64,000 nucleotides of DNA from the NCBI GenBank assembly GCA_028275025.1, contig JAQCNM010000031.1, positions 2,078 to 66,077 of the forward strand. Direction: 5' to 3'. The notes beneath the pieces are model-generated. The model ran no database searches and was not told the DNA's origin. It saw only the letters and a list, made by a program, of their open reading frames with translations. A program made the translations under genes and the position numbers. Each line of letters opens with the position of its first letter. Within the stretch, counting starts at the first letter, position 1. This document shows, piece after piece, positions 1 through 64,000 of this stretch. Origin of the DNA: Halovenus sp. (GTDB lineage Archaea > Halobacteriota > Halobacteria > Halobacteriales > Haloarculaceae).

Positions 1-2578
1 GCTCGGCCACGATGTCGAACAGCTCCCGTGCCTCCGCCTCGTAGGGCAGCTCCACGGTGACCCGGGTCGTTCCGTCCTCGGCGACGACTCCCTGTAGGGC
101 GGCGCCGTACTCGGTGAGTGTCGCGAGCAGTGACTCCCCGACGGTCACCTCGAGTAGACACTCCCGGTCGCGCGCGACGATACAGGTCGCGGACTCGACC
201 TCCGGGTCGTCACGAACCCGGTCGAGAACGGCATCGGGGTCGACGTTCGTCGCCGAGAGGTACAGCTCCGCACCGCCACTCCCCCGGCGGTCGATTCCAG
301 CGGACTCGATGCGTGCGCCGTCGGTCGAGAGCCGGGTAAAAAGCAGGTCGCGGTCGGCAACGGCGAACTCGAGTTCGACAATCCTCGTCGCGTCGAGGAT
401 ACGACCCCGCTCGACGGCGTTGACGGCGTTTGCGCTCGCCCGCCCGAGCGCCTCAAGTACCACCCGCTCGCGCTCGTCGAGCGCGTCGGCGTCTTCTGCA
501 CAGACAACGAGCACCCCGTAGGTCGTGTTCTTGTACACGAGCGGCACCGCGACGAGCGCGTCGACAGTGGCTGCGAGCCGGTCCCAGGCTCCCTCCCCGG
601 ACAGCCCCTCGGTGGTGAGCAACTGCGGCTCCCCGTCCCGGTAGCTGTTGCCGAGCGGGTCGGTCCCGTCGAGCGGGAACGACCAGTCACCGGCCGGTAG
701 ATCCGCCGCGCCCGCCCACGCTGTCGGCGAGAGCTGCTCGCTGGCGACGTCGGGTCGACAGACCATGGCGAACGCGTACGGCTCCACCCCGGCGAGTTCG
801 CGGACCACACCTCGTTCGAGCTCCTCTCGAGTCGTCGCCTCGACGAGCACCTCGACGGTCCGGCGAACGAGCCCGTTGACCCGGTCGAGCACCCGTTCGG
901 TTCGTTCCTGTGCCAGTCGGACGGTCCGCTCGCGTTTCGCCCGGGTGCAGGCGGCCGCCGCACTGGTCGCGAGCAGGGCGAGCAGGCGCTGGTCGGCCTC
1001 GTCGAACGCCGCTTCCTCCGTCGAACAGATACTCATCGTCCCGCGAACGCCCGCCGGGTAGTACATCGCCGAGCCCACGTCGTCGGGTCCCCGGTCGGTC
1101 TCGCGCAGGCTGTCGACCACGGTCGGCTCGCCGGTGGCGAACACCTCCCCGGGGAACCCCTCCTCGACCGCGTACACCGGTCGGTCCCCGAGTGACTCGC
1201 GGGCTCGCCTGCTCATCGCCGCCGGGGTGAGTGTCTCGGTTTCGGGGTCGTACAGCCGGAACACGCTCATCTCGAATCCGAGCAGCTCTCGGGCCGCGCT
1301 CACCGCGATCTCGGCGACCTGCTCGGGGTCCTTTGCCTGCATGAACGACCGGGTCGTCTCCAGCAGCCCCGAGAGCCGGCGCTGGTGTTCGGTGCGTGTG
1401 CTGATATCTCGGCCGACACCGACCACACCGTCGACCGCGCCGCTTGGGTCACGCAGCGGTGCACCGGAGAACTCGTAGGGGATCTGCTCGCCGTCTGCGG
1501 TCTCCAGTGTCGCCTCGACCGAGAGTGACTCGCCGTCACGCACCCGGTTCGTAGCCGCTTCGATACGCTCGCGGTCACCGTCGGCGACGAACTCCCACGG
1601 GGACATCCCCTCGAGACTCGCCTCCTCGTACCCGGTGACCGAGACCAGCCGCTCGTTCCAGCGCACCAGCGTCCCGTCGTCCCCGAACGCGTACAGCGGG
1701 TCCGGCAGACTGTCGATGAGGCTCTCGGTGAACGCCTGCTGTTGTTCCAACTCGGTCTGGTAGGCCTGTTGTTCGAGGAGGTAGTGGAGCCAGTTCGTCA
1801 GCAGTTCCACGAACGTCCGCTCGCGCCTGCTGAACGGCTCCTGCCGGGGCTGTGAGTCGACAAAGCAGACAGTACCGTACTCCCCTCCCGCGACCTGGAC
1901 TGTCGTCCCGAGATAGCACTCCAGCCCGTCACGCTCGTATGCGGGGTCCGCGGGGCGCTCGGTCCCGGCCGCCGCAACCGCCATCGGCCGGTCGCTGTCG
2001 AGGGTGTGCCGGCAGTACGTCGCCGACAGCGGTCTCGTTGTTCCCGCAGACAGCGCCTCCGGGTTGTCCCCGTTCCGGGTAACCGCCGTGACAATCTCGT
2101 GGGTGCCGTTCTCGACGTGTGCGAGAAAGGCGTGACTCGTCCCGAGACGCTCTGCTCCGACCTCGAGTATCCGGTCCAACTTCTCGTCGACACTCCGGTC
2201 GTTGTCTGTCGTGACCTCGTGGAGTGCCTCTAGTGCGCGCTCGCTCGCCCCGAGCTCTCGGTCGTCGGCACCGACAACCTCCCTGAGGACGACCGCTGTG
2301 CCGCCGTCGGTCGGGTAGACAGTCCCGGCGAGCCGCCGGCCGTCTACGCCGTGGGTGTCGAACTGCTGTTCCCGGCGTTGTTCCCTGGCGGTTCGATACC
2401 GGGCCACCGCCGTGTCACCCAGCGCCGCATCGACGTGCTCGCCGAGGATACCCCCGCGCTCGACACCGAACAGCTCCGGGATGTCCCCGCCGACTGCGGT
2501 CACGACCCCCGCCTCGTCTGTCTGGAGAAAGCCCTCGCTCTCGCCGGTCGCTCGCTCGGTCTGACGTGGCTCGCTCAT
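1..2578 (-). CDS. PAS/GAF sensor, bacterio-opsin activator (Bat)-like transcription regulator; 3' end runs off the window
   Basis: Absent from the ORF track because it is truncated by the window edge. Read by hand from ATG 2578: GAF (GLECYLGTTVQVAGGEYGTVCF), PAS (SLIDSLPDPLYAFGDDGTLVRWNERLVSVTGY), two more GAF domains, then a BAT-type region (RIVELEFAV...VTVELPYEAEARELFDIVAE). The frame is consistent down to position 2. Confidence 0.85.
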   Translation of the reverse strand, partial: MSEPRQTERATGESEGFLQTDEAGVVTAVGGDIPELFGVERGGILGEHVDAALGDTAVARYRTAREQRREQQFDTHGVDGRRLAGTVYPTDGGTAVVLREVVGADDRELGASERALEALHEVTTDNDRSVDEKLDRILEVGAERLGTSHAFLAHVENGTHEIVTAVTRNGDNPEALSAGTTRPLSATYCRHTLDSDRPMAVAAAGTERPADPAYERDGLECYLGTTVQVAGGEYGTVCFVDSQPRQEPFSRRERTFVELLTNWLHYLLEQQAYQTELEQQQAFTESLIDSLPDPLYAFGDDGTLVRWNERLVSVTGYEEASLEGMSPWEFVADGDRERIEAATNRVRDGESLSVEATLETADGEQIPYEFSGAPLRDPSGAVDGVVGVGRDISTRTEHQRRLSGLLETTRSFMQAKDPEQVAEIAVSAARELLGFEMSVFRLYDPETETLTPAAMSRRARESLGDRPVYAVEEGFPGEVFATGEPTVVDSLRETDRGPDDVGSAMYYPAGVRGTMSICSTEEAAFDEADQRLLALLATSAAAACTRAKRERTVRLAQERTERVLDRVNGLVRRTVEVLVEATTREELERGVVRELAGVEPYAFAMVCRPDVASEQLSPTAWAGAADLPAGDWSFPLDGTDPLGNSYRDGEPQLLTTEGLSGEGAWDRLAATVDALVAVPLVYKNTTYGVLVVCAEDADALDERERVVLEALGRASANAVNAVERGRILDATRIVELEFAVADRDLLFTRLSTDGARIESAGIDRRGSGGAELYLSATNVDPDAVLDRVRDDPEVESATCIVARDRECLLEVTVGESLLATLTEYGAALQGVVAEDGTTRVTVELPYEAEARELFDIVAE

Positions 2579-2722
2579 TGAATGCTAACACGTTAGGTGT
2601 CCAGATATTAAAAACAAACTGTTCGGGCTGGCCATCACGGGGGGATGCCGTGTCGGTGTCACCGGCTCGAATCGAACGCTCGGGTCGGGTGTGGCGACCA
2701 GAGGAACAGAAACGGCGACGGC

Positions 2723-3244
2723 TCAGAGGACATCCCGCTGGCAGGAGCCACAGAGACTCTCGTTTTTCTGGTCGACCTCACGGACAGTCGGGGAGAAGTT
2801 CATCACACAGAACTTGTTGTCACAGTGTTCGAGTCCGACAGTGTGTCCGACCTCGTGGACGACCTCCTTTCGGACCCGGTCGGAGAAGATCTCCTCGGCG
2901 GTGCGCTGGGAGAACCCGCCGTCGGAGGAGGTGTGGAGCCGGTAGGTCGAGATGACGCTCCCGCTGCCGCCCAGGTAGGCGAGTCCGAACACGTAGTTGC
3001 GGCGGTGATAGAACAGGTCTTTCGGGGTGATAGCGATGTTCTTGTCGCCGGCCCCGACCCGCTTTGCGAGGTCGATAAACTCCTCGGCGCGGTGTTGCTC
3101 GCGGGACTCGTCGTAGGAGCCATCGGGGATCACCTGGTGACTGTGAACCTGCACGTCACAGTCGTAGACGGAACGCAGGGCCGCCGAGGCCTCCCGCTTC
3201 ACCGCCGGACCGACGTCACCCACCGGCACAATATCGACATCCAT
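2723..3244 (-). CDS. amzA: Archaemetzincin Zn-dependent metalloprotease
   Basis: Contains KEVVHEVGHTVGLEHCDNKFCVMNFS (HExxHxxGxxH plus Cys) and C-terminal LCGSC. Confidence 0.93.
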   Translation of the reverse strand: MDVDIVPVGDVGPAVKREASAALRSVYDCDVQVHSHQVIPDGSYDESREQHRAEEFIDLAKRVGAGDKNIAITPKDLFYHRRNYVFGLAYLGGSGSVISTYRLHTSSDGGFSQRTAEEIFSDRVRKEVVHEVGHTVGLEHCDNKFCVMNFSPTVREVDQKNESLCGSCQRDVL

Positions 3245-3281
3245 GTACAGTTTTATTGGACCAAGCCAACTAAAAACCTCC

Positions 3282-3671
3282 GTGCTGGATTCGACGCGGG
3301 ACGGCTTGGTCGACCGCCTCTCGGCGTACGACCGCGTGGTCGAGGTAGGTATCGGTCACGACCCGGCACTCGCCCGCGCGCTCGCCGAGGTCGGTGTGGC
3401 GGTCACCGCCACCGATATCCAGCCTCGTGCGGTTCCGCCGACTGTCGAGTTCGTCGTCGACGACCTCACCGCGCCGGACCCGGAGGTGTACGCCGATGCC
3501 GGGGCGGTCTACGGGCTGAACCTCCCGCCAGAGCTACACCGGCCGGCCGTCTCACTCGCCAGCGAGGTAGCCGCGACGCTCGTGTTCACGACACTCGGTG
3601 GTGACCCGCCGGTGGTGCCAGTCGACCGTGAACCGCTTCCAACGGAGCCGCTGTTCGTCGCGCGACGGTGA
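3282..3671 (+). CDS. UPF0146 family protein
   Basis: Motifs VVEVGIG, VTATDI, FVVDD, LNLPPELH, FTTLGGD. TTTTATT box lies about 25-30 nt upstream of GTG 3282. Confidence 0.85.
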   Translation: MLDSTRDGLVDRLSAYDRVVEVGIGHDPALARALAEVGVAVTATDIQPRAVPPTVEFVVDDLTAPDPEVYADAGAVYGLNLPPELHRPAVSLASEVAATLVFTTLGGDPPVVPVDREPLPTEPLFVARR

Positions 3672-3672
3672 C

Positions 3673-4002
3673 TCAGTCGCCGGCCGCCGACGCGTCGTCG
3701 CTGGCGACACCCGGGTCGTCGATGCTCGGGGGGTACTCGCCGCGGTCCAGTACCAGGTCCGACTGCGGGCGTGCCATGCAGGTCAGCGCGTAGTTCTCCC
3801 GCTCCTCGTCTGTGAGTCCGTGTGCCGCCGGTTGGGTCACCGCTCCCTCGACAATCTCGGCCGAACAGGCTAGACACATCCCCACCCGACAGGAGAACTC
3901 CTGTGCGATCCCCTCCTCGATGCATCGCCGGAGGATAGTGTCCTTGTCCGAGACGGTGAGCGTCTCTCCCGTCCCGACGAACTCGACGGTGTATTCGGTC
4001 AC
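3673..4002 (-). CDS. 2Fe-2S ferredoxin
   Basis: SCRVGMCLAC...ALTCMARPQSD plant-type ferredoxin motif. Confidence 0.92.
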   Translation of the reverse strand: MTEYTVEFVGTGETLTVSDKDTILRRCIEEGIAQEFSCRVGMCLACSAEIVEGAVTQPAAHGLTDEERENYALTCMARPQSDLVLDRGEYPPSIDDPGVASDDASAAGD

Positions 4003-4119
4003 ACCCCTTGATACACAAGCAACTTATAAGGGCTTTTCGACCCCTCGCTCGGCCAGCGGCCGGGGGAGAGAACAGGATTCACCCGACGACGGACCGCCGT
4101 TCGGGGGACCGCCGACGGC

Positions 4120-5415
4120 TCACCCGCGCAGCGGCGAGTCCGCCCCGGCCAGGCGCTGGACCGCTCCGGCGAGCACCTCGACGCCGACCAGTAGCGACTC
4201 CTCGTCGACGTCGAACGTCGCGGTGTGGTGGCCGCCCGGGTGGTCGGTGCCGATTCCGACGTACGTGGCCAGCCCCCCGTTTTTCTGCACCCGGTCCATC
4301 AGGAACGTGGCGTCCTCGCTCCCGCCCAGTCCGTCGCGCCGCACCAGGTCGGTGACGTGGTCGGCCCCGCCGGCGACACCGGCGACCAGGTCGACCAACT
4401 GCTCGTCGGACGTTGCGCTGGGTGCCTCTGGCCCCGACTCGACGGTCGCGGTGCAGTCGTGCATCTCGGCGGCGCTCTCGACAACCTGCCGGGCCCGCTC
4501 GCGGGTGTAGTTCATCAGCTCTGTCGTGCCGCCACGCACCTCGGCGTGGAGGTACGCCTCCTCGGGGATGATGTTGGGGGCGATACCGCCGCCGACATCG
4601 CCCGCGTTTATCCGGGTCGGGCCGTCCTCGTGGCGGGCGATGCCGTACAGGTTCTCTACCGCGGTGGCCATCGCGTGGACGGCGTTGCGCCCCTGGTTCG
4701 GGCTGGCACCGGCGTGGGCGGGTTCGCCGTGGAACTCCGCCTCGAAGTGTGACACCGCCAGAAAGTCGTCGATCCCCGCCACCACCTCGCCGGTCGGGTG
4801 GTCGAGGCCGACGTGTGCGGCCAGCAGGGCGTCGATGTCGTCGAGGTGACCGCTCCGTGCGACCGGCCGGCCACCCCCGATAACCTCCTCGGCAGGTTGG
4901 AACAACAGCTTCAGCGTACCCTCGAACTCGCTGTCGGTGACTGCCCGGAGCACACCCAGCCCGAGTGTCGCGTGGGCGTCGTGACCACAGGCGTGCATGT
5001 GCCCCTCGTGCTCGGAGCGAAACCCCTCTGCCGCCGGGGTGTGGTCCTCGTCGGTCGACTCCGTCCGGGGGAGGGCGTCGATGTCGACGCGCAGACCGAC
5101 CGTCGGCCCTTCACCCCGGTCGAGTGTCGCCAGCGCTCCCGTGTAGCCGCCGGCCATCCGGTCGAGCAGGTCCGGGTCGACGTCGTAGCCGCGGGCACGG
5201 TCGAGCCACAGGTCCAGTTCGTCGTCGTCCGGGACACCAGCCCGCTCGCCGTCGGCCAGTATCTCCGGTCCGACCCGTATCTCGTCGACCTCGAGTTCGC
5301 GCAGCATCTCGACGATACGGGCTGTCGTGTGGTACTCCCGCCAGGCCGGTTCGGGCCGACGGTGCAGTTCCCGGCGCGTCGACTGGAGCCAGTCGCCGTA
5401 CTCGGTTACGTCCAT
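4120..5415 (-). CDS. M20 family amidohydrolase (AbgA-like)
   Basis: Motifs RRELHRRPE, RVDIDALP, MHACGHDAH, FQPAEE, GGSEDA, HHTATFD. Start taken at MDVTEY. Confidence 0.9.
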   Translation of the reverse strand: MDVTEYGDWLQSTRRELHRRPEPAWREYHTTARIVEMLRELEVDEIRVGPEILADGERAGVPDDDELDLWLDRARGYDVDPDLLDRMAGGYTGALATLDRGEGPTVGLRVDIDALPRTESTDEDHTPAAEGFRSEHEGHMHACGHDAHATLGLGVLRAVTDSEFEGTLKLLFQPAEEVIGGGRPVARSGHLDDIDALLAAHVGLDHPTGEVVAGIDDFLAVSHFEAEFHGEPAHAGASPNQGRNAVHAMATAVENLYGIARHEDGPTRINAGDVGGGIAPNIIPEEAYLHAEVRGGTTELMNYTRERARQVVESAAEMHDCTATVESGPEAPSATSDEQLVDLVAGVAGGADHVTDLVRRDGLGGSEDATFLMDRVQKNGGLATYVGIGTDHPGGHHTATFDVDEESLLVGVEVLAGAVQRLAGADSPLRG

Positions 5416-5459
5416 GCTCCGAGGGTAGACCCGTCGAAACTTAACAGCACGGCCTCGGC

Positions 5460-6218
5460 TCACCCGAACAGTGCCGGTGATCCGCCACCGAACGCGACGA
5501 GCGCCTCCCGTTCCATCGGGTGGACGTCACCGGGCACCACCAGCAGGTGCAACGGCGGGCCAAACGACCCTGTCGCCAGTGTCGACAGTTCGTCGACCCG
5601 CACCAGTGGGTCCGGGCTCCCGGCCTGTGCGACCACCACCCCCGGCCCGTCGAGGTGGTCGGCGAGGAGACCAGCGGCCGTGTCGCCGGTCATCAGCCGC
5701 TCTCGTTCGGCGTCGATGTCGAGATAGACCAGGGTGTGTAACCCCTGCTCCCGGTTCGCCACGACGGTGTCGAGCACACTCTCTGGAACGCCACCGTGAG
5801 TGTCGGGAAACGGCAGTGTCGTTGCCTTGCCAAAGCGGTAGTTCTGGAGCCCGGTGAGAGAGCTCGCCGCGGTCTGTGCGGTCGTCCCGTGAACCACCCG
5901 TGTCTCGATGTCTCGCTCGTGTGCGCGCAGACGCAGGTCGACGTGTGTCGTCGAGACCATCGGGTCACCGCCGACGAGAAAGGCGACCCGACCCCCTTTG
6001 GCGGCCGCGAGCACCGGCTCCGGCTCCCGCTCGACACCGACCCGGTCGCGCGACTGGATGTCGGTGTCGTGTGTTGCTTCGAGCTCGGCGAGACTAGCAC
6101 CGGCGAGTTGGCTCGTGTACTGCTCCGCGAACGCCCGGTCGGCCGCCCGGAGTTCGTCACGACCCCGGACCGTGATCGAGCGCTCGTCGTACAGCCCCAG
6201 GCCGACAAACGAGAGCAT
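5460..6218 (-). CDS. dph5: Diphthine synthase
   Basis: Motifs MLSFVGLGLYDE, GDPMVSTTHVDL, TGLQNYRFGK, GLHTLVYLDI. Confidence 0.95.
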   Translation of the reverse strand: MLSFVGLGLYDERSITVRGRDELRAADRAFAEQYTSQLAGASLAELEATHDTDIQSRDRVGVEREPEPVLAAAKGGRVAFLVGGDPMVSTTHVDLRLRAHERDIETRVVHGTTAQTAASSLTGLQNYRFGKATTLPFPDTHGGVPESVLDTVVANREQGLHTLVYLDIDAERERLMTGDTAAGLLADHLDGPGVVVAQAGSPDPLVRVDELSTLATGSFGPPLHLLVVPGDVHPMEREALVAFGGGSPALFG

Positions 6219-6517
6219 ACAACTGCTCGGAACGGTGTGGACTTAACCACCCCGCTGTGGCGACCACCGACAGCGCCGGCTCGCCGGCTGTCAGGCCGAC
6301 AGACACCCGAAACCCGGTCGGCGGCCACACGGTGTCTCTCCCCGGCCACCCCCGACACCGACCACGTGCCGGCCATCGGTGTCACAGACCGGTACCACCG
6401 CGTGCCTTCCGGTGTGTCTCGGACAGAACAGACGGCTCGCCCACCGCCGACTCAGAGAAACCGGTGGCTCACACCGGGACCAGTGGGTTGATTGTGCTGG
6501 TGGTGTTATCGGGGTGT

Positions 6518-8017
6518 ATGTCGAGCCAGCAGGTCGACAACACGTACGAGCGGTTTCTCGACCACGTCAAGCAGTACCACTATCTGAGCGGCGCTTCGAT
6601 GATGCTCGGCTGGGACCAGCGCGTGACGATGCCCGAAGGGGGGACCCCGGCGCGCGCAAAGCAGGCCTCCGCGCTGTCTGCTGTCCAGCACGACATGCTG
6701 ACCGACGACGACCTCGCGGCGATGCTCGACGACCTGGAGGGGGCTGTCGAGGGTGAGCGGGCGGCTATCGTTCGGGAGACGCGCCGCAGTCACGAACGGG
6801 CAGCACGTGTGCCGGACGACCTGGTCGAACGGCTCACCGAGGCGAGCGCGAACGCACACCCGGTCTGGAAACAGGCAAAGGCCGACGCCGACTTCGGCCA
6901 GTTCGAGGAGACACTCCGCGAGATTGTCGACCTGCGCCGGGAGTACGCCGAAGCGATCGACCCGGACCGTGACCCCTACGCGGTGCTCGTCGAGGAGTAC
7001 GAGCCGTACATCCCGCTGTCGGATATCGAGGCCACACTCGAACGCCTCCGCGAGGAACTACCGCCGCTGATCGACGATATCGGTGACAGTGACGTCGAAC
7101 TCGCGAACCCGCTCGCGGGAACCTACGACCAGGACGACCAGGAGTCGCTGGTCCGGGAGGCGCTCGATACGCTGGGGTACGACTGGGACCGGGGTCGGCT
7201 GGACACGGCGGCACACCCGTTCTCGGTCGGCACGCAGTTCGACGCCCGGGTGACCACACGCTTCTCACCCGACGACCCGCTCGACGCGCTCGGCTCGACG
7301 ATCCACGAGTTCGGCCACGCCAGCTACACGCTCGGGCTCCCGGACAGCGAGTACGGCACGCCGCTTGGCAGTGACCGCGACATGACCATCCACGAGTCAC
7401 AGTCCCGGCTGTGGGAGAACCACGTCGGCCGGTCACTGCCGTTCTGGCGACTGTTCACCCCGGTCGTCGAGGACCACCTCGGGGTCGAGACGGAGCCCCG
7501 CGCGCTCTACGAGGCCGCAAACCGCGTGTACGACGACAATCTCATTCGGGTCGAGGCCGACGAGTTGACCTATCACCTCCACATCGTTCTCCGGTGGGAG
7601 ATAGAACGAGACCTCATCCGCGGTGACCTGGCGGTCAGTGAGGTGCCCGCAGTCTGGAACGACCGGATGGAGGAGTATCTGGGCGTTCGCCCGGAGAACG
7701 ACGCCGAGGGCTGTCTGCAGGACACCCACTGGGCCGGTGCGAGCTTCGGGTACTTCCCCACCTACTCGCTTGGCTCGATGCTCGCCGCTCAGCTGTTCGC
7801 GGCCGCGGAGCGTGACCTGGGCCCGCTCGACGACGACATCGAGAACGGCGCGTTCGACCCGCTCTCGGAGTGGCTCACCGAGAACGTCCACCAGCACGGC
7901 TGCCGGTACACCACGCCGGAGCTCGTCGAGTCCGCGACCGGCGAGAGGCTGACCGCCGACTACTTTCTCGACTACGCCCGCGAGAAGTACGGCCAGCTGT
8001 ACGACCTGGAGAACTGA
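6518..8017 (+). CDS. Carboxypeptidase, M32 family
   Basis: Motifs HPF, HEFGH, HESQSRLWEN, IRVEADELTY, GCLQDTHW, GYFPTYSLG. Confidence 0.95.
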   Translation: MSSQQVDNTYERFLDHVKQYHYLSGASMMLGWDQRVTMPEGGTPARAKQASALSAVQHDMLTDDDLAAMLDDLEGAVEGERAAIVRETRRSHERAARVPDDLVERLTEASANAHPVWKQAKADADFGQFEETLREIVDLRREYAEAIDPDRDPYAVLVEEYEPYIPLSDIEATLERLREELPPLIDDIGDSDVELANPLAGTYDQDDQESLVREALDTLGYDWDRGRLDTAAHPFSVGTQFDARVTTRFSPDDPLDALGSTIHEFGHASYTLGLPDSEYGTPLGSDRDMTIHESQSRLWENHVGRSLPFWRLFTPVVEDHLGVETEPRALYEAANRVYDDNLIRVEADELTYHLHIVLRWEIERDLIRGDLAVSEVPAVWNDRMEEYLGVRPENDAEGCLQDTHWAGASFGYFPTYSLGSMLAAQLFAAAERDLGPLDDDIENGAFDPLSEWLTENVHQHGCRYTTPELVESATGERLTADYFLDYAREKYGQLYDLEN

Positions 8018-8044
8018 GCGCCGCCGTGGCGTCGGGGCCCCGGT

Positions 8045-8108
8045 CGCCACCACTCTCCTCTCGCCCACAGAGTCAGGGCTCCGCCACCACTCTCCTCTCG
8101 CCCACAGA
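8045..8108. repeat. 27-bp exact direct repeat, two copies, 10-bp spacer
   Basis: CGCCACCACTCTCCTCTCGCCCACAGA at 8045-8071 and 8082-8108. Confidence 0.9.
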
Positions 8109-8201
8109 AGCGGTCTGTGTGACTGTTTCACCGACTGAGACGCGCTGTTCGGGCAGACCGCCAGCTTGAAGCCTCGCACAGCAGGAGTTACTGGTGGAAC
8201 A

Positions 8202-10172
8202 ATGGACACCGACGACATCGAGCAGATAACCGTTCTCGGTGCCGGAACGATGGGTCACGGCATCGCCGAGGTGGCGGCGCTGGCCGGCTACCACGTTGTT
8301 CTCCGTGACATCGACGACGACCTCGTCACGGAGGGGTACGAGCAGATCGAGTGGAGTCTGGGCAAACTCGCCGAGAGGGACCGCATCGGCGAGACCGCCG
8401 CCGAGGAGGCCTTGGAGCGGGTCCAGCCGGTCGTCGACCTCGCCGAGGCCGTCGGTGAGGCCGACGTGGTCGTCGAGGCGATTGTCGAGGACATGGGTAT
8501 CAAACGGGAGGTGTACGACGAACTCTCGGCGGTCGCCCCCGACGACGCCATCTTCGCCTCGAACACCTCTAGTCTCTCTATCACCGACCTCTCGGAGGCG
8601 ACGGACCGGCCGGAGCAGTTCTGCGGGATGCACTTTTTCAATCCGCCGGTCCGGATGGACCTGGTGGAGGTAATCCGCGGTGAACACACCGCCGACACGA
8701 CGATGGACGCAATCGAGGGACTCGCCGAGGCGTTCGGCAAGACACCGGTTCGTGTCCGAAAGGACAAACCCGGGTTCATCGTCAACAGTATCCTCGTCCC
8801 GCTGATGAACGAGGCCTGCTGGCTCGTCGAGACCGACACCGCGTCTGTCGACGCAGTGGACTCGACCACGAAGTACGGGATGGGCCTGCCGATGGGGGCG
8901 TTCGAACTCGGCGACCAGGTCGGCAACGACGTCACCCTGCACGTACTCGAGTACATGCACGAGGTGCTCGGCGGGGCGTACGAGCCGTGTCCACTGCTCG
9001 AACGGTACGTCGAGGACGACCGCCTGGGCAAGAAAACAGGCGTCGGGTTCTACGACTACGAGAACGGTGGCGCGGACGTCCCGGCCGACCGGAGCAGCGC
9101 GGACATCGAGCGCCGTCTGCTCGCGGTGCTCGCAAACGAGACCGGCAAGCTAGTCCAGGCGGGGGTCGCCCCACCGACGGACATCGACGAGGCGGTGACA
9201 CTCGGTGCGGCGTTTCCAAAGGGACCGGCCAAACTGACCGACGAGGCGGGTCTCCCGGCGCTCGTCGAGACCCTGGAGTCACGCCACGAGGAGACTGGCC
9301 ACGCCCGATACGCGGTGTCGGCGGGGCTCCGCGAGGCCGCCGACCGGGGCGGGTTCCACGCCGACGGTGACAGCGACGAGCAGTCTGTCGCGTTCGACAC
9401 CATCCGTGTCGAGTACCCTACCGAGATGGTCGGGGAGGTCGTGCTCGACCGACCACAGCAGCTCAACACCGTCACCCTCGAACTAATCGGCGAACTCGAG
9501 GAGGCCATCGACATGCTGGCGGCCGACGAGGACGTCCGTGCACTCCTCCTGACCGGGGCGGGTGACCGCGCGTTCTCGGCCGGTGCGGACGCGATGAGTA
9601 TGGCCGGCCAGGCCGACCCGATAAACGCAATCGAGCTCTCGCGGGAGGGTCAGCGGGTCTGGGGGAAACTCGAGACCGTCTCGATGCCGGTGGTGGCCGG
9701 TATCGACGGCTACTGTCTCGGCGGCGGGATGGAGCTCGCCGCCTGTGCGGACATGCGTATCGCCAGCGAGCGCTCGGAACTCGGCCAGCCGGAGTTCAAT
9801 CTCGGCCTGCTCCCCGGTTGGGGTGGAACCCAACGGCTCAAACACATCGTCGGCGAGGGACCGGCAAAGGAGATTATCTTCACCGCCGACCGCTACGACG
9901 CCGAGACGATGGCCGACTACGGGTTCCTCAGCGAGGTTGTCGACAGCGGGGCGTTTCGTGAACGGGCCGTCGAACTCGCCGACGACCTGGCTCACGGGCC
10001 CCCACTCGCCATGGCGTTCACGAAGAAAGCGATGCACGCCGGCCGCGACGACACCGACGCCGGACTCGAGGTGGAGGCGTTCGCCTTTGGTCACCTGCTC
10101 GGCACCGACGACGTTATCGAGGGTGTCACCAAGCTCCAGAGCGACGAGGACCCCCAGTTCGAGGGAACCTGA
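8202..10172 (+). CDS. 3-hydroxyacyl-CoA dehydrogenase / enoyl-CoA hydratase fusion
   Basis: N-terminal VLGAGTMGHGIA, SNTSSL, GMHFFNP. C-terminal crotonase AFSAGAD, GGGMELA, PEFNLGLLPGWGGTQRL. Confidence 0.95.
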   Translation: MDTDDIEQITVLGAGTMGHGIAEVAALAGYHVVLRDIDDDLVTEGYEQIEWSLGKLAERDRIGETAAEEALERVQPVVDLAEAVGEADVVVEAIVEDMGIKREVYDELSAVAPDDAIFASNTSSLSITDLSEATDRPEQFCGMHFFNPPVRMDLVEVIRGEHTADTTMDAIEGLAEAFGKTPVRVRKDKPGFIVNSILVPLMNEACWLVETDTASVDAVDSTTKYGMGLPMGAFELGDQVGNDVTLHVLEYMHEVLGGAYEPCPLLERYVEDDRLGKKTGVGFYDYENGGADVPADRSSADIERRLLAVLANETGKLVQAGVAPPTDIDEAVTLGAAFPKGPAKLTDEAGLPALVETLESRHEETGHARYAVSAGLREAADRGGFHADGDSDEQSVAFDTIRVEYPTEMVGEVVLDRPQQLNTVTLELIGELEEAIDMLAADEDVRALLLTGAGDRAFSAGADAMSMAGQADPINAIELSREGQRVWGKLETVSMPVVAGIDGYCLGGGMELAACADMRIASERSELGQPEFNLGLLPGWGGTQRLKHIVGEGPAKEIIFTADRYDAETMADYGFLSEVVDSGAFRERAVELADDLAHGPPLAMAFTKKAMHAGRDDTDAGLEVEAFAFGHLLGTDDVIEGVTKLQSDEDPQFEGT

Positions 10173-10438
10173 GTACCGGCGGTCACTCCCTCTGTCGGGG
10201 TCTGTCGTCCACGGAACCCGTCGTGTCCTCTCGCGGTCCGACAGTCCACCCGGAACCCTGGGCAGCGCGTCACGGGGAGTCGTTTCTGTGACGGCCCCGC
10301 TCGACGCTGCCGAATCCCGTTACCGCGGCCGGCCGACCGCGGCGAGTACGGCTCTGGTGACGGTACCCGAGCGGTCAGCCCGTGCCCCGTCACAGCAAAA
10401 CGCCCATACCGGCAGGCAACCGAAACCGGGGTAAACCG

Positions 10439-11548
10439 ATGACCCAGAAACGGGCGTACACCGGCGACTACGCGGACAAGACGCTGTACCTGCCGGGACC
10501 GACGGAGGTTCGCGAGGAGGTACTCGACGCGATGGCACAGCCCATGTTCGGGCACCGGATGGACCGGATGACCGACCTCTACACCGAGATCGTCGAGAAC
10601 ACGAAGTCGTTTCTCGACACCGACGACGACGTTATCATACTCACCGCCTCGGGAACGGAGTTCTGGGAGGCGACCACGCTCAACCTGGTCGAGGAGCGGA
10701 TGCTGGTGCCGACATCTGGTGCGTTCAGCGAGCGTCAGGCAGACGTCGCCGAGCGCCTCGGCAAACAGGTCGACCGCATCGAGTACGAGTGGGGAAAGGC
10801 GGTCGACCCGGCGGACGTGCGGGCGGCACTCGAAACCAGTGACGACGGCTACGACGCCGTCGGGATGGTGATGAACGAGACCTCGACCGGTGTCCGCAAC
10901 CCCGTCGAGGCGGTCGGCGACCTGCTTGGCGAGTATCCGGACACCTGTTTCGTCGTCGACGCCATCTCCTGTCTGGGCGGGGACTACGTCGACACCGAGG
11001 CACACAACATCGACGCCATCTTCACCTCGACACAGAAGGCGTTTGCCATGCCACCCGGGCTGGCGGTCTGTACGGTCAGTGACGCCGCCTACGAGCGGGA
11101 ACTGGGGGCGGACAGCGCGTCCTGGTACGGCGGGTTCCAGCGCTGTCTCGACTACTACGACAGAAAGGGACAGACCCACTCCACACCGGCGATCCCACTC
11201 ATGCTCGCCTACCGCGAGCAGATGGAGCACATGCTCGCAGAGGGCCACCACGAGCGTGACCGTCGCCACCACGAGATGGCCGAGCACACCCGTGACTGGG
11301 CGCGAGAGCAGTTCGGCCTGTTTGCCGAGACGGGGTTCGAATCACAGACGGTGACCTGTGTCGAGAACACCCGGGACATCGACGTGGCCGCGACCGTCGA
11401 AACCGTCTCCGAGGAGTACGACATGCTGTTTTCGAGCGGGTACGGCACGCTCGCTGAGGAGTCGTTCCGAATCGGTCACATGGGGGAACACACCGTCGAG
11501 AGTGTCAGGGCACTCACCGACGCCATCGAGGACGTCGCCGACCTGTAG
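10439..11548 (+). CDS. Class V PLP-dependent aminotransferase (alanine-glyoxylate/serine-pyruvate type)
   Basis: Motifs LPGPT, NETSTG, VVDAISCLGG, STQKAFAMPPG, FRIGHMG. Confidence 0.9.
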   Translation: MTQKRAYTGDYADKTLYLPGPTEVREEVLDAMAQPMFGHRMDRMTDLYTEIVENTKSFLDTDDDVIILTASGTEFWEATTLNLVEERMLVPTSGAFSERQADVAERLGKQVDRIEYEWGKAVDPADVRAALETSDDGYDAVGMVMNETSTGVRNPVEAVGDLLGEYPDTCFVVDAISCLGGDYVDTEAHNIDAIFTSTQKAFAMPPGLAVCTVSDAAYERELGADSASWYGGFQRCLDYYDRKGQTHSTPAIPLMLAYREQMEHMLAEGHHERDRRHHEMAEHTRDWAREQFGLFAETGFESQTVTCVENTRDIDVAATVETVSEEYDMLFSSGYGTLAEESFRIGHMGEHTVESVRALTDAIEDVADL

Positions 11549-11578
11549 CCTTCGATCACTGCCCCAGCCTGTGGTATC

Positions 11579-12535
11579 TCAGGCGGGGTTCTCGCCGGTC
11601 CGGTCGGTGATGAGGTCCCGGAGGTCGTCGCGCTCTTCGAGACTGTCCATCTCCTCTCGTTCGATGAGTGCAGTCCCGTCGACAGCCTCCCGCGGGGCGT
11701 CGTCGACGACGTACACGGCACGGGTGCCCGTGACGCGACCGACCGAGGACATGATACGGGCGCGCTTCTCGGCGGTCTTTGTAAACGACGAGTGGCCGGT
11801 CAACACCTGCTCGGCCTCGCCGTCGTCGCTGACCGTCTCGAAGGGGGCTCGGTCCGTGGGGTGTACCTCGTAGCCCACGCGGGTGAGCACCGCCACCACG
11901 GACTGGTCCGACGGGTCGGGCTCCGGTGCGTCCGGCGGGTCGTCTGCCTCGCGAACGGACTCGTCGTCGAAGAGGTCGACGGGCGAGGTCAGCGGCGCGT
12001 CGAACAGCTCCTCGAGCTGTGCGGCCACCTCGACGCTCGCGTCCATCCCGTTCTCGTACTTCGAGACGGTGCGCCGGGAGACACCGAGCTCCGTGGCGAG
12101 CTGACCCAGCGACCAGCCCCGCTCCTCGCGCATGTCGACCAGCACCTCGCTGTCGATGTTGACGTACAGCCCACCCGGTGCCGCGTAGATGAGCGGTGGC
12201 ACCCCCTCGACGAACAGGTCCATCGCGGTGTCGGGCGAGAACACCGGAACCCCGTGTCGAAAGTACACCACCTCGGGTTCGAGCTCCTGATCGCGGGTAC
12301 GCAGCCCGACGACCAGCGGTGTCGCACCGAGGTACTCACCCAGTCGCCGCATCTCTGCCCCCGTTCGTGCGTCGAACGCGTCGATGTTGCTCAGTATCTT
12401 CACCAGCAGGATATCCTCCCCCCGGCGGGCCGCGATGTCGAAACTCTTCGGCCGAACCGCACAGCGGTCGCTCACGACGAACCCTGCGTCTTCGAGCATC
12501 GCCGTGACGTTTCCGACTAATGCGGAGCGTGTCAT
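11579..12535 (-). CDS. Archaeal Cro/C1-type HTH transcriptional regulator (COG1395-like)
   Basis: N-terminus [47 protein letters not shown]. Confidence 0.85.
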
Positions 12536-12701
12536 CACTCGGTCGTAGATGTCGTGTACGGTTAAATGCGTTGTGACCCGGCGGCAGACCGAGTGGTCGT
12601 CGCCTGGCGGTTCCCCGCCTGTCGGACTGTTCGACCCGCCTCGGGACCCAGAACCGGGTGTGTCTGCTCTCACACGGCCACAGACCAGCGAGGGGTGACC
12701 G

Positions 12702-13769
12702 TCACTCGAGGCGGTAGCGCAGCAGGGCCGCGATACCCCCGAGGTTGGCGAGCTGGCGACCGGGGTCGAACTCGCCGGAGAACACGGTCACCTCGCCGCC
12801 TTTCTGCTCTGTCGTCTCGATGATGCTGTCGGCGTCGACGTTCCAGTCACCGTCACCGGAGCGCTCGGCCCGGAGTCGCCCGTCGAGCACGAGCAACTGC
12901 TCGACGGCGCCGTACTCGGCGGCCCGTGCGACCTGCTCGGGCCCGTAGGCGACCTTCGCCCCCTCGGCGATGCGGTCGGTCAACTCGTCGATCAGCGCCG
13001 ACTCCTCGGCGATACGTGTCTGGCGCTGGATCTCCTCGACGGCACCCCGCTTGAGCACCTCGTGGACCCCGCGGTCGCCGACACCGCTCGTGTCGACGGT
13101 CGTGATACTGGCGTCGACATCGGGCCCCTCGGACTCGATGTACCCGAGTGCGTCGGTCTTCGTGAACCCCGGGCCGGCGAGCACGATGGCGTCCACGTCG
13201 AGCCGAGAGAGCACCGCCGCGAGCTCCTCGAACAGCTGCGTCCGGGGGCGTGCGTACTCACCCTTCCCGGTCGGCCCGCTGATCGCAGCACGCTCCTCGG
13301 TGCCGTACTGTGCGACAGTGTGGACGTACGCCTGCCCCTCCTCGACTGTGGCAACAGCCACGTCGGGGTTCTCTGTCGCCTCGACAGCCGCCGCCAGACG
13401 GTCGTACTGGTCGGGTTTCCAGTGTTTCTCGATCTCGAGTTCGGTGTGTTGCTCGACGTTTATCGTGTGGTGCTGGCCGAGTTGGTCCTCGCGCGAACAC
13501 GCCTCGATGACGCCGCCGACCCGGAGCCGGTTGGCGAAGCGGGCGAACTCGACGCTCTCGACCCCGAGTTCCACCCAGAGGTGCTCGCGCTCGCCGCCGC
13601 TGTCACGCAGTTGGTCGTCGTTGCGCTGGATACGCCGTGTCGTGTCACCGGCCACCCGGTCGTCCGGTTCGACGACGTGTGAGAGATGCCACAGATCGTC
13701 GAGACTCTCCGGGACGACCGTCAGCCGCTCTCTGTCACCCTCGACCTGCATCCGGTCGGCGATGCGCAT
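12702..13769 (-). CDS. pelA: mRNA surveillance protein pelota
   Basis: Motifs [46 protein letters not shown]. Confidence 0.95.
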
Positions 13770-13958
13770 ACCTCGGTTTTGTGACTCCCGGGTAAGTGTA
13801 TGCCGGTCGGTTCCGACCCGGTGAGTCGGCGACTGCTCGACACGGAGCTCGAGGGCGTTACCGAGGCGTCGGGGCCACGCCACCGGGGGTCCCGCGACGG
13901 CAGGACGGGGTAGCACCGAGACGGCAACGTTAATCACCTGCGCCCACCCAGAACTGGT

Positions 13959-14156
13959 ATGGACGACACACGCCGACCGCTGGACGTGCTGGAGGCCGCT
14001 GTTGGCGAACGGATCGCGGTCGAACTAAAGGACGGCACACAGTACGACGGCCGTCTGGCGGGGTACGACCAGCACATGAACCTCGTCGTGGAGACCGACG
14101 AGGACAGAGACACAACGGTTATACGCGGTGACAACGTCGTCTCTATACGTCTATGA
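13959..14156 (+). CDS. lsm: Lsm (Sm-like) RNA-binding protein
   Basis: Motifs [29 protein letters not shown]. Confidence 0.95.
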
Positions 14157-14323
14157 CCACAGGCACGACCGGCCAGGGGTCGAAGAACACGACAACACAC
14201 GTGAAATGCCGGCGCTGCGGTGAGAAGTCGTATCACGTGAAAAAGGGTGTCTGTTCGTCGTGTGGCTTCGGCGAGTCGGCCAAACGGCGCGACTACGCCT
14301 GGGAGACGAAGACTGGCGAATAG
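14153..14323 (+). CDS. rpl37e: 50S ribosomal protein L37e (56 aa, below ORF-track cutoff)
   Basis: Translated by hand: [60 protein letters not shown] overlap with lsm, the usual archaeal lsm-rpl37e operon. Confidence 0.95.
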
Positions 14324-14329
14324 TACAGT

Positions 14330-15760
14330 ATGCACGAGAAGTGCGGTGTCGTCGGTCTCTCACTGCCAGACGAGGACGCCGCGCGCCCGCTCTACTACTC
14401 ACTCTACGCCCTCCAGCACCGCGGACAGGAGTCTGCGGGTATCGTCACCCACGACGGGTTCCAGCAGCACGACCACGTCGGAATGGGGCTAGTGGGTGAT
14501 GCGTTCGACGAGCGGTCGCTGTCCGGGCTGCGCGGCTCGAACGGGATCGGTCACGTCAGGTACCCGACGGCCGGCGGCGTCAACGAGTGCTGTGCACAGC
14601 CGTTCTCGGTGTCGTTCAAGAGCGGCTCACTCGGTCTCTCACACAACGGGAACCTCGTCAACGCCGACGCGGTGCGCGAGGAACTCGCCGGCCTGGGACA
14701 CGCGTTCACCTCGAACGGTGACACGGAGGTCATCGCCCACGACCTCGCGCGCAATCTGCTTGAGGCCGACCTCGTCCGGGCGGTAAAGGCCACGATGGAA
14801 CGACTCCACGGCTCGTACTCGTTGACGATCATGCACGACGAGACCGTGATGGGGCTCCGCGACCCGCAGGGGAACCGCCCGCTCTGTCTGGGGAGAGTCG
14901 ACGGTGGCTACGTTATCGCCTCGGAGTCGACAGCGATCGACGTGCTCGGCGGCGAGCGTATCCGTGACGTCCGGCCGGGTGAGTTGGTCGTGTTGGCCCC
15001 CGACGGCTCGGGTTACGACAGCTACCAGTTGATCGACACCGGGGAGACCGCTCACTGCTTTTTCGAGCACGTCTACTTTGCCCGGCCGGACTCGGTTATC
15101 GACGACCGGCTGGTGTACGACGTTCGCCGGAGTCTGGGACGACGGCTCTGGGAGGAGTCCGGGGTCGAGACGGACGTGGTGTTGCCGGTTCCGGACTCCG
15201 GGCGGGCCTTTGCCTCCGGCTACGCGGAGGCGGCAACAGACGACGGTGCCGACACGGAGTTCGCCGAGGGGCTGATGAAAAACCGCTACGTCGGACGGAC
15301 GTTCATCATGCCGACACAGGACGAGCGCGAGCAGGCGGTGCGGCTCAAGCTCAACCCGATCAAGTCGACAATCGAGGGTCGCTCGGTGACACTCATCGAC
15401 GACTCGATCGTTCGCGGAACAACGTCCACACAGCTTGTCTCTCTCCTGGACGAGGCCGGGGCCGACGAGATACACCTCCGTATCGGGTCGCCGCCGATTG
15501 TCGCGCCCTGTTACTTCGGTGTCGACATGGCGAGCCGCGAGGAGCTCATCGCGGCCGACCGGAGCCCGGAACAGATCGAGGCCGACATCGGGGCCGACAG
15601 CCTCGCGTACCTCTCTATCGACGCCCTCACCGGGGCGCTGGACCGCGACCGCGACGAGCTCTGTCTCGGCTGTGTCACCGGTGCCTACCCCTACGACGTC
15701 GAGGGCGAGGAACGTGACCGCGACGTCTCCCGGCCCGCGGTTAGTGCCGCCGACGACTGA
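14330..15760 (+). CDS. purF: Amidophosphoribosyltransferase
   Basis: Motifs EKCGVVG, LQHRGQESAGI, GHVRYPT, CFFEHVYFARPDS, DDSIVRGTT. Confidence 0.97.
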   Translation: MHEKCGVVGLSLPDEDAARPLYYSLYALQHRGQESAGIVTHDGFQQHDHVGMGLVGDAFDERSLSGLRGSNGIGHVRYPTAGGVNECCAQPFSVSFKSGSLGLSHNGNLVNADAVREELAGLGHAFTSNGDTEVIAHDLARNLLEADLVRAVKATMERLHGSYSLTIMHDETVMGLRDPQGNRPLCLGRVDGGYVIASESTAIDVLGGERIRDVRPGELVVLAPDGSGYDSYQLIDTGETAHCFFEHVYFARPDSVIDDRLVYDVRRSLGRRLWEESGVETDVVLPVPDSGRAFASGYAEAATDDGADTEFAEGLMKNRYVGRTFIMPTQDEREQAVRLKLNPIKSTIEGRSVTLIDDSIVRGTTSTQLVSLLDEAGADEIHLRIGSPPIVAPCYFGVDMASREELIAADRSPEQIEADIGADSLAYLSIDALTGALDRDRDELCLGCVTGAYPYDVEGEERDRDVSRPAVSAADD

Positions 15761-15841
15761 TAGCCGGTGTGGACGGCCACGGGTAGTTCTCCGTCGGGCG
15801 ACAACCGGACACTTAACAGACTGCCGACCCAACAAGATATA

Positions 15842-16660
15842 ATGAGTGACGGAGACGAGAGCCGGGATTCCGCTACGGGAGTCGGGCCGGACGACAGTCT
15901 CCCGTCTGACTCCGAGGAGACCGCGGGTTCGGAGCGGCAGATGGAAAAGCCGGGTGGGCCGTCGGCCGGGGACGAAACCGGCCAACCAACCGGTCCGGCG
16001 GTCGATACCGCCACCGAAACGGGAACAGACCCCGCCGAACACACAAACGACGCGGTGGCCGGTGGGACGACCGACGGTGGACAGCCGGCACGCGGTAGTC
16101 AGAACAGCACGTTCGACAGTCGCGTGGACGGCGCCCTCCAGGCTATCAGTGACGGCGAGCGTCGCATCGACCCCGGTGTGTTGCTGGAGTACACCACCGA
16201 CCGGCGGGACCTCGACCCCTCGGTCCAGTACCAGTGGGGGCTCTGGACCGCGATCGTCGCCGGGGTTCTGACAGCGTTCGTCACCGGGTTGATTAGTGCC
16301 GCCGGTGCACCGGTCGTACTCGGTGGGGTGGCGCTGGTCGTGCTGTTCGGTCTCGGTGCAGGCTGGGTCACGCTGCGCTACCGCCGGTGGGTGTATCAGG
16401 TCCGTGAGGACTCGCTGTATCTGGAGCGCGGTGTGTTGGTCCACCGACGGACCCACCTGCCGTACGTCCGTATCCAGCACGTCGACACGAGCAGGGGGCC
16501 AGTAGAGCGGTGGCTGGGGCTGTCGACGCTGGTTGTCTACACCGCCGGCTCCCGCGGTGCCGACGTGTCGGTACCCGGGCTCAAACCCGAGGAAGCCAGT
16601 GATCTTCAGGGCCGGGTGAAGCGACTCGCTATCGAGGCCGAGGGCGGCGACGCGCTATGA
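15842..16660 (+). CDS. Membrane-flanked bacterial PH-domain protein (YdbS-like) with disordered N-terminus
   Basis: Two TM helices followed by PYVRIQHVDTSRGPVERWLGLSTLVVYTAG. Confidence 0.85.
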   Translation: MSDGDESRDSATGVGPDDSLPSDSEETAGSERQMEKPGGPSAGDETGQPTGPAVDTATETGTDPAEHTNDAVAGGTTDGGQPARGSQNSTFDSRVDGALQAISDGERRIDPGVLLEYTTDRRDLDPSVQYQWGLWTAIVAGVLTAFVTGLISAAGAPVVLGGVALVVLFGLGAGWVTLRYRRWVYQVREDSLYLERGVLVHRRTHLPYVRIQHVDTSRGPVERWLGLSTLVVYTAGSRGADVSVPGLKPEEASDLQGRVKRLAIEAEGGDAL

Positions 16661-18210
16661 ACGGCGAGTTCGGCCCGGACCTGATGCGGCTCGATTCACG
16701 ATCCGTTCCATATCGTGTCGCCGAGAACGGACTGCGCATCGTCGGTGTCATCGTCCTGTCGTCCCTGTTTGGCAACAGTCAGGGGCTCTCTGGCGTACTC
16801 GTGTTCGTCCTGCTCGGTGCCGTGGCCGTCGGGGCGTACGAACTCGCGTACGTCCGGCGGTTCACCTACAAGATAACCGGCGACACGTTCGACATCCAGT
16901 CGGGCGTGCTCTCGCGGCGCGAGCGGGAGATCCCGTTCGAGCGTATCCAGAACGTCGACATCGCACAGAACGTCGTCCAGCGGGCGATCGGTATCGCGGA
17001 GGTGCGCATCGAGACGGCCGGCGGCGGAGCCTCGGAGGCCCAGCTCAGATACGTCAGCCGGGGTGAGGCCACCCGCCTGCAGGAGCTCATCAGCGACCGG
17101 AAACAGGAGGGAACCGAGCGTGACCCCGGTGCGGCCGACGACATCCTGTTCGAACTGTCCGACCGGGAGCTCGGTATCCTCGGGGTTACGTCGGCGAACT
17201 TCCGGTTTTTCGGGGCTATCGTCGTGTTGTTCTCGCTGGTCGGCTCCGCCGGTGCACAGCGGACACAGGCGGCCTTTCCCGAGCCACGGATGCAGCTGTT
17301 GTTGTTGCTGGGACCGGCCGTGGCGGTTGGGGCTCTCGTGTTGCTGTGGGTGCTGAGCGGCGTCCAGGCGGTGTTGCGCTACTACGGGTTCCGCCTGCTC
17401 CGGCACGACGAGGAACTGCGTTACGAGCGTGGCCTGCTCCAGCGGTACAACGGGACCATCCCGCTCTCGAAGGTTCAGACCCTGATGGTACGAGAGAACG
17501 TTCTCGCGCGAGCGGCCGGTTACGCGAGCCTGGCCATCGAGACGGCCGGTTACTCGCCGGGCCAGGGCAGTGATAGCGTCGAGTCTGCGGTCCCGATCGC
17601 TGCCCGCGAGCGGGTGTTCGAACTCTGCAAGACCATCGAGGGGACCGACGAGTTCGAGTTCCAGCGCCCGCCGAAACGCGCTCGAACGCGGTATCTCGCC
17701 CGCTACAGCCTGATCGTCGCCGGTATCGTCGCAATCGCCGCCGGCTATCACGCCCTCTCCGGTCGACTCGACGACTGGTACCTGGCCGCGGTGCTTCTCG
17801 TGCTCGTGCCGCCCGCGGCACATCTCAAGTGGACACAACTCGGCTACCACTACGACGACAGACACATCGTCACGCGCCGTGGGTTCTGGACCAGGCGAAC
17901 GACGATCGTCCCGTACTACCGGGTTCAGACGGTGTCTGACTCACAGAGCGTGTTCCAGCGCCGCCGTGACCTGGCGACGCTCGCAGTCGACACCGCGAGT
18001 TCCGGCGGGTTCTGGGGCGGCGAGGCCGTTGCACTCGATATCGACGTGGAGGTCGCACGGGCGCTCCGAGAGGAGGTCCACGACCGCTTCCAGAGCTCCA
18101 TCACCCGCCGGGCGGAGCTTCTGGAGACACCGACAACCGGGGAGTCGGTGGAGTCACCCCTCGGTGGCGAGAGCCCGGTGACAGACGGCGGTCGTCGGCG
18201 AAACCGATAG
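16657..18210 (+). CDS. Membrane-flanked PH-domain protein (YdbT-like, three bPH repeats)
   Basis: Motifs IPFERIQNVDI, IPLSKVQTL, VPYYRVQTV between TM segments. ATGA overlap with the upstream gene. Confidence 0.85.
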   Translation: MNGEFGPDLMRLDSRSVPYRVAENGLRIVGVIVLSSLFGNSQGLSGVLVFVLLGAVAVGAYELAYVRRFTYKITGDTFDIQSGVLSRREREIPFERIQNVDIAQNVVQRAIGIAEVRIETAGGGASEAQLRYVSRGEATRLQELISDRKQEGTERDPGAADDILFELSDRELGILGVTSANFRFFGAIVVLFSLVGSAGAQRTQAAFPEPRMQLLLLLGPAVAVGALVLLWVLSGVQAVLRYYGFRLLRHDEELRYERGLLQRYNGTIPLSKVQTLMVRENVLARAAGYASLAIETAGYSPGQGSDSVESAVPIAARERVFELCKTIEGTDEFEFQRPPKRARTRYLARYSLIVAGIVAIAAGYHALSGRLDDWYLAAVLLVLVPPAAHLKWTQLGYHYDDRHIVTRRGFWTRRTTIVPYYRVQTVSDSQSVFQRRRDLATLAVDTASSGGFWGGEAVALDIDVEVARALREEVHDRFQSSITRRAELLETPTTGESVESPLGGESPVTDGGRRRNR

Positions 18211-18411
18211 TCCGGACGAACCCGAACTGACGGGGGGTGCTCGCCCGGCTCCCGAGGACCACAGCAGCGCGTTCAAGACGCTCGGTAACCAGACCCGTCT
18301 CGGTATTCTCCGGGTGCTGGCGGCCGAGCAACTGCGTTCCCCCCGTTGTTCCCGGCGGCCGAGAACAGCTCCGCGGGGTTCGCCGTCCGGGTCACAGCCG
18401 CCGAGTGGTGT

Positions 18412-19917
18412 TCAGTCGTCGGCCACGGCGGCGTCCGGGCGGTAGGCCTCGCTGATCCGTTTCCACTTGCCGGTGTGGAACCGCCAGTAGTTGATAACGG
18501 CGGGCACGACGGTCTCCGCCACGAGGGCCGCGTACAGCCCCCACAGACCGAGTTCGGGGACGACGATAGCCGGTGTCGCGCCGACGGGTAGGGAGACGGC
18601 CGGCAGGGTGAGTCCGCGGGCGCCCAGATACGCGAGCGGGAGTGACGCGCCGAACATCCCGATAAACTGGCTGACAAACGGGACACGAGTATCGCCACTG
18701 GCGTTGAGTGGGCCGGCCGCGGCGCTGGTGACCCCTTGGAAGACGACCGCGACACAGGCGGCGTACACGAGATTGACGGCGATAGGGATCACTGGGCTGG
18801 AGGGGCTGTCGGCGAACAGCCCGACCAGTGGCTGTGCGAACACCGCCACGAGGAGCGCCGAGACGAGGTAGGTTGCGACCGTGAACCGGACGATATCGCG
18901 GCCGTAGGCCTCGGCCTCGCGCTCCTCGTTGCGGCCGAGGTGCTGGCCGACCAGGCTCGAGGAGGCGAGCCCGAACCCCCAGCCCGGTGTGTTCATCACG
19001 CCCAGGATACGCCGGGCGATGACCCACGCGGCGACGGTGTTCTCGCCGAAGATGTCGAGGATACCGAGCATCGGAAAGTTGACTACGACCCGGACCAGGC
19101 GGCGGAGCCCGACCGGCAGCCCGATCGACACCAGGTCGGAGATGGTGTCGGGGTCGGCCCAGGCGGCTGTCGGCGAGATCTGTACCGGAAACTCGCCGAC
19201 GCCCGGGAACCGACCACGGACGAGACCGAGCGCGAACGCCCCGGTCACCACCACGTTCGAGAGCACCGTCCCCGTGGCCGCACCGGCGACACCCCAGCCG
19301 AGGACAAAGACGAAGACGGCGTTCAGCGCCACGTTGGTGACCGCACCGCCGGCCCGGAGCTGCATCGCGGTGAAGGCGTCGTCCGACCCGACGAGCACAC
19401 GGCTCCCGACGAGATTCAGCGCGGCAAACGGGATACCAAGCCCCACAATCTGGAGGTAGGTACTACCGTAGGTGAGCGCCCGGTCGCTGTCTGTTAACGC
19501 CGAGATGAACACCTCCGGAACAGTCCAGAAAACCGCCGACAGCGGAACCGTCACCACGACCACGAGCAGTACACTCGAACGAACCGCCAACCCGAGTTCG
19601 TCGAGCGCGTCGACGCCGAACCGCTGGGAGACGAGCGCGATTGTCCCGCCGGCGACCCCGCCGCCGACCACGAACGCCAGCCCCCAGAACGGCGACGCGA
19701 ACCCAACACCGGCGAGCGCCGTGGTGCCGACGGCCACCCCGACCATCGCCACGTCGACGGCGTTTTTCGACATACGTGCGACACCGGTGACGACCCGCGG
19801 CCAGGCCAACTCGGTCGTCTTCAGTGCCCGCTCCCGGTCGATCAGCCCCAGGCGAGCGAGCCCCAGCCCGATCCACCGGATTCCACCCCGAACCGGGTTC
19901 GGAAGGCGGTTACTCAC
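18412..19917 (-). CDS. MATE family efflux transporter
   Basis: About 12 TM helices. Motifs LAWPRVVTG, DVAMVGVAVGTTALAGVG, ALVSQRFG, SLVGQHLG. Start uncertain (GTG 19917 or ATG 19974). Confidence 0.9.
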   Translation of the reverse strand: MSNRLPNPVRGGIRWIGLGLARLGLIDRERALKTTELAWPRVVTGVARMSKNAVDVAMVGVAVGTTALAGVGFASPFWGLAFVVGGGVAGGTIALVSQRFGVDALDELGLAVRSSVLLVVVVTVPLSAVFWTVPEVFISALTDSDRALTYGSTYLQIVGLGIPFAALNLVGSRVLVGSDDAFTAMQLRAGGAVTNVALNAVFVFVLGWGVAGAATGTVLSNVVVTGAFALGLVRGRFPGVGEFPVQISPTAAWADPDTISDLVSIGLPVGLRRLVRVVVNFPMLGILDIFGENTVAAWVIARRILGVMNTPGWGFGLASSSLVGQHLGRNEEREAEAYGRDIVRFTVATYLVSALLVAVFAQPLVGLFADSPSSPVIPIAVNLVYAACVAVVFQGVTSAAAGPLNASGDTRVPFVSQFIGMFGASLPLAYLGARGLTLPAVSLPVGATPAIVVPELGLWGLYAALVAETVVPAVINYWRFHTGKWKRISEAYRPDAAVADD

Positions 19918-20135
19918 CGTGCGCAACACGACACTCAGCCAACGGACCAGCGCCCACAGTTTCTTTCTGGACATGTCTCAGGGTCGGTCGAGATCGGCGG
20001 TCGGTCTCCGGTCGCGCCACGCGGCGGGCGTGCCCGGCACCAGGCGGTCGGTACGAGCCAGGTCACGACAGCTCCGGGTTATGCCCGCGTCGGTGTCGGT
20101 CACCACCTCTCGGTCGGGCGGTGGGGTGGTGACTG

Positions 20136-20798
20136 TCACGAACGCTCCTCATCTCGCTCGAGATCTCCGAGCACCGTGTCCAGTGTCGGCCGGTCTACCC
20201 CCGCCCCGAGCAGAGGGTCGACGACCTGTGCCAGCAGTTCCTCGACGACCACACGGGTGTAGCTCCCGTCGGGTTGGCCGTCACCGAGGGTTATCTGCCG
20301 GGTCCGGGCTCCGTCTAGCGCCGCGACGAGCAGTGCCGCGGTCCGGTCGGGGTCGACCGGGTCGAACACCCCCGTCTCGACGCCGTCGCGTAGGATCTCC
20401 GCCGCTGTCTCCCGCAGAACGGTGTCACTTCGTTCGAGTCGGTCGCGGATGCGTTCGTCGAACGGCCCCTGTGAGCGCATCTCCAGCAGGGCGAGGTGGA
20501 ACGACTCCCGGTGCCCCTCGCTCGGTTCGAACACGAACCGGGCGAGAAACGTCACCAGCCGTTGCTCCGGGGGCCGCTCGGTCTCCCCGGCCAACCGCTG
20601 CTCGTAGTCGGTGATGATGCCGTCGAGAAACGCGACCAGCAGGTCGTCTTTCGTGTCGTAGTGATAGTGCAACAGTGACGTGCTCTTCTCGCACTCGTCG
20701 GCTATGTCCTGCATCGTCAGGTCGGCGTACCCGTGATTGCACAGGGCACGGTACACACCGTCGAGTATCTCGTCGTCGTCCGTCGCGGTCCCGCTCAC
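20136..20798 (-). CDS. TetR/AcrR family transcriptional regulator
   Basis: HTH HGYADLTMQDIADECEKSTSLLHYHYDTKDDLL. Lies upstream of the MATE gene. Confidence 0.92.
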   Translation of the reverse strand: MSGTATDDDEILDGVYRALCNHGYADLTMQDIADECEKSTSLLHYHYDTKDDLLVAFLDGIITDYEQRLAGETERPPEQRLVTFLARFVFEPSEGHRESFHLALLEMRSQGPFDERIRDRLERSDTVLRETAAEILRDGVETGVFDPVDPDRTAALLVAALDGARTRQITLGDGQPDGSYTRVVVEELLAQVVDPLLGAGVDRPTLDTVLGDLERDEERS

Positions 20799-20817
20799 TG
20801 ACTAACTAGTCAGTCAG
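20798..20817. promoter_or_regulatory. Palindromic TetR operator candidate
   Basis: CTGACTAACTAGTCAGTCAG matches its reverse complement at 18/20 positions and abuts the TetR start codon. Confidence 0.7.
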
Positions 20818-20904
20818 GAGCGGATAATCAGTTTCGGTTCGGACCGTCGAACCACGTCCGCTCCGGGGCTGTGGTTTATTACTCGGAGCGCCGTACCGTC
20901 GAAC

Positions 20905-23157
20905 GTGTCCGGAGCGGCGTACCTGCGATACTTTCCCTACGACGAACCGTACAGCCACCAGCAGGAGGCGATGCGCCGCATCGAGACGGCGCTCACCGAC
21001 GGGGCGGACATCCTCTTCGAGGGAGCGACCGGGACCGGAAAGACGCTGGCGGCCCTGGCCCCGGCACTGGAGCACGCCCGTGACACGGACAAGACTGTCG
21101 TCATCACGACGAACGTCCACCAGCAGATGCGTCAGTTCCGCCGCGAGGCGAGTGCTATCGCCGACAGTGAGGAGCTACGGGCGGTCGTCTTTCGGGGGAA
21201 GTCCTCGATGTGTCACATCGACGTCGGTTACGAGGAGTGTCAGGCTCTCCGCGAGACGACGCGTGAACTGGTCGACACCGAGCAGGAACTGGCCGAACTC
21301 GAGAGCGAGCAGGCGGCACTGCTCGACGGGACTGAGGCTGGCGATACCGCGACAGCAGACGCCCGTGCGACCGTGATGGACGGTATCGAAGAGCTGACCG
21401 AGCAGGTCACCGACCTGGAGGAGCAGTCGACCTGCGGGTACTATTACCGCAACCTGACCGCCGACACGTCGGGGTTCTTTCAGTGGCTCTACGCCGACGT
21501 TCGCACCCCGGAGGAGATATACGAGTACGCCGGCGAGCGCGGGTTCTGTGGGTACGAGCTGCTGAAGGAGGGCGTCGAGGGGGTCGACCTGGTGGTGTGT
21601 AACTACCACCACCTGCTAGACCCGGTCATCCGCGAGCAGTTCTTTCGTTGGCTCGGCCGGGACCCCGAGGACGTGATTGCGGTGTTCGACGAGGCACACA
21701 ACATCGAGTCGGCGGCCCGGGACCACGCCCGGCGGACACTGGCAGAGCCGACCTTCGCCCGTGCGCTCGACGAACTCGACGGCGTCGACGACGCCCGGGC
21801 GGAGAGTGCGTTCAACGTTCTCGAAACGTTCCACGGGGCGCTCCAGCAGGCCTACGAGACGACCCTCGGTCCCGGAGAGCGCGCGACCGTCGACGAGAAC
21901 TGGACGGATCTCGGTATCGACAACAACGACCGCCGGGACGCGCTGACGCTCGCCTTTCTGCGGGCCTACACCGGGCCTGGGTACGAGACAGAACTGGAGC
22001 AGGCTGTCGAACTGGGCCGGGAGCTCGACAGCCGGTACGAGCGGGCGTACAAGCGCGGCGAGACGAGCACCCGCCGGGAGTGCCCGACGCTGAGTGCCGC
22101 CGAGTTTGTCGCCGACTGGCTGACCGAGAGCGCCGACGGGGGTACCTACCCGGTGGTGAGTGTCCGCCGCGAACAGCGCGGCGACACCGACGACGGCAGA
22201 GCCGATGGTAAACTCGTCGCCGACGGGGCCCACACCGCCGACCGACACCCCGATACCGGTGACGTGTACGGACGGGCGGAGCTGTACACCTGTATCCCCT
22301 CCCGGGTGACGGCGTCACTGTTCGACGAACTCCACGCGAGCGTGCTGATGAGTGCGACCCTACGGCCGTTCGCTGTTACCGAGGACGTGCTCGGTCTCGA
22401 CGACCCCGAGACGATGACGTACGGACCCCAGTTTCCGAAAGACCGCCGACGAACGTACGCCGTCGACGGGCCGGCACTTTTTGCCAGCAAACGTGACGAC
22501 CGCCAGGTCCAACAGAGTATCACGCAGACACTCGAAGACGTGGTCCGGTCCACCCCGGGGAACACGCTCGCCTTCTTTCCGAGCTACAGTGAGGCGGCAC
22601 GGTACCACGAGCGGGTCACTGCCGGTACGCGGTACCTCGACGAGGCGGGTACGTCCGCCCGGGAACTGCGCGAGTCGTTCACCGACGACGAAAACGGTGT
22701 GCTGTTCACCTCGCTGTGGGGAACCCTCGGTGAGGGTGTCAGCTACGACGGTGACGACGCCCGGACGGTCGTGGTCGTCGGTGTGCCCTACCCGCACCTC
22801 GACGACCGGACGAACGCCGTCCAGGACGCCTACGAGGCCGCGTTCGGCGACGGCGAGACCAGCCAAGAGGACGCGGGCTGGCGGTACGCGGTCGAGATCC
22901 CGACAGTGCGCAAGACCCGGCAGGCGCTCGGTCGGGTCGTCCGTTCGCCCGAGGACTTTGGCGCACGCATCCTGTTGGACGCCCGCTACACGGAGCGGGC
23001 GACCATCGAGATGCCCGAGTACGCCGTTCGCGGTGCCTTTCCGGCGGAGGAACGCGCCGAGATGGTCGATATCGACCCGGAGAAGCTCCGCTACGGCCTG
23101 TTGAACTTCTACCGCGAGTTGGACGCGTACGACGGAGACCCCCCACAGTTGGTCTGA
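20905..23157 (+). CDS. Rad3/XPD/DinG family Fe-S DNA helicase
   Basis: Q-motif FPYDEPYSHQ, GATGTGKT, four Cys of the Fe-S domain, DEAHNI, MSATL, QALGRVVRS. Confidence 0.92.
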   Translation: MSGAAYLRYFPYDEPYSHQQEAMRRIETALTDGADILFEGATGTGKTLAALAPALEHARDTDKTVVITTNVHQQMRQFRREASAIADSEELRAVVFRGKSSMCHIDVGYEECQALRETTRELVDTEQELAELESEQAALLDGTEAGDTATADARATVMDGIEELTEQVTDLEEQSTCGYYYRNLTADTSGFFQWLYADVRTPEEIYEYAGERGFCGYELLKEGVEGVDLVVCNYHHLLDPVIREQFFRWLGRDPEDVIAVFDEAHNIESAARDHARRTLAEPTFARALDELDGVDDARAESAFNVLETFHGALQQAYETTLGPGERATVDENWTDLGIDNNDRRDALTLAFLRAYTGPGYETELEQAVELGRELDSRYERAYKRGETSTRRECPTLSAAEFVADWLTESADGGTYPVVSVRREQRGDTDDGRADGKLVADGAHTADRHPDTGDVYGRAELYTCIPSRVTASLFDELHASVLMSATLRPFAVTEDVLGLDDPETMTYGPQFPKDRRRTYAVDGPALFASKRDDRQVQQSITQTLEDVVRSTPGNTLAFFPSYSEAARYHERVTAGTRYLDEAGTSARELRESFTDDENGVLFTSLWGTLGEGVSYDGDDARTVVVVGVPYPHLDDRTNAVQDAYEAAFGDGETSQEDAGWRYAVEIPTVRKTRQALGRVVRSPEDFGARILLDARYTERATIEMPEYAVRGAFPAEERAEMVDIDPEKLRYGLLNFYRELDAYDGDPPQLV

Positions 23158-23237
23158 GTGTCCGGGACCGGTGACCTCGGGAGCCGCCAGCCCCACAGCG
23201 GTATTCTCGGGGAGACTCCGCGAGCCGTGTGAGGCTG

Positions 23238-23852
23238 TCACTCCAGGTAGTCTGGCTCGTTGCCGTCGCGCCACTTTATCGAGCAGCCACGCGAGGGACG
23301 AAACGCCTCGGGGACCAACTCACCGGCGAGCATACTCTCGATGTGGCTCGCCATCTCGCGACTCTCCGGTGTCTCCCCGGGGCTGAGCGCGTCGTCGAGT
23401 CGGCCGTGGTAGACGAGGTGAAACCCCTCGTCTGCTGTCTGGAGGGAGGGCTCCGCCCGTGCGGTGTTCTCGAACAGGAACGGGTCCGGTGTGCAGGTCG
23501 CCCCGTAGGCCGCGGCGACCGTCTGTGCCTCGTCGTGCAGGTACGCGTCGTACGCGATGGTCCCGTCGGCGACGCGCTCTTGCATCGTCTCGAAGTCGTC
23601 CTCGGGGTACGCCCCCGGGTCGTTCGGGTTGACCCCCACCACCGCCACCTCGTCGAACTCGGCGGCGAGACGGTTCAACTCCTCGAACTTCGCCTTTGCG
23701 TAGGGGCAGTGATTGCAGGTGAACACGACGAGCAGTCCGTCGTAGTCCGCAAAGTCGGAGCGCGTGTAGGTCCTGCCGTCAGTCCCCTGGAGTTCGAACG
23801 GCGGTGCCCTGTCGCCCCGGTCGAGCTGTTCCGTGGATTCGAGTGCGACCAT
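23238..23852 (-). CDS. Thioredoxin-fold AhpC/TSA (PRX-like1) protein
   Basis: Motifs FTCNHCPY, YGATCTPDPF, YHGRLDD, GCSIKW. Confidence 0.9.
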   Translation of the reverse strand: MVALESTEQLDRGDRAPPFELQGTDGRTYTRSDFADYDGLLVVFTCNHCPYAKAKFEELNRLAAEFDEVAVVGVNPNDPGAYPEDDFETMQERVADGTIAYDAYLHDEAQTVAAAYGATCTPDPFLFENTARAEPSLQTADEGFHLVYHGRLDDALSPGETPESREMASHIESMLAGELVPEAFRPSRGCSIKWRDGNEPDYLE

Positions 23853-24333
23853 ACACCGTGTCGTATCCTGTAAGACTTACCGGTTCCGCTCGTGACCTGA
23901 CACCCCCACGGCCGTCTCACGTTCTGATGATATGTCCGTACTCCAGGAGAAAGACAACTCGTGTGTGGACCGAACCGGTGTCCGCGGCCGTCTTTTGGGG
24001 GACCGCAGCCGCGAACTGACCCCCGCGGGACGGTATGAGCCTGCCCCGACGGGTGCCCGTGCCTCTGACAGCGTCCCGTCCGTCCGGGACGAACGGCCGA
24101 TGTCGACCGTCATGCTATGCGAGGGTTTCTGTACATAAAGAAATGATATCTAATATGCAATAGCTCGTAACACGTACGGGGGTATACATCTAGAGAAGCG
24201 ACACCAGAGCCGGACCGACCCCGCCGGCCCGCGGCTGTCCGGGGTCAAAACACTCCCGACGGGGACAGCCTCCTCGGGTGACGGCGACGGGGCTGTCCTG
24301 CCCGGACCGTGTCGGTTGCGGGTGCCACCACGC

Positions 24334-25182
24334 TCAGGTCGTGCCGGCCGCGAGGGTGGCCTCCGTGTCTATCCCGTAGACGCGGGCAGGTGTCTCGACG
24401 TGGGCGGTCCGCATGGCCCCGTCGTACCCCTCCTCGCGGAGCCACCGCACCCGGCTCGGAACTGTCTTCGGTCCGAGGACCGCTCCCGGCCGGTCGGGGT
24501 CGTCGAGACAGTCGGTTTCCATCAGAAACGGGTCGTCGGCCTCGGCGGCCGCCCGGAGCCCGTCCCGGTTCGAGATGACACTCGGGGTCGGGCCGCTCAC
24601 CGGCCCGGGGGCGTAGTGTTTGACGACCCGCTCACGGGGGAGCCCGCGGGCCTCGGCCCAGTCTGCTAACCGGTCGAACTGCTCACCGCTCTCGGTGTGG
24701 AGCTGTACGGCACAGCCGAGTTCACCGCCCAGTTCGAACGCGTGACGCATGACGTCGTTGGAGGCCTCCCAGACGGCCTCGGACACCTCGTAGTGTGGTC
24801 GTCCGGACTTGAGTGCGAGCGCCGGCCCCTCGGCAACGAACTCCGCGGCGACGTCGAGCCCCGCCCGCATGAGTTCGCCGGCCTCGTCGGCGGTGTAGCC
24901 ATCGTCGACGAGCCGTGAGACGAGCCCGGGGTGGACACCCAGCACGGGCCAGGCTCGGCCGGGCAGGTGGTCGTTCGCCGCGGCTGTCACCTCGCAGGTG
25001 AGTTCGAAGGTCCGACGAAACGCGGCGGGGTCGCCGACGGCCTCTACCAGACTCCAAGATGGTTTGTTGAGCACGAGCAGGTGGGTCCCACCGGCGGCGG
25101 CGAACTCCTCCGCCACAGCCTCACCGCGCCCGTTGACCGGGTCCAGGTGGAGGTGGTTGTCGAGAATCGGTTGCTCGGTCAT
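24334..25182 (-). CDS. TatD-related metal-dependent hydrolase
   Basis: Motifs ILDNHLHLD, GVHPG, KSGRPHY, VQLHTE, FLMETD, GPKTVP. Confidence 0.88.
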   Translation of the reverse strand: MTEQPILDNHLHLDPVNGRGEAVAEEFAAAGGTHLLVLNKPSWSLVEAVGDPAAFRRTFELTCEVTAAANDHLPGRAWPVLGVHPGLVSRLVDDGYTADEAGELMRAGLDVAAEFVAEGPALALKSGRPHYEVSEAVWEASNDVMRHAFELGGELGCAVQLHTESGEQFDRLADWAEARGLPRERVVKHYAPGPVSGPTPSVISNRDGLRAAAEADDPFLMETDCLDDPDRPGAVLGPKTVPSRVRWLREEGYDGAMRTAHVETPARVYGIDTEATLAAGTT

Positions 25183-25227
25183 ACTCACTGTGGGTGCGGT
25201 GACGGCAAAAGCGGTTCGACGCCGCGG

Positions 25228-25743
25228 TCAGGGCTCTGTCTCCGACCTGTCGTCGACAGACTTCTCCAGTTCGACACGGTGTGGCTCGTAGCCGTGGCGA
25301 CGGTAGAACCGACGGGCGGCCTCGTTGGGGGCCATCACCTCCAGTGAGACCACGTCGACACCCCGCTCACGCAGGTGCCGCTCGGCCGCCTCCAGCAGGG
25401 CAGACCCAACACCGTCGTTGCGGTGTCCCTGACCGACGTAGAGGTTCTCGACCAGCCCACGGGTGGTGTCGACCTCGTACTGCCCCGACCGGACTCGGAA
25501 CATGACGAACCCGACTGGTGTCCCGGTCCCGCCGTTGTCTGTCGTGGCGATCAGGAGGCCCTCGCTCGCGGTGTAACGGGCGAGTAGTTCGCGGACGTGC
25601 GTCCGGTTCGGGTCGGCCCGGAGGTGTGAGCCGTACCCGCGCTGGTCCCGTGCCAGTGCCACCCACATATCGGCGAGACGGTCGACCAGCTCTGTGTCGG
25701 CGGGCGCGACGGTGACGGCTGTGTCACTCACAGGTCCCGACAC
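25228..25743 (-). CDS. GNAT family N-acetyltransferase
   Basis: Motifs VENLYVGQGHRNDGVGSALL and NEAARRFYRRHGY. Confidence 0.9.
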   Translation of the reverse strand: MSGPVSDTAVTVAPADTELVDRLADMWVALARDQRGYGSHLRADPNRTHVRELLARYTASEGLLIATTDNGGTGTPVGFVMFRVRSGQYEVDTTRGLVENLYVGQGHRNDGVGSALLEAAERHLRERGVDVVSLEVMAPNEAARRFYRRHGYEPHRVELEKSVDDRSETEP

Positions 25744-26054
25744 TCCGGACAGACGAGTTGACCGTCGGCGGGGTCCGGACCACCCGCGAGCGTCCCGCGC
25801 CCCTCACAGATACCCTGTGTCCCGGGCGTGGCAGCATCGGTACCACAGGCCGTGTCGACAGCCGGAGCCATCGCCGCGGCCGACCCACGGCGGGTGCCAT
25901 CGGCCGCCGACTCACCCGTGGGGTAGACCCGTGCGGTCAGCACCTCCCGCTCGGCCGCCAGCCTCGGTGGTTCACACTCGTTCGTGACGGCGAGCCGACC
26001 GACCCACCCCCCGTCTCTCACCTCCCTGGTCGTCACGTTCGCAGTTGTACTCAC
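25728..26054 (-). pseudogene. Internally deleted CBS-domain / C-terminal Zn-finger gene relic
   Basis: A CBS N-terminal fragment (NVTTREVRDGGWVG) is joined directly to a CBS C-terminal fragment (RLAVTNECEPPRLAAEREVLTA). The tail QGICEGRG...GQLVCPECRDL has lost one Zn-ligand Cys. Confidence 0.55.
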
Positions 26055-26099
26055 GTGTTATCGTTTGACAGGGGGGCAAAAAAACCTACCTGCACGGTT

Positions 26100-26409
26100 T
26101 CAGAAACTGAGGTGGGCAACGGTGTTTTCTCCGCGGCAGTGTTCGAGTGCGTGTTTCGCCTCCATCCCCGCGGCTGTCTCGGCCCGGCCGACACCAATCC
26201 GGAGTTCGACAGCCACTTTCCCGCCGACGTCGTCGAGGGCCGCCCGGGACGCCCCCGAGGCGACGATGTTGTTCCCGCCGAGAACAGAGGAGAGTGCGTC
26301 GTCCTCGAAGATATCCGCGACATCGACCACCCGCTCGTGGCCGATGCGGACCGCACAGTCGCCACACGTCCCGGTGTACTCCGCGGCCGGAAGCGGGACC
26401 TCCTCGGTC
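26100..26409 (-). pseudogene. gch3: GTP cyclohydrolase III C-terminal remnant
   Basis: LSSVLGGNNIVA...VELRIGVGRAETAAGMEAKHALEHCR aligns by eye with LAFFVGGDNIIA...VELKVGVGRARTAQTAGMTAKHALEDCR of the intact gene at 52480. The N-terminal half is missing. Confidence 0.8.
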
Positions 26410-26718
26410 TCACCCGTCGTCTGTTCTATCCCCGTCCGGGCGGTCGTCGGTGGTCGGTACGGGACCGGTGCCGACGACCCCTCGAACGGCGCTCTCGAAC
26501 TCCCGTCTGGTGGCGAAGTACGGCTCCTCGACCTCGTCGAGTACGGCACCGAGTCTCCGGGGGCCCTCGGGGGTCCTGATGCGGGTGTCGCCCTCGCGCT
26601 CGCGAACGACGCTCCGTTCGATACCCCACATGAGACGGGCGGAGACACGGGCGAGCGGTGCCCCCTCGACCGGTCGGCCCGTGCCGAGTTCGACGGTCGG
26701 CTCGTTTTCCTCGGCCAT
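26410..26718 (-). CDS. Conserved haloarchaeal small protein (DUF5789-like)
   Basis: Acidic 102-aa protein, VELG...GAPLARV...IRTPEGPRRL...YF, divergent from priS. Confidence 0.7.
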   Translation of the reverse strand: MAEENEPTVELGTGRPVEGAPLARVSARLMWGIERSVVREREGDTRIRTPEGPRRLGAVLDEVEEPYFATRREFESAVRGVVGTGPVPTTDDRPDGDRTDDG

Positions 26719-26812
26719 AGCAGATACTTTCGGCCCCGAGGATTAGCGGTTTCGGTCACACCGGGTGTCCGAATCAGAACCCCTATTGCTCGGGCTGAGA
26801 TAGTGGCGTCTC

Positions 26813-27988
26813 GTGAACGAACGGACACTCGCGTACCTGCGGGGTCGGTTCGGCGACCACTACCGCCGGGTCGACCTGGACGGGCCGCCCGATGCCGACG
26901 ACCGCGAGTGGGGGTACGTTCCGTGGACGGCCGGGCCGGGGGAGACATACGTTCGGCACAACGCCCTGCTCGATCTGGGGGACCTCTCGGCGTTTCTGGC
27001 CCGCGAGCGACCGCGACACGTCTACTTCTCTGCCGGCCGGTACGACGACCCGAGCGCCACAACGATGGCTGAAAAGGACTGGCAGTGTTCGGATCTGATC
27101 TTCGATCTCGACGCAGACCACCTCCCGTCGACGTCACCGGACGACAGTTACGCGACGATGCTCGCCGCCTGCAAGGACGCGCTCCGGCGACTGCTCGACT
27201 TTCTGGAGAACGACTTCGGGTTCGAGGAGCTGTCGCTCGTGTTCTCCGGGAGCCGCGGCTACCACGTCCACGTTCGTGACGACGGGGTTCAGCAGCTAGA
27301 CCGGGACGGCCGGCGTGAGATCGTAGACTACGTTCGCGGTATCGGCCTCGAGTTCGACGACCTGCTGCGCGAGGAGACTGTCGGCGGCGAGATGGGGCGA
27401 ACGAGCCCGGCGACCAACCGGTACCTCCCGACGGCGGGCGGTTGGGGGAGCCGCATCCACGACCGACTGTACGCGCTCATGGACCAGGTGCGCGAGATGG
27501 ACGAGGAGCCGGCACTCGCCCGTCTCCGAGCGTTCGACGACGTCGGCGAAAAAAAGGCAGAGACCGCCTACCGGTTTGCCAACAACCGGTTCGTGGAGAT
27601 AGAGCGTGGAAACCTCTCGGCGCACAACGTGTTCGAGAACCTCGCCAAACAGGTCACGCCCGCCGTCGTCGCCGACGCGAACGCCCCTATCGACGAACCG
27701 GTTTCGACGGACACCAACCGCCTCATACGTCTCCCGGGAAGTATCCACGGCGGCAGCGGGCTGGTCGTCCGGCCGATCCCACGGTCCGACCTCGACGGGT
27801 TCGACCCCCTGGTCGACGCCGTTCCGGAGACGTTCTGCCGGCACGATATTGTCGTCGAGGTGACTGACGGCGGCGAGCTCACACTCGGTGGCGATAGTTT
27901 TACACTCACGGAGCGAGAGCATTCTGTTCCGGAGTATCTCGGTGTGTTCCTCATGACACGGGGCCGTGCCGAGAAGGGCAGAGAGTAA
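26813..27988 (+). CDS. priS: DNA primase small subunit
   Basis: Motifs REWGY, DLIFDLDADH, FSGSRGYHVHV, IDEPVSTDTNRLIRLPGS. Confidence 0.95.
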   Translation: MNERTLAYLRGRFGDHYRRVDLDGPPDADDREWGYVPWTAGPGETYVRHNALLDLGDLSAFLARERPRHVYFSAGRYDDPSATTMAEKDWQCSDLIFDLDADHLPSTSPDDSYATMLAACKDALRRLLDFLENDFGFEELSLVFSGSRGYHVHVRDDGVQQLDRDGRREIVDYVRGIGLEFDDLLREETVGGEMGRTSPATNRYLPTAGGWGSRIHDRLYALMDQVREMDEEPALARLRAFDDVGEKKAETAYRFANNRFVEIERGNLSAHNVFENLAKQVTPAVVADANAPIDEPVSTDTNRLIRLPGSIHGGSGLVVRPIPRSDLDGFDPLVDAVPETFCRHDIVVEVTDGGELTLGGDSFTLTEREHSVPEYLGVFLMTRGRAEKGRE

Positions 27989-28008
27989 CAGCAGGCACGG
28001 GGATAACA

Positions 28009-29193
28009 GTGAATCTGGACGAACTCCAATCGGCGCGCGACCGCGAGCGACAGACCGACAAGCCACAGCAACTGCGCGAGTCGTTTTACGCGGACGTCGG
28101 GGAGTTCGTCGAGCAACTGCGCGCAGAACGGGACCGCGTGGCCGAGCGCAACGACGACCCGTACGCGCCGGAGGCAATGCGACTCAAAGACGAGCTCGAC
28201 GCCGCCCGCCAGCTCGTCGAGGACATCCACGAGCGCCGCATCGGCAAGGTTGTAAAAGCCGCCTCGCTCGAGGCCGCGGACCTCTCCACCGAGGTGGAGG
28301 GGCTGACAACCGAGGAACGGGAGCTGTTTGCGGCACTCGTCGGTGACATCGAGCGCCACCGCGAGCACGTGCTTGAGGTTGTCGACGGAGCGAGCCCGGA
28401 CCGTGGGGGTGTAGAACACGACGAGACGGTCGACCCGACCGGCGGTGTCTCCGCCGCCGACGTGATGGGTGACGGGGTCGACGCGGGTACGGGTAGCGGT
28501 TCGGAACCGACATCACAGACCGAACAGAACGATACCGGAGCACCGAGTGCCCTCGAGAACGGGTCGACACCCGACAGCCGGTCAGCCGATGCCGGCGAGG
28601 AAACTGTCCAACCTGACCGCTCCGACCGGGACGATGACAGCCCCGACAACGCGGGCGGAGCCGGCGACCCGCGAACCGGGTCGAGCGGCGACGGTGCGGT
28701 GTCCCCCGGAGACAGGCGAGCAGACGGTACACAGGCCGAGCCCGTTGACAAGACACGAACCGGGCCGGCGAGCGGGGAGAGTACCCCGCCGGCCGGTGGC
28801 GGGTCGCCGGGGCCGACAGACGGGACACCCCTCGAGGTCGGGTCGGAGCCGGCTCCCTCCAGAACACAGGCGGCCGGGGAGTCCACGGGCGCACCCGCTC
28901 GGTCGGACGGGGCCGGCGTGTCGTCCACCCGGTCGGACGGGGCCGGCGTGTCGTCCACCCGGTCGGACGGGGCCGGTGTGTCGTCCACCCGGAGTAACGG
29001 CACGGACGGGGTCGGGACCCGGCAGGGCTCCACCGGGCGGATCGAGCGCGAGCGGGTGTTAGTCACCGAGGACATCGACACCTTCGTCGGGTTCGACGAC
29101 CGCGACTACGACCTCGCGGCCGGCGACGTCGTGACCCTGCCCGAGACAAACGCCGAGCTTCTGGTCGAGCGCGACGCCGCACGACGGCTCTGA
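28009..29193 (+). CDS. ginS: GINS replication complex subunit with long low-complexity linker
   Basis: Motifs LRESFYADV, RRIGKVVKAA, LTTEERELF and C-terminal B domain FVGFDDRDYDLAAGDVVTLPETNAELLV. Directly downstream of priS. Confidence 0.88.
   Translation: MNLDELQSARDRERQTDKPQQLRESFYADVGEFVEQLRAERDRVAERNDDPYAPEAMRLKDELDAARQLVEDIHERRIGKVVKAASLEAADLSTEVEGLTTEERELFAALVGDIERHREHVLEVVDGASPDRGGVEHDETVDPTGGVSAADVMGDGVDAGTGSGSEPTSQTEQNDTGAPSALENGSTPDSRSADAGEETVQPDRSDRDDDSPDNAGGAGDPRTGSSGDGAVSPGDRRADGTQAEPVDKTRTGPASGESTPPAGGGSPGPTDGTPLEVGSEPAPSRTQAAGESTGAPARSDGAGVSSTRSDGAGVSSTRSDGAGVSSTRSNGTDGVGTRQGSTGRIERERVLVTEDIDTFVGFDDRDYDLAAGDVVTLPETNAELLVERDAARRL
28900..28992 (+). repeat. 30-bp tandem repeat, three copies, in ginS (RSDGAGVSST)
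   Basis: CGGTCGGACGGGGCCGGCGTGTCGTCCACC three times with one mismatch in the third copy. Confidence 0.92.
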
Positions 29194-29218
29194 CCACGGA
29201 GACGGCCGGGCCCTCCTC

Positions 29219-31183
29219 TCACTCCTCGCCGACTGCCGTCTCGATGTCGTGGACGACATCCGGGTTCCGGAGCGTGCTGGTGTTGCCGAGTTCGTCCCCG
29301 TTTGCGATGTCCTCGAGCAGTCTGCGCATTATCTTGCCCGAACGGGTCTTTGGTAGCTCCGGCGTGAACACGACGGCCGACGGCCTGGCGAACGGCCCGA
29401 TGTCCGTCTCGACGGCCTCGACAATCGCCTCGCGAAACGACTCGGTCTCGGGCTGTCCGTCCGCGGTGATGACGTAGGCGTAGACTGCCTCACCCGTTAT
29501 GTCGTGTTCGCCCCCGACGACCGCCGCCTCGGCGACCCCTTCGACGCCCACAATCGCCGATTCGACCTCCATCGTTCCGATGCGGTGACCCGAGACGTTG
29601 ATGACGTCGTCGACACGACCGAGAATCGTGAGGTAGCCGTCGTCGTCGAGTTTGGCGCCGTCCTCGGGAAAGTAGACCCACTCGTCACGGTCGGGGTTCG
29701 AGTAGGTCTGCCAGTACTCGTCGAGAAACCGCTCGTCGTTCTGGTACAACGTGCGGAGCATCCCCGGCCAGGGTCTGTTAACGACGAGGTGGCCGGCCTG
29801 ACCGGCCTCGACTGGGTGACCACGGCTATCGACGACATCGGCACTCACCCCTGGCAGCGGCGGTCCGGCCGACCCAGGTTTCATCCTGTCGACACCGGGC
29901 AGTGTCGTTATCATCATCCCGCCGGTCTCTGTCTGCCACCAGGTATCCACGACCGGACAGGACTCGTCGCCGATGTGTTTGTAGTACCACTTCCAGGCGC
30001 GTGGGTTGATAGGCTCGCCGACCGTCCCGAGCAGACGCAGCGAGGAGCGGTCGTACTCGGCGGGGTACTCCGCCCCCCACTTCATGAACGAGCGGATGGC
30101 AGTCGGCGCGGTGTACAGCTGTGTGACGCCGTACTCCTCGACGAGCTCCCACAGCCGCCCCTTGTGTGGGTAGTCCGGCGTCCCCTCGTACATCACTGTG
30201 GTCGTCCCGAGCGCCAGCGGGCCGTAGACGATGTAGGAGTGGCCGGTTATCCAGCCGATGTCGGCCGCACACCAGTAGGTGTCCTCGGGCTTGATATCGA
30301 GCACGGCGTGGCTCGTCCAGGCCACGTAGGAGAGATACCCCCCGGTGGTGTGTTTCACCCCCTTTGGCTTGCCGGTCGTCCCGGAGGTGTACATGAGAAA
30401 CAACATGTCCTCGGCGTCGCGGCTCACGGGTTCGACAGTCGCCCCGGCGTGTCTGTCCCGGAGGTCGCCGAACACGTGCTCTGCACCCACCTCGCTCGGT
30501 GCGTCCTCGCCGAGTCGGTCGACAACGACCGTCGTCACGTCACCGTCGACCGACGCCAGCCCCTCTCGGGCCTTCTGCAGGTGGTCGAGCGGGTCACCGC
30601 GCCGGTAGTAGCCGTCACAGGTAACCAGCGTCCCGGAGTCGGCCGCGTCCATCCGCTCGGCGAGAGCGTTTGCCGAGAACCCCGCAAACACCACCGAGTG
30701 AGGGGCACCGAGACGGGCACACGCCAGCATCGCGACCGGCAGCTCCGGTATCATCGGCAGATACAGCGTGACGACGTCGTCGGCCTCGACGCCCAGTTCG
30801 CGCAGGGCAGCGGCAACGGCGTTTACCTCCTCGTGGAGTTCGCTGTAGGTGTAGCTGCGGCGGTCGTCGTCCTCGCCGATCCACTCGATCGCCACCTCGT
30901 CGCCGCGGTCGTCGAGATGCCGGTCCAGACAGTTGTGTGACGCGTTCAACTCGCCACCGACGAACCACTCGTAGAACGGCTCGTTGTCGTCGTCGAGCAC
31001 CTGGTCCCACTCGCTGTTCCAGCTTAGCAGGTTCGCCGCGCGCTCCCACTCGGCCGGCCAGTTCTGCTCGAACGCCTCGTGAATCTCCTCGGAGACGTTC
31101 GCCTGCTCGACAAACGCCGCCGGCGGCTCGAAGCTCTCCTGCTCGTCGAGTCTCGCCTCAAGCCCGATATCGTCTTCTGGCAT
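29219..31183 (-). CDS. acs: Acetate--CoA ligase (AMP-forming)
   Basis: Motifs YTSGTTGKPKG, DIGWITGHSY, DTWWQTETG, LPKTRSGKIMRR. Confidence 0.96.
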   Translation of the reverse strand: MPEDDIGLEARLDEQESFEPPAAFVEQANVSEEIHEAFEQNWPAEWERAANLLSWNSEWDQVLDDDNEPFYEWFVGGELNASHNCLDRHLDDRGDEVAIEWIGEDDDRRSYTYSELHEEVNAVAAALRELGVEADDVVTLYLPMIPELPVAMLACARLGAPHSVVFAGFSANALAERMDAADSGTLVTCDGYYRRGDPLDHLQKAREGLASVDGDVTTVVVDRLGEDAPSEVGAEHVFGDLRDRHAGATVEPVSRDAEDMLFLMYTSGTTGKPKGVKHTTGGYLSYVAWTSHAVLDIKPEDTYWCAADIGWITGHSYIVYGPLALGTTTVMYEGTPDYPHKGRLWELVEEYGVTQLYTAPTAIRSFMKWGAEYPAEYDRSSLRLLGTVGEPINPRAWKWYYKHIGDESCPVVDTWWQTETGGMMITTLPGVDRMKPGSAGPPLPGVSADVVDSRGHPVEAGQAGHLVVNRPWPGMLRTLYQNDERFLDEYWQTYSNPDRDEWVYFPEDGAKLDDDGYLTILGRVDDVINVSGHRIGTMEVESAIVGVEGVAEAAVVGGEHDITGEAVYAYVITADGQPETESFREAIVEAVETDIGPFARPSAVVFTPELPKTRSGKIMRRLLEDIANGDELGNTSTLRNPDVVHDIETAVGEE

Positions 31184-31416
31184 AGGTCCACGTTGGGCCA
31201 GGCGGAACTTAATTCCAGGCGGTCAGAGAGGCGGTCGACACCCGCTCACCCAGACCACCGACAGCACACGGGCGGCCCGTGAACCCCCTCGGTCGACCGA
31301 CGGTATCCGGCCTCCTGGGTCGACCGGCCAGTCCCGAACTGACCGATAATGGGTTGTCTGTGCTCGACTCGCCGCCGGACACAAAGCTTTTTCCTGCCTG
31401 TGGGCGAGAGTCGCGC

Positions 31417-32052
31417 ATGGTCACTCCTGTCAGTGCCGGTCTCGTCGCCGCGGGTCTGGTCGTTCTGTTCACCGGTGCGGTGCTCTCGGTGTACGGCATC
31501 GCGCTGCTCGGCGCGATCGTCGGGGGCGGCGGCGGTTACCTGCTCGCCCCACAGCTCGGGTTCACGGAGCTCCCACAGGTCGCCGCCGGGGCGCTCGGCG
31601 GCGCTGTGCTCGGTGTGGCGGTTACGTACCTGTTGCTCTCACTCGCCATCGGTGCGCTCGCGTTCGCCGTTGGAACCTACGTCGGTGCGGTGGGCGCGGA
31701 GACACTGCTCGACGACCCCGAGCTCCTGCTGGTGGCCGGTGTCGCGGTTGCTGTCGGCGCTGTCGCGGCGTTTCTCGGCACCGTGTTCAAGCGGACGATA
31801 ATGGTGTTCGTCACGTCGTTTATCGGGGCGGCACTCACCTCCCGGCAGGTCACCGGCTCGGATTTCGGCAACCTGGACGAGCTCGAGCCGGCGGATGTCC
31901 TGTTCGACGTCGGTGACCCCCTGTTTCTGGGGCTGTTCGTGCTCGGTGTACTCACACAGCTCGGGCTGTTCAAGTTCGGGTACGTGAAAAAACTCGCCGC
32001 GTACCTCCCGGGAGCCAGTGTGCTCCGGGACCGAAAGCGGAGCTCGTCCTGA
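31417..32052 (+). CDS. Multi-TM membrane protein (DUF4203-like)
   Basis: Six to seven Gly/Ala-rich hydrophobic helices, TSFIGA motif. Confidence 0.7.
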   Translation: MVTPVSAGLVAAGLVVLFTGAVLSVYGIALLGAIVGGGGGYLLAPQLGFTELPQVAAGALGGAVLGVAVTYLLLSLAIGALAFAVGTYVGAVGAETLLDDPELLLVAGVAVAVGAVAAFLGTVFKRTIMVFVTSFIGAALTSRQVTGSDFGNLDELEPADVLFDVGDPLFLGLFVLGVLTQLGLFKFGYVKKLAAYLPGASVLRDRKRSSS

Positions 32053-32153
32053 GCGGGTGGTCCACCCGGTCACACGCCGCGGTCTGTGCCGGTTGGCATC
32101 CCGTGACAGTCGACGTGTACGGCGTCACGGGGGGTCACCAGTCCGGGACCTGA

Positions 32154-34127
32154 CTACTCGGCGCGGTCGGCGCGGTGTTCGCTGATGAGGCGGTCGACCA
32201 TCTCCGCGCTCTGCTGGCGCTCGCGCTCGCTCGCACGCTGTTCCCAGTCCTCGATTGCATCCTCGACATCGGACTCGCGGGCCACCGCGAGCTCGTCGAC
32301 CTCTTGGACGGTGACGAGCTCCGCTGGCGCGACCGGCACGTCGTGGTCGAACAACACTCGGTCGGCCATCTCGGAGAGCTGTCCGTTGCGCAACACCAGC
32401 CGGGGACCGACCTCCGCGAGGCGGTTGGCCGTCGACCGTCCGGCACCGCTCGCGTCCCGCAGCAGGATGACGTCGTCCTCGGCGAGACCGAACCGCTCGT
32501 GGGCCGTCTCGATGGCACCGGTGGTGAACTGCTCGACGACCTTCACCGGGACCAGCCCCGCTCGCTTCTCCGAGATGTCGGCAAAGTCCGAGTGGTCGAG
32601 CTTCCACAGCTCTTTGAGCCGTTCGAGCTTCCGCTCGAGACCGCTCACGCGCTCGCGCTCCTCCTCGAGCTCTCGCTCCAGCCGCTCGTTCTCCCGCTCT
32701 AGCCGGGTCACCTCCCGGCGCTCCCGCGCCTCGCGGCGCTCCTTGCGGCGTGTCTCCGAGAGCTTCGTCTCGTACTCCTCGATCTCCTGGTCGCGCTCGT
32801 CGAGCTGTGTCTCCAGTCGTTCGACGTGGTCTTGTAGCCGCTCGACCTGTCCCTCTAGCTGCCTGATACGCCGCTGCTCCTGTGAGGGCTCGTGTTCGAC
32901 GTGCTCGGTCTCGTCGTCGCCGTCACCCACATCCTCGGACAGGTCTGTGAGCACTGCCTCGACGGACTCCTCGTCGGCGACCACACGCTCGACTACCGTC
33001 CCGAGGTCCTGCCGGGGCGGCACCTTCGCGGCGATGCGCTCGAACTGGTCGGCGTGGGCGTCGTAGGCACCGAGTGCCGCGGCGACCGCGTCGCGTTCGT
33101 GGTCGTTGTCGTAGGCGACCTCCCGGGTGCGGTGTTTCTTTACGTCCACCGGGAGGTCCCTGCTCGGTGTCCAGGCGGCCGCGTCGAAGCTCCGGCGTAT
33201 CTTCCCGACGGTCTCGGGCATCGGTGTCACGTCGGCACCCACGAGAATCGGTCGTCCCCGCTCGATTATCCACTCGATAACGGCCGCGGTGTCGGCGGTC
33301 CGCGTGCTGAGCAGATCGAGCACCTCGCCGTCGAGTCCGACCAGCGCCACGGCGGTTGTTGTTCCCGGGTCGATACCGACGACAACCCGGTCACGGCGCT
33401 TTGCGAGCGGTTCGAACTCGATACCGTCCCGGCGGACCCGCTCTATCTCCACACGGACGTCCCCGGAGCGGGCAGCCGACACCGGGATCTCCGACGGACG
33501 CCCCTCGATGGTGAAGACGGCGTTTGCGAAGCCGCCGTACTTCTCTGTCACGTCGCGCTCGTAGTCGAGCCCCGCCTCGTCGAGTGTTGACTCTACCTCG
33601 CGCGTGCGCCGTCTGACAGAGCCGTGGATACGGCGGGTGTAGCGGTCCTCGCTCCAGCCACCACCACCCCCCGTCGAGCGGCCGCGGGAGACCTTTAGCT
33701 CGGTCGTGTCGGTGAACGCTGTCACCACCTGGCCGACGTTCCCCGCGGCGAGTCGGGCGGCGGCCGCCGCCTCCTTCATCGGTTTCTTTCCGTACGGCAC
33801 CCCGTGGCGCGAGGCCACCCGCGAGAGTGGCTCCGGCTGGTGGCCGCCGGTCACCTGCACCAGCCGTGTCCCGCCGGGGAGCCAGTCGAGAAACCGGACG
33901 AGGTCTGCCTTGTCCTCGGCCAACTCGTAGGTGTTGTCTGTCGCCACCAGTGCCGGCGTCTCACTCTCGATGCGCCGCCGGAGTTTCCGGTAGCTGACGA
34001 CGTCACGCTCGACAGTCTCGCCGTCGAGCACCACCAGCGCGTAGGAGGGTGCGTCACCACGGACGTCGCCACTCTGGACATCGACCCCGAAGATAACGTC
34101 GTCGAGTGCGGCCGTTCGGTCACTCAC
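32154..34127 (-). CDS. DUF460 / COG2433 protein (RNase H-like fold plus coiled coil)
   Basis: Motifs GVDVQSG, RLVQVTG, VVGIDPGTTTAVA, NDHERDA, followed by a long coiled coil. Confidence 0.85.
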   Translation of the reverse strand: MSDRTAALDDVIFGVDVQSGDVRGDAPSYALVVLDGETVERDVVSYRKLRRRIESETPALVATDNTYELAEDKADLVRFLDWLPGGTRLVQVTGGHQPEPLSRVASRHGVPYGKKPMKEAAAAARLAAGNVGQVVTAFTDTTELKVSRGRSTGGGGGWSEDRYTRRIHGSVRRRTREVESTLDEAGLDYERDVTEKYGGFANAVFTIEGRPSEIPVSAARSGDVRVEIERVRRDGIEFEPLAKRRDRVVVGIDPGTTTAVALVGLDGEVLDLLSTRTADTAAVIEWIIERGRPILVGADVTPMPETVGKIRRSFDAAAWTPSRDLPVDVKKHRTREVAYDNDHERDAVAAALGAYDAHADQFERIAAKVPPRQDLGTVVERVVADEESVEAVLTDLSEDVGDGDDETEHVEHEPSQEQRRIRQLEGQVERLQDHVERLETQLDERDQEIEEYETKLSETRRKERREARERREVTRLERENERLERELEEERERVSGLERKLERLKELWKLDHSDFADISEKRAGLVPVKVVEQFTTGAIETAHERFGLAEDDVILLRDASGAGRSTANRLAEVGPRLVLRNGQLSEMADRVLFDHDVPVAPAELVTVQEVDELAVARESDVEDAIEDWEQRASERERQQSAEMVDRLISEHRADRAE

Positions 34128-34240
34128 TGCAGGCGGATATGGCTGCGAGTGATAAAACCGCTACGCCGGGTCGTCCACGCCGGCGACGCCGAACCGGGCG
34201 GAAACGGACAAGCTTTGTTGCTGCCAGCCTACCGACCTGT

Positions 34241-35134
34241 ATGCTCCGGTTGGCTGTGACGACGCGGGCAGAGACCTACGAACGGATGCAGGACCCGCTC
34301 GCCGAGCGGTCGATCAGGGTGACACACGTTCCAACGGCCGAGCGCACCCTCTCACCCGCTGGTGACCTCGGTGAGTTCGACGCCGGGTTCGTCTTTCCGC
34401 CCCGTCTGGCAGAGGGTGGTGTCGCGGACGCACTCCTCGGCGTGCCGTGGGTGAACAACCGCGAACAGGTGCTTCGGTCCCGGTACAAGGCCGAGACCCT
34501 CGCCCGCCTCTCGGCGGCCGGGCTACCCACACCCGAGACTGTCGCCGTCTCGGACCCCGTCGGCGAGTCGACACTCCGGGAGACGTTCGACCGGTTCGAC
34601 CCGCCGGTCGTGGTCAAGCCGAACTCGGCTACCCGCGGTGTCGGTGTCACCGCGGTCGCCGACTGCGACTCGTTTCTGGGCGTGTGTGACTATCTCGACC
34701 TCGTCCACGACTACCGCGCGACAGGTGACCGCTCGTTTCTCGTCCAGGAGTACGTCGACGACGCCCGCGACTACCGGGTGATGGTCGTCGACGGGAGCTA
34801 CGCCGGTGCGGTGGAACGACGACTCCCCGACCCCGACGACGCGACCGACGCGGCGTCGGGTCCGGGTGAGCGGGTGCCGACGGCTCCCTGGAAGCACAAC
34901 GTCCACCGCGGTGCGACGGCGCGACCTGTCGACCTACCGACGGAACTGCGCGACCTGGCCGAGTCGGCCGCCGCCGCGCTCGGGATCCCGTGGCTGGGGG
35001 TCGACCTGCTGGTGACAGACGAGCGTACCGTCGTCAACGAGACGAACGCACGCCCGACAATCGACACGGCGAGAAAGTACGAACCGGGGTTCTGGGACGA
35101 CGTGGCCGCGCTCGTCCGGCGAACGGCCGAGTAG
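34241..35134 (+). CDS. RimK family ATP-grasp ligase
   Basis: Motifs VVVKPNSATRGVG, LVQEYV, DYRVMVV, WKHNVHRG, LGVDLL, NETNARP. Confidence 0.9.
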   Translation: MLRLAVTTRAETYERMQDPLAERSIRVTHVPTAERTLSPAGDLGEFDAGFVFPPRLAEGGVADALLGVPWVNNREQVLRSRYKAETLARLSAAGLPTPETVAVSDPVGESTLRETFDRFDPPVVVKPNSATRGVGVTAVADCDSFLGVCDYLDLVHDYRATGDRSFLVQEYVDDARDYRVMVVDGSYAGAVERRLPDPDDATDAASGPGERVPTAPWKHNVHRGATARPVDLPTELRDLAESAAAALGIPWLGVDLLVTDERTVVNETNARPTIDTARKYEPGFWDDVAALVRRTAE

Positions 35135-35400
35135 CGCCGACAGTCTGTCACGGCACGACCACCGACACGACCGGACTGCCGGGGTAACCGGCGACCACCC
35201 GAGGCCTATCTGTGAGTGCCCACACCGCTCCCCGCCACAGAGAGCAGGTCTTGCCGTCAGTTGGAGATGCTCGGCAGGCTCCCCGTGCCGTTCGTGGTCG
35301 ACTCCCGACCCACGCGAGAGGACACCGGCGGGTAACTGGTCGTGTACTGCCGACACCAATACAGGGTATCGAGCGCAGAGATGGGGGGAGACGGAACCGC

Positions 35401-35802
35401 TCAGAGGTCGATACTGGTCGAGTCGTCCGCCCGCTCGAAGACCACTTCGAGCACCCCGTTGTTGTACGTGGCACTCGCGGAGTGCTCGTCGACGGTTGCT
35501 GGCAGGTCGATACGCTCGCTGTACCGCCGGCTACTCCCGGTCGCGTCGAGGGTCAGCGTCGTTCCGTCACACTTTAGCTCGATATCGTTCTTGTCGACAC
35601 CCGGGATGTCGGCGACGACACGCAGTTGCTCCTCTGTCTCGTGAACGTCCAGGTGGACGTCCCGGGCACCCTCCGGCCCGGCCCGGCCGGGTGACTCGCC
35701 GGGGCCGCGCTCGAGATGGAACTCCGCGTTCCCCCCGAACATCTCGTTCATCATCCGCTCTATCTCGTCGAAGAACTCGTCGAACGGGTCATCGTCGGGC
35801 AT
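35401..35802 (-). CDS. Hsp20 / alpha-crystallin small heat-shock protein
   Basis: Motifs VVADIPGVDKNDI, IDLPATVD, ASATYNNGVLEV. Confidence 0.92.
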   Translation of the reverse strand: MPDDDPFDEFFDEIERMMNEMFGGNAEFHLERGPGESPGRAGPEGARDVHLDVHETEEQLRVVADIPGVDKNDIELKCDGTTLTLDATGSSRRYSERIDLPATVDEHSASATYNNGVLEVVFERADDSTSIDL

Positions 35803-35846
35803 AGTCACAGGTAGGGTGAGGGCGGGCAAAAGCCTTCTGTGCACTG

Positions 35847-37487
35847 TTATTGGTATCGCCCGCGGCTCTCGATATCGCGCAGACAGTCGAGCACCGCGGC
35901 CGCACCGACCTCTCGGTAGGCCGTCTCCGCGGCCTCGACTAGCCTGTCGGCGTCGGACTCGGTGCCCGCGAGGCTCTGTGCGAACACCTGCAGGTCCATC
36001 GCGTGGTCCTCGGGGTCGTCACTGTGGTAGCCAAGTCCGAAGTCGATGAGAAACACCGTCGGGTTGTTTTGCTCCGTTGCTCTCCGGACACGGACGTTCC
36101 GTGTCGTCGGGTCACCGTGGACCAGCCCCGCACCGTGGAGTCGGGCGAGGTGACGGGCGACCTGCCGGACACGGGACTCTGTCACGGCCGCCCGGAGTTC
36201 GCAGTCACCGACGTGCTGGAGACGGAGTGTCGTCCTGCCGAGGTCGATATCACGGACGAGCGGTGTCGGCACACCGGCCCGGCGTGCCTCGCTCGTCACG
36301 CGGGCCTCCGCCCGGGTCCGCTCGCGGCGCAACCGTTCGTCGAGCTCCGGATGCCGGTAGACCCGGGGCTGTCGGTTCTTTGTTACCTCTGTCTGCCCGA
36401 CGGTGACCGTCGCCTCCGCACCCTGTACTGCCTCGCCGGTGTCCAGAGTGGACCCTGTCGGGCTCTCCACGCGCCAGGTGACCGGCACCTCGTCCGGGCG
36501 AAAGTCCGAGTCGATAGCCGACTCGGTGAGCGGGACGGTGTCACCGGCCTCGTACATCGCCGCACCGAGAACGGCGATCATCCCGGCGTTGTCACGCAGA
36601 AACCGGTTCTCGGGGGCGAAAAACGCCGCCCCGCGCTGCTCGCACATACCGGCGAGCATCTCCTGGAGACGGTCGTTCTGTCCGACACCACCGCCGAGCA
36701 CGAGTTCGTCACCGCCGGTCAATGCCAGTGCCCGCTCGCTGACCTCGGTGAGCATCCCGAACATCGTCTCCTGGAGCCCGTGACAGACGTCTTCGACCGG
36801 CTCTCCATCGTCGATGGCCTCCTTTGCGGCCGAGGAGATGCCGGCAAACGAGAGGTCCATCCCCTTTACCACGTACGGCAGGTCGAGATACGACCCCTCG
36901 CGGGCGGCGCGTTCGACCTTCGGACCGCCGGGGTGGGCCCAGTCGAGGTGGCGGGTGAACTTGTCGATGGCGTTGCCGACACCGGTGTCCATTGTCTCCC
37001 CGAGCACGCGGTACCGGCCGTCGCGGTAGCCGAGCACGTGGGCGTTCGCCCCGCTCGCGTTCAGACAGACGGGGTCGTCGAACCCCGAGCGGTGACGACC
37101 GACTTCGAGGTGGGCGACCATGTGGTTCACACCGACCAGCGGCACGTCGAGACGCTGTGCGAGCGCACGGGCACTGGTCGCGGCCAGGCGCAGACACGGG
37201 CCCAGCCCCGGTCCCCGGGAGAACGCCACGGCGTCGACCGGCGTGTCTCCAGTCTCCTCGCCCCCGCCGGTCCCGAACTTCTCACGGGCCCGTTCGAGTG
37301 TCCGTTCTATCACCACCGGGAGCTGTTCGCTCATGTGTTCGGCGGCCTCACGGGGGTGGATACCGCCGCTGTCCGGGGTGTAGGCCTCGGTCTCTATCTC
37401 GACGCTGTCGCTCGCGGCGTCGTAGACGGCGGCGCTCGCGGCCCAGGCTGTCCCCTCGATACCGAGTACACGACACCCCCCGGTCAT
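35847..37487 (-). CDS. kae1: Bifunctional Kae1 t6A synthase / Bud32 kinase
   Basis: Kae1 motifs LGIEGTA, GGIHPREAAEH, VNHMVAHLE, DNAGMIA. Kinase motifs QGAEA, VHGDPTTRN, LIDFGL. Confidence 0.96.
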   Translation of the reverse strand: MTGGCRVLGIEGTAWAASAAVYDAASDSVEIETEAYTPDSGGIHPREAAEHMSEQLPVVIERTLERAREKFGTGGGEETGDTPVDAVAFSRGPGLGPCLRLAATSARALAQRLDVPLVGVNHMVAHLEVGRHRSGFDDPVCLNASGANAHVLGYRDGRYRVLGETMDTGVGNAIDKFTRHLDWAHPGGPKVERAAREGSYLDLPYVVKGMDLSFAGISSAAKEAIDDGEPVEDVCHGLQETMFGMLTEVSERALALTGGDELVLGGGVGQNDRLQEMLAGMCEQRGAAFFAPENRFLRDNAGMIAVLGAAMYEAGDTVPLTESAIDSDFRPDEVPVTWRVESPTGSTLDTGEAVQGAEATVTVGQTEVTKNRQPRVYRHPELDERLRRERTRAEARVTSEARRAGVPTPLVRDIDLGRTTLRLQHVGDCELRAAVTESRVRQVARHLARLHGAGLVHGDPTTRNVRVRRATEQNNPTVFLIDFGLGYHSDDPEDHAMDLQVFAQSLAGTESDADRLVEAAETAYREVGAAAVLDCLRDIESRGRYQ

Positions 37488-38710
37488 CAGTTTCCGTCGA
37501 GTTTGTCTGCCAGCGTGGGCACGAACGTTCCGACGTCGGTGACCATCCCGATCGCCTGCGCGCTCCCGCGGTCGACTAGCTGTGTGACGGTCCCGGGGTT
37601 GATATCGACACAGACGGTCTTTGTTGTCGAGGGGAGACAGTTACCGACCGCCACGGAGTGCAGGAGCGTCGCAAGCATCAACACGAGGTCGGCCTCGTGG
37701 GCCTGTTCACGGATGGCGTTCTGTGCCTCGACGGCGTCGGTGATGGTGTCCGGTAACGGGCCGTCGTCACGGATCGACCCCGCGACGACGTACGGCACGT
37801 CCCGCTGGACACACTCGTACATCACGCCCGACTCGACGACACCCTCCTCGATCGCGGGCTCGATACCGCCGGCGCGGATGACCTCACTTATCGTATAGAT
37901 GTGGTGTTTGTGCCCCTTTCGTGGGTGGTCGAGTGTCTCGGTGTCGACCCCGAGCGAGGTGCCGTACAGGTCACGCTCGATGTCGTGGACGGCGAACCCG
38001 TTGCCCACCGAGAGCCGGTCGACGTACCCCTCCCGGACCATCCGGGCGAGGTCCTCCCGTGCGCCGGTGTGGATGACCGCCGGCCCGCAGACGGCGAGCA
38101 CGTCCCCGCCCGCCCGCCGGGTTTCGGCGATCGCATCGGCGATCTTTCCGATTGTCGACTCCGAGGGCCGCTCCGAGGAGACACCACCCTGCATGAACCC
38201 GAACGCACCCTCCCGGCCACGGGGTCGCTCTGGCGGTTTGACACGGATACCCCGGTTCCCCGTCACGACCAGATCGCCCGCCTCGACACTGCTGAGAATC
38301 TCCGTGTACGCCCGTGGCTCCGCCGGGTCGACGATAACCGCACAGTCCATCTCGATATCTTCGACCGAGAGCCACCCCCCCTCGAACCGGATATCTGTCG
38401 GGTGGTTCGTCGTCGAGTAGAACTCCCGCGGAACGACACTGTCCGCCGGTGCGGGCTCCAGAACAACGTCTCTGGGGTCGACCGGGTTCGCCCCGTTCTG
38501 GTGGAGTTCGTGGACGATCGACTGGAGGTGTGCCTCGTCGTCGGCCGCGACGACCAACCGGGCGTACGACTCCGCGGTCTCGTGACGGCCGATCTCGAAC
38601 TCCTCCACCTCGAACGAGCCGTCCATATCCATGATGAGCCCGAAACAGGTCTCCAGCATCCCCGAGTCGATGATGTGTCCCTCGAGCTCCACGGTCCGGG
38701 ATGTGGTCAT
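37487..38710 (-). CDS. TIGR00300 family (LOR/SDH-like) ornithine cyclodeaminase
   Basis: Motifs LEGHIIDS, FYSTTNHPT, IEMDC, FGFMQGGVSSE, GNGFAVHDIE, AGSIRDDGPLP, KTVCVDINP. Confidence 0.88.
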   Translation of the reverse strand: MTTSRTVELEGHIIDSGMLETCFGLIMDMDGSFEVEEFEIGRHETAESYARLVVAADDEAHLQSIVHELHQNGANPVDPRDVVLEPAPADSVVPREFYSTTNHPTDIRFEGGWLSVEDIEMDCAVIVDPAEPRAYTEILSSVEAGDLVVTGNRGIRVKPPERPRGREGAFGFMQGGVSSERPSESTIGKIADAIAETRRAGGDVLAVCGPAVIHTGAREDLARMVREGYVDRLSVGNGFAVHDIERDLYGTSLGVDTETLDHPRKGHKHHIYTISEVIRAGGIEPAIEEGVVESGVMYECVQRDVPYVVAGSIRDDGPLPDTITDAVEAQNAIREQAHEADLVLMLATLLHSVAVGNCLPSTTKTVCVDINPGTVTQLVDRGSAQAIGMVTDVGTFVPTLADKLDGN

Positions 38711-38775
38711 GGACAGAGCATAGCTCCTCCGGGTCAAGACCGTTTGGGTCTGGGGAGCCCCACCCGCACACAACA

Positions 38776-38781
38776 TTTATA
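38776..38781 (+). promoter_or_regulatory. TATA box of the ilv leader transcript
   Basis: TTTATA ends 27 nt before ATG 38808, the spacing typical of leaderless haloarchaeal mRNAs. Confidence 0.65.
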
Positions 38782-38807
38782 CGGTCGCCAGGATGCATTA
38801 CTGATAG

Positions 38808-38873
38808 ATGCAGACCGCTGCCGGCACTACGACAGCCCTGGCAGCCAGTCACCTCCTCGTAGGGGCCCGTTAG
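38808..38873 (+). CDS. Putative ilv leader peptide (uORF), MQTAAGTTTALAASHLLVGAR
   Basis: 21 codons ending CTC CTC GTA GGG GCC CGT TAG. The stop lies in the hairpin AGGGGC-CCGTTA-GCCCCT (38861-38878), 65 nt upstream of ilvB. Confidence 0.6.
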   Translation: MQTAAGTTTALAASHLLVGAR

Positions 38874-38938
38874 CCCCTCTGTTACTCACTTCTCGTCCGG
38901 CCGGTATCGCGCGTCGACCCCCCAGCCAACCCCACACA

Positions 38939-40753
38939 ATGAGCGAACCAGCACCAGTTCAACAGACAGACGAGGAATCGTCAGACAGAACAGAGGAAGA
39001 TATCCACAGAGACACACCCGAGGGTGTGTCACACGGAGCGTCACCGGACCCGGACGTCACGACCGGTGCGGAGTCGGTCGTCGCCGCGCTCCGGACGGCC
39101 GGTGTAGAACTCCTGTTCGGTGTCACCGGTGGCGCGATACTGCCGGTCTACGACGCCCTCTACGAGCACGACCAGATAACCCACATCACGATGGCCCACG
39201 AGCAGGGGGCGGTCCACGCCGCAGACGCCTACGGTATCGTCACCGGGGAACCCGGTGTCTGTGTGGCTACCTCGGGCCCGGGTGCGACGAATCTCGTGAC
39301 CGGCATCGCCGACGCCAGCATGGACTCCGACCCGCTGGTCGCGCTCACCGGTCAGGTGCCGACCGGGTTCGTCGGCAACGACGCCTTCCAGGAGACCGAT
39401 ACGGTCGGGATAACACAGCCGGTCACGAAACACAGCAGCTTCGCCGACGACGAGTCGACGGTCGGTGCGGAGGTTGGAACCGCCTGGGCGCTGGCCGACG
39501 CGGGCCGACAGGGCCCCACCCTGGTCGACCTCCCGAAAGACGTCACGGGGGCGTCGACCGACGAGCGGCCGGGCGAGCCGGAGACACCGGACACGTACGA
39601 CCCGCCGACGACCGCGGAGCCGGTGATGGTCGAAGCGGCCGCCGAGACGCTTGCTACCGCCCGGCGACCGCTCGTACTCGCCGGTGGCGGGGTGATAGCG
39701 GGCGAGGCGACCACGGAGCTTCGGCGACTGGCCCGGGAGTACGGTCTCCCGGTCGTCACGACGATGCCGGGAACCGGCGCGTTTCCGCAGACAGACCCAC
39801 TCTCACAGGGTATCGCCGGGATGCACGGCACCGGCTACGCGAACATGGCGGTCTCGAACTGTGACGCTATGCTGGCGGTCGGGACACGGTTCGACGACCG
39901 TCTCACCGGCGACATCGAGACGTTCGCACCAGACGCCGAGATCGTCCACGTCGACATCGACCCCGCCGAGATAAGCAAGAACGTCGAGGCCGACTACCCG
40001 CTCGTCGGGGACGCCGGGGTCGTTCTCGACCAGCTGCACCGGGCGATACCGGGCCGGCCACCGGCTGTGGAGTGGCGTGACCGGTGTCGGACCTGGCAGG
40101 ACGAGTACCCGCTCGAGTACGAGACACCGGCGGACGAACCGCTCAAGCCACAGCACGTCGTCGAGCGGTTCGACACGGTCACCCCGGCCGACACCATCGT
40201 CACGGCGGGTGTCGGCCAGCACCAGATGTGGGCCTGGCAGCACTGGACGTTCACCGAACCCCGGACGTGGGTCACCTCCCACGGTCTCGGCACGATGGGG
40301 TACGCGGTGCCGGCCGCGATCGGTGCGAAACTCGCCGCCCCCGACCGCGAGGTTGTCGCGTTCGACGGCGACGGCTCCTTTCTGATGACCGCACAGGAGC
40401 TGACAGTCGCGGTCCGGGAGGAGTTAGACCTCACGGTGGTCGTTCTCAACAACGAGGCGGTCGGGATGGTCAGACAGTGGCAAGACGGGTTCTACGACGG
40501 TCGCCGCACGGCCTCGGAGTACCCCTGGGTGCCCCAGTTCGACGCAGTGGCGGAGGCGTTCGGTGCAAAGGGGCTACGCGCCGAGACGTACGAGGGGCTG
40601 GAGGAGTGTATTCAAACGGCCCGTGCATACGACGGACCGGCGGTGATCGACGCGGCTATCGACCCCGAGGAGAACGTCTATCCGATGGTGCCGGGCGGGG
40701 GCGACAACGCCCGCTTCGCGCTCGACAGCGACCAACTGGAGGGGTTGCAGTGA
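38939..40753 (+). CDS. ilvB: Acetolactate synthase large subunit
   Basis: Motifs FGVTGGAILP, HEQGAVHAAD, TSGPGATN, GMHG, GVGQHQMW, GDGSFLM. Confidence 0.96.
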   Translation: MSEPAPVQQTDEESSDRTEEDIHRDTPEGVSHGASPDPDVTTGAESVVAALRTAGVELLFGVTGGAILPVYDALYEHDQITHITMAHEQGAVHAADAYGIVTGEPGVCVATSGPGATNLVTGIADASMDSDPLVALTGQVPTGFVGNDAFQETDTVGITQPVTKHSSFADDESTVGAEVGTAWALADAGRQGPTLVDLPKDVTGASTDERPGEPETPDTYDPPTTAEPVMVEAAAETLATARRPLVLAGGGVIAGEATTELRRLAREYGLPVVTTMPGTGAFPQTDPLSQGIAGMHGTGYANMAVSNCDAMLAVGTRFDDRLTGDIETFAPDAEIVHVDIDPAEISKNVEADYPLVGDAGVVLDQLHRAIPGRPPAVEWRDRCRTWQDEYPLEYETPADEPLKPQHVVERFDTVTPADTIVTAGVGQHQMWAWQHWTFTEPRTWVTSHGLGTMGYAVPAAIGAKLAAPDREVVAFDGDGSFLMTAQELTVAVREELDLTVVVLNNEAVGMVRQWQDGFYDGRRTASEYPWVPQFDAVAEAFGAKGLRAETYEGLEECIQTARAYDGPAVIDAAIDPEENVYPMVPGGGDNARFALDSDQLEGLQ

Positions 40754-41409
40754 GCCGCGGTGAACTCCCCGGCCCGCCACCCGACGACCGGCTCCACCCG
40801 GATGGACGTCGCAACGGCCAGGGTATCCGTGTCGACCCGGCGGCCGAGGCCGAACACCCGCCCGAGCGGGCCGTGCTGTCGGCGCTCGTCACCCACGAAC
40901 CGGGTGTGCTGGCGGAGATATCCGGGCTGTTCAGCCGCCGGCAGTTCAACATCGAGTCACTGACCGTTGGCCCCACCGTCGACGACGACCTCGCCCGGAT
41001 GACGATCGTCGTCGAGGAGCCGCGACCGGGTATCGACCAGACAAAGAAGCAACTCGAGAAGCACATCCCGGTTATCTCGGTGCGGGAACTCGCGGGTAAT
41101 GCCGTCCAGCGGGAGCTCGTCATCCTCAAGATCGAGGGTGACAGGCCGGCGCAGGTCAACGCCATCACCGACATGTACGACGGGCGGACACTCGACGCCG
41201 GCCCGGAGACGGTCACCGTCGAGCTAACGGGTAATCGGAGCCGTATCGACGACGCCATCGACGCCTACAGCCAGTTCGGGGTTCGTGAGCTCGTTCGAAC
41301 GGGGCACGCGGCACTGGCCCGCGGCGAAGCCCCGACCGCACAGGTCAGCCAGCCAAACCAGGCCCCGACCGAGGCACAGGTCGCCACGGAGGCGGTGAGT
41401 GATGACTGA
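40750..41409 (+). CDS. ilvN: Acetolactate synthase small subunit
   Basis: [26 protein letters not shown] and ELVRTG. GTGA overlap with ilvB. Confidence 0.95.
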
Positions 41410-42424
41410 CACCGGCGGCGGATTCAACAGCACAGTGTACGACGACGCCGACGCCGACCCGTCGGCACTGGACGGGCAGACCGTCGGGGTAATCGGCTAC
41501 GGGAGCCAGGGTCACGCCCACGCCCAGAACCTCGCCGACAGCGGTGTCGACGTGGTGGTCGGGCTTCGCCCGGGGTCGGCCTCGCGTCCCGAGGCGGAGG
41601 CCGACGGACTCCGGGTCGCCACACCGACCGCGGCCGCCGCGGAGGCCGACATCGTCGCGATGCTGATACCCGACACGGCACAGCCTGCGGTCTACGCGGA
41701 GCTCGAACCGGAGCTGACCGCCGGCGACACACTCCAGTTTGCCCACGGGTTCAACATCCACTACGGCCAGATAGAGCCGCCACCGGAGATCGACGTGACG
41801 ATGGTCGCGCCAAAGGCCCCCGGTCACCTGGTGCGTCGGACGTACAGGCGTGGTGAGGGGACACCGGGGCTGCTCGCCGTCTCCCGGGACGTGACCGGCC
41901 GGGCACACGGTGAGGCGCTGGCCTACGCACGGGCGATTGGCTGCACCCGGGCGGGCGTTATCGAGACGACGTTCCGCGAGGAGACAGAGACCGACCTGTT
42001 CGGCGAGCAGGCGGTGTTGTGTGGCGGGGTGACAGAACTGGTCGAGGCGGGGTTCGAAACGCTCGTCGACGCCGGCTACACACCGGAGATGGCCTACTTC
42101 GAGTGTCTCAACGAGCTGAAACTCGTCGTCGACCTGCTGTACGAGGGGGGACACGCCGAGATGTGGGACTCCGTCTCCGACACCGCCGAGTACGGCGGGT
42201 TGACCCGCGGCAGTGCGGTTGTCGACCGCGAGGGGATGGACGAGATACTCGCCGACGTCCAGTCGGGTGCGTTCGCCCGCGAGTGGATCACGGAAAACGA
42301 GGCGAACAGACCGGCCTACCGCCAGCACCGGCGGGCCGAACAGACCCACCAGATAGAGCAGGTCGGCGACCGCCTGCGCGACCTGTTCGCGTGGGACGAC
42401 ACCGACACGGAGAAGCGGGCGTGA
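41402..42424 (+). CDS. ilvC: Ketol-acid reductoisomerase
   Basis: Motifs [47 protein letters not shown]. Confidence 0.97.
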
Positions 42425-42477
42425 CACGGAGTGGGCTATCGACCGGCGGCCAGAGACGACACACCACGAGGACACAG

Positions 42478-42708
42478 ATGACAACGGAGGAAACAGCCAC
42501 GACAGCTCTCCCAGGTACAGACGCGACAACGACTGCCACGATGGCCACCGTCGACCAGACGAACCCCTACACGAACCGGACACTCGGGTTCGCCCTGTAC
42601 GGGCGCGGGGTGATCACCGACGGCGGTCGACGGCCGGGCTTCGAGCCGATGCGAGCCGTCGACCACGAGTCCCGAACAGACGGCGTCGGCCGGCGCTTCG
42701 ACCGGTAA
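42478..42708 (+). CDS. Small hypothetical protein following ilvC (76 aa)
   Basis: ATG 42478. Internal duplicated motif TMATVDQTNP...LYGRG / PMRAVDHES...FDR, plus the haloarchaeal TDGG motif. Confidence 0.6.
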   Translation: MTTEETATTALPGTDATTTATMATVDQTNPYTNRTLGFALYGRGVITDGGRRPGFEPMRAVDHESRTDGVGRRFDR

Positions 42709-42766
42709 TCGGTCACGACCACCCGACTTCTGTTCTCCGGGGCCGACCAGCTAGCGGTTGTCGGTG

Positions 42767-43240
42767 TCACACCGCCACGACGACCATCACCACGAGCACC
42801 AGTCCGGTCAGCAGGACCCGGAGACTCCGCGAGGCGACGGTTCCGAACACCACGCCGAGGGCGACCAGGAGACTCTGTTTCGCGTCCCGGCGGCGGTACT
42901 CGACGGCGAACACCGCGACGACGGTGCCGAGGAGCAGTCCCGTCGTCCCGGTAAACGGAAAGAGGACGAGCCCGGCGGCGGTTCCGGCGGCGAGGCCCAG
43001 CCGCGAGGCACCCCCGACACGCGAGGCCACGTAGCGGGTGAACAGCCGTCCGGCGAGCACGAGCACGGCGACGGCGGTCACGAGTCCGAGTGTCAGCGTC
43101 GCCGGTTCGGCGTAGCCGGTCCCCCACCAGTACAGGTAGACCCCGACCAGTGAGAGCGCCGCCCCCGGGTACTGCGACCCCGCGTTCACGACGACACCGC
43201 CTCCCAGGAGCGCGAACGCGGCGACGGTCACCGCCGTCAT
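42767..43240 (-). CDS. DUF456 family membrane protein
   Basis: Hydrophobic 157-aa protein, ASRVGGASR, VFAVEY. Coupled to tmcA. Confidence 0.75.
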   Translation of the reverse strand: MTAVTVAAFALLGGGVVVNAGSQYPGAALSLVGVYLYWWGTGYAEPATLTLGLVTAVAVLVLAGRLFTRYVASRVGGASRLGLAAGTAAGLVLFPFTGTTGLLLGTVVAVFAVEYRRRDAKQSLLVALGVVFGTVASRSLRVLLTGLVLVVMVVVAV

Positions 43241-45453
43241 CGGAGCCGCTCCAGTTCGTCTCGTGCCTGTTCTGTGCCGTACACCTCGACCAGCGTCCGG
43301 ACAGTCTCACCGAACGCCCGCTTGCAGGCTGTCTGGGAGGGCCACTCCGCCGCGGCCTCCGGCCAGGGACGGCACTGCAGGGCCCTGCGGACGAGCAGGC
43401 GTTCGGCCCTGTCCGTTGTTTCTGTCTCCGGGGCAACCAGGTGACGAAAGGCCAGCCGTCTGACGGCACGCGGGGCGGTCCCGTGGATGGCCGCGCCGTG
43501 GGGGAGACCGGCAGCCAGCCGCCAGTCGAACGCCGCCAGTTCGAGTGTCGGTGTCCGGTCTATCGTCCGACAGACCGCCCGGACGATATCGGGGTCCAAC
43601 GTGGAGAGGTGGTCGGCGAGGGTCCCCGGTAGTCGCCGGCAGAACCACCGGCTGTGGCGCTGTTTCAGCGCCCGGCCACGCGGTGTGAGCGGGTCGAGCA
43701 CCACCGCCGAGTGCTCGCCGCTGCGGTCGTCCCGAGAGGTTGCGAGGTGGACTGTGCCGAACCCGTTTGCCCGCCAGAACCCGAGCAGCCGTGTCGTCGC
43801 GCCGAACCCGACACCCAGCCAGTCCCCCGACGCGTACGCCCGGAGCTGCTCGACGAGGTGCGACCCCAACCCCCGGGACCGGGCCGCGTCGTGGGTGGCG
43901 ATGCGGAGCACGCGGTGACCAACCGGTTCGGCGGCCGCCTCGTCGCGCAGTTGGCTTGCAAGCAGGTCCGGTATCAGGTTCCCCCGGACGGTCCCACCCT
44001 CGTAGATATCAGCCCGGGTGTCGGCCGACAGCCCGCCCTCGCGGGCGAGCAGGGCGACAGAGACCGGGTGACCGTCGGCTAGCAACGCGTGGACGCTGAC
44101 GTTCGGCGCGTCCAGCAGCCGTGCGAGGTCGTTTGGCTCGGTCCGGTAGTGAGCGAGCACCAGCAGCCCGAACACCTCGCCGAGGAGTCGCTCGTCGGCG
44201 ACGAGCTCTGCCGGGGTGAGCTGTCGGTAGCTGACAGTCTCCGGTGTCGCCGCCGCGACGACCGGTGCGACAGGTGGCCGAGCGTCGAGTGCGAGTGCCC
44301 GAAACGACCACACCTCGACAGGGTCACCGGCGGCGTACCGGACCGGTTCGGCGAGACCCGCCTCGGCGACGGTGTGTCGGCTGTCCGCGAGGCGCTCGCG
44401 AAACCGCACCGAAAACCCCCGTCCGGCTCCCTCGTACCCGTGGACAGTCGTCGTGAACGCGACGCCGTCGGCCGCGAGCAGCGACCCGAGCAGCCCGACC
44501 GGGAGAGCGGCGGCCTCGTCGACGAACACCCGGTCGGGGTCGCCCGGCAGGTCGGCGGCACGGGCCGCCTCACAGAACCGGACAGTCCCGTCTCCGGTGT
44601 CGAATCGGTGTGGCTGCTCGCTGTCGAACGACCCCGCAGTTTCCGCGAGCAGCTCCTCGGCCCGCGTGAACAGTTCACTCGCGGCCTGGTAGCTCGGGGC
44701 CGTGACGAGCACGTCCAGTCCGTCGCGGGCGAGCACGGCCGCAGCCAGTCCGGCGACACTGGACTTGCCGCGACCGCGGTCTGCCTCGACCACCAGCGCT
44801 CTCCCCGGCTTCCGCAGACGCTCGAACGCTCCCAGCACCTCGCGCTGGTCTCCGGTCAGACACGCCGCCTCCGCCTGGCCCAAAAGCCCGGTCCCGGTCT
44901 CGCGGGCCGTGTCCGGGCTCGACCCACTGTCGAGTGTGGGTGCGGGGTCGACGAGCCCGTCGCACACGACCGCCTCGCTGTCGACATCGACGACGGCGAC
45001 ACCCCGGTGGTCCCGCACAGTCCCGACGAGCCGACGCCGAAACAGCCCGGTCACCTCGTCCAGGCCGAACGGCGGGACCGCGAGTGTCTCGTCGAACCCG
45101 TCGCGCCGGTCTGGCCACGCCGAGAGCGGTGGCACGAGCAAGACGAGCAGTCCGCCGCCGGCGACTGTCCCGACGGCCCGTCCGAGCGTGTTCGGCTCAC
45201 AGCGCTCGTGACAGTCGACGACGAGCGCCGTCTGGGTGGTCCCGAGCAACTCGTTGCTGTCACGGCTGTCGATACTCGCACAGTCCAGCGGCTGGCCGGG
45301 CCCGAGATAGGTCGTCACCGCGCGGTCGATGCCGGCCGCGTCGAGTGCATCCGCCGCCCGCTCCCGGGTCCGTGTCGCCTCGCCCGCGAGCACGAGGAGC
45401 CGTCGCTCACCGGTGGCGACAGCCTCACCCCGGAGCCGAGCCGCGAGTTCCAT
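43237..45453 (-). CDS. tmcA: tRNA(Met) cytidine acetyltransferase TmcA/Nat10
   Basis: Motifs ADRGRGKS, VDEAAALP, TTVHGYEGAGRGF, LAHYRTEPNDL, RIATH, RGLGS. Confidence 0.95.
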   Translation of the reverse strand: MELAARLRGEAVATGERRLLVLAGEATRTRERAADALDAAGIDRAVTTYLGPGQPLDCASIDSRDSNELLGTTQTALVVDCHERCEPNTLGRAVGTVAGGGLLVLLVPPLSAWPDRRDGFDETLAVPPFGLDEVTGLFRRRLVGTVRDHRGVAVVDVDSEAVVCDGLVDPAPTLDSGSSPDTARETGTGLLGQAEAACLTGDQREVLGAFERLRKPGRALVVEADRGRGKSSVAGLAAAVLARDGLDVLVTAPSYQAASELFTRAEELLAETAGSFDSEQPHRFDTGDGTVRFCEAARAADLPGDPDRVFVDEAAALPVGLLGSLLAADGVAFTTTVHGYEGAGRGFSVRFRERLADSRHTVAEAGLAEPVRYAAGDPVEVWSFRALALDARPPVAPVVAAATPETVSYRQLTPAELVADERLLGEVFGLLVLAHYRTEPNDLARLLDAPNVSVHALLADGHPVSVALLAREGGLSADTRADIYEGGTVRGNLIPDLLASQLRDEAAAEPVGHRVLRIATHDAARSRGLGSHLVEQLRAYASGDWLGVGFGATTRLLGFWRANGFGTVHLATSRDDRSGEHSAVVLDPLTPRGRALKQRHSRWFCRRLPGTLADHLSTLDPDIVRAVCRTIDRTPTLELAAFDWRLAAGLPHGAAIHGTAPRAVRRLAFRHLVAPETETTDRAERLLVRRALQCRPWPEAAAEWPSQTACKRAFGETVRTLVEVYGTEQARDELERLR

Positions 45454-45580
45454 ACCTCTCGTTCGTGTGTCCCCCAGCATGTAGTCTGCGGTCGACGGGA
45501 GCAGCCGTATCCGCAGCCCCCGCGTTTGAGGCTCCCGCCCCTGGATGGTGACGTCCGCTCGCTACGTGTCACGGCCCATT

Positions 45581-47032
45581 TCAGTCGTCGCCGCGTGCAC
45601 GCTCGAACATCGACAGCGCCGCCTCGCGGCGCTCGCTGTGGTCGACAATCGGACCCGGGTAGTCGGGGGCGTGCATCTTGCGCGTCCCGAGGCTGGTCTC
45701 GTGCCACTCGTGGATCACCTCGGCGGGCGTGTCCGTCAGTTCGGGGACGTAGCGTTTGATGTACTCGGCGTCGGGGTCGTACCGCTCGCCCTGTGTCATC
45801 GGGTTGAAAATCCGAAAGTACGGCTGTGCGTCGGTTCCGGTGGACGCCGCCCACTGCCAGCCACCGTTGTTGTTGGCGGTGTTGTGGTCGTACAGTTTCT
45901 CCCGGAACCAGTTGTAGCCGACCCGCCAGTCGATCAGGAGGTCTTTCGTGAGAAACGAGGCGACGATCATCCGCACCCGGTTGTGCATGTACCCCTCCTC
46001 GCGCAACTGCCGCATCCCGGCGTCGACAATCGGGTAGCCGGTTTCGCCGTTCTTCCAGGCCTGCACCGCCTCGGGGTTGTCGTCCCACTCTATCGGGTTC
46101 TCGTAGGTCTTGTAGTTGTTCGTCACCACGTCGGGCCGGTCCCAGAGCACCTGGGTGTAGAACTCACGCCAGGCCAACTGGTCTTGATACTCGTGGACAG
46201 ACTCGCGTTCGTCCTCGGACTCGGCGGCCGCCCGGGCCTGCTCGGTTCGCTCGTACAGCTCCCGAACCCCGATGAGGCCGTAGGACAGGTAGCCCGAGAG
46301 CCGCGAGGTACACCGGTCGGCCGGGTAGTCCCGCCGGTCGCCGTACCGGTAGATGTCCGACGCACAGAACTCGTCCAGGCGCTCACGTGCCCGCTCGGTG
46401 CTCGCCGTCGGGATGTCTGCCTCTGGTTGGTCGAACCCGAGTTCCCCCAGCGACGGCAGTTCCGACAGCAGGAACTCCCCGGCGGCTGTGCCGTCGAGTC
46501 GCCCGTTCACCGCAGCCAGATCCGCCGCCGCCGGCGGTTCCGTTGCCGACTCCTTCTGTCTGTCGTGCCACTTCTTCGAGAAGTATGTGAACACCTTGTA
46601 CGGGTCACCGCTGTTCGTGGTGATAGTTCCCGGCTTGTGGTGTACCTCCTGGTGTTCGGCGTGTCTGTCTACCCCTGCGTCAGAGAGTGCCTGTCGAACG
46701 GCCGCGTCCCGCTCGCGGGCCAGTCCGGAGTAGTCGGCCGCCCACGTGACGAGAGCCGCGTCGAGTTCGGCCGCAACGTCGGCGACCACTGTCTCCGAAT
46801 CACCGCGTGCGACGAGCAGTTCGCCACCGCGTTCCCGGTAGTTCGCCCGCAACGAGTCGAGCGCATCGAGCATGAACGCCAGACGCGGTGGTGCGGCCTC
46901 GTCGAGCACCGCCGGGTCGAACACGAACAGCCCGACGACCGGTGTCTCTGCTGTCGCCCCCTCGACCCCGCGTCCCACCAGGGCCGGGTTGTCGGCGAGT
47001 CTGAGATCCTGCCGATGCCAGTGTATTCGCAT
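45581..47032 (-). CDS. phr: Deoxyribodipyrimidine photolyase (class I CPD)
   Basis: Motifs WHRQDLRLADNPAL, TSRLSGYL, QLAWREFY, TGYPIVDAGMRQL, MHNRVRM, NNGGWQW, FRIFNP. Confidence 0.96.
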   Translation of the reverse strand: MRIHWHRQDLRLADNPALVGRGVEGATAETPVVGLFVFDPAVLDEAAPPRLAFMLDALDSLRANYRERGGELLVARGDSETVVADVAAELDAALVTWAADYSGLARERDAAVRQALSDAGVDRHAEHQEVHHKPGTITTNSGDPYKVFTYFSKKWHDRQKESATEPPAAADLAAVNGRLDGTAAGEFLLSELPSLGELGFDQPEADIPTASTERARERLDEFCASDIYRYGDRRDYPADRCTSRLSGYLSYGLIGVRELYERTEQARAAAESEDERESVHEYQDQLAWREFYTQVLWDRPDVVTNNYKTYENPIEWDDNPEAVQAWKNGETGYPIVDAGMRQLREEGYMHNRVRMIVASFLTKDLLIDWRVGYNWFREKLYDHNTANNNGGWQWAASTGTDAQPYFRIFNPMTQGERYDPDAEYIKRYVPELTDTPAEVIHEWHETSLGTRKMHAPDYPGPIVDHSERREAALSMFERARGDD

Positions 47033-47563
47033 ACCCGTATCTGGTGCCGCACCCACTTTAGTCTGACACCACACGTCTCCTCTATCGCCCGATACCGACT
47101 GTCTCCTGTGGTCCTGGATAGAGGAGAAGCCGACAGCTGGCTCCACTCCGCAACCAGCTAATAAAAAACGCTGGTGATTAGATAGCGGGGGTCTCTCGTC
47201 GCAAGTTACAGGAGGCCGGGGACGGCCCAGATGGCCGGACTCCCGTTGCGGGTGCCGACAACGTGTTCTAAGAGACGGACGAGAACAGCAGTGTCTCCGG
47301 TGACTCTACCGATAGCTCACAGTCGAACTCACGGAAGACCTGGCGTCGCTCGGCACATTTAAAAATGTGAACCGCTCTTTATACAGACGGAGAGGGTTGT
47401 TTCGCCGGGTGGGGTTGAACTCCTCTCGCGGAACTGGTTGTTTGCTCGAAGACAGACTCTGAACTCCTGGTGCAGGGACCCGAAGTTCACCCTGTCACAG
47501 AAACCCCGGGCGCAGTGAGACTGTTTCGGAGTATGTTTATCCGACTCGCCCCATCGAACCGAT

Positions 47564-48163
47564 GTGGAAGAACTCGACGAGAAAGTCACAGAGCACAGGA
47601 ATCCAAAGGAGAACATTGCACCGATTCTGGTGAACCGATGGTCACCGAGGGCGATGACGGGCGAGCCACTCGATCGGACGCAGTATATGCCCCTGTTCGA
47701 GGCAGCGCGGTGGGCACCGTCCTCGTACAACAATCAACACTGGCGTTTCCTCTACGCCACCCGAGGAGACGAGAAGTTCGAGCGGTTTTCCGACCTTCTC
47801 AACGAGGGAAACCGAGAGTGGGCCGAGGATGCCGCTGTCCTCGTTACCCTCGTGTCGAAACAGACATTCGACCACAACGGAGAGCCCGCCCGTACCCACT
47901 CGTTCGACACGGGCGCAGCGTGGCAGAACCTCGCACTGGAGGCCTCCAAGCGGGGCCTCGTTGCACACGCGATGCAGGGGTTCGACTACGAGGCTGCTGC
48001 AGAACAACTCGACGTACCGGAAGAGTTCACAGTCGAGTGTATGATCGCTATCGGCGAGCGCGCTCCAAAGGAAACCCTCCCCGAGGAGCTCCGAGACCGC
48101 GAGTTCCCAAAGGGGCGAAAATCGATCGACGAGATAGTTCACCGCGGCGGGTTCGCTGACTGA
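47564..48163 (+). CDS. Nitroreductase family protein
   Basis: Motifs RWSPRAM, AARWAPSSYNNQHWRF, FDTGAAWQNLALEA, HAMQGFD. Confidence 0.92.
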   Translation: MEELDEKVTEHRNPKENIAPILVNRWSPRAMTGEPLDRTQYMPLFEAARWAPSSYNNQHWRFLYATRGDEKFERFSDLLNEGNREWAEDAAVLVTLVSKQTFDHNGEPARTHSFDTGAAWQNLALEASKRGLVAHAMQGFDYEAAAEQLDVPEEFTVECMIAIGERAPKETLPEELRDREFPKGRKSIDEIVHRGGFAD

Positions 48164-48360
48164 GCCACCTCACAGACTGTCCACGGCAACGCTCCGACAC
48201 GGAGACTGTGTGCTAAGAGCAGTTCCGGCAGGAAGTCATCGGTCACACGGCGATACGTTCGAACTGGAATCGGTCGCCGGCAGTGTAAACAACCACTCTG
48301 ACCCACAGAAATGGAGTAACTCGAATCCGACGGATTTCGTGGACTCGACCAGCTAAATCA

Positions 48361-48404
48361 GCTCGGGGTCGAGCCCTGTGGCATCCGCCCAGATTCTTCT
48401 GTGA
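48361..48404. mobile_element. Possible degenerate IS200/IS605-family end hairpin
   Basis: GCTCGGGGTCGAGCCCTGTGGCATCCGCC resembles the haloarchaeal IS200/IS605 subterminal hairpin as I recall it. No transposase nearby. Confidence 0.35.
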
Positions 48405-48705
48405 GGTGTGAGCTGCAGGAACGGGTCACAGTGAGTCCGCTGGAAACCGGGGCTGTACTCGTCCCGGCCGGTCAACTGTCTCCGATGGTCGGTGACGGCT
48501 ACATTCACCGGATCTCGTCGCATCCTGTGGAGCCCCAGTTCACCTCGGTGGGCCGGTTCTCCGTCGTCGCTGGCTGTGTAGTCCCGATACCGGCTCCGGT
48601 CACCGGCAGCCGTTCTCCCGCGACGACACCCGAAACACTGTGATCCGTGGTTCTCTCAGGCTGGGACGAGAGCACTACCGCTCTCCAGGATACCTGCGTC
48701 GTTCA

Positions 48706-48825
48706 CTAGTTGCACTCGGGGCACATAGAGTATGTCTGCCCGGTCCAGCTCTGTCGCAGGTGCATAGTTGCCCCGCACTCCTCACAAACTTTCTCGTCGG
48801 ACTTGCTATCTTCTGCTGCGTGCAT
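48706..48825 (-). CDS. Small CPxCG-related zinc-finger microprotein (39 aa)
   Basis: Translated by hand: MHAAEDSKSDEKVCEECGATMHLRQSWTGQTYSMCPECN. AAAGTCTTATT (BRE/TATA-like) lies about 26-35 nt upstream on the minus strand. Confidence 0.7.
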   Translation of the reverse strand: MHAAEDSKSDEKVCEECGATMHLRQSWTGQTYSMCPECN

Positions 48826-49043
48826 TATACTGTCTACGGCACGGGCTCGAATAAGACTTTGCTCCACTCCACAGCTCTCGCTTGGTGTCGGTGAACAGAC
48901 ACTCGATTACCTGTCGTATGAGTTAGATGGGTTTATCTGTCCGGTTTCTGTATGCCCATTGTGTACGCTACCGAGTTGTACCGTACTGGTTCCTCTCGAA
49001 ACTGTCACAAATCGACCGTGTACCGACCGTACCGAGCGAAGCC

Positions 49044-50030
49044 ATGACGCGCCGAGTGCTCTACTTTACTGCGCCTCGGTCTGTCGACGTTCGGGAGGAG
49101 CCGGTCCCCGAACCCGGTTCCGACGAGGTGCTCGTTCACACCGAACGGTCGAGTATCAGCCCCGGAACAGAGCTGCTCGCCTACCGCGGTGAGATTTCGG
49201 CAGAGACGGCTACCGACGAGATGCTTGATGGGTTGGATGGCACGTTCTCGTACCCGTTCCAGTACGGGTACGCTGCTATCGGCCGTGTCGCCGAGACCGG
49301 GGCGGATGTCGGTGACGACTGGGTCGACCGACGCGTGTTTGCGTTCAACCCCCACGAGAGCCAGTTCGTCGCAGACCCAGACGCGCTGATTCCAACGACG
49401 CTTCCATCGAACCAGGCGGTTCTGATCCCGAACTGTGAGGCGGCCGTGAACTTCGTTATGGACGCTCGTCCCCGCATCGGTGCACGGGTCGTCGTCTTCG
49501 GGCAGGGGCCGGTCGGTCTGCTGACCACAGCCTTACTCGCCGAGTTCCCGCTCGCGGAGCTGGTCACGGTTGATTACGACAGCTCCCGGCGCGAGATGTC
49601 ACGCTCGCTCGGTGCCGACCGCGCGCTCTCACCCGGTGGACTCGACGATATCGACATCGACGCCGACATCTCCTTCGAGCTGTCGGGTAACCCCGACGCG
49701 CTCGATACTGCGCTGGACATCACCGGTTACGCTGGCGACGTCGTTGTCGGGTCGTGGTACGGAAACAAGAACGTGAGCCTCTCGCTGGGTGACGACTACC
49801 ACCGCAGTCACGTTCGAATCCGGAGTAGTCAGGTGAGCCGTGTCGACCCCGACCACGCCGACCGGTGGGACAAGGACCGCCGGATGGAACTCGTCTGTTC
49901 CACACTGGCGGAGCTCGATTTCCAGGGGCTGGTGACACACTCCCTGCCCGTCGAACGGGCAGGGGAGGCGTACGAGCTACTGGACAGCCGTGACGACGGC
50001 GTGATACAGGCAACACTGACCTACGAGTAA
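49044..50030 (+). CDS. MDR-family (Zn-binding ADH-like) dehydrogenase
   Basis: Motifs SSISPGTELLAYRG, YGYAAIG, FAFNPHES, VVFGQGPVG, VVGSWYG, IRSSQV. Confidence 0.88.
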   Translation: MTRRVLYFTAPRSVDVREEPVPEPGSDEVLVHTERSSISPGTELLAYRGEISAETATDEMLDGLDGTFSYPFQYGYAAIGRVAETGADVGDDWVDRRVFAFNPHESQFVADPDALIPTTLPSNQAVLIPNCEAAVNFVMDARPRIGARVVVFGQGPVGLLTTALLAEFPLAELVTVDYDSSRREMSRSLGADRALSPGGLDDIDIDADISFELSGNPDALDTALDITGYAGDVVVGSWYGNKNVSLSLGDDYHRSHVRIRSSQVSRVDPDHADRWDKDRRMELVCSTLAELDFQGLVTHSLPVERAGEAYELLDSRDDGVIQATLTYE

Positions 50031-50067
50031 CCGGTTGAACTTTGTGGCTGTTGGATAAAGAACGACC

Positions 50068-50445
50068 GTGTACTCGACAACGGTGCGTACCGATTTCGTG
50101 GCACAGCACTACCTGACTGTCCCCGAGCCGGGTCCGGAGGGCGACCCCCACTCACACCACTTCGAGATCGAACTGACCTTTCGCGGGCCGGAGCTCAACG
50201 AGTACCAGTATCTCGTCGATATCGACGACGCAAACGCCGCACTCTCGACACTCGCCGACCGGTACCGTGACCAACTGCTGAACGAACTGGCGGAGTTCGC
50301 CGACACGAACCCGAGTGTCGAGCGGTTCGCCCGCGTCATCTTCGACCGTGTGACCAGTATCGTCACAGACGAGACGGTGACAGAGCTGGCGGTGAGGGTG
50401 TGGGAGGACAGCCAGGCTGCCGCGACGTACGACGCCCCGATATGA
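50068..50445 (+). CDS. 6-pyruvoyl-tetrahydropterin synthase family (COG0720) protein
   Basis: T-fold motifs FVAQHYL, EGDPHSHHF, LVDID, NPSVERFA, VWE. No active-site Cys of QueD. Confidence 0.88.
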   Translation: MYSTTVRTDFVAQHYLTVPEPGPEGDPHSHHFEIELTFRGPELNEYQYLVDIDDANAALSTLADRYRDQLLNELAEFADTNPSVERFARVIFDRVTSIVTDETVTELAVRVWEDSQAAATYDAPI

Positions 50446-51509
50446 ACATCGGGCTGACTGTGTACGGCAGTCTTGACGAACGGTCGGGCGGGTTCCGGTA
50501 CGACCGCAAACTCGTGGAGGAACTGCGCCGCCGCGGGGACACCGTCGACGTTGTCGAACTCCCCTGGCGAGAGTACGCCCGCGGACTGCTCGACAACGCC
50601 TCTCGGACAGTCCGAGACCGTCTGGAGGTGGATGTCGACGTGATGCTTCAAGACGAGTTGGCACACCCGTCGCTGGTCTGGCAAAACCGGCGTGTGCGGT
50701 ACCCTGTGGTCAGTATCGTCCACCACCTCCGTGCGAGCGAACCACGCCGGCTGAGCCGGTTCTACCGGGCTGTCGAGCGCCGGTACCTCGGGACGGTCGA
50801 CGCCGTAGTCTGTAACAGCACAGTCACGCAGGATGCCGTCGTAGATCTCGGTGTGGACCAGTCGGCGACTGTTGTTGCACCACCTGCTGGCGACCGTTTC
50901 GACCCTGCTATCGACAGCGAGCGTATCGACGACCGGGCTCACGACGGGCCACTCCAGGTCGTCTGTGTCGGCAATCTCGAACCGAGAAAGGGTGTGGACA
51001 CGCTCGTCGAGGCCGTCTCGATGACCGGGGCCGACGTCGAACTGACGGTCGTCGGTCGGAGCGTCGATACGGCGTATGTCACCGGTATCCGCGAGCGTAT
51101 CCGGGAGCTCTCGCTCGACGGCTGTGTCGAACTGACCGGCGAACTCACCGACCGAGCGCTCGCCGAGACACTCCGCGCCGCACACGTCCTGGCCGTCCCG
51201 TCGCGGTACGAAGGGTTCGGTATTGTCTATCTCGAGGGGATGAGCTTCGGGCTCCCGGCTATCGCCTCGCGTGCCGGAGGGGCAACGGATATTGTCAGTC
51301 CCGGCGAGACCGGGCTGTTGGTCGACCCCGACACACCGTCGGCGGTCGCCCGCGCACTGACGACACTCGACGCCGACCGTGACCGCCTCGCCGAGATGGG
51401 GAGAGCGGCCCGACGGCACTACGACCAGCACCCGGACTGGGCCACGACAACAGCCCGGGTCCGGCGGCTCCTTCGAGAGACCATCTCGGCTCAGGAGGTG
51501 GTGGCGTGA
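50442..51509 (+). CDS. Glycosyltransferase family 4
   Basis: Motifs SGGFRYDR, VGNLEPRKG, PSRYEGFGIVYLEGMSFGLP. ATGA overlap with the PTPS gene. Confidence 0.92.
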   Translation: MNIGLTVYGSLDERSGGFRYDRKLVEELRRRGDTVDVVELPWREYARGLLDNASRTVRDRLEVDVDVMLQDELAHPSLVWQNRRVRYPVVSIVHHLRASEPRRLSRFYRAVERRYLGTVDAVVCNSTVTQDAVVDLGVDQSATVVAPPAGDRFDPAIDSERIDDRAHDGPLQVVCVGNLEPRKGVDTLVEAVSMTGADVELTVVGRSVDTAYVTGIRERIRELSLDGCVELTGELTDRALAETLRAAHVLAVPSRYEGFGIVYLEGMSFGLPAIASRAGGATDIVSPGETGLLVDPDTPSAVARALTTLDADRDRLAEMGRAARRHYDQHPDWATTTARVRRLLRETISAQEVVA

Positions 51510-52414
51510 CAGACGACTTCCAGCGGTATCTCCGGGCGAAAAGAACCGTCGACGACCGTGCGCTCGACCGCCGACTCGTCGCACGGCTCCGCGACTCGCT
51601 CGCCGGGCGTGTGGCGGACGGTGAGACGGTATCGGTACTCGAACTCGGTGCCGGCATCGGGACGATGGTCACCCGGTTTATCGAGTGGGACGTTCTCCCG
51701 GCAACGGCCGTCCACTACACTGCTGTTGACCTCAGGCAGGCAAACGTCGACGCAGTCAGCGAGCAGCTCCGAAACTGGGCCAGCGGGCGCCCCGTCACTG
51801 TCGACAGCGCGAACGGGAGAGTAACGCTCTCCGGAGCAGAGCGAGAGGTCACCGTCGAGCCGGTGGCTGCCGACGCGGTCGAGTACGTCGAGACCGCCCG
51901 GGCCGACCACGATCTTCTCGTGGCCGCTGCGTTGCTCGATATTGTAGACAACGTGCCGCTGTCGACGTTTCTCGATGCGCTCGACACCGGTGGACTGTAC
52001 TACTTCCCACTGACCTTCGACGGCGCGACCCGGTTTCGCCCACGTCACCCTCAGGACAGTGCTGTAGAGAGAGCGTATCACGAGCACATGGACACAAAGT
52101 CGGGTGGGAACAGTCGTGCCGGTGACTCGTCACTCATAGAGCTCCAGCAGCTGCCTGGTGTCAGTGTCGACGCGGCGGGTTCAGACTGGGTCGTCACACC
52201 GAACGACGACGGGTATCCGGCCGACGAGGCGTACTTTCTCGAGTTCATACTCGGGACAATCGAACGTGCGGTAGGTGAACGTGCCGAGACCACAGAGACA
52301 CTGCAACCGTGGCTCCGCACCCGGCGTGAACAGCTCGAAACTGAACAGCTCGTATACAGTACTCATCAACTAGATATACTCGGTCGGGTGGGCGACCCGG
52401 ATGCGTTTGAGTGA
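51506..52414 (+). CDS. Class I SAM-dependent methyltransferase
   Basis: Motifs RYLRAKRTVDDRAL, VLELGAGIG, DLLVAAALLD, FDGATRF, GSDWVV. GTGA overlap with the GT4 gene. Confidence 0.88.
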   Translation: MTDDFQRYLRAKRTVDDRALDRRLVARLRDSLAGRVADGETVSVLELGAGIGTMVTRFIEWDVLPATAVHYTAVDLRQANVDAVSEQLRNWASGRPVTVDSANGRVTLSGAEREVTVEPVAADAVEYVETARADHDLLVAAALLDIVDNVPLSTFLDALDTGGLYYFPLTFDGATRFRPRHPQDSAVERAYHEHMDTKSGGNSRAGDSSLIELQQLPGVSVDAAGSDWVVTPNDDGYPADEAYFLEFILGTIERAVGERAETTETLQPWLRTRREQLETEQLVYSTHQLDILGRVGDPDAFE

Positions 52415-52479
52415 TGGGGGCGCACGGCGAGTCAGCAGTTATCAAAAAACAAATGTTGTGTGCGGCCCTCGGGTAACAC

Positions 52480-53238
52480 GTGACAACGACCCAGATCTCG
52501 TTAGTTCAAATCGATAACTACGGCCCGTGGACGACGACCCCAGAACCACGGCGCGAGGTAGACCTGCAGACACTCCAGTCGCGTCTCTACGCCGACGTCT
52601 CACAGCTTGTCGGTAACAACGAGGGATACGCGTTTTTCAGTCGGTTCGACAATCTCGTGACGGTGACAAACGGGCTCGACAGGGCGGCACTCGAACTCGT
52701 GCAGGAGTCACTCGGGAACCGCTACCCGGTGACCGCGAGTATCGCGACAGGGGTGAGCGGGTCACCGGTGAACGCGCTCGGGACTGCGTCACGGCTGTTA
52801 CAGGAGGCCGGTAGCGCACAGGACAGCCAGCGTCGGGAGATTCTGGCAGGTGAACCGCTTCCGGACGCCGAGCGCACGGACGAGGACGTCCAGATCGCAC
52901 ACTTCGACGTCAACGACGCGACCGGAAAGTACACCGACGAACTCAACGAGTTCGATAGCTTCATCGAGATCGAGCGGTCGTACGCAGAGCTGATGCGGTA
53001 CCTGCGCACGGCCCACGAGTCACTCGCGTTTTTCGTCGGTGGTGACAACATCATCGCCGTCTGCTCGGATATGGACGCGGCGGATTATCACGACGCTATC
53101 GACCACGTTCACGACACGGCCAACGTCGAGTTGAAGGTCGGGGTTGGTCGGGCCCGAACGGCACAGACCGCCGGGATGACCGCAAAGCACGCCCTCGAGG
53201 ACTGTCGACACGACGGGTCCGTGGTCAAACTCGGCTGA
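52480..53238 (+). CDS. gch3: GTP cyclohydrolase III
   Basis: Motifs QIDNYGPWT, RREVDLQTLQ, RFDN, IAHFDVND, FFVGGDN, LKVGVG. Confidence 0.93.
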   Translation: MTTTQISLVQIDNYGPWTTTPEPRREVDLQTLQSRLYADVSQLVGNNEGYAFFSRFDNLVTVTNGLDRAALELVQESLGNRYPVTASIATGVSGSPVNALGTASRLLQEAGSAQDSQRREILAGEPLPDAERTDEDVQIAHFDVNDATGKYTDELNEFDSFIEIERSYAELMRYLRTAHESLAFFVGGDNIIAVCSDMDAADYHDAIDHVHDTANVELKVGVGRARTAQTAGMTAKHALEDCRHDGSVVKLG

Positions 53239-53821
53239 CAGCGGGACACGGCGCCGGAACACGTGGCCGAGTAGCGGCCCACGGGCCGTCGAGACTGTCT
53301 CCGTCGGTGACCCGACGCACCTGTCCGGCAGCCACTCCTGACCAGAGCAAACAGTCGTGTGACCGCCGGTCGCACCGACAGTCACCCGACCGGACACGAC
53401 CGCACCCGGCCCTGTCGGGTCGTCTACCCCGCTCTGGTGGTCTCCCCGTGTGCGGACCGCATCGTACTCCTCGGGGTATCTCGACGGCGACGAGTGTGTC
53501 TCCGACGACAGCCCGGTCGTCGAGACAGCAGTCCACCCACCGGGAACCCCTCTTTCGCCACCTGCCGTAGACGAGACTGTTGACGAACCGACGGTAATCG
53601 ATGTCGTAGAGGCCCCTCCCCCGTCTCAGAATACACGCCGACCGCACGCTCTCGTGGGGGCTCTCCGGGCACAGGCTACCGACCATCGCTCACCCCTCGT
53701 GAGCCACCGACCGGCATCCGTGATGTGGCCTCCCTCACCCGTGACTGTGGGTCGACCGAGAGGACTCCAGTTCACAGCCCGGCATAATAAGAAATATGTA
53801 ACAGTGTGATAACGTCACGCT

Positions 53822-54598
53822 GTGAGCCTCCCCAAAACCAACCGCCCTCTCCTGCGTGACCTCCTCCTGGGATTGTTTGCGGTCGGTCTCCTCGCGGCTC
53901 CGCTGTGGGTCACTGTGGTGGGGATCGACGACCCGACGTACACGTACGACCGCGCAGAGGTGGTGACGAACAGTACCGGAATCGAGTACGCCAACCCGGA
54001 CAGCCCTCCGCAGCCCATCCGAACGCGGCTGCGAGGGGGGCTCAGCGAGGATATCAAGTGTACTGGGCTGGACAGAGACAGGCGTGTCTGTGCACTCGAG
54101 AGGGGTCTTCTCGAGACCGGCTCTGCCCCAACCGGTATCTACACAGGTGCTGGCGGCACCCGAGATGGCCGGGCCGACTACCCGTACGTCCAGCTCGAGA
54201 ACACGGTTTACCAGACATCGGCTGTGGTCAACACTTCGGCCGAACTCAGGGACGGGCTCTACCGTATCGATGTAACCCTCGAACCCGTCGATGCCGACGA
54301 GGCTCTCTCCCGGGTGTCCCGTGACCCGGACAACGTCCCCTCGGTTGTCGCAGAGACCGCGCGGGACGGCACCACGAGGAGTAACGCCGAGGTCGACGTT
54401 CCCGAAACACCAGTCGAACTCGAGGACGGCACGCACTACCGGGTGTATCAACTCGGTGGCCCCAATCCGCCCTCGGCAGTAGAGAGTAGGCTTACAGACT
54501 TCCTCGTCTACGGTGGGCCGTTCGTCGGTATGTACGTTCTCATCCGGCTCCCTCGACGGTTTGAGCTCTCGTACGTCCGGGAAGGGGAACGTGACTGA
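53822..54598 (+). CDS. Hypothetical membrane-anchored protein
   Basis: N- and C-terminal TM helices flank an acidic domain with two Cys. Confidence 0.7.
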   Translation: MSLPKTNRPLLRDLLLGLFAVGLLAAPLWVTVVGIDDPTYTYDRAEVVTNSTGIEYANPDSPPQPIRTRLRGGLSEDIKCTGLDRDRRVCALERGLLETGSAPTGIYTGAGGTRDGRADYPYVQLENTVYQTSAVVNTSAELRDGLYRIDVTLEPVDADEALSRVSRDPDNVPSVVAETARDGTTRSNAEVDVPETPVELEDGTHYRVYQLGGPNPPSAVESRLTDFLVYGGPFVGMYVLIRLPRRFELSYVREGERD

Positions 54599-54867
54599 GG
54601 AGTCCGCCCCCGTGGCAGGGCGGTCTGCGGGCTGTTCGTCTCCCGTCCACTCCGCTATCCCACCCGTGTGGAACCACCGGTAGTCGGGTGGACTCGGTGT
54701 CCGTTGTTTATCGGCCCACGAACCGTCGATCACGAGTCGAGTCAGAGCTCCAGGGGACCTCTCACACTCTGGTGTTCGATACAGCGCCGCAGTTACCACG
54801 GCGAGGAAACCCCGTTGTTCACTGCACAGGGGGTAACAACAGTGTGGGAACCTACCTGAGCTGTGGA

Positions 54868-55455
54868 TTAGGTCCCGCGGTATCGGAGCGTCAGCAGTGG
54901 CACGAGGCTCAACCCGGCGAGTGCGAGCACCATCACCGGGTACGCGGTCGGAACGGTAGCGAGCACCACAGCGAGGGCGAGACTCACAACACCCGCGGCC
55001 CCGTAGATACTCCGTTCCGCGCTGTTGAGTGCCCCGCTCGTCCGGTTGTAAGCCGCCGGAAGCAGGTACCCACCGGCGTAGATTACGAGCCACGGCAGTA
55101 TCACCCCGAACTCCATCGGCGCTGTCTCCTCCAGTGGGTCCCCACCCGCGATGTCCGTCGTGACGAGTAACGCCGCAGCGATGTTGACGAGAATCCCGAC
55201 GACACTCGCCACGAACCAGTACCGCCACACCACGTTCCGGCCGAGCGACGCCGGAGTCGCCGGGGCGACGTACGCGACCACACCAGCCGTCAGCGCGAGC
55301 CAGAACAGACTGATTCCGAGTACGACGATATCGAGCGAGACGAGACTGCCGAGTCCGGCGCCCAACACGACTGTCCCGACCCAGCCAACCACCGCTCCAC
55401 CGGTGCTGACCTTCGTGAGTTCCGCGGTGTCGAGTCCGCCTGTCGTCGTTGACAT
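54868..55455 (-). CDS. Hypothetical multi-TM membrane protein
   Basis: About six hydrophobic helices from MSTTTGG. Confidence 0.7.
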   Translation of the reverse strand: MSTTTGGLDTAELTKVSTGGAVVGWVGTVVLGAGLGSLVSLDIVVLGISLFWLALTAGVVAYVAPATPASLGRNVVWRYWFVASVVGILVNIAAALLVTTDIAGGDPLEETAPMEFGVILPWLVIYAGGYLLPAAYNRTSGALNSAERSIYGAAGVVSLALAVVLATVPTAYPVMVLALAGLSLVPLLTLRYRGT

Positions 55456-55883
55456 ACTATTGTGCACGAGCGCCACGTATCTGCATCTTTCGCTCGAGAG
55501 TCCCGTACACCGAGTCGTCGCCGACCTGCCACAGACCCGTCCACGGGACCCGCTCGACCACTCATCCGGCAACAACGGAGCTGTATACCCTCATCCCACG
55601 TTCTGGTTCCGCGTTAGCCTGCAGTGTACCACACGTGGTAGGCGGGCACACCACCGCGTCTGCTCCACCCTCGCCTCCGCTTGCTCGGGCCGGTTTCTCA
55701 CCGACCCCTCCCCGGAGTCGCGGCCTCCCGCCCTGCCGACTGCTCTCTGTTTCGCTCGGATACGGACACTGTGTACGGTGTAACCATCCGTTGCTGTGAC
55801 AGCATTCCAGGGCGGTTGACCCCGCCAGGAATTGTACGACAACCACAATACTATTGCCCGGCCAGAACGTACTACCGGACACG

Positions 55884-57032
55884 ATGGATACAACCGGCCA
55901 GTCTGGAAACACCCGACCGACGACGCCCGGGGACCTCCGTTCGGAGGTACCGGTACTCGACGACGTGGCGTACATGAACTACGGTGCACACGGGCCGAGT
56001 CCACAACACGTCGTATCGGCGGCGGCTGAGTTTCTGGACCACCACGAGTCCGAGGTCCCGGCGACCGGCGACCCCTACGACACGGCGTTCACGGCCTTCG
56101 ACGAGACACGCGAGACGGTCGCCGATCTCGTGAACACTGACCCGGATACTATCGCACTGACCGAGAGCACGACCGCAGGAATAAACGCCATCGCGGGGGC
56201 CATCGACTGGTCGCCGGGTGACGTGGTGGTCCGGACCGACCTCGAACACCCGGCGGGCCGACTCCCGTGGCAGCGCCTCGAGCAGGAGGGTGTGACGGTC
56301 CGAGTCGTAGAGACGACAGACGGTCGGGTCGACGAGGAGACGTTCACACGGGCCGTTGCAGACGCCGACCTCGTCTGTTTCAGTGCCATCACGTGGACAC
56401 ACGGGACAGTACTGCCCGTGTCGGAGTTGGTCGACATCGCGAACGACGCCGGAGCGTTCACGCTTGTCGACGCTGTGCAGGTCCCGGGACAGACACCGAT
56501 GGATGTCTCGGCGTGGGGTGCCGACGCCGTTGCCGCCGCCGGTCACAAGTGGTTACTCGGTCTCTGGGGCGGCGGATTTCTGTACGTAGATGCCGACACA
56601 GCGCCCAGTCTCGAACCGCGAACGGTCGGCTACCGGAGTGTCGAGACGCCGACAGCCGACCCGTTTGCGTTCGCACCCGGTGCGCGCCGCTTCGAGGTCG
56701 GGTCGGCCAATCCCGCGCCACACGTTGCGCTGGCCGAGGCTATCGACACCATCACCGACGTCGGTGTCGCAACGATCGCAGACCGGATCGACCGACTGAC
56801 CGACCGACTCGCCGACAGTGTACCGGACGAACGGCTCCTGAGCCCCGCTTCTCCGGAGTCCGGACTCGTGACGGTCGACGTTCCGGACCCCGAGAAGACG
56901 GTCGAGCGACTCGCCGACAACGGCATCATCGTCCGCAGTCTGTCGTCTCCGGACGCGGTACGTGCGTCTATCCACGCTCTCAACACCGAGACAGAGATCG
57001 ACCTGCTCGCCGACGCGCTCGGCAGAGTCTAA
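55884..57032 (+). CDS. Class V PLP enzyme (cysteine desulfurase / lyase-like)
   Basis: Motifs YMNYGAHGP, ESTTAG, DLEHP, VDAVQ, AGHKWLLG, RFEVGS, VRASIH. Confidence 0.9.
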   Translation: MDTTGQSGNTRPTTPGDLRSEVPVLDDVAYMNYGAHGPSPQHVVSAAAEFLDHHESEVPATGDPYDTAFTAFDETRETVADLVNTDPDTIALTESTTAGINAIAGAIDWSPGDVVVRTDLEHPAGRLPWQRLEQEGVTVRVVETTDGRVDEETFTRAVADADLVCFSAITWTHGTVLPVSELVDIANDAGAFTLVDAVQVPGQTPMDVSAWGADAVAAAGHKWLLGLWGGGFLYVDADTAPSLEPRTVGYRSVETPTADPFAFAPGARRFEVGSANPAPHVALAEAIDTITDVGVATIADRIDRLTDRLADSVPDERLLSPASPESGLVTVDVPDPEKTVERLADNGIIVRSLSSPDAVRASIHALNTETEIDLLADALGRV

Positions 57033-57127
57033 CGGCGACGCCACCGTGTCGACCCGTCAGACGATATCGGCTGTCACGGCTCCACAGACCGCTGTCGGTG
57101 GGTGTTTCCCTCGGTGTCGAACTCGTT

Positions 57128-57673
57128 TCAGCTCTCGACGTGCCGGACCGCGAGCCCGGCCGCACAGACACAGTTGTTCTCGCACTTCGGGCACTCCTCG
57201 GCGGGGCGGTCGAACGGCTCGCGGTGAGTCGTCTCGTAGCCGTACCCGTCGAAGAGTCGCTCCGGGGAGTCGGGCCCACCGTGGTACCACGAGTCAGAGA
57301 GGAGACAGTCGACGCCGTGTTCGACCCCGATAGACTCCACCCGCTCGAGCAGCCGACTCCCGATACCCCGGCCGGTGGCGTCGGGCCGGACGTACCCCAT
57401 CTCGACGAGACCGTAGCGGTCGGCCGCGGGCAGGAGGTCGGGGTCGTCGAAAAAGTACATCTCGTCGGCGACGGCACCCGGGTCGTCGAACACGTTGACG
57501 GCCATCACGCCGAGTATCGACGCCTCGTCCTCCGCGACTCGAACGTGGTAGGTCGGGTCGTCGACCCCAGGGTCGACTGTGTAGGAACTCCCCTCGCTGA
57601 AGTGGGCCGTGATGAGCGCCTCCATCTCTGCGACATCCGCCTCGGTTGGCTCTCGAAACGTGATTGATTCCAT
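57128..57673 (-). CDS. GNAT acetyltransferase with Cys-rich C-terminus
   Basis: YVRPDATGRGIGSRLL and C-terminal ECPKCENNCVCAA. Confidence 0.8.
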   Translation of the reverse strand: MESITFREPTEADVAEMEALITAHFSEGSSYTVDPGVDDPTYHVRVAEDEASILGVMAVNVFDDPGAVADEMYFFDDPDLLPAADRYGLVEMGYVRPDATGRGIGSRLLERVESIGVEHGVDCLLSDSWYHGGPDSPERLFDGYGYETTHREPFDRPAEECPKCENNCVCAAGLAVRHVES

Positions 57674-57975
57674 TGAGATGATACACGGTCTGTACGGTCA
57701 AAGGGGCCGCGGATTCCGGTCGACAGAGCCGGTGACTGTGGTGTCTGTCTCGTTTCGACCCGCGGCGAACGGGGTGACAGCCACCGCAACGACCGGTTCT
57801 CCGTGTCCGGGAGAAACAGAGCTGTTCGGAAACCCAGAGACCGATGTCGCTCGACTCCCGAGCGGTGTAGAGAGAAACCACCAACCGCACGTCTGTGGGT
57901 CGAGGTGGTGTTCGTTGTCTCGCCGTGGCCGTGGAGCTCAAAAGGGATATCTACGGTCGTCCCGAATCCGACAGC

Positions 57976-58341
57976 GTGGAGAAGGTAAACCTGACAGAGG
58001 CGTTTGCCTCGTTCGACGAGCACTGGTCGCCACGCCTCGCGGGCGAACTCAACGGACAGGCGGTCAAACTCGCCAAAGCCGGCGGTGAGTTCGTCTGGCA
58101 CCGACACGAGGACGCCGACGAGCTGTTTCTGGTGTTCTCCGGTGCGTTACGGATCGAACTCCGTGACAGCGCAGACGTGACCCTGCAGGAGGGTGAGTTC
58201 GTGATCGTTCCACGAGGTGTCGAACACCGCCCGGTCGCCGAGGACGAGGCGGAGATCCTGCTGTTCGAGCCTCCCGAGACGCGCAACACGGGAAATGTCG
58301 AGACCGAGCAGACGAGAACGGGGAGAGAGACAGTCGATTGA
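57976..58341 (+). CDS. Cupin domain protein
   Basis: Motifs EHWSPR, GEFVWHRHEDADELF, VPRGVEHRP, TRNTG. Confidence 0.9.
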   Translation: MEKVNLTEAFASFDEHWSPRLAGELNGQAVKLAKAGGEFVWHRHEDADELFLVFSGALRIELRDSADVTLQEGEFVIVPRGVEHRPVAEDEAEILLFEPPETRNTGNVETEQTRTGRETVD

Positions 58342-58582
58342 CCCCGCCTCACGACGGGTCGGTCTGGTGCTCTCGAACTGCGGTGAGGCGTGTGCTCCCC
58401 GCGAACCCGCCAGGGTGTGTTGCCGTGCTCACATGGTTCGAGGGAGTGGCCCACCAGCCCCAATCTCTCCTGAACATGAACCCCCGACTCGCGCAGGATA
58501 ACGGTCCCAGACCGACCACCGGGGGGGTGACAACCGTACGCACAGCCGCGGGTCAGGCCACCGGGCACGCACCGAGCGGAGT

Positions 58583-59059
58583 CTACAGACCGACCACGAA
58601 CTCCGTCTCGTCGAGCCGTGTCGCGCCGCGCTCGACGGCATCGTTCACCGCGAGTTCGCTGGCCATCAGGAAAAACCGGTGGCCGCGTCGCGTCCAGGTG
58701 GCGACAGACCGCTTCAGAATCGCCGCGTACTCCTCGAAGCTCTCTATCACGACACAGTACGGCCCGAGGTCCGTTACCTCGACTGGTTCGAAGTACGCGT
58801 CGCTGAGACGCTCACAGACTGTCTCGAACGCGTCGACCGGTACCTCGAACCGGTACTCAGTCCGGTTGTAGTACTGCTGGAGGTCGTCGAACACGGCCTC
58901 GTGGTCGATGTACGCGGTGAACAGGTACTCGTCTCCCGTTCGAAACAGGAGCACTGGGTCGGGACCGATACCACTGTTACGGGCTGGACCCTGCTTTGCT
59001 CTGTCGATGTCCGGTGCCCTCCGCTGGTGACCACCGTACGCTGTCCCGTCTGTCGACAC
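58583..59059 (-). CDS. Conserved haloarchaeal hypothetical protein
   Basis: Acidic ORF with YYNRTEYRFEVP and FLMASELAVNDAVERGA. Start uncertain. Confidence 0.65.
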   Translation of the reverse strand: MSTDGTAYGGHQRRAPDIDRAKQGPARNSGIGPDPVLLFRTGDEYLFTAYIDHEAVFDDLQQYYNRTEYRFEVPVDAFETVCERLSDAYFEPVEVTDLGPYCVVIESFEEYAAILKRSVATWTRRGHRFFLMASELAVNDAVERGATRLDETEFVVGL

Positions 59060-59167
59060 CGGAACCGACGTCTGTCCGGCAGGCGATATCCGCCACAGTT
59101 CACCAGACAGAAACGACCCTCCTGCTTTTATGCCATGTCACGAGTAAGAAACAGGTGGGACAGACCA

Positions 59168-59845
59168 ATGGAGTACGAGTTTACCCATCAGCCGTCGTAC
59201 ACACATCTGATCGTGCAGCTAGAACAGGGCGAGTCGGTGCTGGCCGAACCGGGAGCGATGGTCGGTCACTCGAGCACCGTCTCGATGCAGACACAGTCGA
59301 GCGGTGACGGACTGCTCGGGTCGGCAAAGTCGGTGCTCGGCGGGGAGTCGGCGTTCGTCAACAGGTTCGTCGCGGAGGACGGTTCGGGTCAGGTGACACT
59401 GGCACCGCCGTCGCCGGGCGACGTGATGGCTCACGACCTGCGCGACGAGACGCTCTACTGCACCGACGGTGCCTTTCTCGCCGGCTCCGACGGCGTCGAT
59501 ATCGACTCCGAACTCGGCGGTATCAAGTCGGTCATCGGCGAGGCGGGTCTCACCCCACTTGCCCTAAAGGGAACCGGGACCGCGTTTATCGACGCCTACG
59601 GCGGGTTGGAGACGCTCGAACTGGCGGCGGGTGAGTCCTACGTTCTGGACAACGAGCACCTGATCGCCTGGGACGACACCATCGACTACACAACCCGGTC
59701 GGCGAGCGGGCTCAAGTCGAAGATGCTGAGCGACGAAGGTATTCTCTTCGAGTTCAACGGTCCGGGGACCGCCTGGTACCAGACCCGCGACCTGAGTGCG
59801 TTTGCGTCGTTCCTCAGCCCACACGTCCCCAGCGGGGACTCGTAA
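59168..59845 (+). CDS. TIGR00266 / AIM24 family protein
   Basis: Motifs LAEPGAMV, LGGESAFVNRF, LAPPSPGD, DAYGG, VLDNEHLIAW, FNGPGTAWYQTR. Confidence 0.88.
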   Translation: MEYEFTHQPSYTHLIVQLEQGESVLAEPGAMVGHSSTVSMQTQSSGDGLLGSAKSVLGGESAFVNRFVAEDGSGQVTLAPPSPGDVMAHDLRDETLYCTDGAFLAGSDGVDIDSELGGIKSVIGEAGLTPLALKGTGTAFIDAYGGLETLELAAGESYVLDNEHLIAWDDTIDYTTRSASGLKSKMLSDEGILFEFNGPGTAWYQTRDLSAFASFLSPHVPSGDS

Positions 59846-59896
59846 CCGACCTCGGCGGCGTCGTTGTTGTTCGGCAGGATACACCCGGTCTCGTGG

Positions 59897-60616
59897 CTAC
59901 CACGCCGTCGGTTCCCGGTCTTTCCAGAAACGCCCGCCGGGGCTCCCGGGTCGGAACCGAGCGAGCCAGGCCGGGGTGTCGGCACCCTCGGCCGGACTGC
60001 GGTTCGCGTTCGGTCCCCCCATGTCGGTTCGGACCCAGCCCGGACTGGCGGCGTTGGCGATCAGCCCCGCGGAGGCGTACTCCCCGTGCAGGTACGCCGT
60101 CAGACCGCCCAGTCCGACCTTCGAGATGCGGTAGGCCGGGTACGCACCGCCCATCTGGCCGCCGGTGAACTGACCGAGGTCCGACGAGACGTTGACCACC
60201 CGCCCTCCCTCACGCTCCAACAGGAGCGAGAGCGCGTGTTTGGTGACGAGGGTCGGACCACGGAGGTTCACCGCGAGTGTCCGGTCGAACGTGTCCATAC
60301 TCATCGCGTCGAGTGTGTTACACTCCTGAAAGATACCGGCGTTGTTCACCAGCACGTCCAGTCGACCCGTCTCCTCGGCGACCCGGTCGACCGCCGCCCG
60401 GACCGTCCTACCTGCGGTCACATCTAGCCGGACCGGTCGCTGGTCGTCGGCGGTCACGTCGCCGGTGTCGCGTGCCCCGGCGTACACCACTGCCCCACGC
60501 TCGGCGAGTGCCGCCGCGATTGCGGCACCGATACCCCGTGTCGCCCCGGTGACGAGCGCGACCTGACCGTCCAGTGAATCGTAGACCTCGGGTTCGACCG
60601 ACTTGTCTTCGGTCAT
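59897..60616 (-). CDS. SDR family oxidoreductase (carbonyl reductase-like)
   Basis: Motifs TGATRGIG, LVNNAG, YRISK, PGWVRTDMGG. Confidence 0.92.
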   Translation of the reverse strand: MTEDKSVEPEVYDSLDGQVALVTGATRGIGAAIAAALAERGAVVYAGARDTGDVTADDQRPVRLDVTAGRTVRAAVDRVAEETGRLDVLVNNAGIFQECNTLDAMSMDTFDRTLAVNLRGPTLVTKHALSLLLEREGGRVVNVSSDLGQFTGGQMGGAYPAYRISKVGLGGLTAYLHGEYASAGLIANAASPGWVRTDMGGPNANRSPAEGADTPAWLARFRPGSPGGRFWKDREPTAW

Positions 60617-60805
60617 AGCGTGCTGTTCGAACCGGGCCGGATTAACCGTTGTCCGACGGACCGCACGGTGCCGTTGCTCGACCCCCGGTGTGTCTCCAGC
60701 GGGCGGTAGGTGGTCCGTCGGTCGACGTTTCGAGGGTCAGTCACGGTAGCCGACGAGACCGTTGTCGCCCTCGGTGTGTGACAGGGTTGCGCGGTGGCGG
60801 GCCTC

Positions 60806-61645
60806 TCACCCGTCGGCTGGCAGGTAGGGGAGTGCACTCAGGGGGCAAAACTGCGGGGTCTCGGTCAGCAGTTGTCTGAGGGTGTGAACGTGGCCGGAGC
60901 CGACGAGACAGAGCACGCGGTCGGTCTCCTCGATTGCCCGCCAGATGTTGTGCACCATCCGGAGATTCCGCCGGTACCAGTCGGCGAGTGCGTCGGGGCC
61001 GGCGTAGTTCTCACCCGCTCCGCGTCGGATGAACCGGTCGAACATCGCGTCGTTTGCGTGGAGTGCCGCCTCCTCGTTGAGAAACCGGTGGTACCCGGTG
61101 ACCGACGAGGTAGCCAACCGCTCTTGCTGTGTCGTCTTGAGCTCGTCCGGGTCGAGTCGTGACACGTCACGCTTTGCTGTCGGGTCGTGTTCGCGCTCCT
61201 CGAGATCCGCCTCCGCGGCCTCGTCACCGAGTGACTCGGGCACGTCCACCGGGGCGACCCGGTCGTGCCCCAGGCGGTCGGCGAGACGGAACCCGACCTG
61301 GACAACCTCGCTCCGACAGTCGACCGGATCGTACTCGGCATCTTCCCCGCGCTCGAACTCGTACGGTTCGTCGTAGGCGTACTCGCCATCGCGGTACCCG
61401 TGGTACCGGTCGACCAACTGGTCGGCCTGTGTGGCTGGCCGCTCGACGGTCACGAGCTCCGGGGCAGCCCCGACTAGTGTGTCGACAAACGCCTCCAGTT
61501 CCTCCTGTCGTCGGTCACTCAACACGTCGTCGGACTCGACGTTGACCGCGTCGAGCCCGGGGTTGGCCATGTGGTAGGTCCCGAGTATCACTACCTCTAC
61601 CTGTTCGGGAACCGGTGTCGGCCACGTCGGTGTCTTTCGTGCCAT
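60806..61645 (-). CDS. DUF5694-like protein
   Basis: Motifs ILGTYHM, SEVVQVGFRLA, WYRRNLRMVHNI, LVGSGHV. Confidence 0.75.
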   Translation of the reverse strand: MARKTPTWPTPVPEQVEVVILGTYHMANPGLDAVNVESDDVLSDRRQEELEAFVDTLVGAAPELVTVERPATQADQLVDRYHGYRDGEYAYDEPYEFERGEDAEYDPVDCRSEVVQVGFRLADRLGHDRVAPVDVPESLGDEAAEADLEEREHDPTAKRDVSRLDPDELKTTQQERLATSSVTGYHRFLNEEAALHANDAMFDRFIRRGAGENYAGPDALADWYRRNLRMVHNIWRAIEETDRVLCLVGSGHVHTLRQLLTETPQFCPLSALPYLPADG

Positions 61646-61852
61646 CCGCCTCGGTCTGAGCATAGTTCACCCTCACAACACACAGCCGGGACATAAGCTC
61701 TGTGCCGGTGACCGCCTCGACTGCGAGAGTTCGTCGCCGGCCACCCCGTCGCCGTCAAACCGACCCCTTCGACCCGCGGGTGTCCGTCCGAGTTACCCGG
61801 ACTCGCCGACAGAGCGGCTGTCGCCGCGGTGTCGGTTTCTCGGAGAGGACGG

Positions 61853-62184
61853 TCAGTCGAGTTTGCTCCGCCACCGCAACGAGTTCCGGTTCAGTTCCTC
61901 CACCACCGGTCGGCCGCCCTCGAGCATCCGGTCGGCGATCTCGATCGCCGTGGTGAGTTGCTCCGCGGACAGGTGTTCGTAGGCCGGTCGCCCGTCGACG
62001 TGGTCGTACCACTCGTCCTCGAACAGGTTGTCGAGCACGACGCGGCCAAAACAGTGATCGAGATGGATCGGCCAGCCGTCGCTTCGCTGTGCTGTCTTGT
62101 CTCCGGCAGTCTCTCGTGTACCCTCTCGGCGTACATCTCCCGACGCCGTGAGATGTCCACGCCGTCCAGCGTCCTCTGTGTCAC
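61853..62184 (-). pseudogene. Frameshifted small conserved hypothetical gene (WPIHLDHCFGR motif)
   Basis: The frame VTQRTLDG...ERLPET switches to AQRSDGWPIHLDHCFGRVVLDNLF... at a TGTCT-TGTCT duplication (62093-62102). Removing 5 bp gives a 327-nt ORF. Confidence 0.7.
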
Positions 62185-62471
62185 GAACCCGTGTAGTGGC
62201 TCGGGCGGTTTCACCACTCTGTTCTGAGGTGTCTGTGTGTGAGCGGCCACCCGCGCTCCGCGGCCCTCGACGCGGAGAGACCGACTGAGCGGACGGGCTT
62301 GCCCCTCAGTCCAGTGTGCCCACACGAGAGACAGTAACGCGGTATATGAGTGGTGACAAACTGACCAGAGACACGCAGAGATTAGCGGTCACTGGCAACC
62401 CGGCCGCAGTCCGTCGATAAATATATATACGTCTGTATCTTGTCACTAATCGAATCGAACAGTGAGGGCAG

Positions 62472-62768
62472 ATGCTCGCAGGTAGCTGGGTCGTCGCCGC
62501 AATCGGGTTAGCTCTGCTGAACGTACTGCTACTCGGCACAGTCGGGTTCGTCTGGCTGTCGAACTACCGGACGTTCCGGACGCCCCTGCTCTTTGGACTG
62601 GTCGGGTTCGCGGCTGTGATGCTCGTCGAGAATCTCGTGGTGATATACTCGTTTGTCGAGTGGGGCAGGCTGTACGCCGACAGTACGTTCGCCAAGCGGT
62701 TTTTCACCGGACTTCGCGGTGTCCAGTTTCTCGCTCTGGTGTCGCTGAACTACGTCACGTGGCGGTGA
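62472..62768 (+). CDS. Small three-TM haloarchaeal membrane protein
   Basis: Motifs LNVLLL, VWLSNYRTFRT, GLVGFA, LVEN, YVTWR. AT-rich promoter at about 62417-62430. Confidence 0.7.
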   Translation: MLAGSWVVAAIGLALLNVLLLGTVGFVWLSNYRTFRTPLLFGLVGFAAVMLVENLVVIYSFVEWGRLYADSTFAKRFFTGLRGVQFLALVSLNYVTWR

Positions 62769-63054
62769 CCACCGACAACGGATGTTCCACATAACTGTAT
62801 TGGAACGGTAGGCCTGTGGGCCAGCAACAAGAAGCTGCAAAAAGACTAAAGCAGCTGGCAAACGGTGATACAGCAGTGATATCACAATCGTACTACACCG
62901 GGTGTGGCCGTGACCCGGCGGGTGGACGGTGGCTCCGTTCGAACCGTCTTGTGAGTGTCGGTGTCGACCGGCACACACGTGTGGTTCGACACGAACGGAA
63001 CCACCACAAGACGAGAGCAGGACAGACCGACAGCACGTCACGACCAGGTAACCG

Positions 63055-64000
63055 ATGGTAGACGGCCCACCGGAGTCGTACTCGACCCAGCGGTATCTCG
63101 CGGCAAAGCGCACCGTCGACGACCGCGCCCTGAACAGGCGGGTGTTCCAGGACGCGACGGCGTTTCTATCAGACCGCGACCCCCCGGCGAGGGTCGTCGA
63201 GGTGGCCGCCGGTATCGGGGTGATGCTCGAGCGACTGCTCGACCGGGACGCTCTCCCCGACGACGTGGAGTACACGATGCTCGACATCGACCCGGCGAGT
63301 ATCGCCACCGCCGAACAGCGACTCCCCCGTCACGCCCGCTCGCTCGGGTACACGGTCGAGACACACGACGACCCGCGCCCGGACGGGTCGTTTCGAGGGT
63401 CGGCCCCGTCGTTCGCGCTCACGCTGTCACGGTCGGACCGTCGGGTCGAGGTTCGGGCCGGGACCGCCGACGCGTTTCCGTTTGCCGCGGCGACCGACCG
63501 GACGTGGGACCTGCTGGTCGCGGCCGCGTTTCTCGATATCGTCCCCGGGAGCGACCAGCTGGCGACGCTGTTCGAACTGGTTCCCGACGGTGGCTACTAC
63601 GCCCCTATCGTGTTCGACGGTGCGACCCGGTTCGTTCCGGCGGTCGACCGGCCGTTCGACCGGCGACTCGAGCGGCGCTGGCACGCCGGTATGCGCGCCG
63701 GCGACGACCCGAACGACCCGCGAGCGGGCTCGCGGGTGCCGGTCTGGGTCGAACGGGCGGGCGGGGTCGTCGACTCTCTCGGCGGGTCGAGTTGGGCGGT
63801 CCGTCCGGACGGGTCCGACAGTGACTACCCCGCCGAGGAGGCGTACTTTCTCTTTCACGTGCTCCGGTTCGTCGAGCGGTCACTGGTCGACGACCCCCAA
63901 CTCGACGAGGAGCGGGTCCGTGAGTGGGTGACCGACCGCCGGAAACGGGTTGGCGAGGCCGACCTGCGCTACGTCGCGCACAATCTCGACGTGTTCGGCC
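63055..64000 (+). CDS. Class I SAM-dependent methyltransferase, paralog of 51506-52414; runs off the window
   Basis: Read by hand: MVDGPPESYSTQRYLAAKRTVDDRALNRR...VVEVAAGIG...WDLLVAAAFLD...FDGATRF...YPAEEAYFL...YVAHNLDVFG. Confidence 0.88.
   Translation, partial: MVDGPPESYSTQRYLAAKRTVDDRALNRRVFQDATAFLSDRDPPARVVEVAAGIGVMLERLLDRDALPDDVEYTMLDIDPASIATAEQRLPRHARSLGYTVETHDDPRPDGSFRGSAPSFALTLSRSDRRVEVRAGTADAFPFAAATDRTWDLLVAAAFLDIVPGSDQLATLFELVPDGGYYAPIVFDGATRFVPAVDRPFDRRLERRWHAGMRAGDDPNDPRAGSRVPVWVERAGGVVDSLGGSSWAVRPDGSDSDYPAEEAYFLFHVLRFVERSLVDDPQLDEERVREWVTDRRKRVGEADLRYVAHNLDVFG

Follow-up and report, generated by a model that had tools for sequence, protein, structure and literature searches.

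A comparison of the DNA in front of ilvB, the gene for the large subunit of acetolactate synthase, revealed a leader element that is real and order-wide in Halobacteria: a leaderless upstream open reading frame (uORF) in which a rare valine codon, GTA, runs into a hairpin holding the uORF stop. The best explanation of this conserved mini-gene, and one that we consider probable, is a transcription attenuator under ribosome control, responding to the level of charged tRNA-Val and, in most relatives, of charged tRNA-Ile as well. As judged from sequence, the element is very likely a sensor of the amino-acid or tRNA charging state, and termination is probably its output. Bacterial-style control by a valine-sensing leader, which is how the element likely works, was not found described for archaea in the open literature. 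No description of the element itself was found there (subscription papers and bioRxiv supplements were outside the scope), and the word “attenuation” is absent from a 2026 review of archaeal termination (PMC13675443). Translational control of transcription termination in archaea is posed as a hypothesis in the available text of PMC8116511 and PMC11616081. The element provides a natural, conserved test case in the genetically tractable Haloferax volcanii, where its start and 3' end already stand in public tables under “hypothetical protein”. Single synonymous changes can probe the sensing and factor depletion can probe the terminator. It would account for the way in which haloarchaea adjust the synthesis of branched-chain amino acids and two tRNA synthetases.

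The ilvB leader and its conservation

The features below were located in the window, the whole stretch of 64,000 nucleotides of Halovenus sp. DNA that was analyzed. Leader positions were numbered from the G of GTA (38859 = 0), and the assignments of ilvB, ilvN, and ilvC passed the NCBIfam cut-offs.

37487..38710, minus strand: divergent ornithine cyclodeaminase-family gene (TIGR00300), occupying the place of leuA in relatives
38776..38781, plus strand: TATA box TTTATA, with a spacing that fits a leaderless start at the uORF ATG 38808
38808..38873, plus strand: leader uORF of 21 codons, 3' end CTC CTC GTA GGG GCC CGT TAG
38813..38850, plus strand: 5' hairpin within the uORF, a locus-specific pairing in ilvB leaders (z -1.9 here)
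38853..38861, plus strand: Leu-Leu-Val control codons, the conserved sensor being GTA at 38859-38861
38861..38878, plus strand: hairpin with covariation, core GGGGC/GCCCC, arms AGGGGC (38861-38866) and GCCCCT (38873-38878), holding the uORF stop TAG (38871-38873)
38861..38938, plus strand: -1 frame without stops that continues into ilvB, probably left over from a leuA-to-ilvB bridge ORF, with no leuA upstream
38877..38898, plus strand: tract poor in G and rich in C/T, a candidate site of loading or pausing during termination
38904..38909, plus strand: conserved G(T/C)A(T/C)CG motif, about +45 from GTA
38913..38917, plus strand: predicted 3' end of a short leader transcript, placed by position from the H. 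volcanii transcript end and without a T run
38939..40753, plus strand: ilvB, acetolactate synthase large subunit (TIGR00118), start +80 from GTA
40750..41409, plus strand: ilvN (TIGR00119)
41402..42424, plus strand: ilvC (TIGR00465)

The coordinates bore out the features that the first-pass annotation had described at this locus, namely a TATA box spaced for a leaderless ATG at 38808 (the H. volcanii orthologue, HVO_1509, is also leaderless with a TATA box), a 21-residue peptide ending Leu-Leu-Val-Gly-Ala-Arg before TAG, a 6-bp hairpin around that TAG, which was conserved in relatives with compensatory changes, and a pyrimidine-rich tract behind it. GTA was indeed uncommon, making up 7.9% of the Val codons genome-wide and 3 of the 106 in ilvBNC. 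The pattern GTAGGGGC-N3-7-GCCCC occurred a single time in the window, and none of 100 shuffles contained it. The local hairpin reached -11.2 kcal/mol (z -2.1), and 6 of 200 shuffles were equally good. The whole leader was not unusually structured (z +0.3), so the case was built on conservation rather than on folding energy. The 5' hairpin within the uORF had a mean z of -1.3 across 100 leaders, and the comparison of cognate with swapped halves gave z -5.8, an approximate value because the segment lengths differ.

In relatives, the leader followed one order: TATA, leaderless uORF, GTA-GGG-GCN, stop inside the GGGGC/GCCCC hairpin, G-poor tract, G(T/C)A(T/C)CG, and an ATG near +80. The element was present before ilvB in 13 of the 15 Halobacteria families that were sampled with an examined ilvB leader. 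GTAGGG with its complementary arm was found in 106 of 110 ilvB loci (duplicates included); three of the four misses had no upstream DNA, and the fourth, L055, was a compensatory variant, GTA-CGGGC/GGCCC. Eighteen of 20 further ilvB leaders carried the element, one of them as this variant. The element was absent before ilvB and valS in two basal genomes, G045 and G046. The named related loci were all from Halobacteria, with Halovenus-like records the nearest, and the loci in these counts are kin and not independent. Since the leader-finding pattern contained GTAGGG, its invariance there is partly circular, while the per-locus rate is unaffected. In an alignment of 51 sequences, 96.9% of the cells of the 5-bp core stem were paired, three of the five pairs showed compensatory changes, and 0 of 500 shuffles scored as high.

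The reading frame was conserved as well. When the ATG was chosen by TATA and promoter score alone, it shared the reading frame of the sensor in 100 of 105 ilvB leaders (110 distinct leaders, 5 of which gave no ATG call), 19/19 valS leaders, and 18/18 ileS leaders. Four of the five out-of-frame picks were an ATG-stop adjoining the in-frame ATG. The distance from ATG to sensor ranged from 27 to 87 nt, the uORF length changed by multiples of three, the upstream peptide sequence was free, and the stop position ranged from +9 to +24. Of the three features that the first-pass annotation had proposed to check by alignment across Halobacteria, the uORF and the covarying hairpin were conserved, and the LLVG-x-R-stop motif was not. 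Twenty pattern matches chosen without regard to gene fell 11 times before ilvB, 8 times before valS, and once before nothing relevant, with a control background of about 0-4 matches per genome; a looser pattern was uninformative, as controls scored above targets. A de novo scan of the Halovenus genome recovered the ilvB leader and missed both valS leaders among the 7 of 33 filtered candidates listed.

Downstream of the uORF stop, the RNA was unstructured (fold z about 0), and the tract, with a mean of 0.9 G and 11.6 pyrimidines per 16 nt in the 110 ilvB leaders, was C-rich rather than U-rich. In ilvB leaders, the density of the G(T/C)A(T/C)CG motif at +36..62 was about 30 times that found upstream; the motif also appeared in valS and ileS leaders. 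Written as G(T/C/A/G)A(T/C)CG, it was found in 86/110 ilvB, 14/29 valS, and 20/20 ileS leaders, one in-gene control window also being high (47/94). The first ATG lay at +68..96 in 94 of 110 ilvB leaders. In most relatives, this +80 ATG opened a short coupled uORF2 with a stop overlapping the ilvB start, and in the window the ATG downstream of the element was the ilvB start itself. The motif also recurred within uORF2 above background (+60..160, ilvB and ileS leaders) and may be a pause signal or a protein site.

The leader transcript and the interval between leuA and ilvB

Published tables for H. volcanii gave both ends of the leader transcript. In the supplement of PMC4983044, HVO_1509 is listed as a conserved hypothetical protein of 33 aa with TATA at -28 and a leaderless start (transcription start site, TSS, 3 nt before the ATG), and HVO_1508/ilvB has no TSS row; the listed start is thus at the uORF, where the first-pass annotation had expected it. 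The upstream 70-mer of HVO_1509 ended like the uORF promoters of L319, L321, and L325, and the uORF was 34 codons long in 18 of the 21 loci of genus g30 (script), which together identified HVO_1509 as the leader uORF. The supplement of PMC7237163 lists an intergenic transcript end (TTS) of motif class TTTC 47 nt past HVO_1509 in TEX-treated RNA, with a mean 3'UTR coverage of 4318 versus 252-1006 in seven other rows, and holds no further HVO_150x TTS row. The position 47 nt after the stop fell directly behind a TTTTCA-like run 3' of the motif, +58 from GTA, in all 21 g30 loci. A premature 3' end thus exists between the leader and ilvB in the H. volcanii orthologue, to which alone these tables apply. 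An end before ilvB agreed with the earlier proposal, but it lay about 40 nt beyond the hairpin and not at the hairpin. TTC occurred at +50..62 in only 50 of 110 ilvB leaders. The Gelsinger supplement had no match for these genes, and only antisense rows were seen for them in the part of the Laass table covered. As for translation of the uORF, frame conservation points to yes, while Table 5A of PMC10117724 scores HVO_1509 “no” for Ribo-seq and MS; the same source calls new 5'UTR sORFs reminiscent of leader peptides. At the cimA-like gene HVO_0644 of H. volcanii, the tables of PMC4983044 and PMC7237163 give a TSS and then a 3' end 118 nt later.

In the mechanism that we favor, plentiful Val-tRNA would let the ribosome reach TAG and leave, after which the hairpin would refold, and the bare C/U tract and motif would let RNA polymerase stop before ilvB, intrinsically or via aCPSF1/FttA. 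When charged tRNA is short, a ribosome waiting at (ATT-)GTA would cover the RNA to about +11, melt the hairpin, and stay behind the polymerase, which would read through; a new ribosome would load at the ATG near +80, which is ilvB itself in the window and the coupled uORF2 in most relatives. According to the available text of PMC7261190, an H. volcanii ribosome footprint is 27 nt long and extends 11 nt from the A site to its 3' end, so a ribosome at GTA would cover the 5' hairpin arm. Hairpins and T runs terminate transcription in H. volcanii reporters. In the portions of PMC11616081 and PMC8116511 drawn on here, aCPSF1/FttA is described as having a preference for U-rich RNA and a cleavage site 15-25 nt behind the polymerase, and mutual exclusion of ribosome and FttA appears as a hypothesis only. 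An FttA cut at +58 would put the polymerase near +80; the tract, however, is C-rich. The idea that ribosome stalling controls hairpin formation or termination gained support from the stop-containing hairpin, the rare cognate codons, and the H. volcanii 3' end. No antiterminator fold was found: five pairing tests of cognate versus swapped segments in 73 thinned ilvB leaders favored none (z -1.3 to +3.2). A long-range alternative fold was found in the window alone and was not conserved among these 73 leaders. No terminator-like site consisting of a GC hairpin with an immediate U run was found on the plus strand.

The same codon sensing might act after transcription, with the +58 end an endonuclease cut, or with the stalled ribosome controlling mRNA stability or initiation at +80, and we regard this as unlikely. 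Processing could have produced the mapped H. volcanii 3' end; in archaea, ends left by processing and by termination are found near one another, as the 2026 review cautions in its available text (PMC13675443). The placement of the first ATG fits such control of initiation, and the region around the +80 ATG avoided pairing (z +3.2). However, the start was not sequestered by any structure in the 73 thinned leaders, the 3' end belongs to the intergenic TTTC terminator motif class in the PMC7237163 supplement, and the bridge ORF described below is easiest to explain if untranslated RNA is shortened co-transcriptionally.

The -1 frame relative to the uORF was stop-free at +21..75 in 110/110 ilvB leaders; the other two frames were so in 27 and 16. 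It reached the ilvB start in 123 of 125 loci (7 short loci dropped): 6 directly, 103 through a -1 overlap (35 spacings), 9 within 8 nt, and 5 via a second ORF. This open frame was first read as a frameshift and was traced instead to a bridge ORF starting at the leuA stop. The bridge ORF began beside the leuA stop in 111 of the 112 loci with leuA detected (18 more loci had none detected), and interrupting stops occurred in 0/112 loci in its frame versus 43 and 36 in the other frames. Its products are about 85-175 aa long and variable in sequence; Pfam held no family for 7 bridge ORFs or 6 uORF peptides, and none of 12 sequences was present in the protein collection. The bridge ORF is unannotated and crosses an internal promoter (e.g., L076:2660-3001 and L092:2582-3001). 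Presumably, the transcript ends wherever this RNA is left bare, so the interval stays translatable and leuA ribosomes are relayed across it; unannotated intergenic ORFs can in this way persist only as ribosome carriers.

The leaderless ATG of leuA was itself out of frame, with a +1 shift into leuA in 63/69 loci and GTT-CTT-CC in 65/69 (L031-L110), a candidate leucine-sensing frameshift. For H. volcanii leuA2 (HVO_1510), a leaderless out-of-frame ATG is reported and translation only without leucine is speculated in the available text of PMC8305020. In relatives, the bridge ORF would carry ribosomes that have finished leuA over the terminator, so that a shortage of Leu (via the leuA +1 frameshift) or of Val/Ile would each open the operon. 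In the window, the divergent gene takes the place of leuA, and the -1 frame is still open, lacks an ATG, and coincides with the ilvB frame; leuA had no match in the Halovenus genome (78.6% complete). The leuA input is lost at this locus. The window ilvBNC is separated from leuA, and no leuB/C/D-sized ORF was recognized directly after ilvC (42424 onward).

The open frame could also mean that a hungry GTA provokes a -1 frameshift by which the same ribosome passes TAG and continues to ilvB, a very improbable reading in our estimate. It draws on the frame being open in every leader and coupled to ilvB in nearly all loci, on its identity with the ilvB frame in the window, and on haloarchaeal leuA and cimA starts, which appear to use +1 shifts. 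The frame, however, is open far upstream from the leuA stop and is explained without a shift, which leaves no shifted frame conserved independently of other ORFs, and no slippery heptamer was seen by eye. Moreover, valS and ileS leaders had no fixed downstream frame (the next ATG fell 8/11/18 times in the three frames in valS and 7/10/3 times in ileS, and 9/27 valS leaders were uncoupled), which argues against frameshifting at GTA. A +1 shift into ilvB was also considered and rejected, as stops block 38/103.

Sensor codons and the genes served

The sensor codons matched the downstream gene. They encode Ile-Val (ATT-GTA) before ilvB, Val-Val before valS, and, in one genus (g30), Ile-Ile before ileS. 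The codon preceding GTA was Ile in 98 of 110 ilvB leaders (ATT in 74) and Leu in 6, and in the 29 valS leaders it was Val in 15 and Ile in 0. ATT is 8.9% of the Ile codons genome-wide. What was conserved was therefore not the proposed LLVG-x-R, but Val-GTA, usually after Ile-ATT. Because the window uORF uses CTC, the most frequent codon for Leu (57%), at both positions of Leu-Leu, and Leu so rarely precedes GTA, leucine sensing here is possible but unsupported. The three bases of GTA were paired in only 70, 41, and 64 of 110 ilvB leaders and in 20, 5, and 2 of 29 valS leaders; these alignments indicate that GTA is kept as a codon and not as part of the stem.

The same element stood before one valS clade in 29/32 loci, and the Halovenus genome has its second copy there, before valS on contig C94 (minus strand, near 13588). 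Loci of this clade with the GTA-hairpin leader were L199-L229 and L388-L401. The other valS clade had a different leaderless uORF of 7-14 codons containing GTA, mostly GTA-GTA, in 24 of the 26 loci that included a start region (a script identified 23 and visual inspection 1). In this other clade (L171-L197, including L189 = C175), the GTA uORF was followed by a variable hairpin, often with TTTTC. Both valS types are present in the Halovenus genome. In genus g30, the ileS leader was built in the same way, its sensor codon specified Ile in 20/20 loci listed, and a second, direct leaderless promoter was also present (L283:35-220; L291-L310); at locus L302, the upstream promoter and uORF start were lost. 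No such leader was found at ilvD, which had an apparently leaderless start without a uORF (20 listed of 24 loci, L362-L385), at archaeal-type leuS (6 of 7 loci viewed), or at 10 of 11 ileS starts viewed. For bacterial-type leuS, only 8/23 loci were parsed.

The choice of codons also bears on whether the element senses anything. A constitutive leaky terminator, or a small RNA or peptide gene, might set the ilvB dosage with no sensing; the “no” for HVO_1509 in the Ribo-seq column of PMC10117724 and the abundant leader RNA in the PMC7237163 tables agree with this. Such an account is very unlikely, however, as particular rare codons have been fixed over their synonyms and change according to which amino acid the downstream gene serves, the upstream peptide varies freely in sequence and length, and the second valS clade has the same GTA in a different uORF. 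A TnaC-like arrest peptide (…IVGA-stop), responding within the ribosome to a free amino acid or keto-acid, is most unlikely: the last four residues are conserved, but what is selected is the choice among synonymous codons (GTA, ATT), Gly-Ala is dictated by the stem and is replaced by Ala-Gly in ileS, and the stop shifts from +9 to +24.

Returning to the attenuator, we tentatively suggest a wider scheme, which may or may not hold in full. Attenuation here would be domain-specific, with a ribosome stalled at one rare codon blocking aCPSF1/FttA-type termination without an antiterminator. The device would recur at ilvB, valS, and ileS, each time with the codon suited to the gene, and the bridge ORF would connect it to the leuA frameshift, giving a Leu/Val/Ile OR gate built only from ribosome traffic.

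Comparison with known systems

The ilvBN, ilvGMEDA, and leu operons of E. coli have bacterial leader-peptide attenuators. The haloarchaeal element shares with bacterial ilv/leu attenuators a short leader ORF with cognate branched-chain control codons, a premature end before the first gene, and the same target enzymes. Unlike them, it lacks an antiterminator hairpin, its stem is not followed by a U run, its stop lies inside the sole hairpin with the 3' end about 40 nt further, and it has a leaderless archaeal TATA promoter and a leuA bridge ORF. Since two defining features, the antiterminator and the stem followed by a U run, were not found, the element was not classed as a classical leader-peptide attenuator. 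The Met-Trp minigene of Methanothermobacter trpY is likewise an archaeal uORF thought to sense an amino acid; unlike the present element, it has two codons, controls translation of the repressor gene, and has no leader terminator.

In Corynebacterium ilvB-II, a uORF rich in branched-chain codons precedes ilvBNC and attenuation was proposed, according to the available text of PMC10272879; a Corynebacterium ilvB leader is described as having no RBS in the title of a reference. That system is bacterial, whereas the haloarchaeal leaders match no Rfam family: no riboswitch, T-box, or other family passed the gathering threshold in the window stretch or in 16 ilvB loci, and the sole match in the window was a chance lncRNA (E 3.3). 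RF03001 (leuA-Halobacteria) is also a Halobacteria cis-element before a branched-chain gene, and a leaderless uORF containing ATT overlaps it, but it differs in sequence, structure, and gene, being located at a 513-aa cimA-like gene. Identity with RF03001 was rejected, as it scored in 0/16 ilvB loci versus 10/20 cimA-like loci; the main text of Weinberg 2017 (PMC5737381) does not mention RF03001. The cimA-like starts (L113-L140), with or without RF03001, mostly overlapped an out-of-frame leaderless uORF with an ATT codon.

The leuA2 start of H. volcanii resembles the element in its leaderless ATG and proposed amino-acid sensing, and leuA2 lies directly upstream and feeds the bridge ORF. It differs in using +1 slippage into the enzyme frame, and the available text of PMC8305020 contains neither HVO_1509 nor attenuation. 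With regard to aCPSF1/FttA termination, FttA prefers U-rich RNA while the tract is C-rich, and the available text of PMC11616081 and PMC8116511 describes no regulated FttA leader. The likeness to leader termination of the Rho or aCPSF1/FttA type lies in the unstructured, G-poor pyrimidine tract, C-rich though it is, that would be bared as the ribosome leaves at the stop, and in the T-rich 3' end in H. volcanii.
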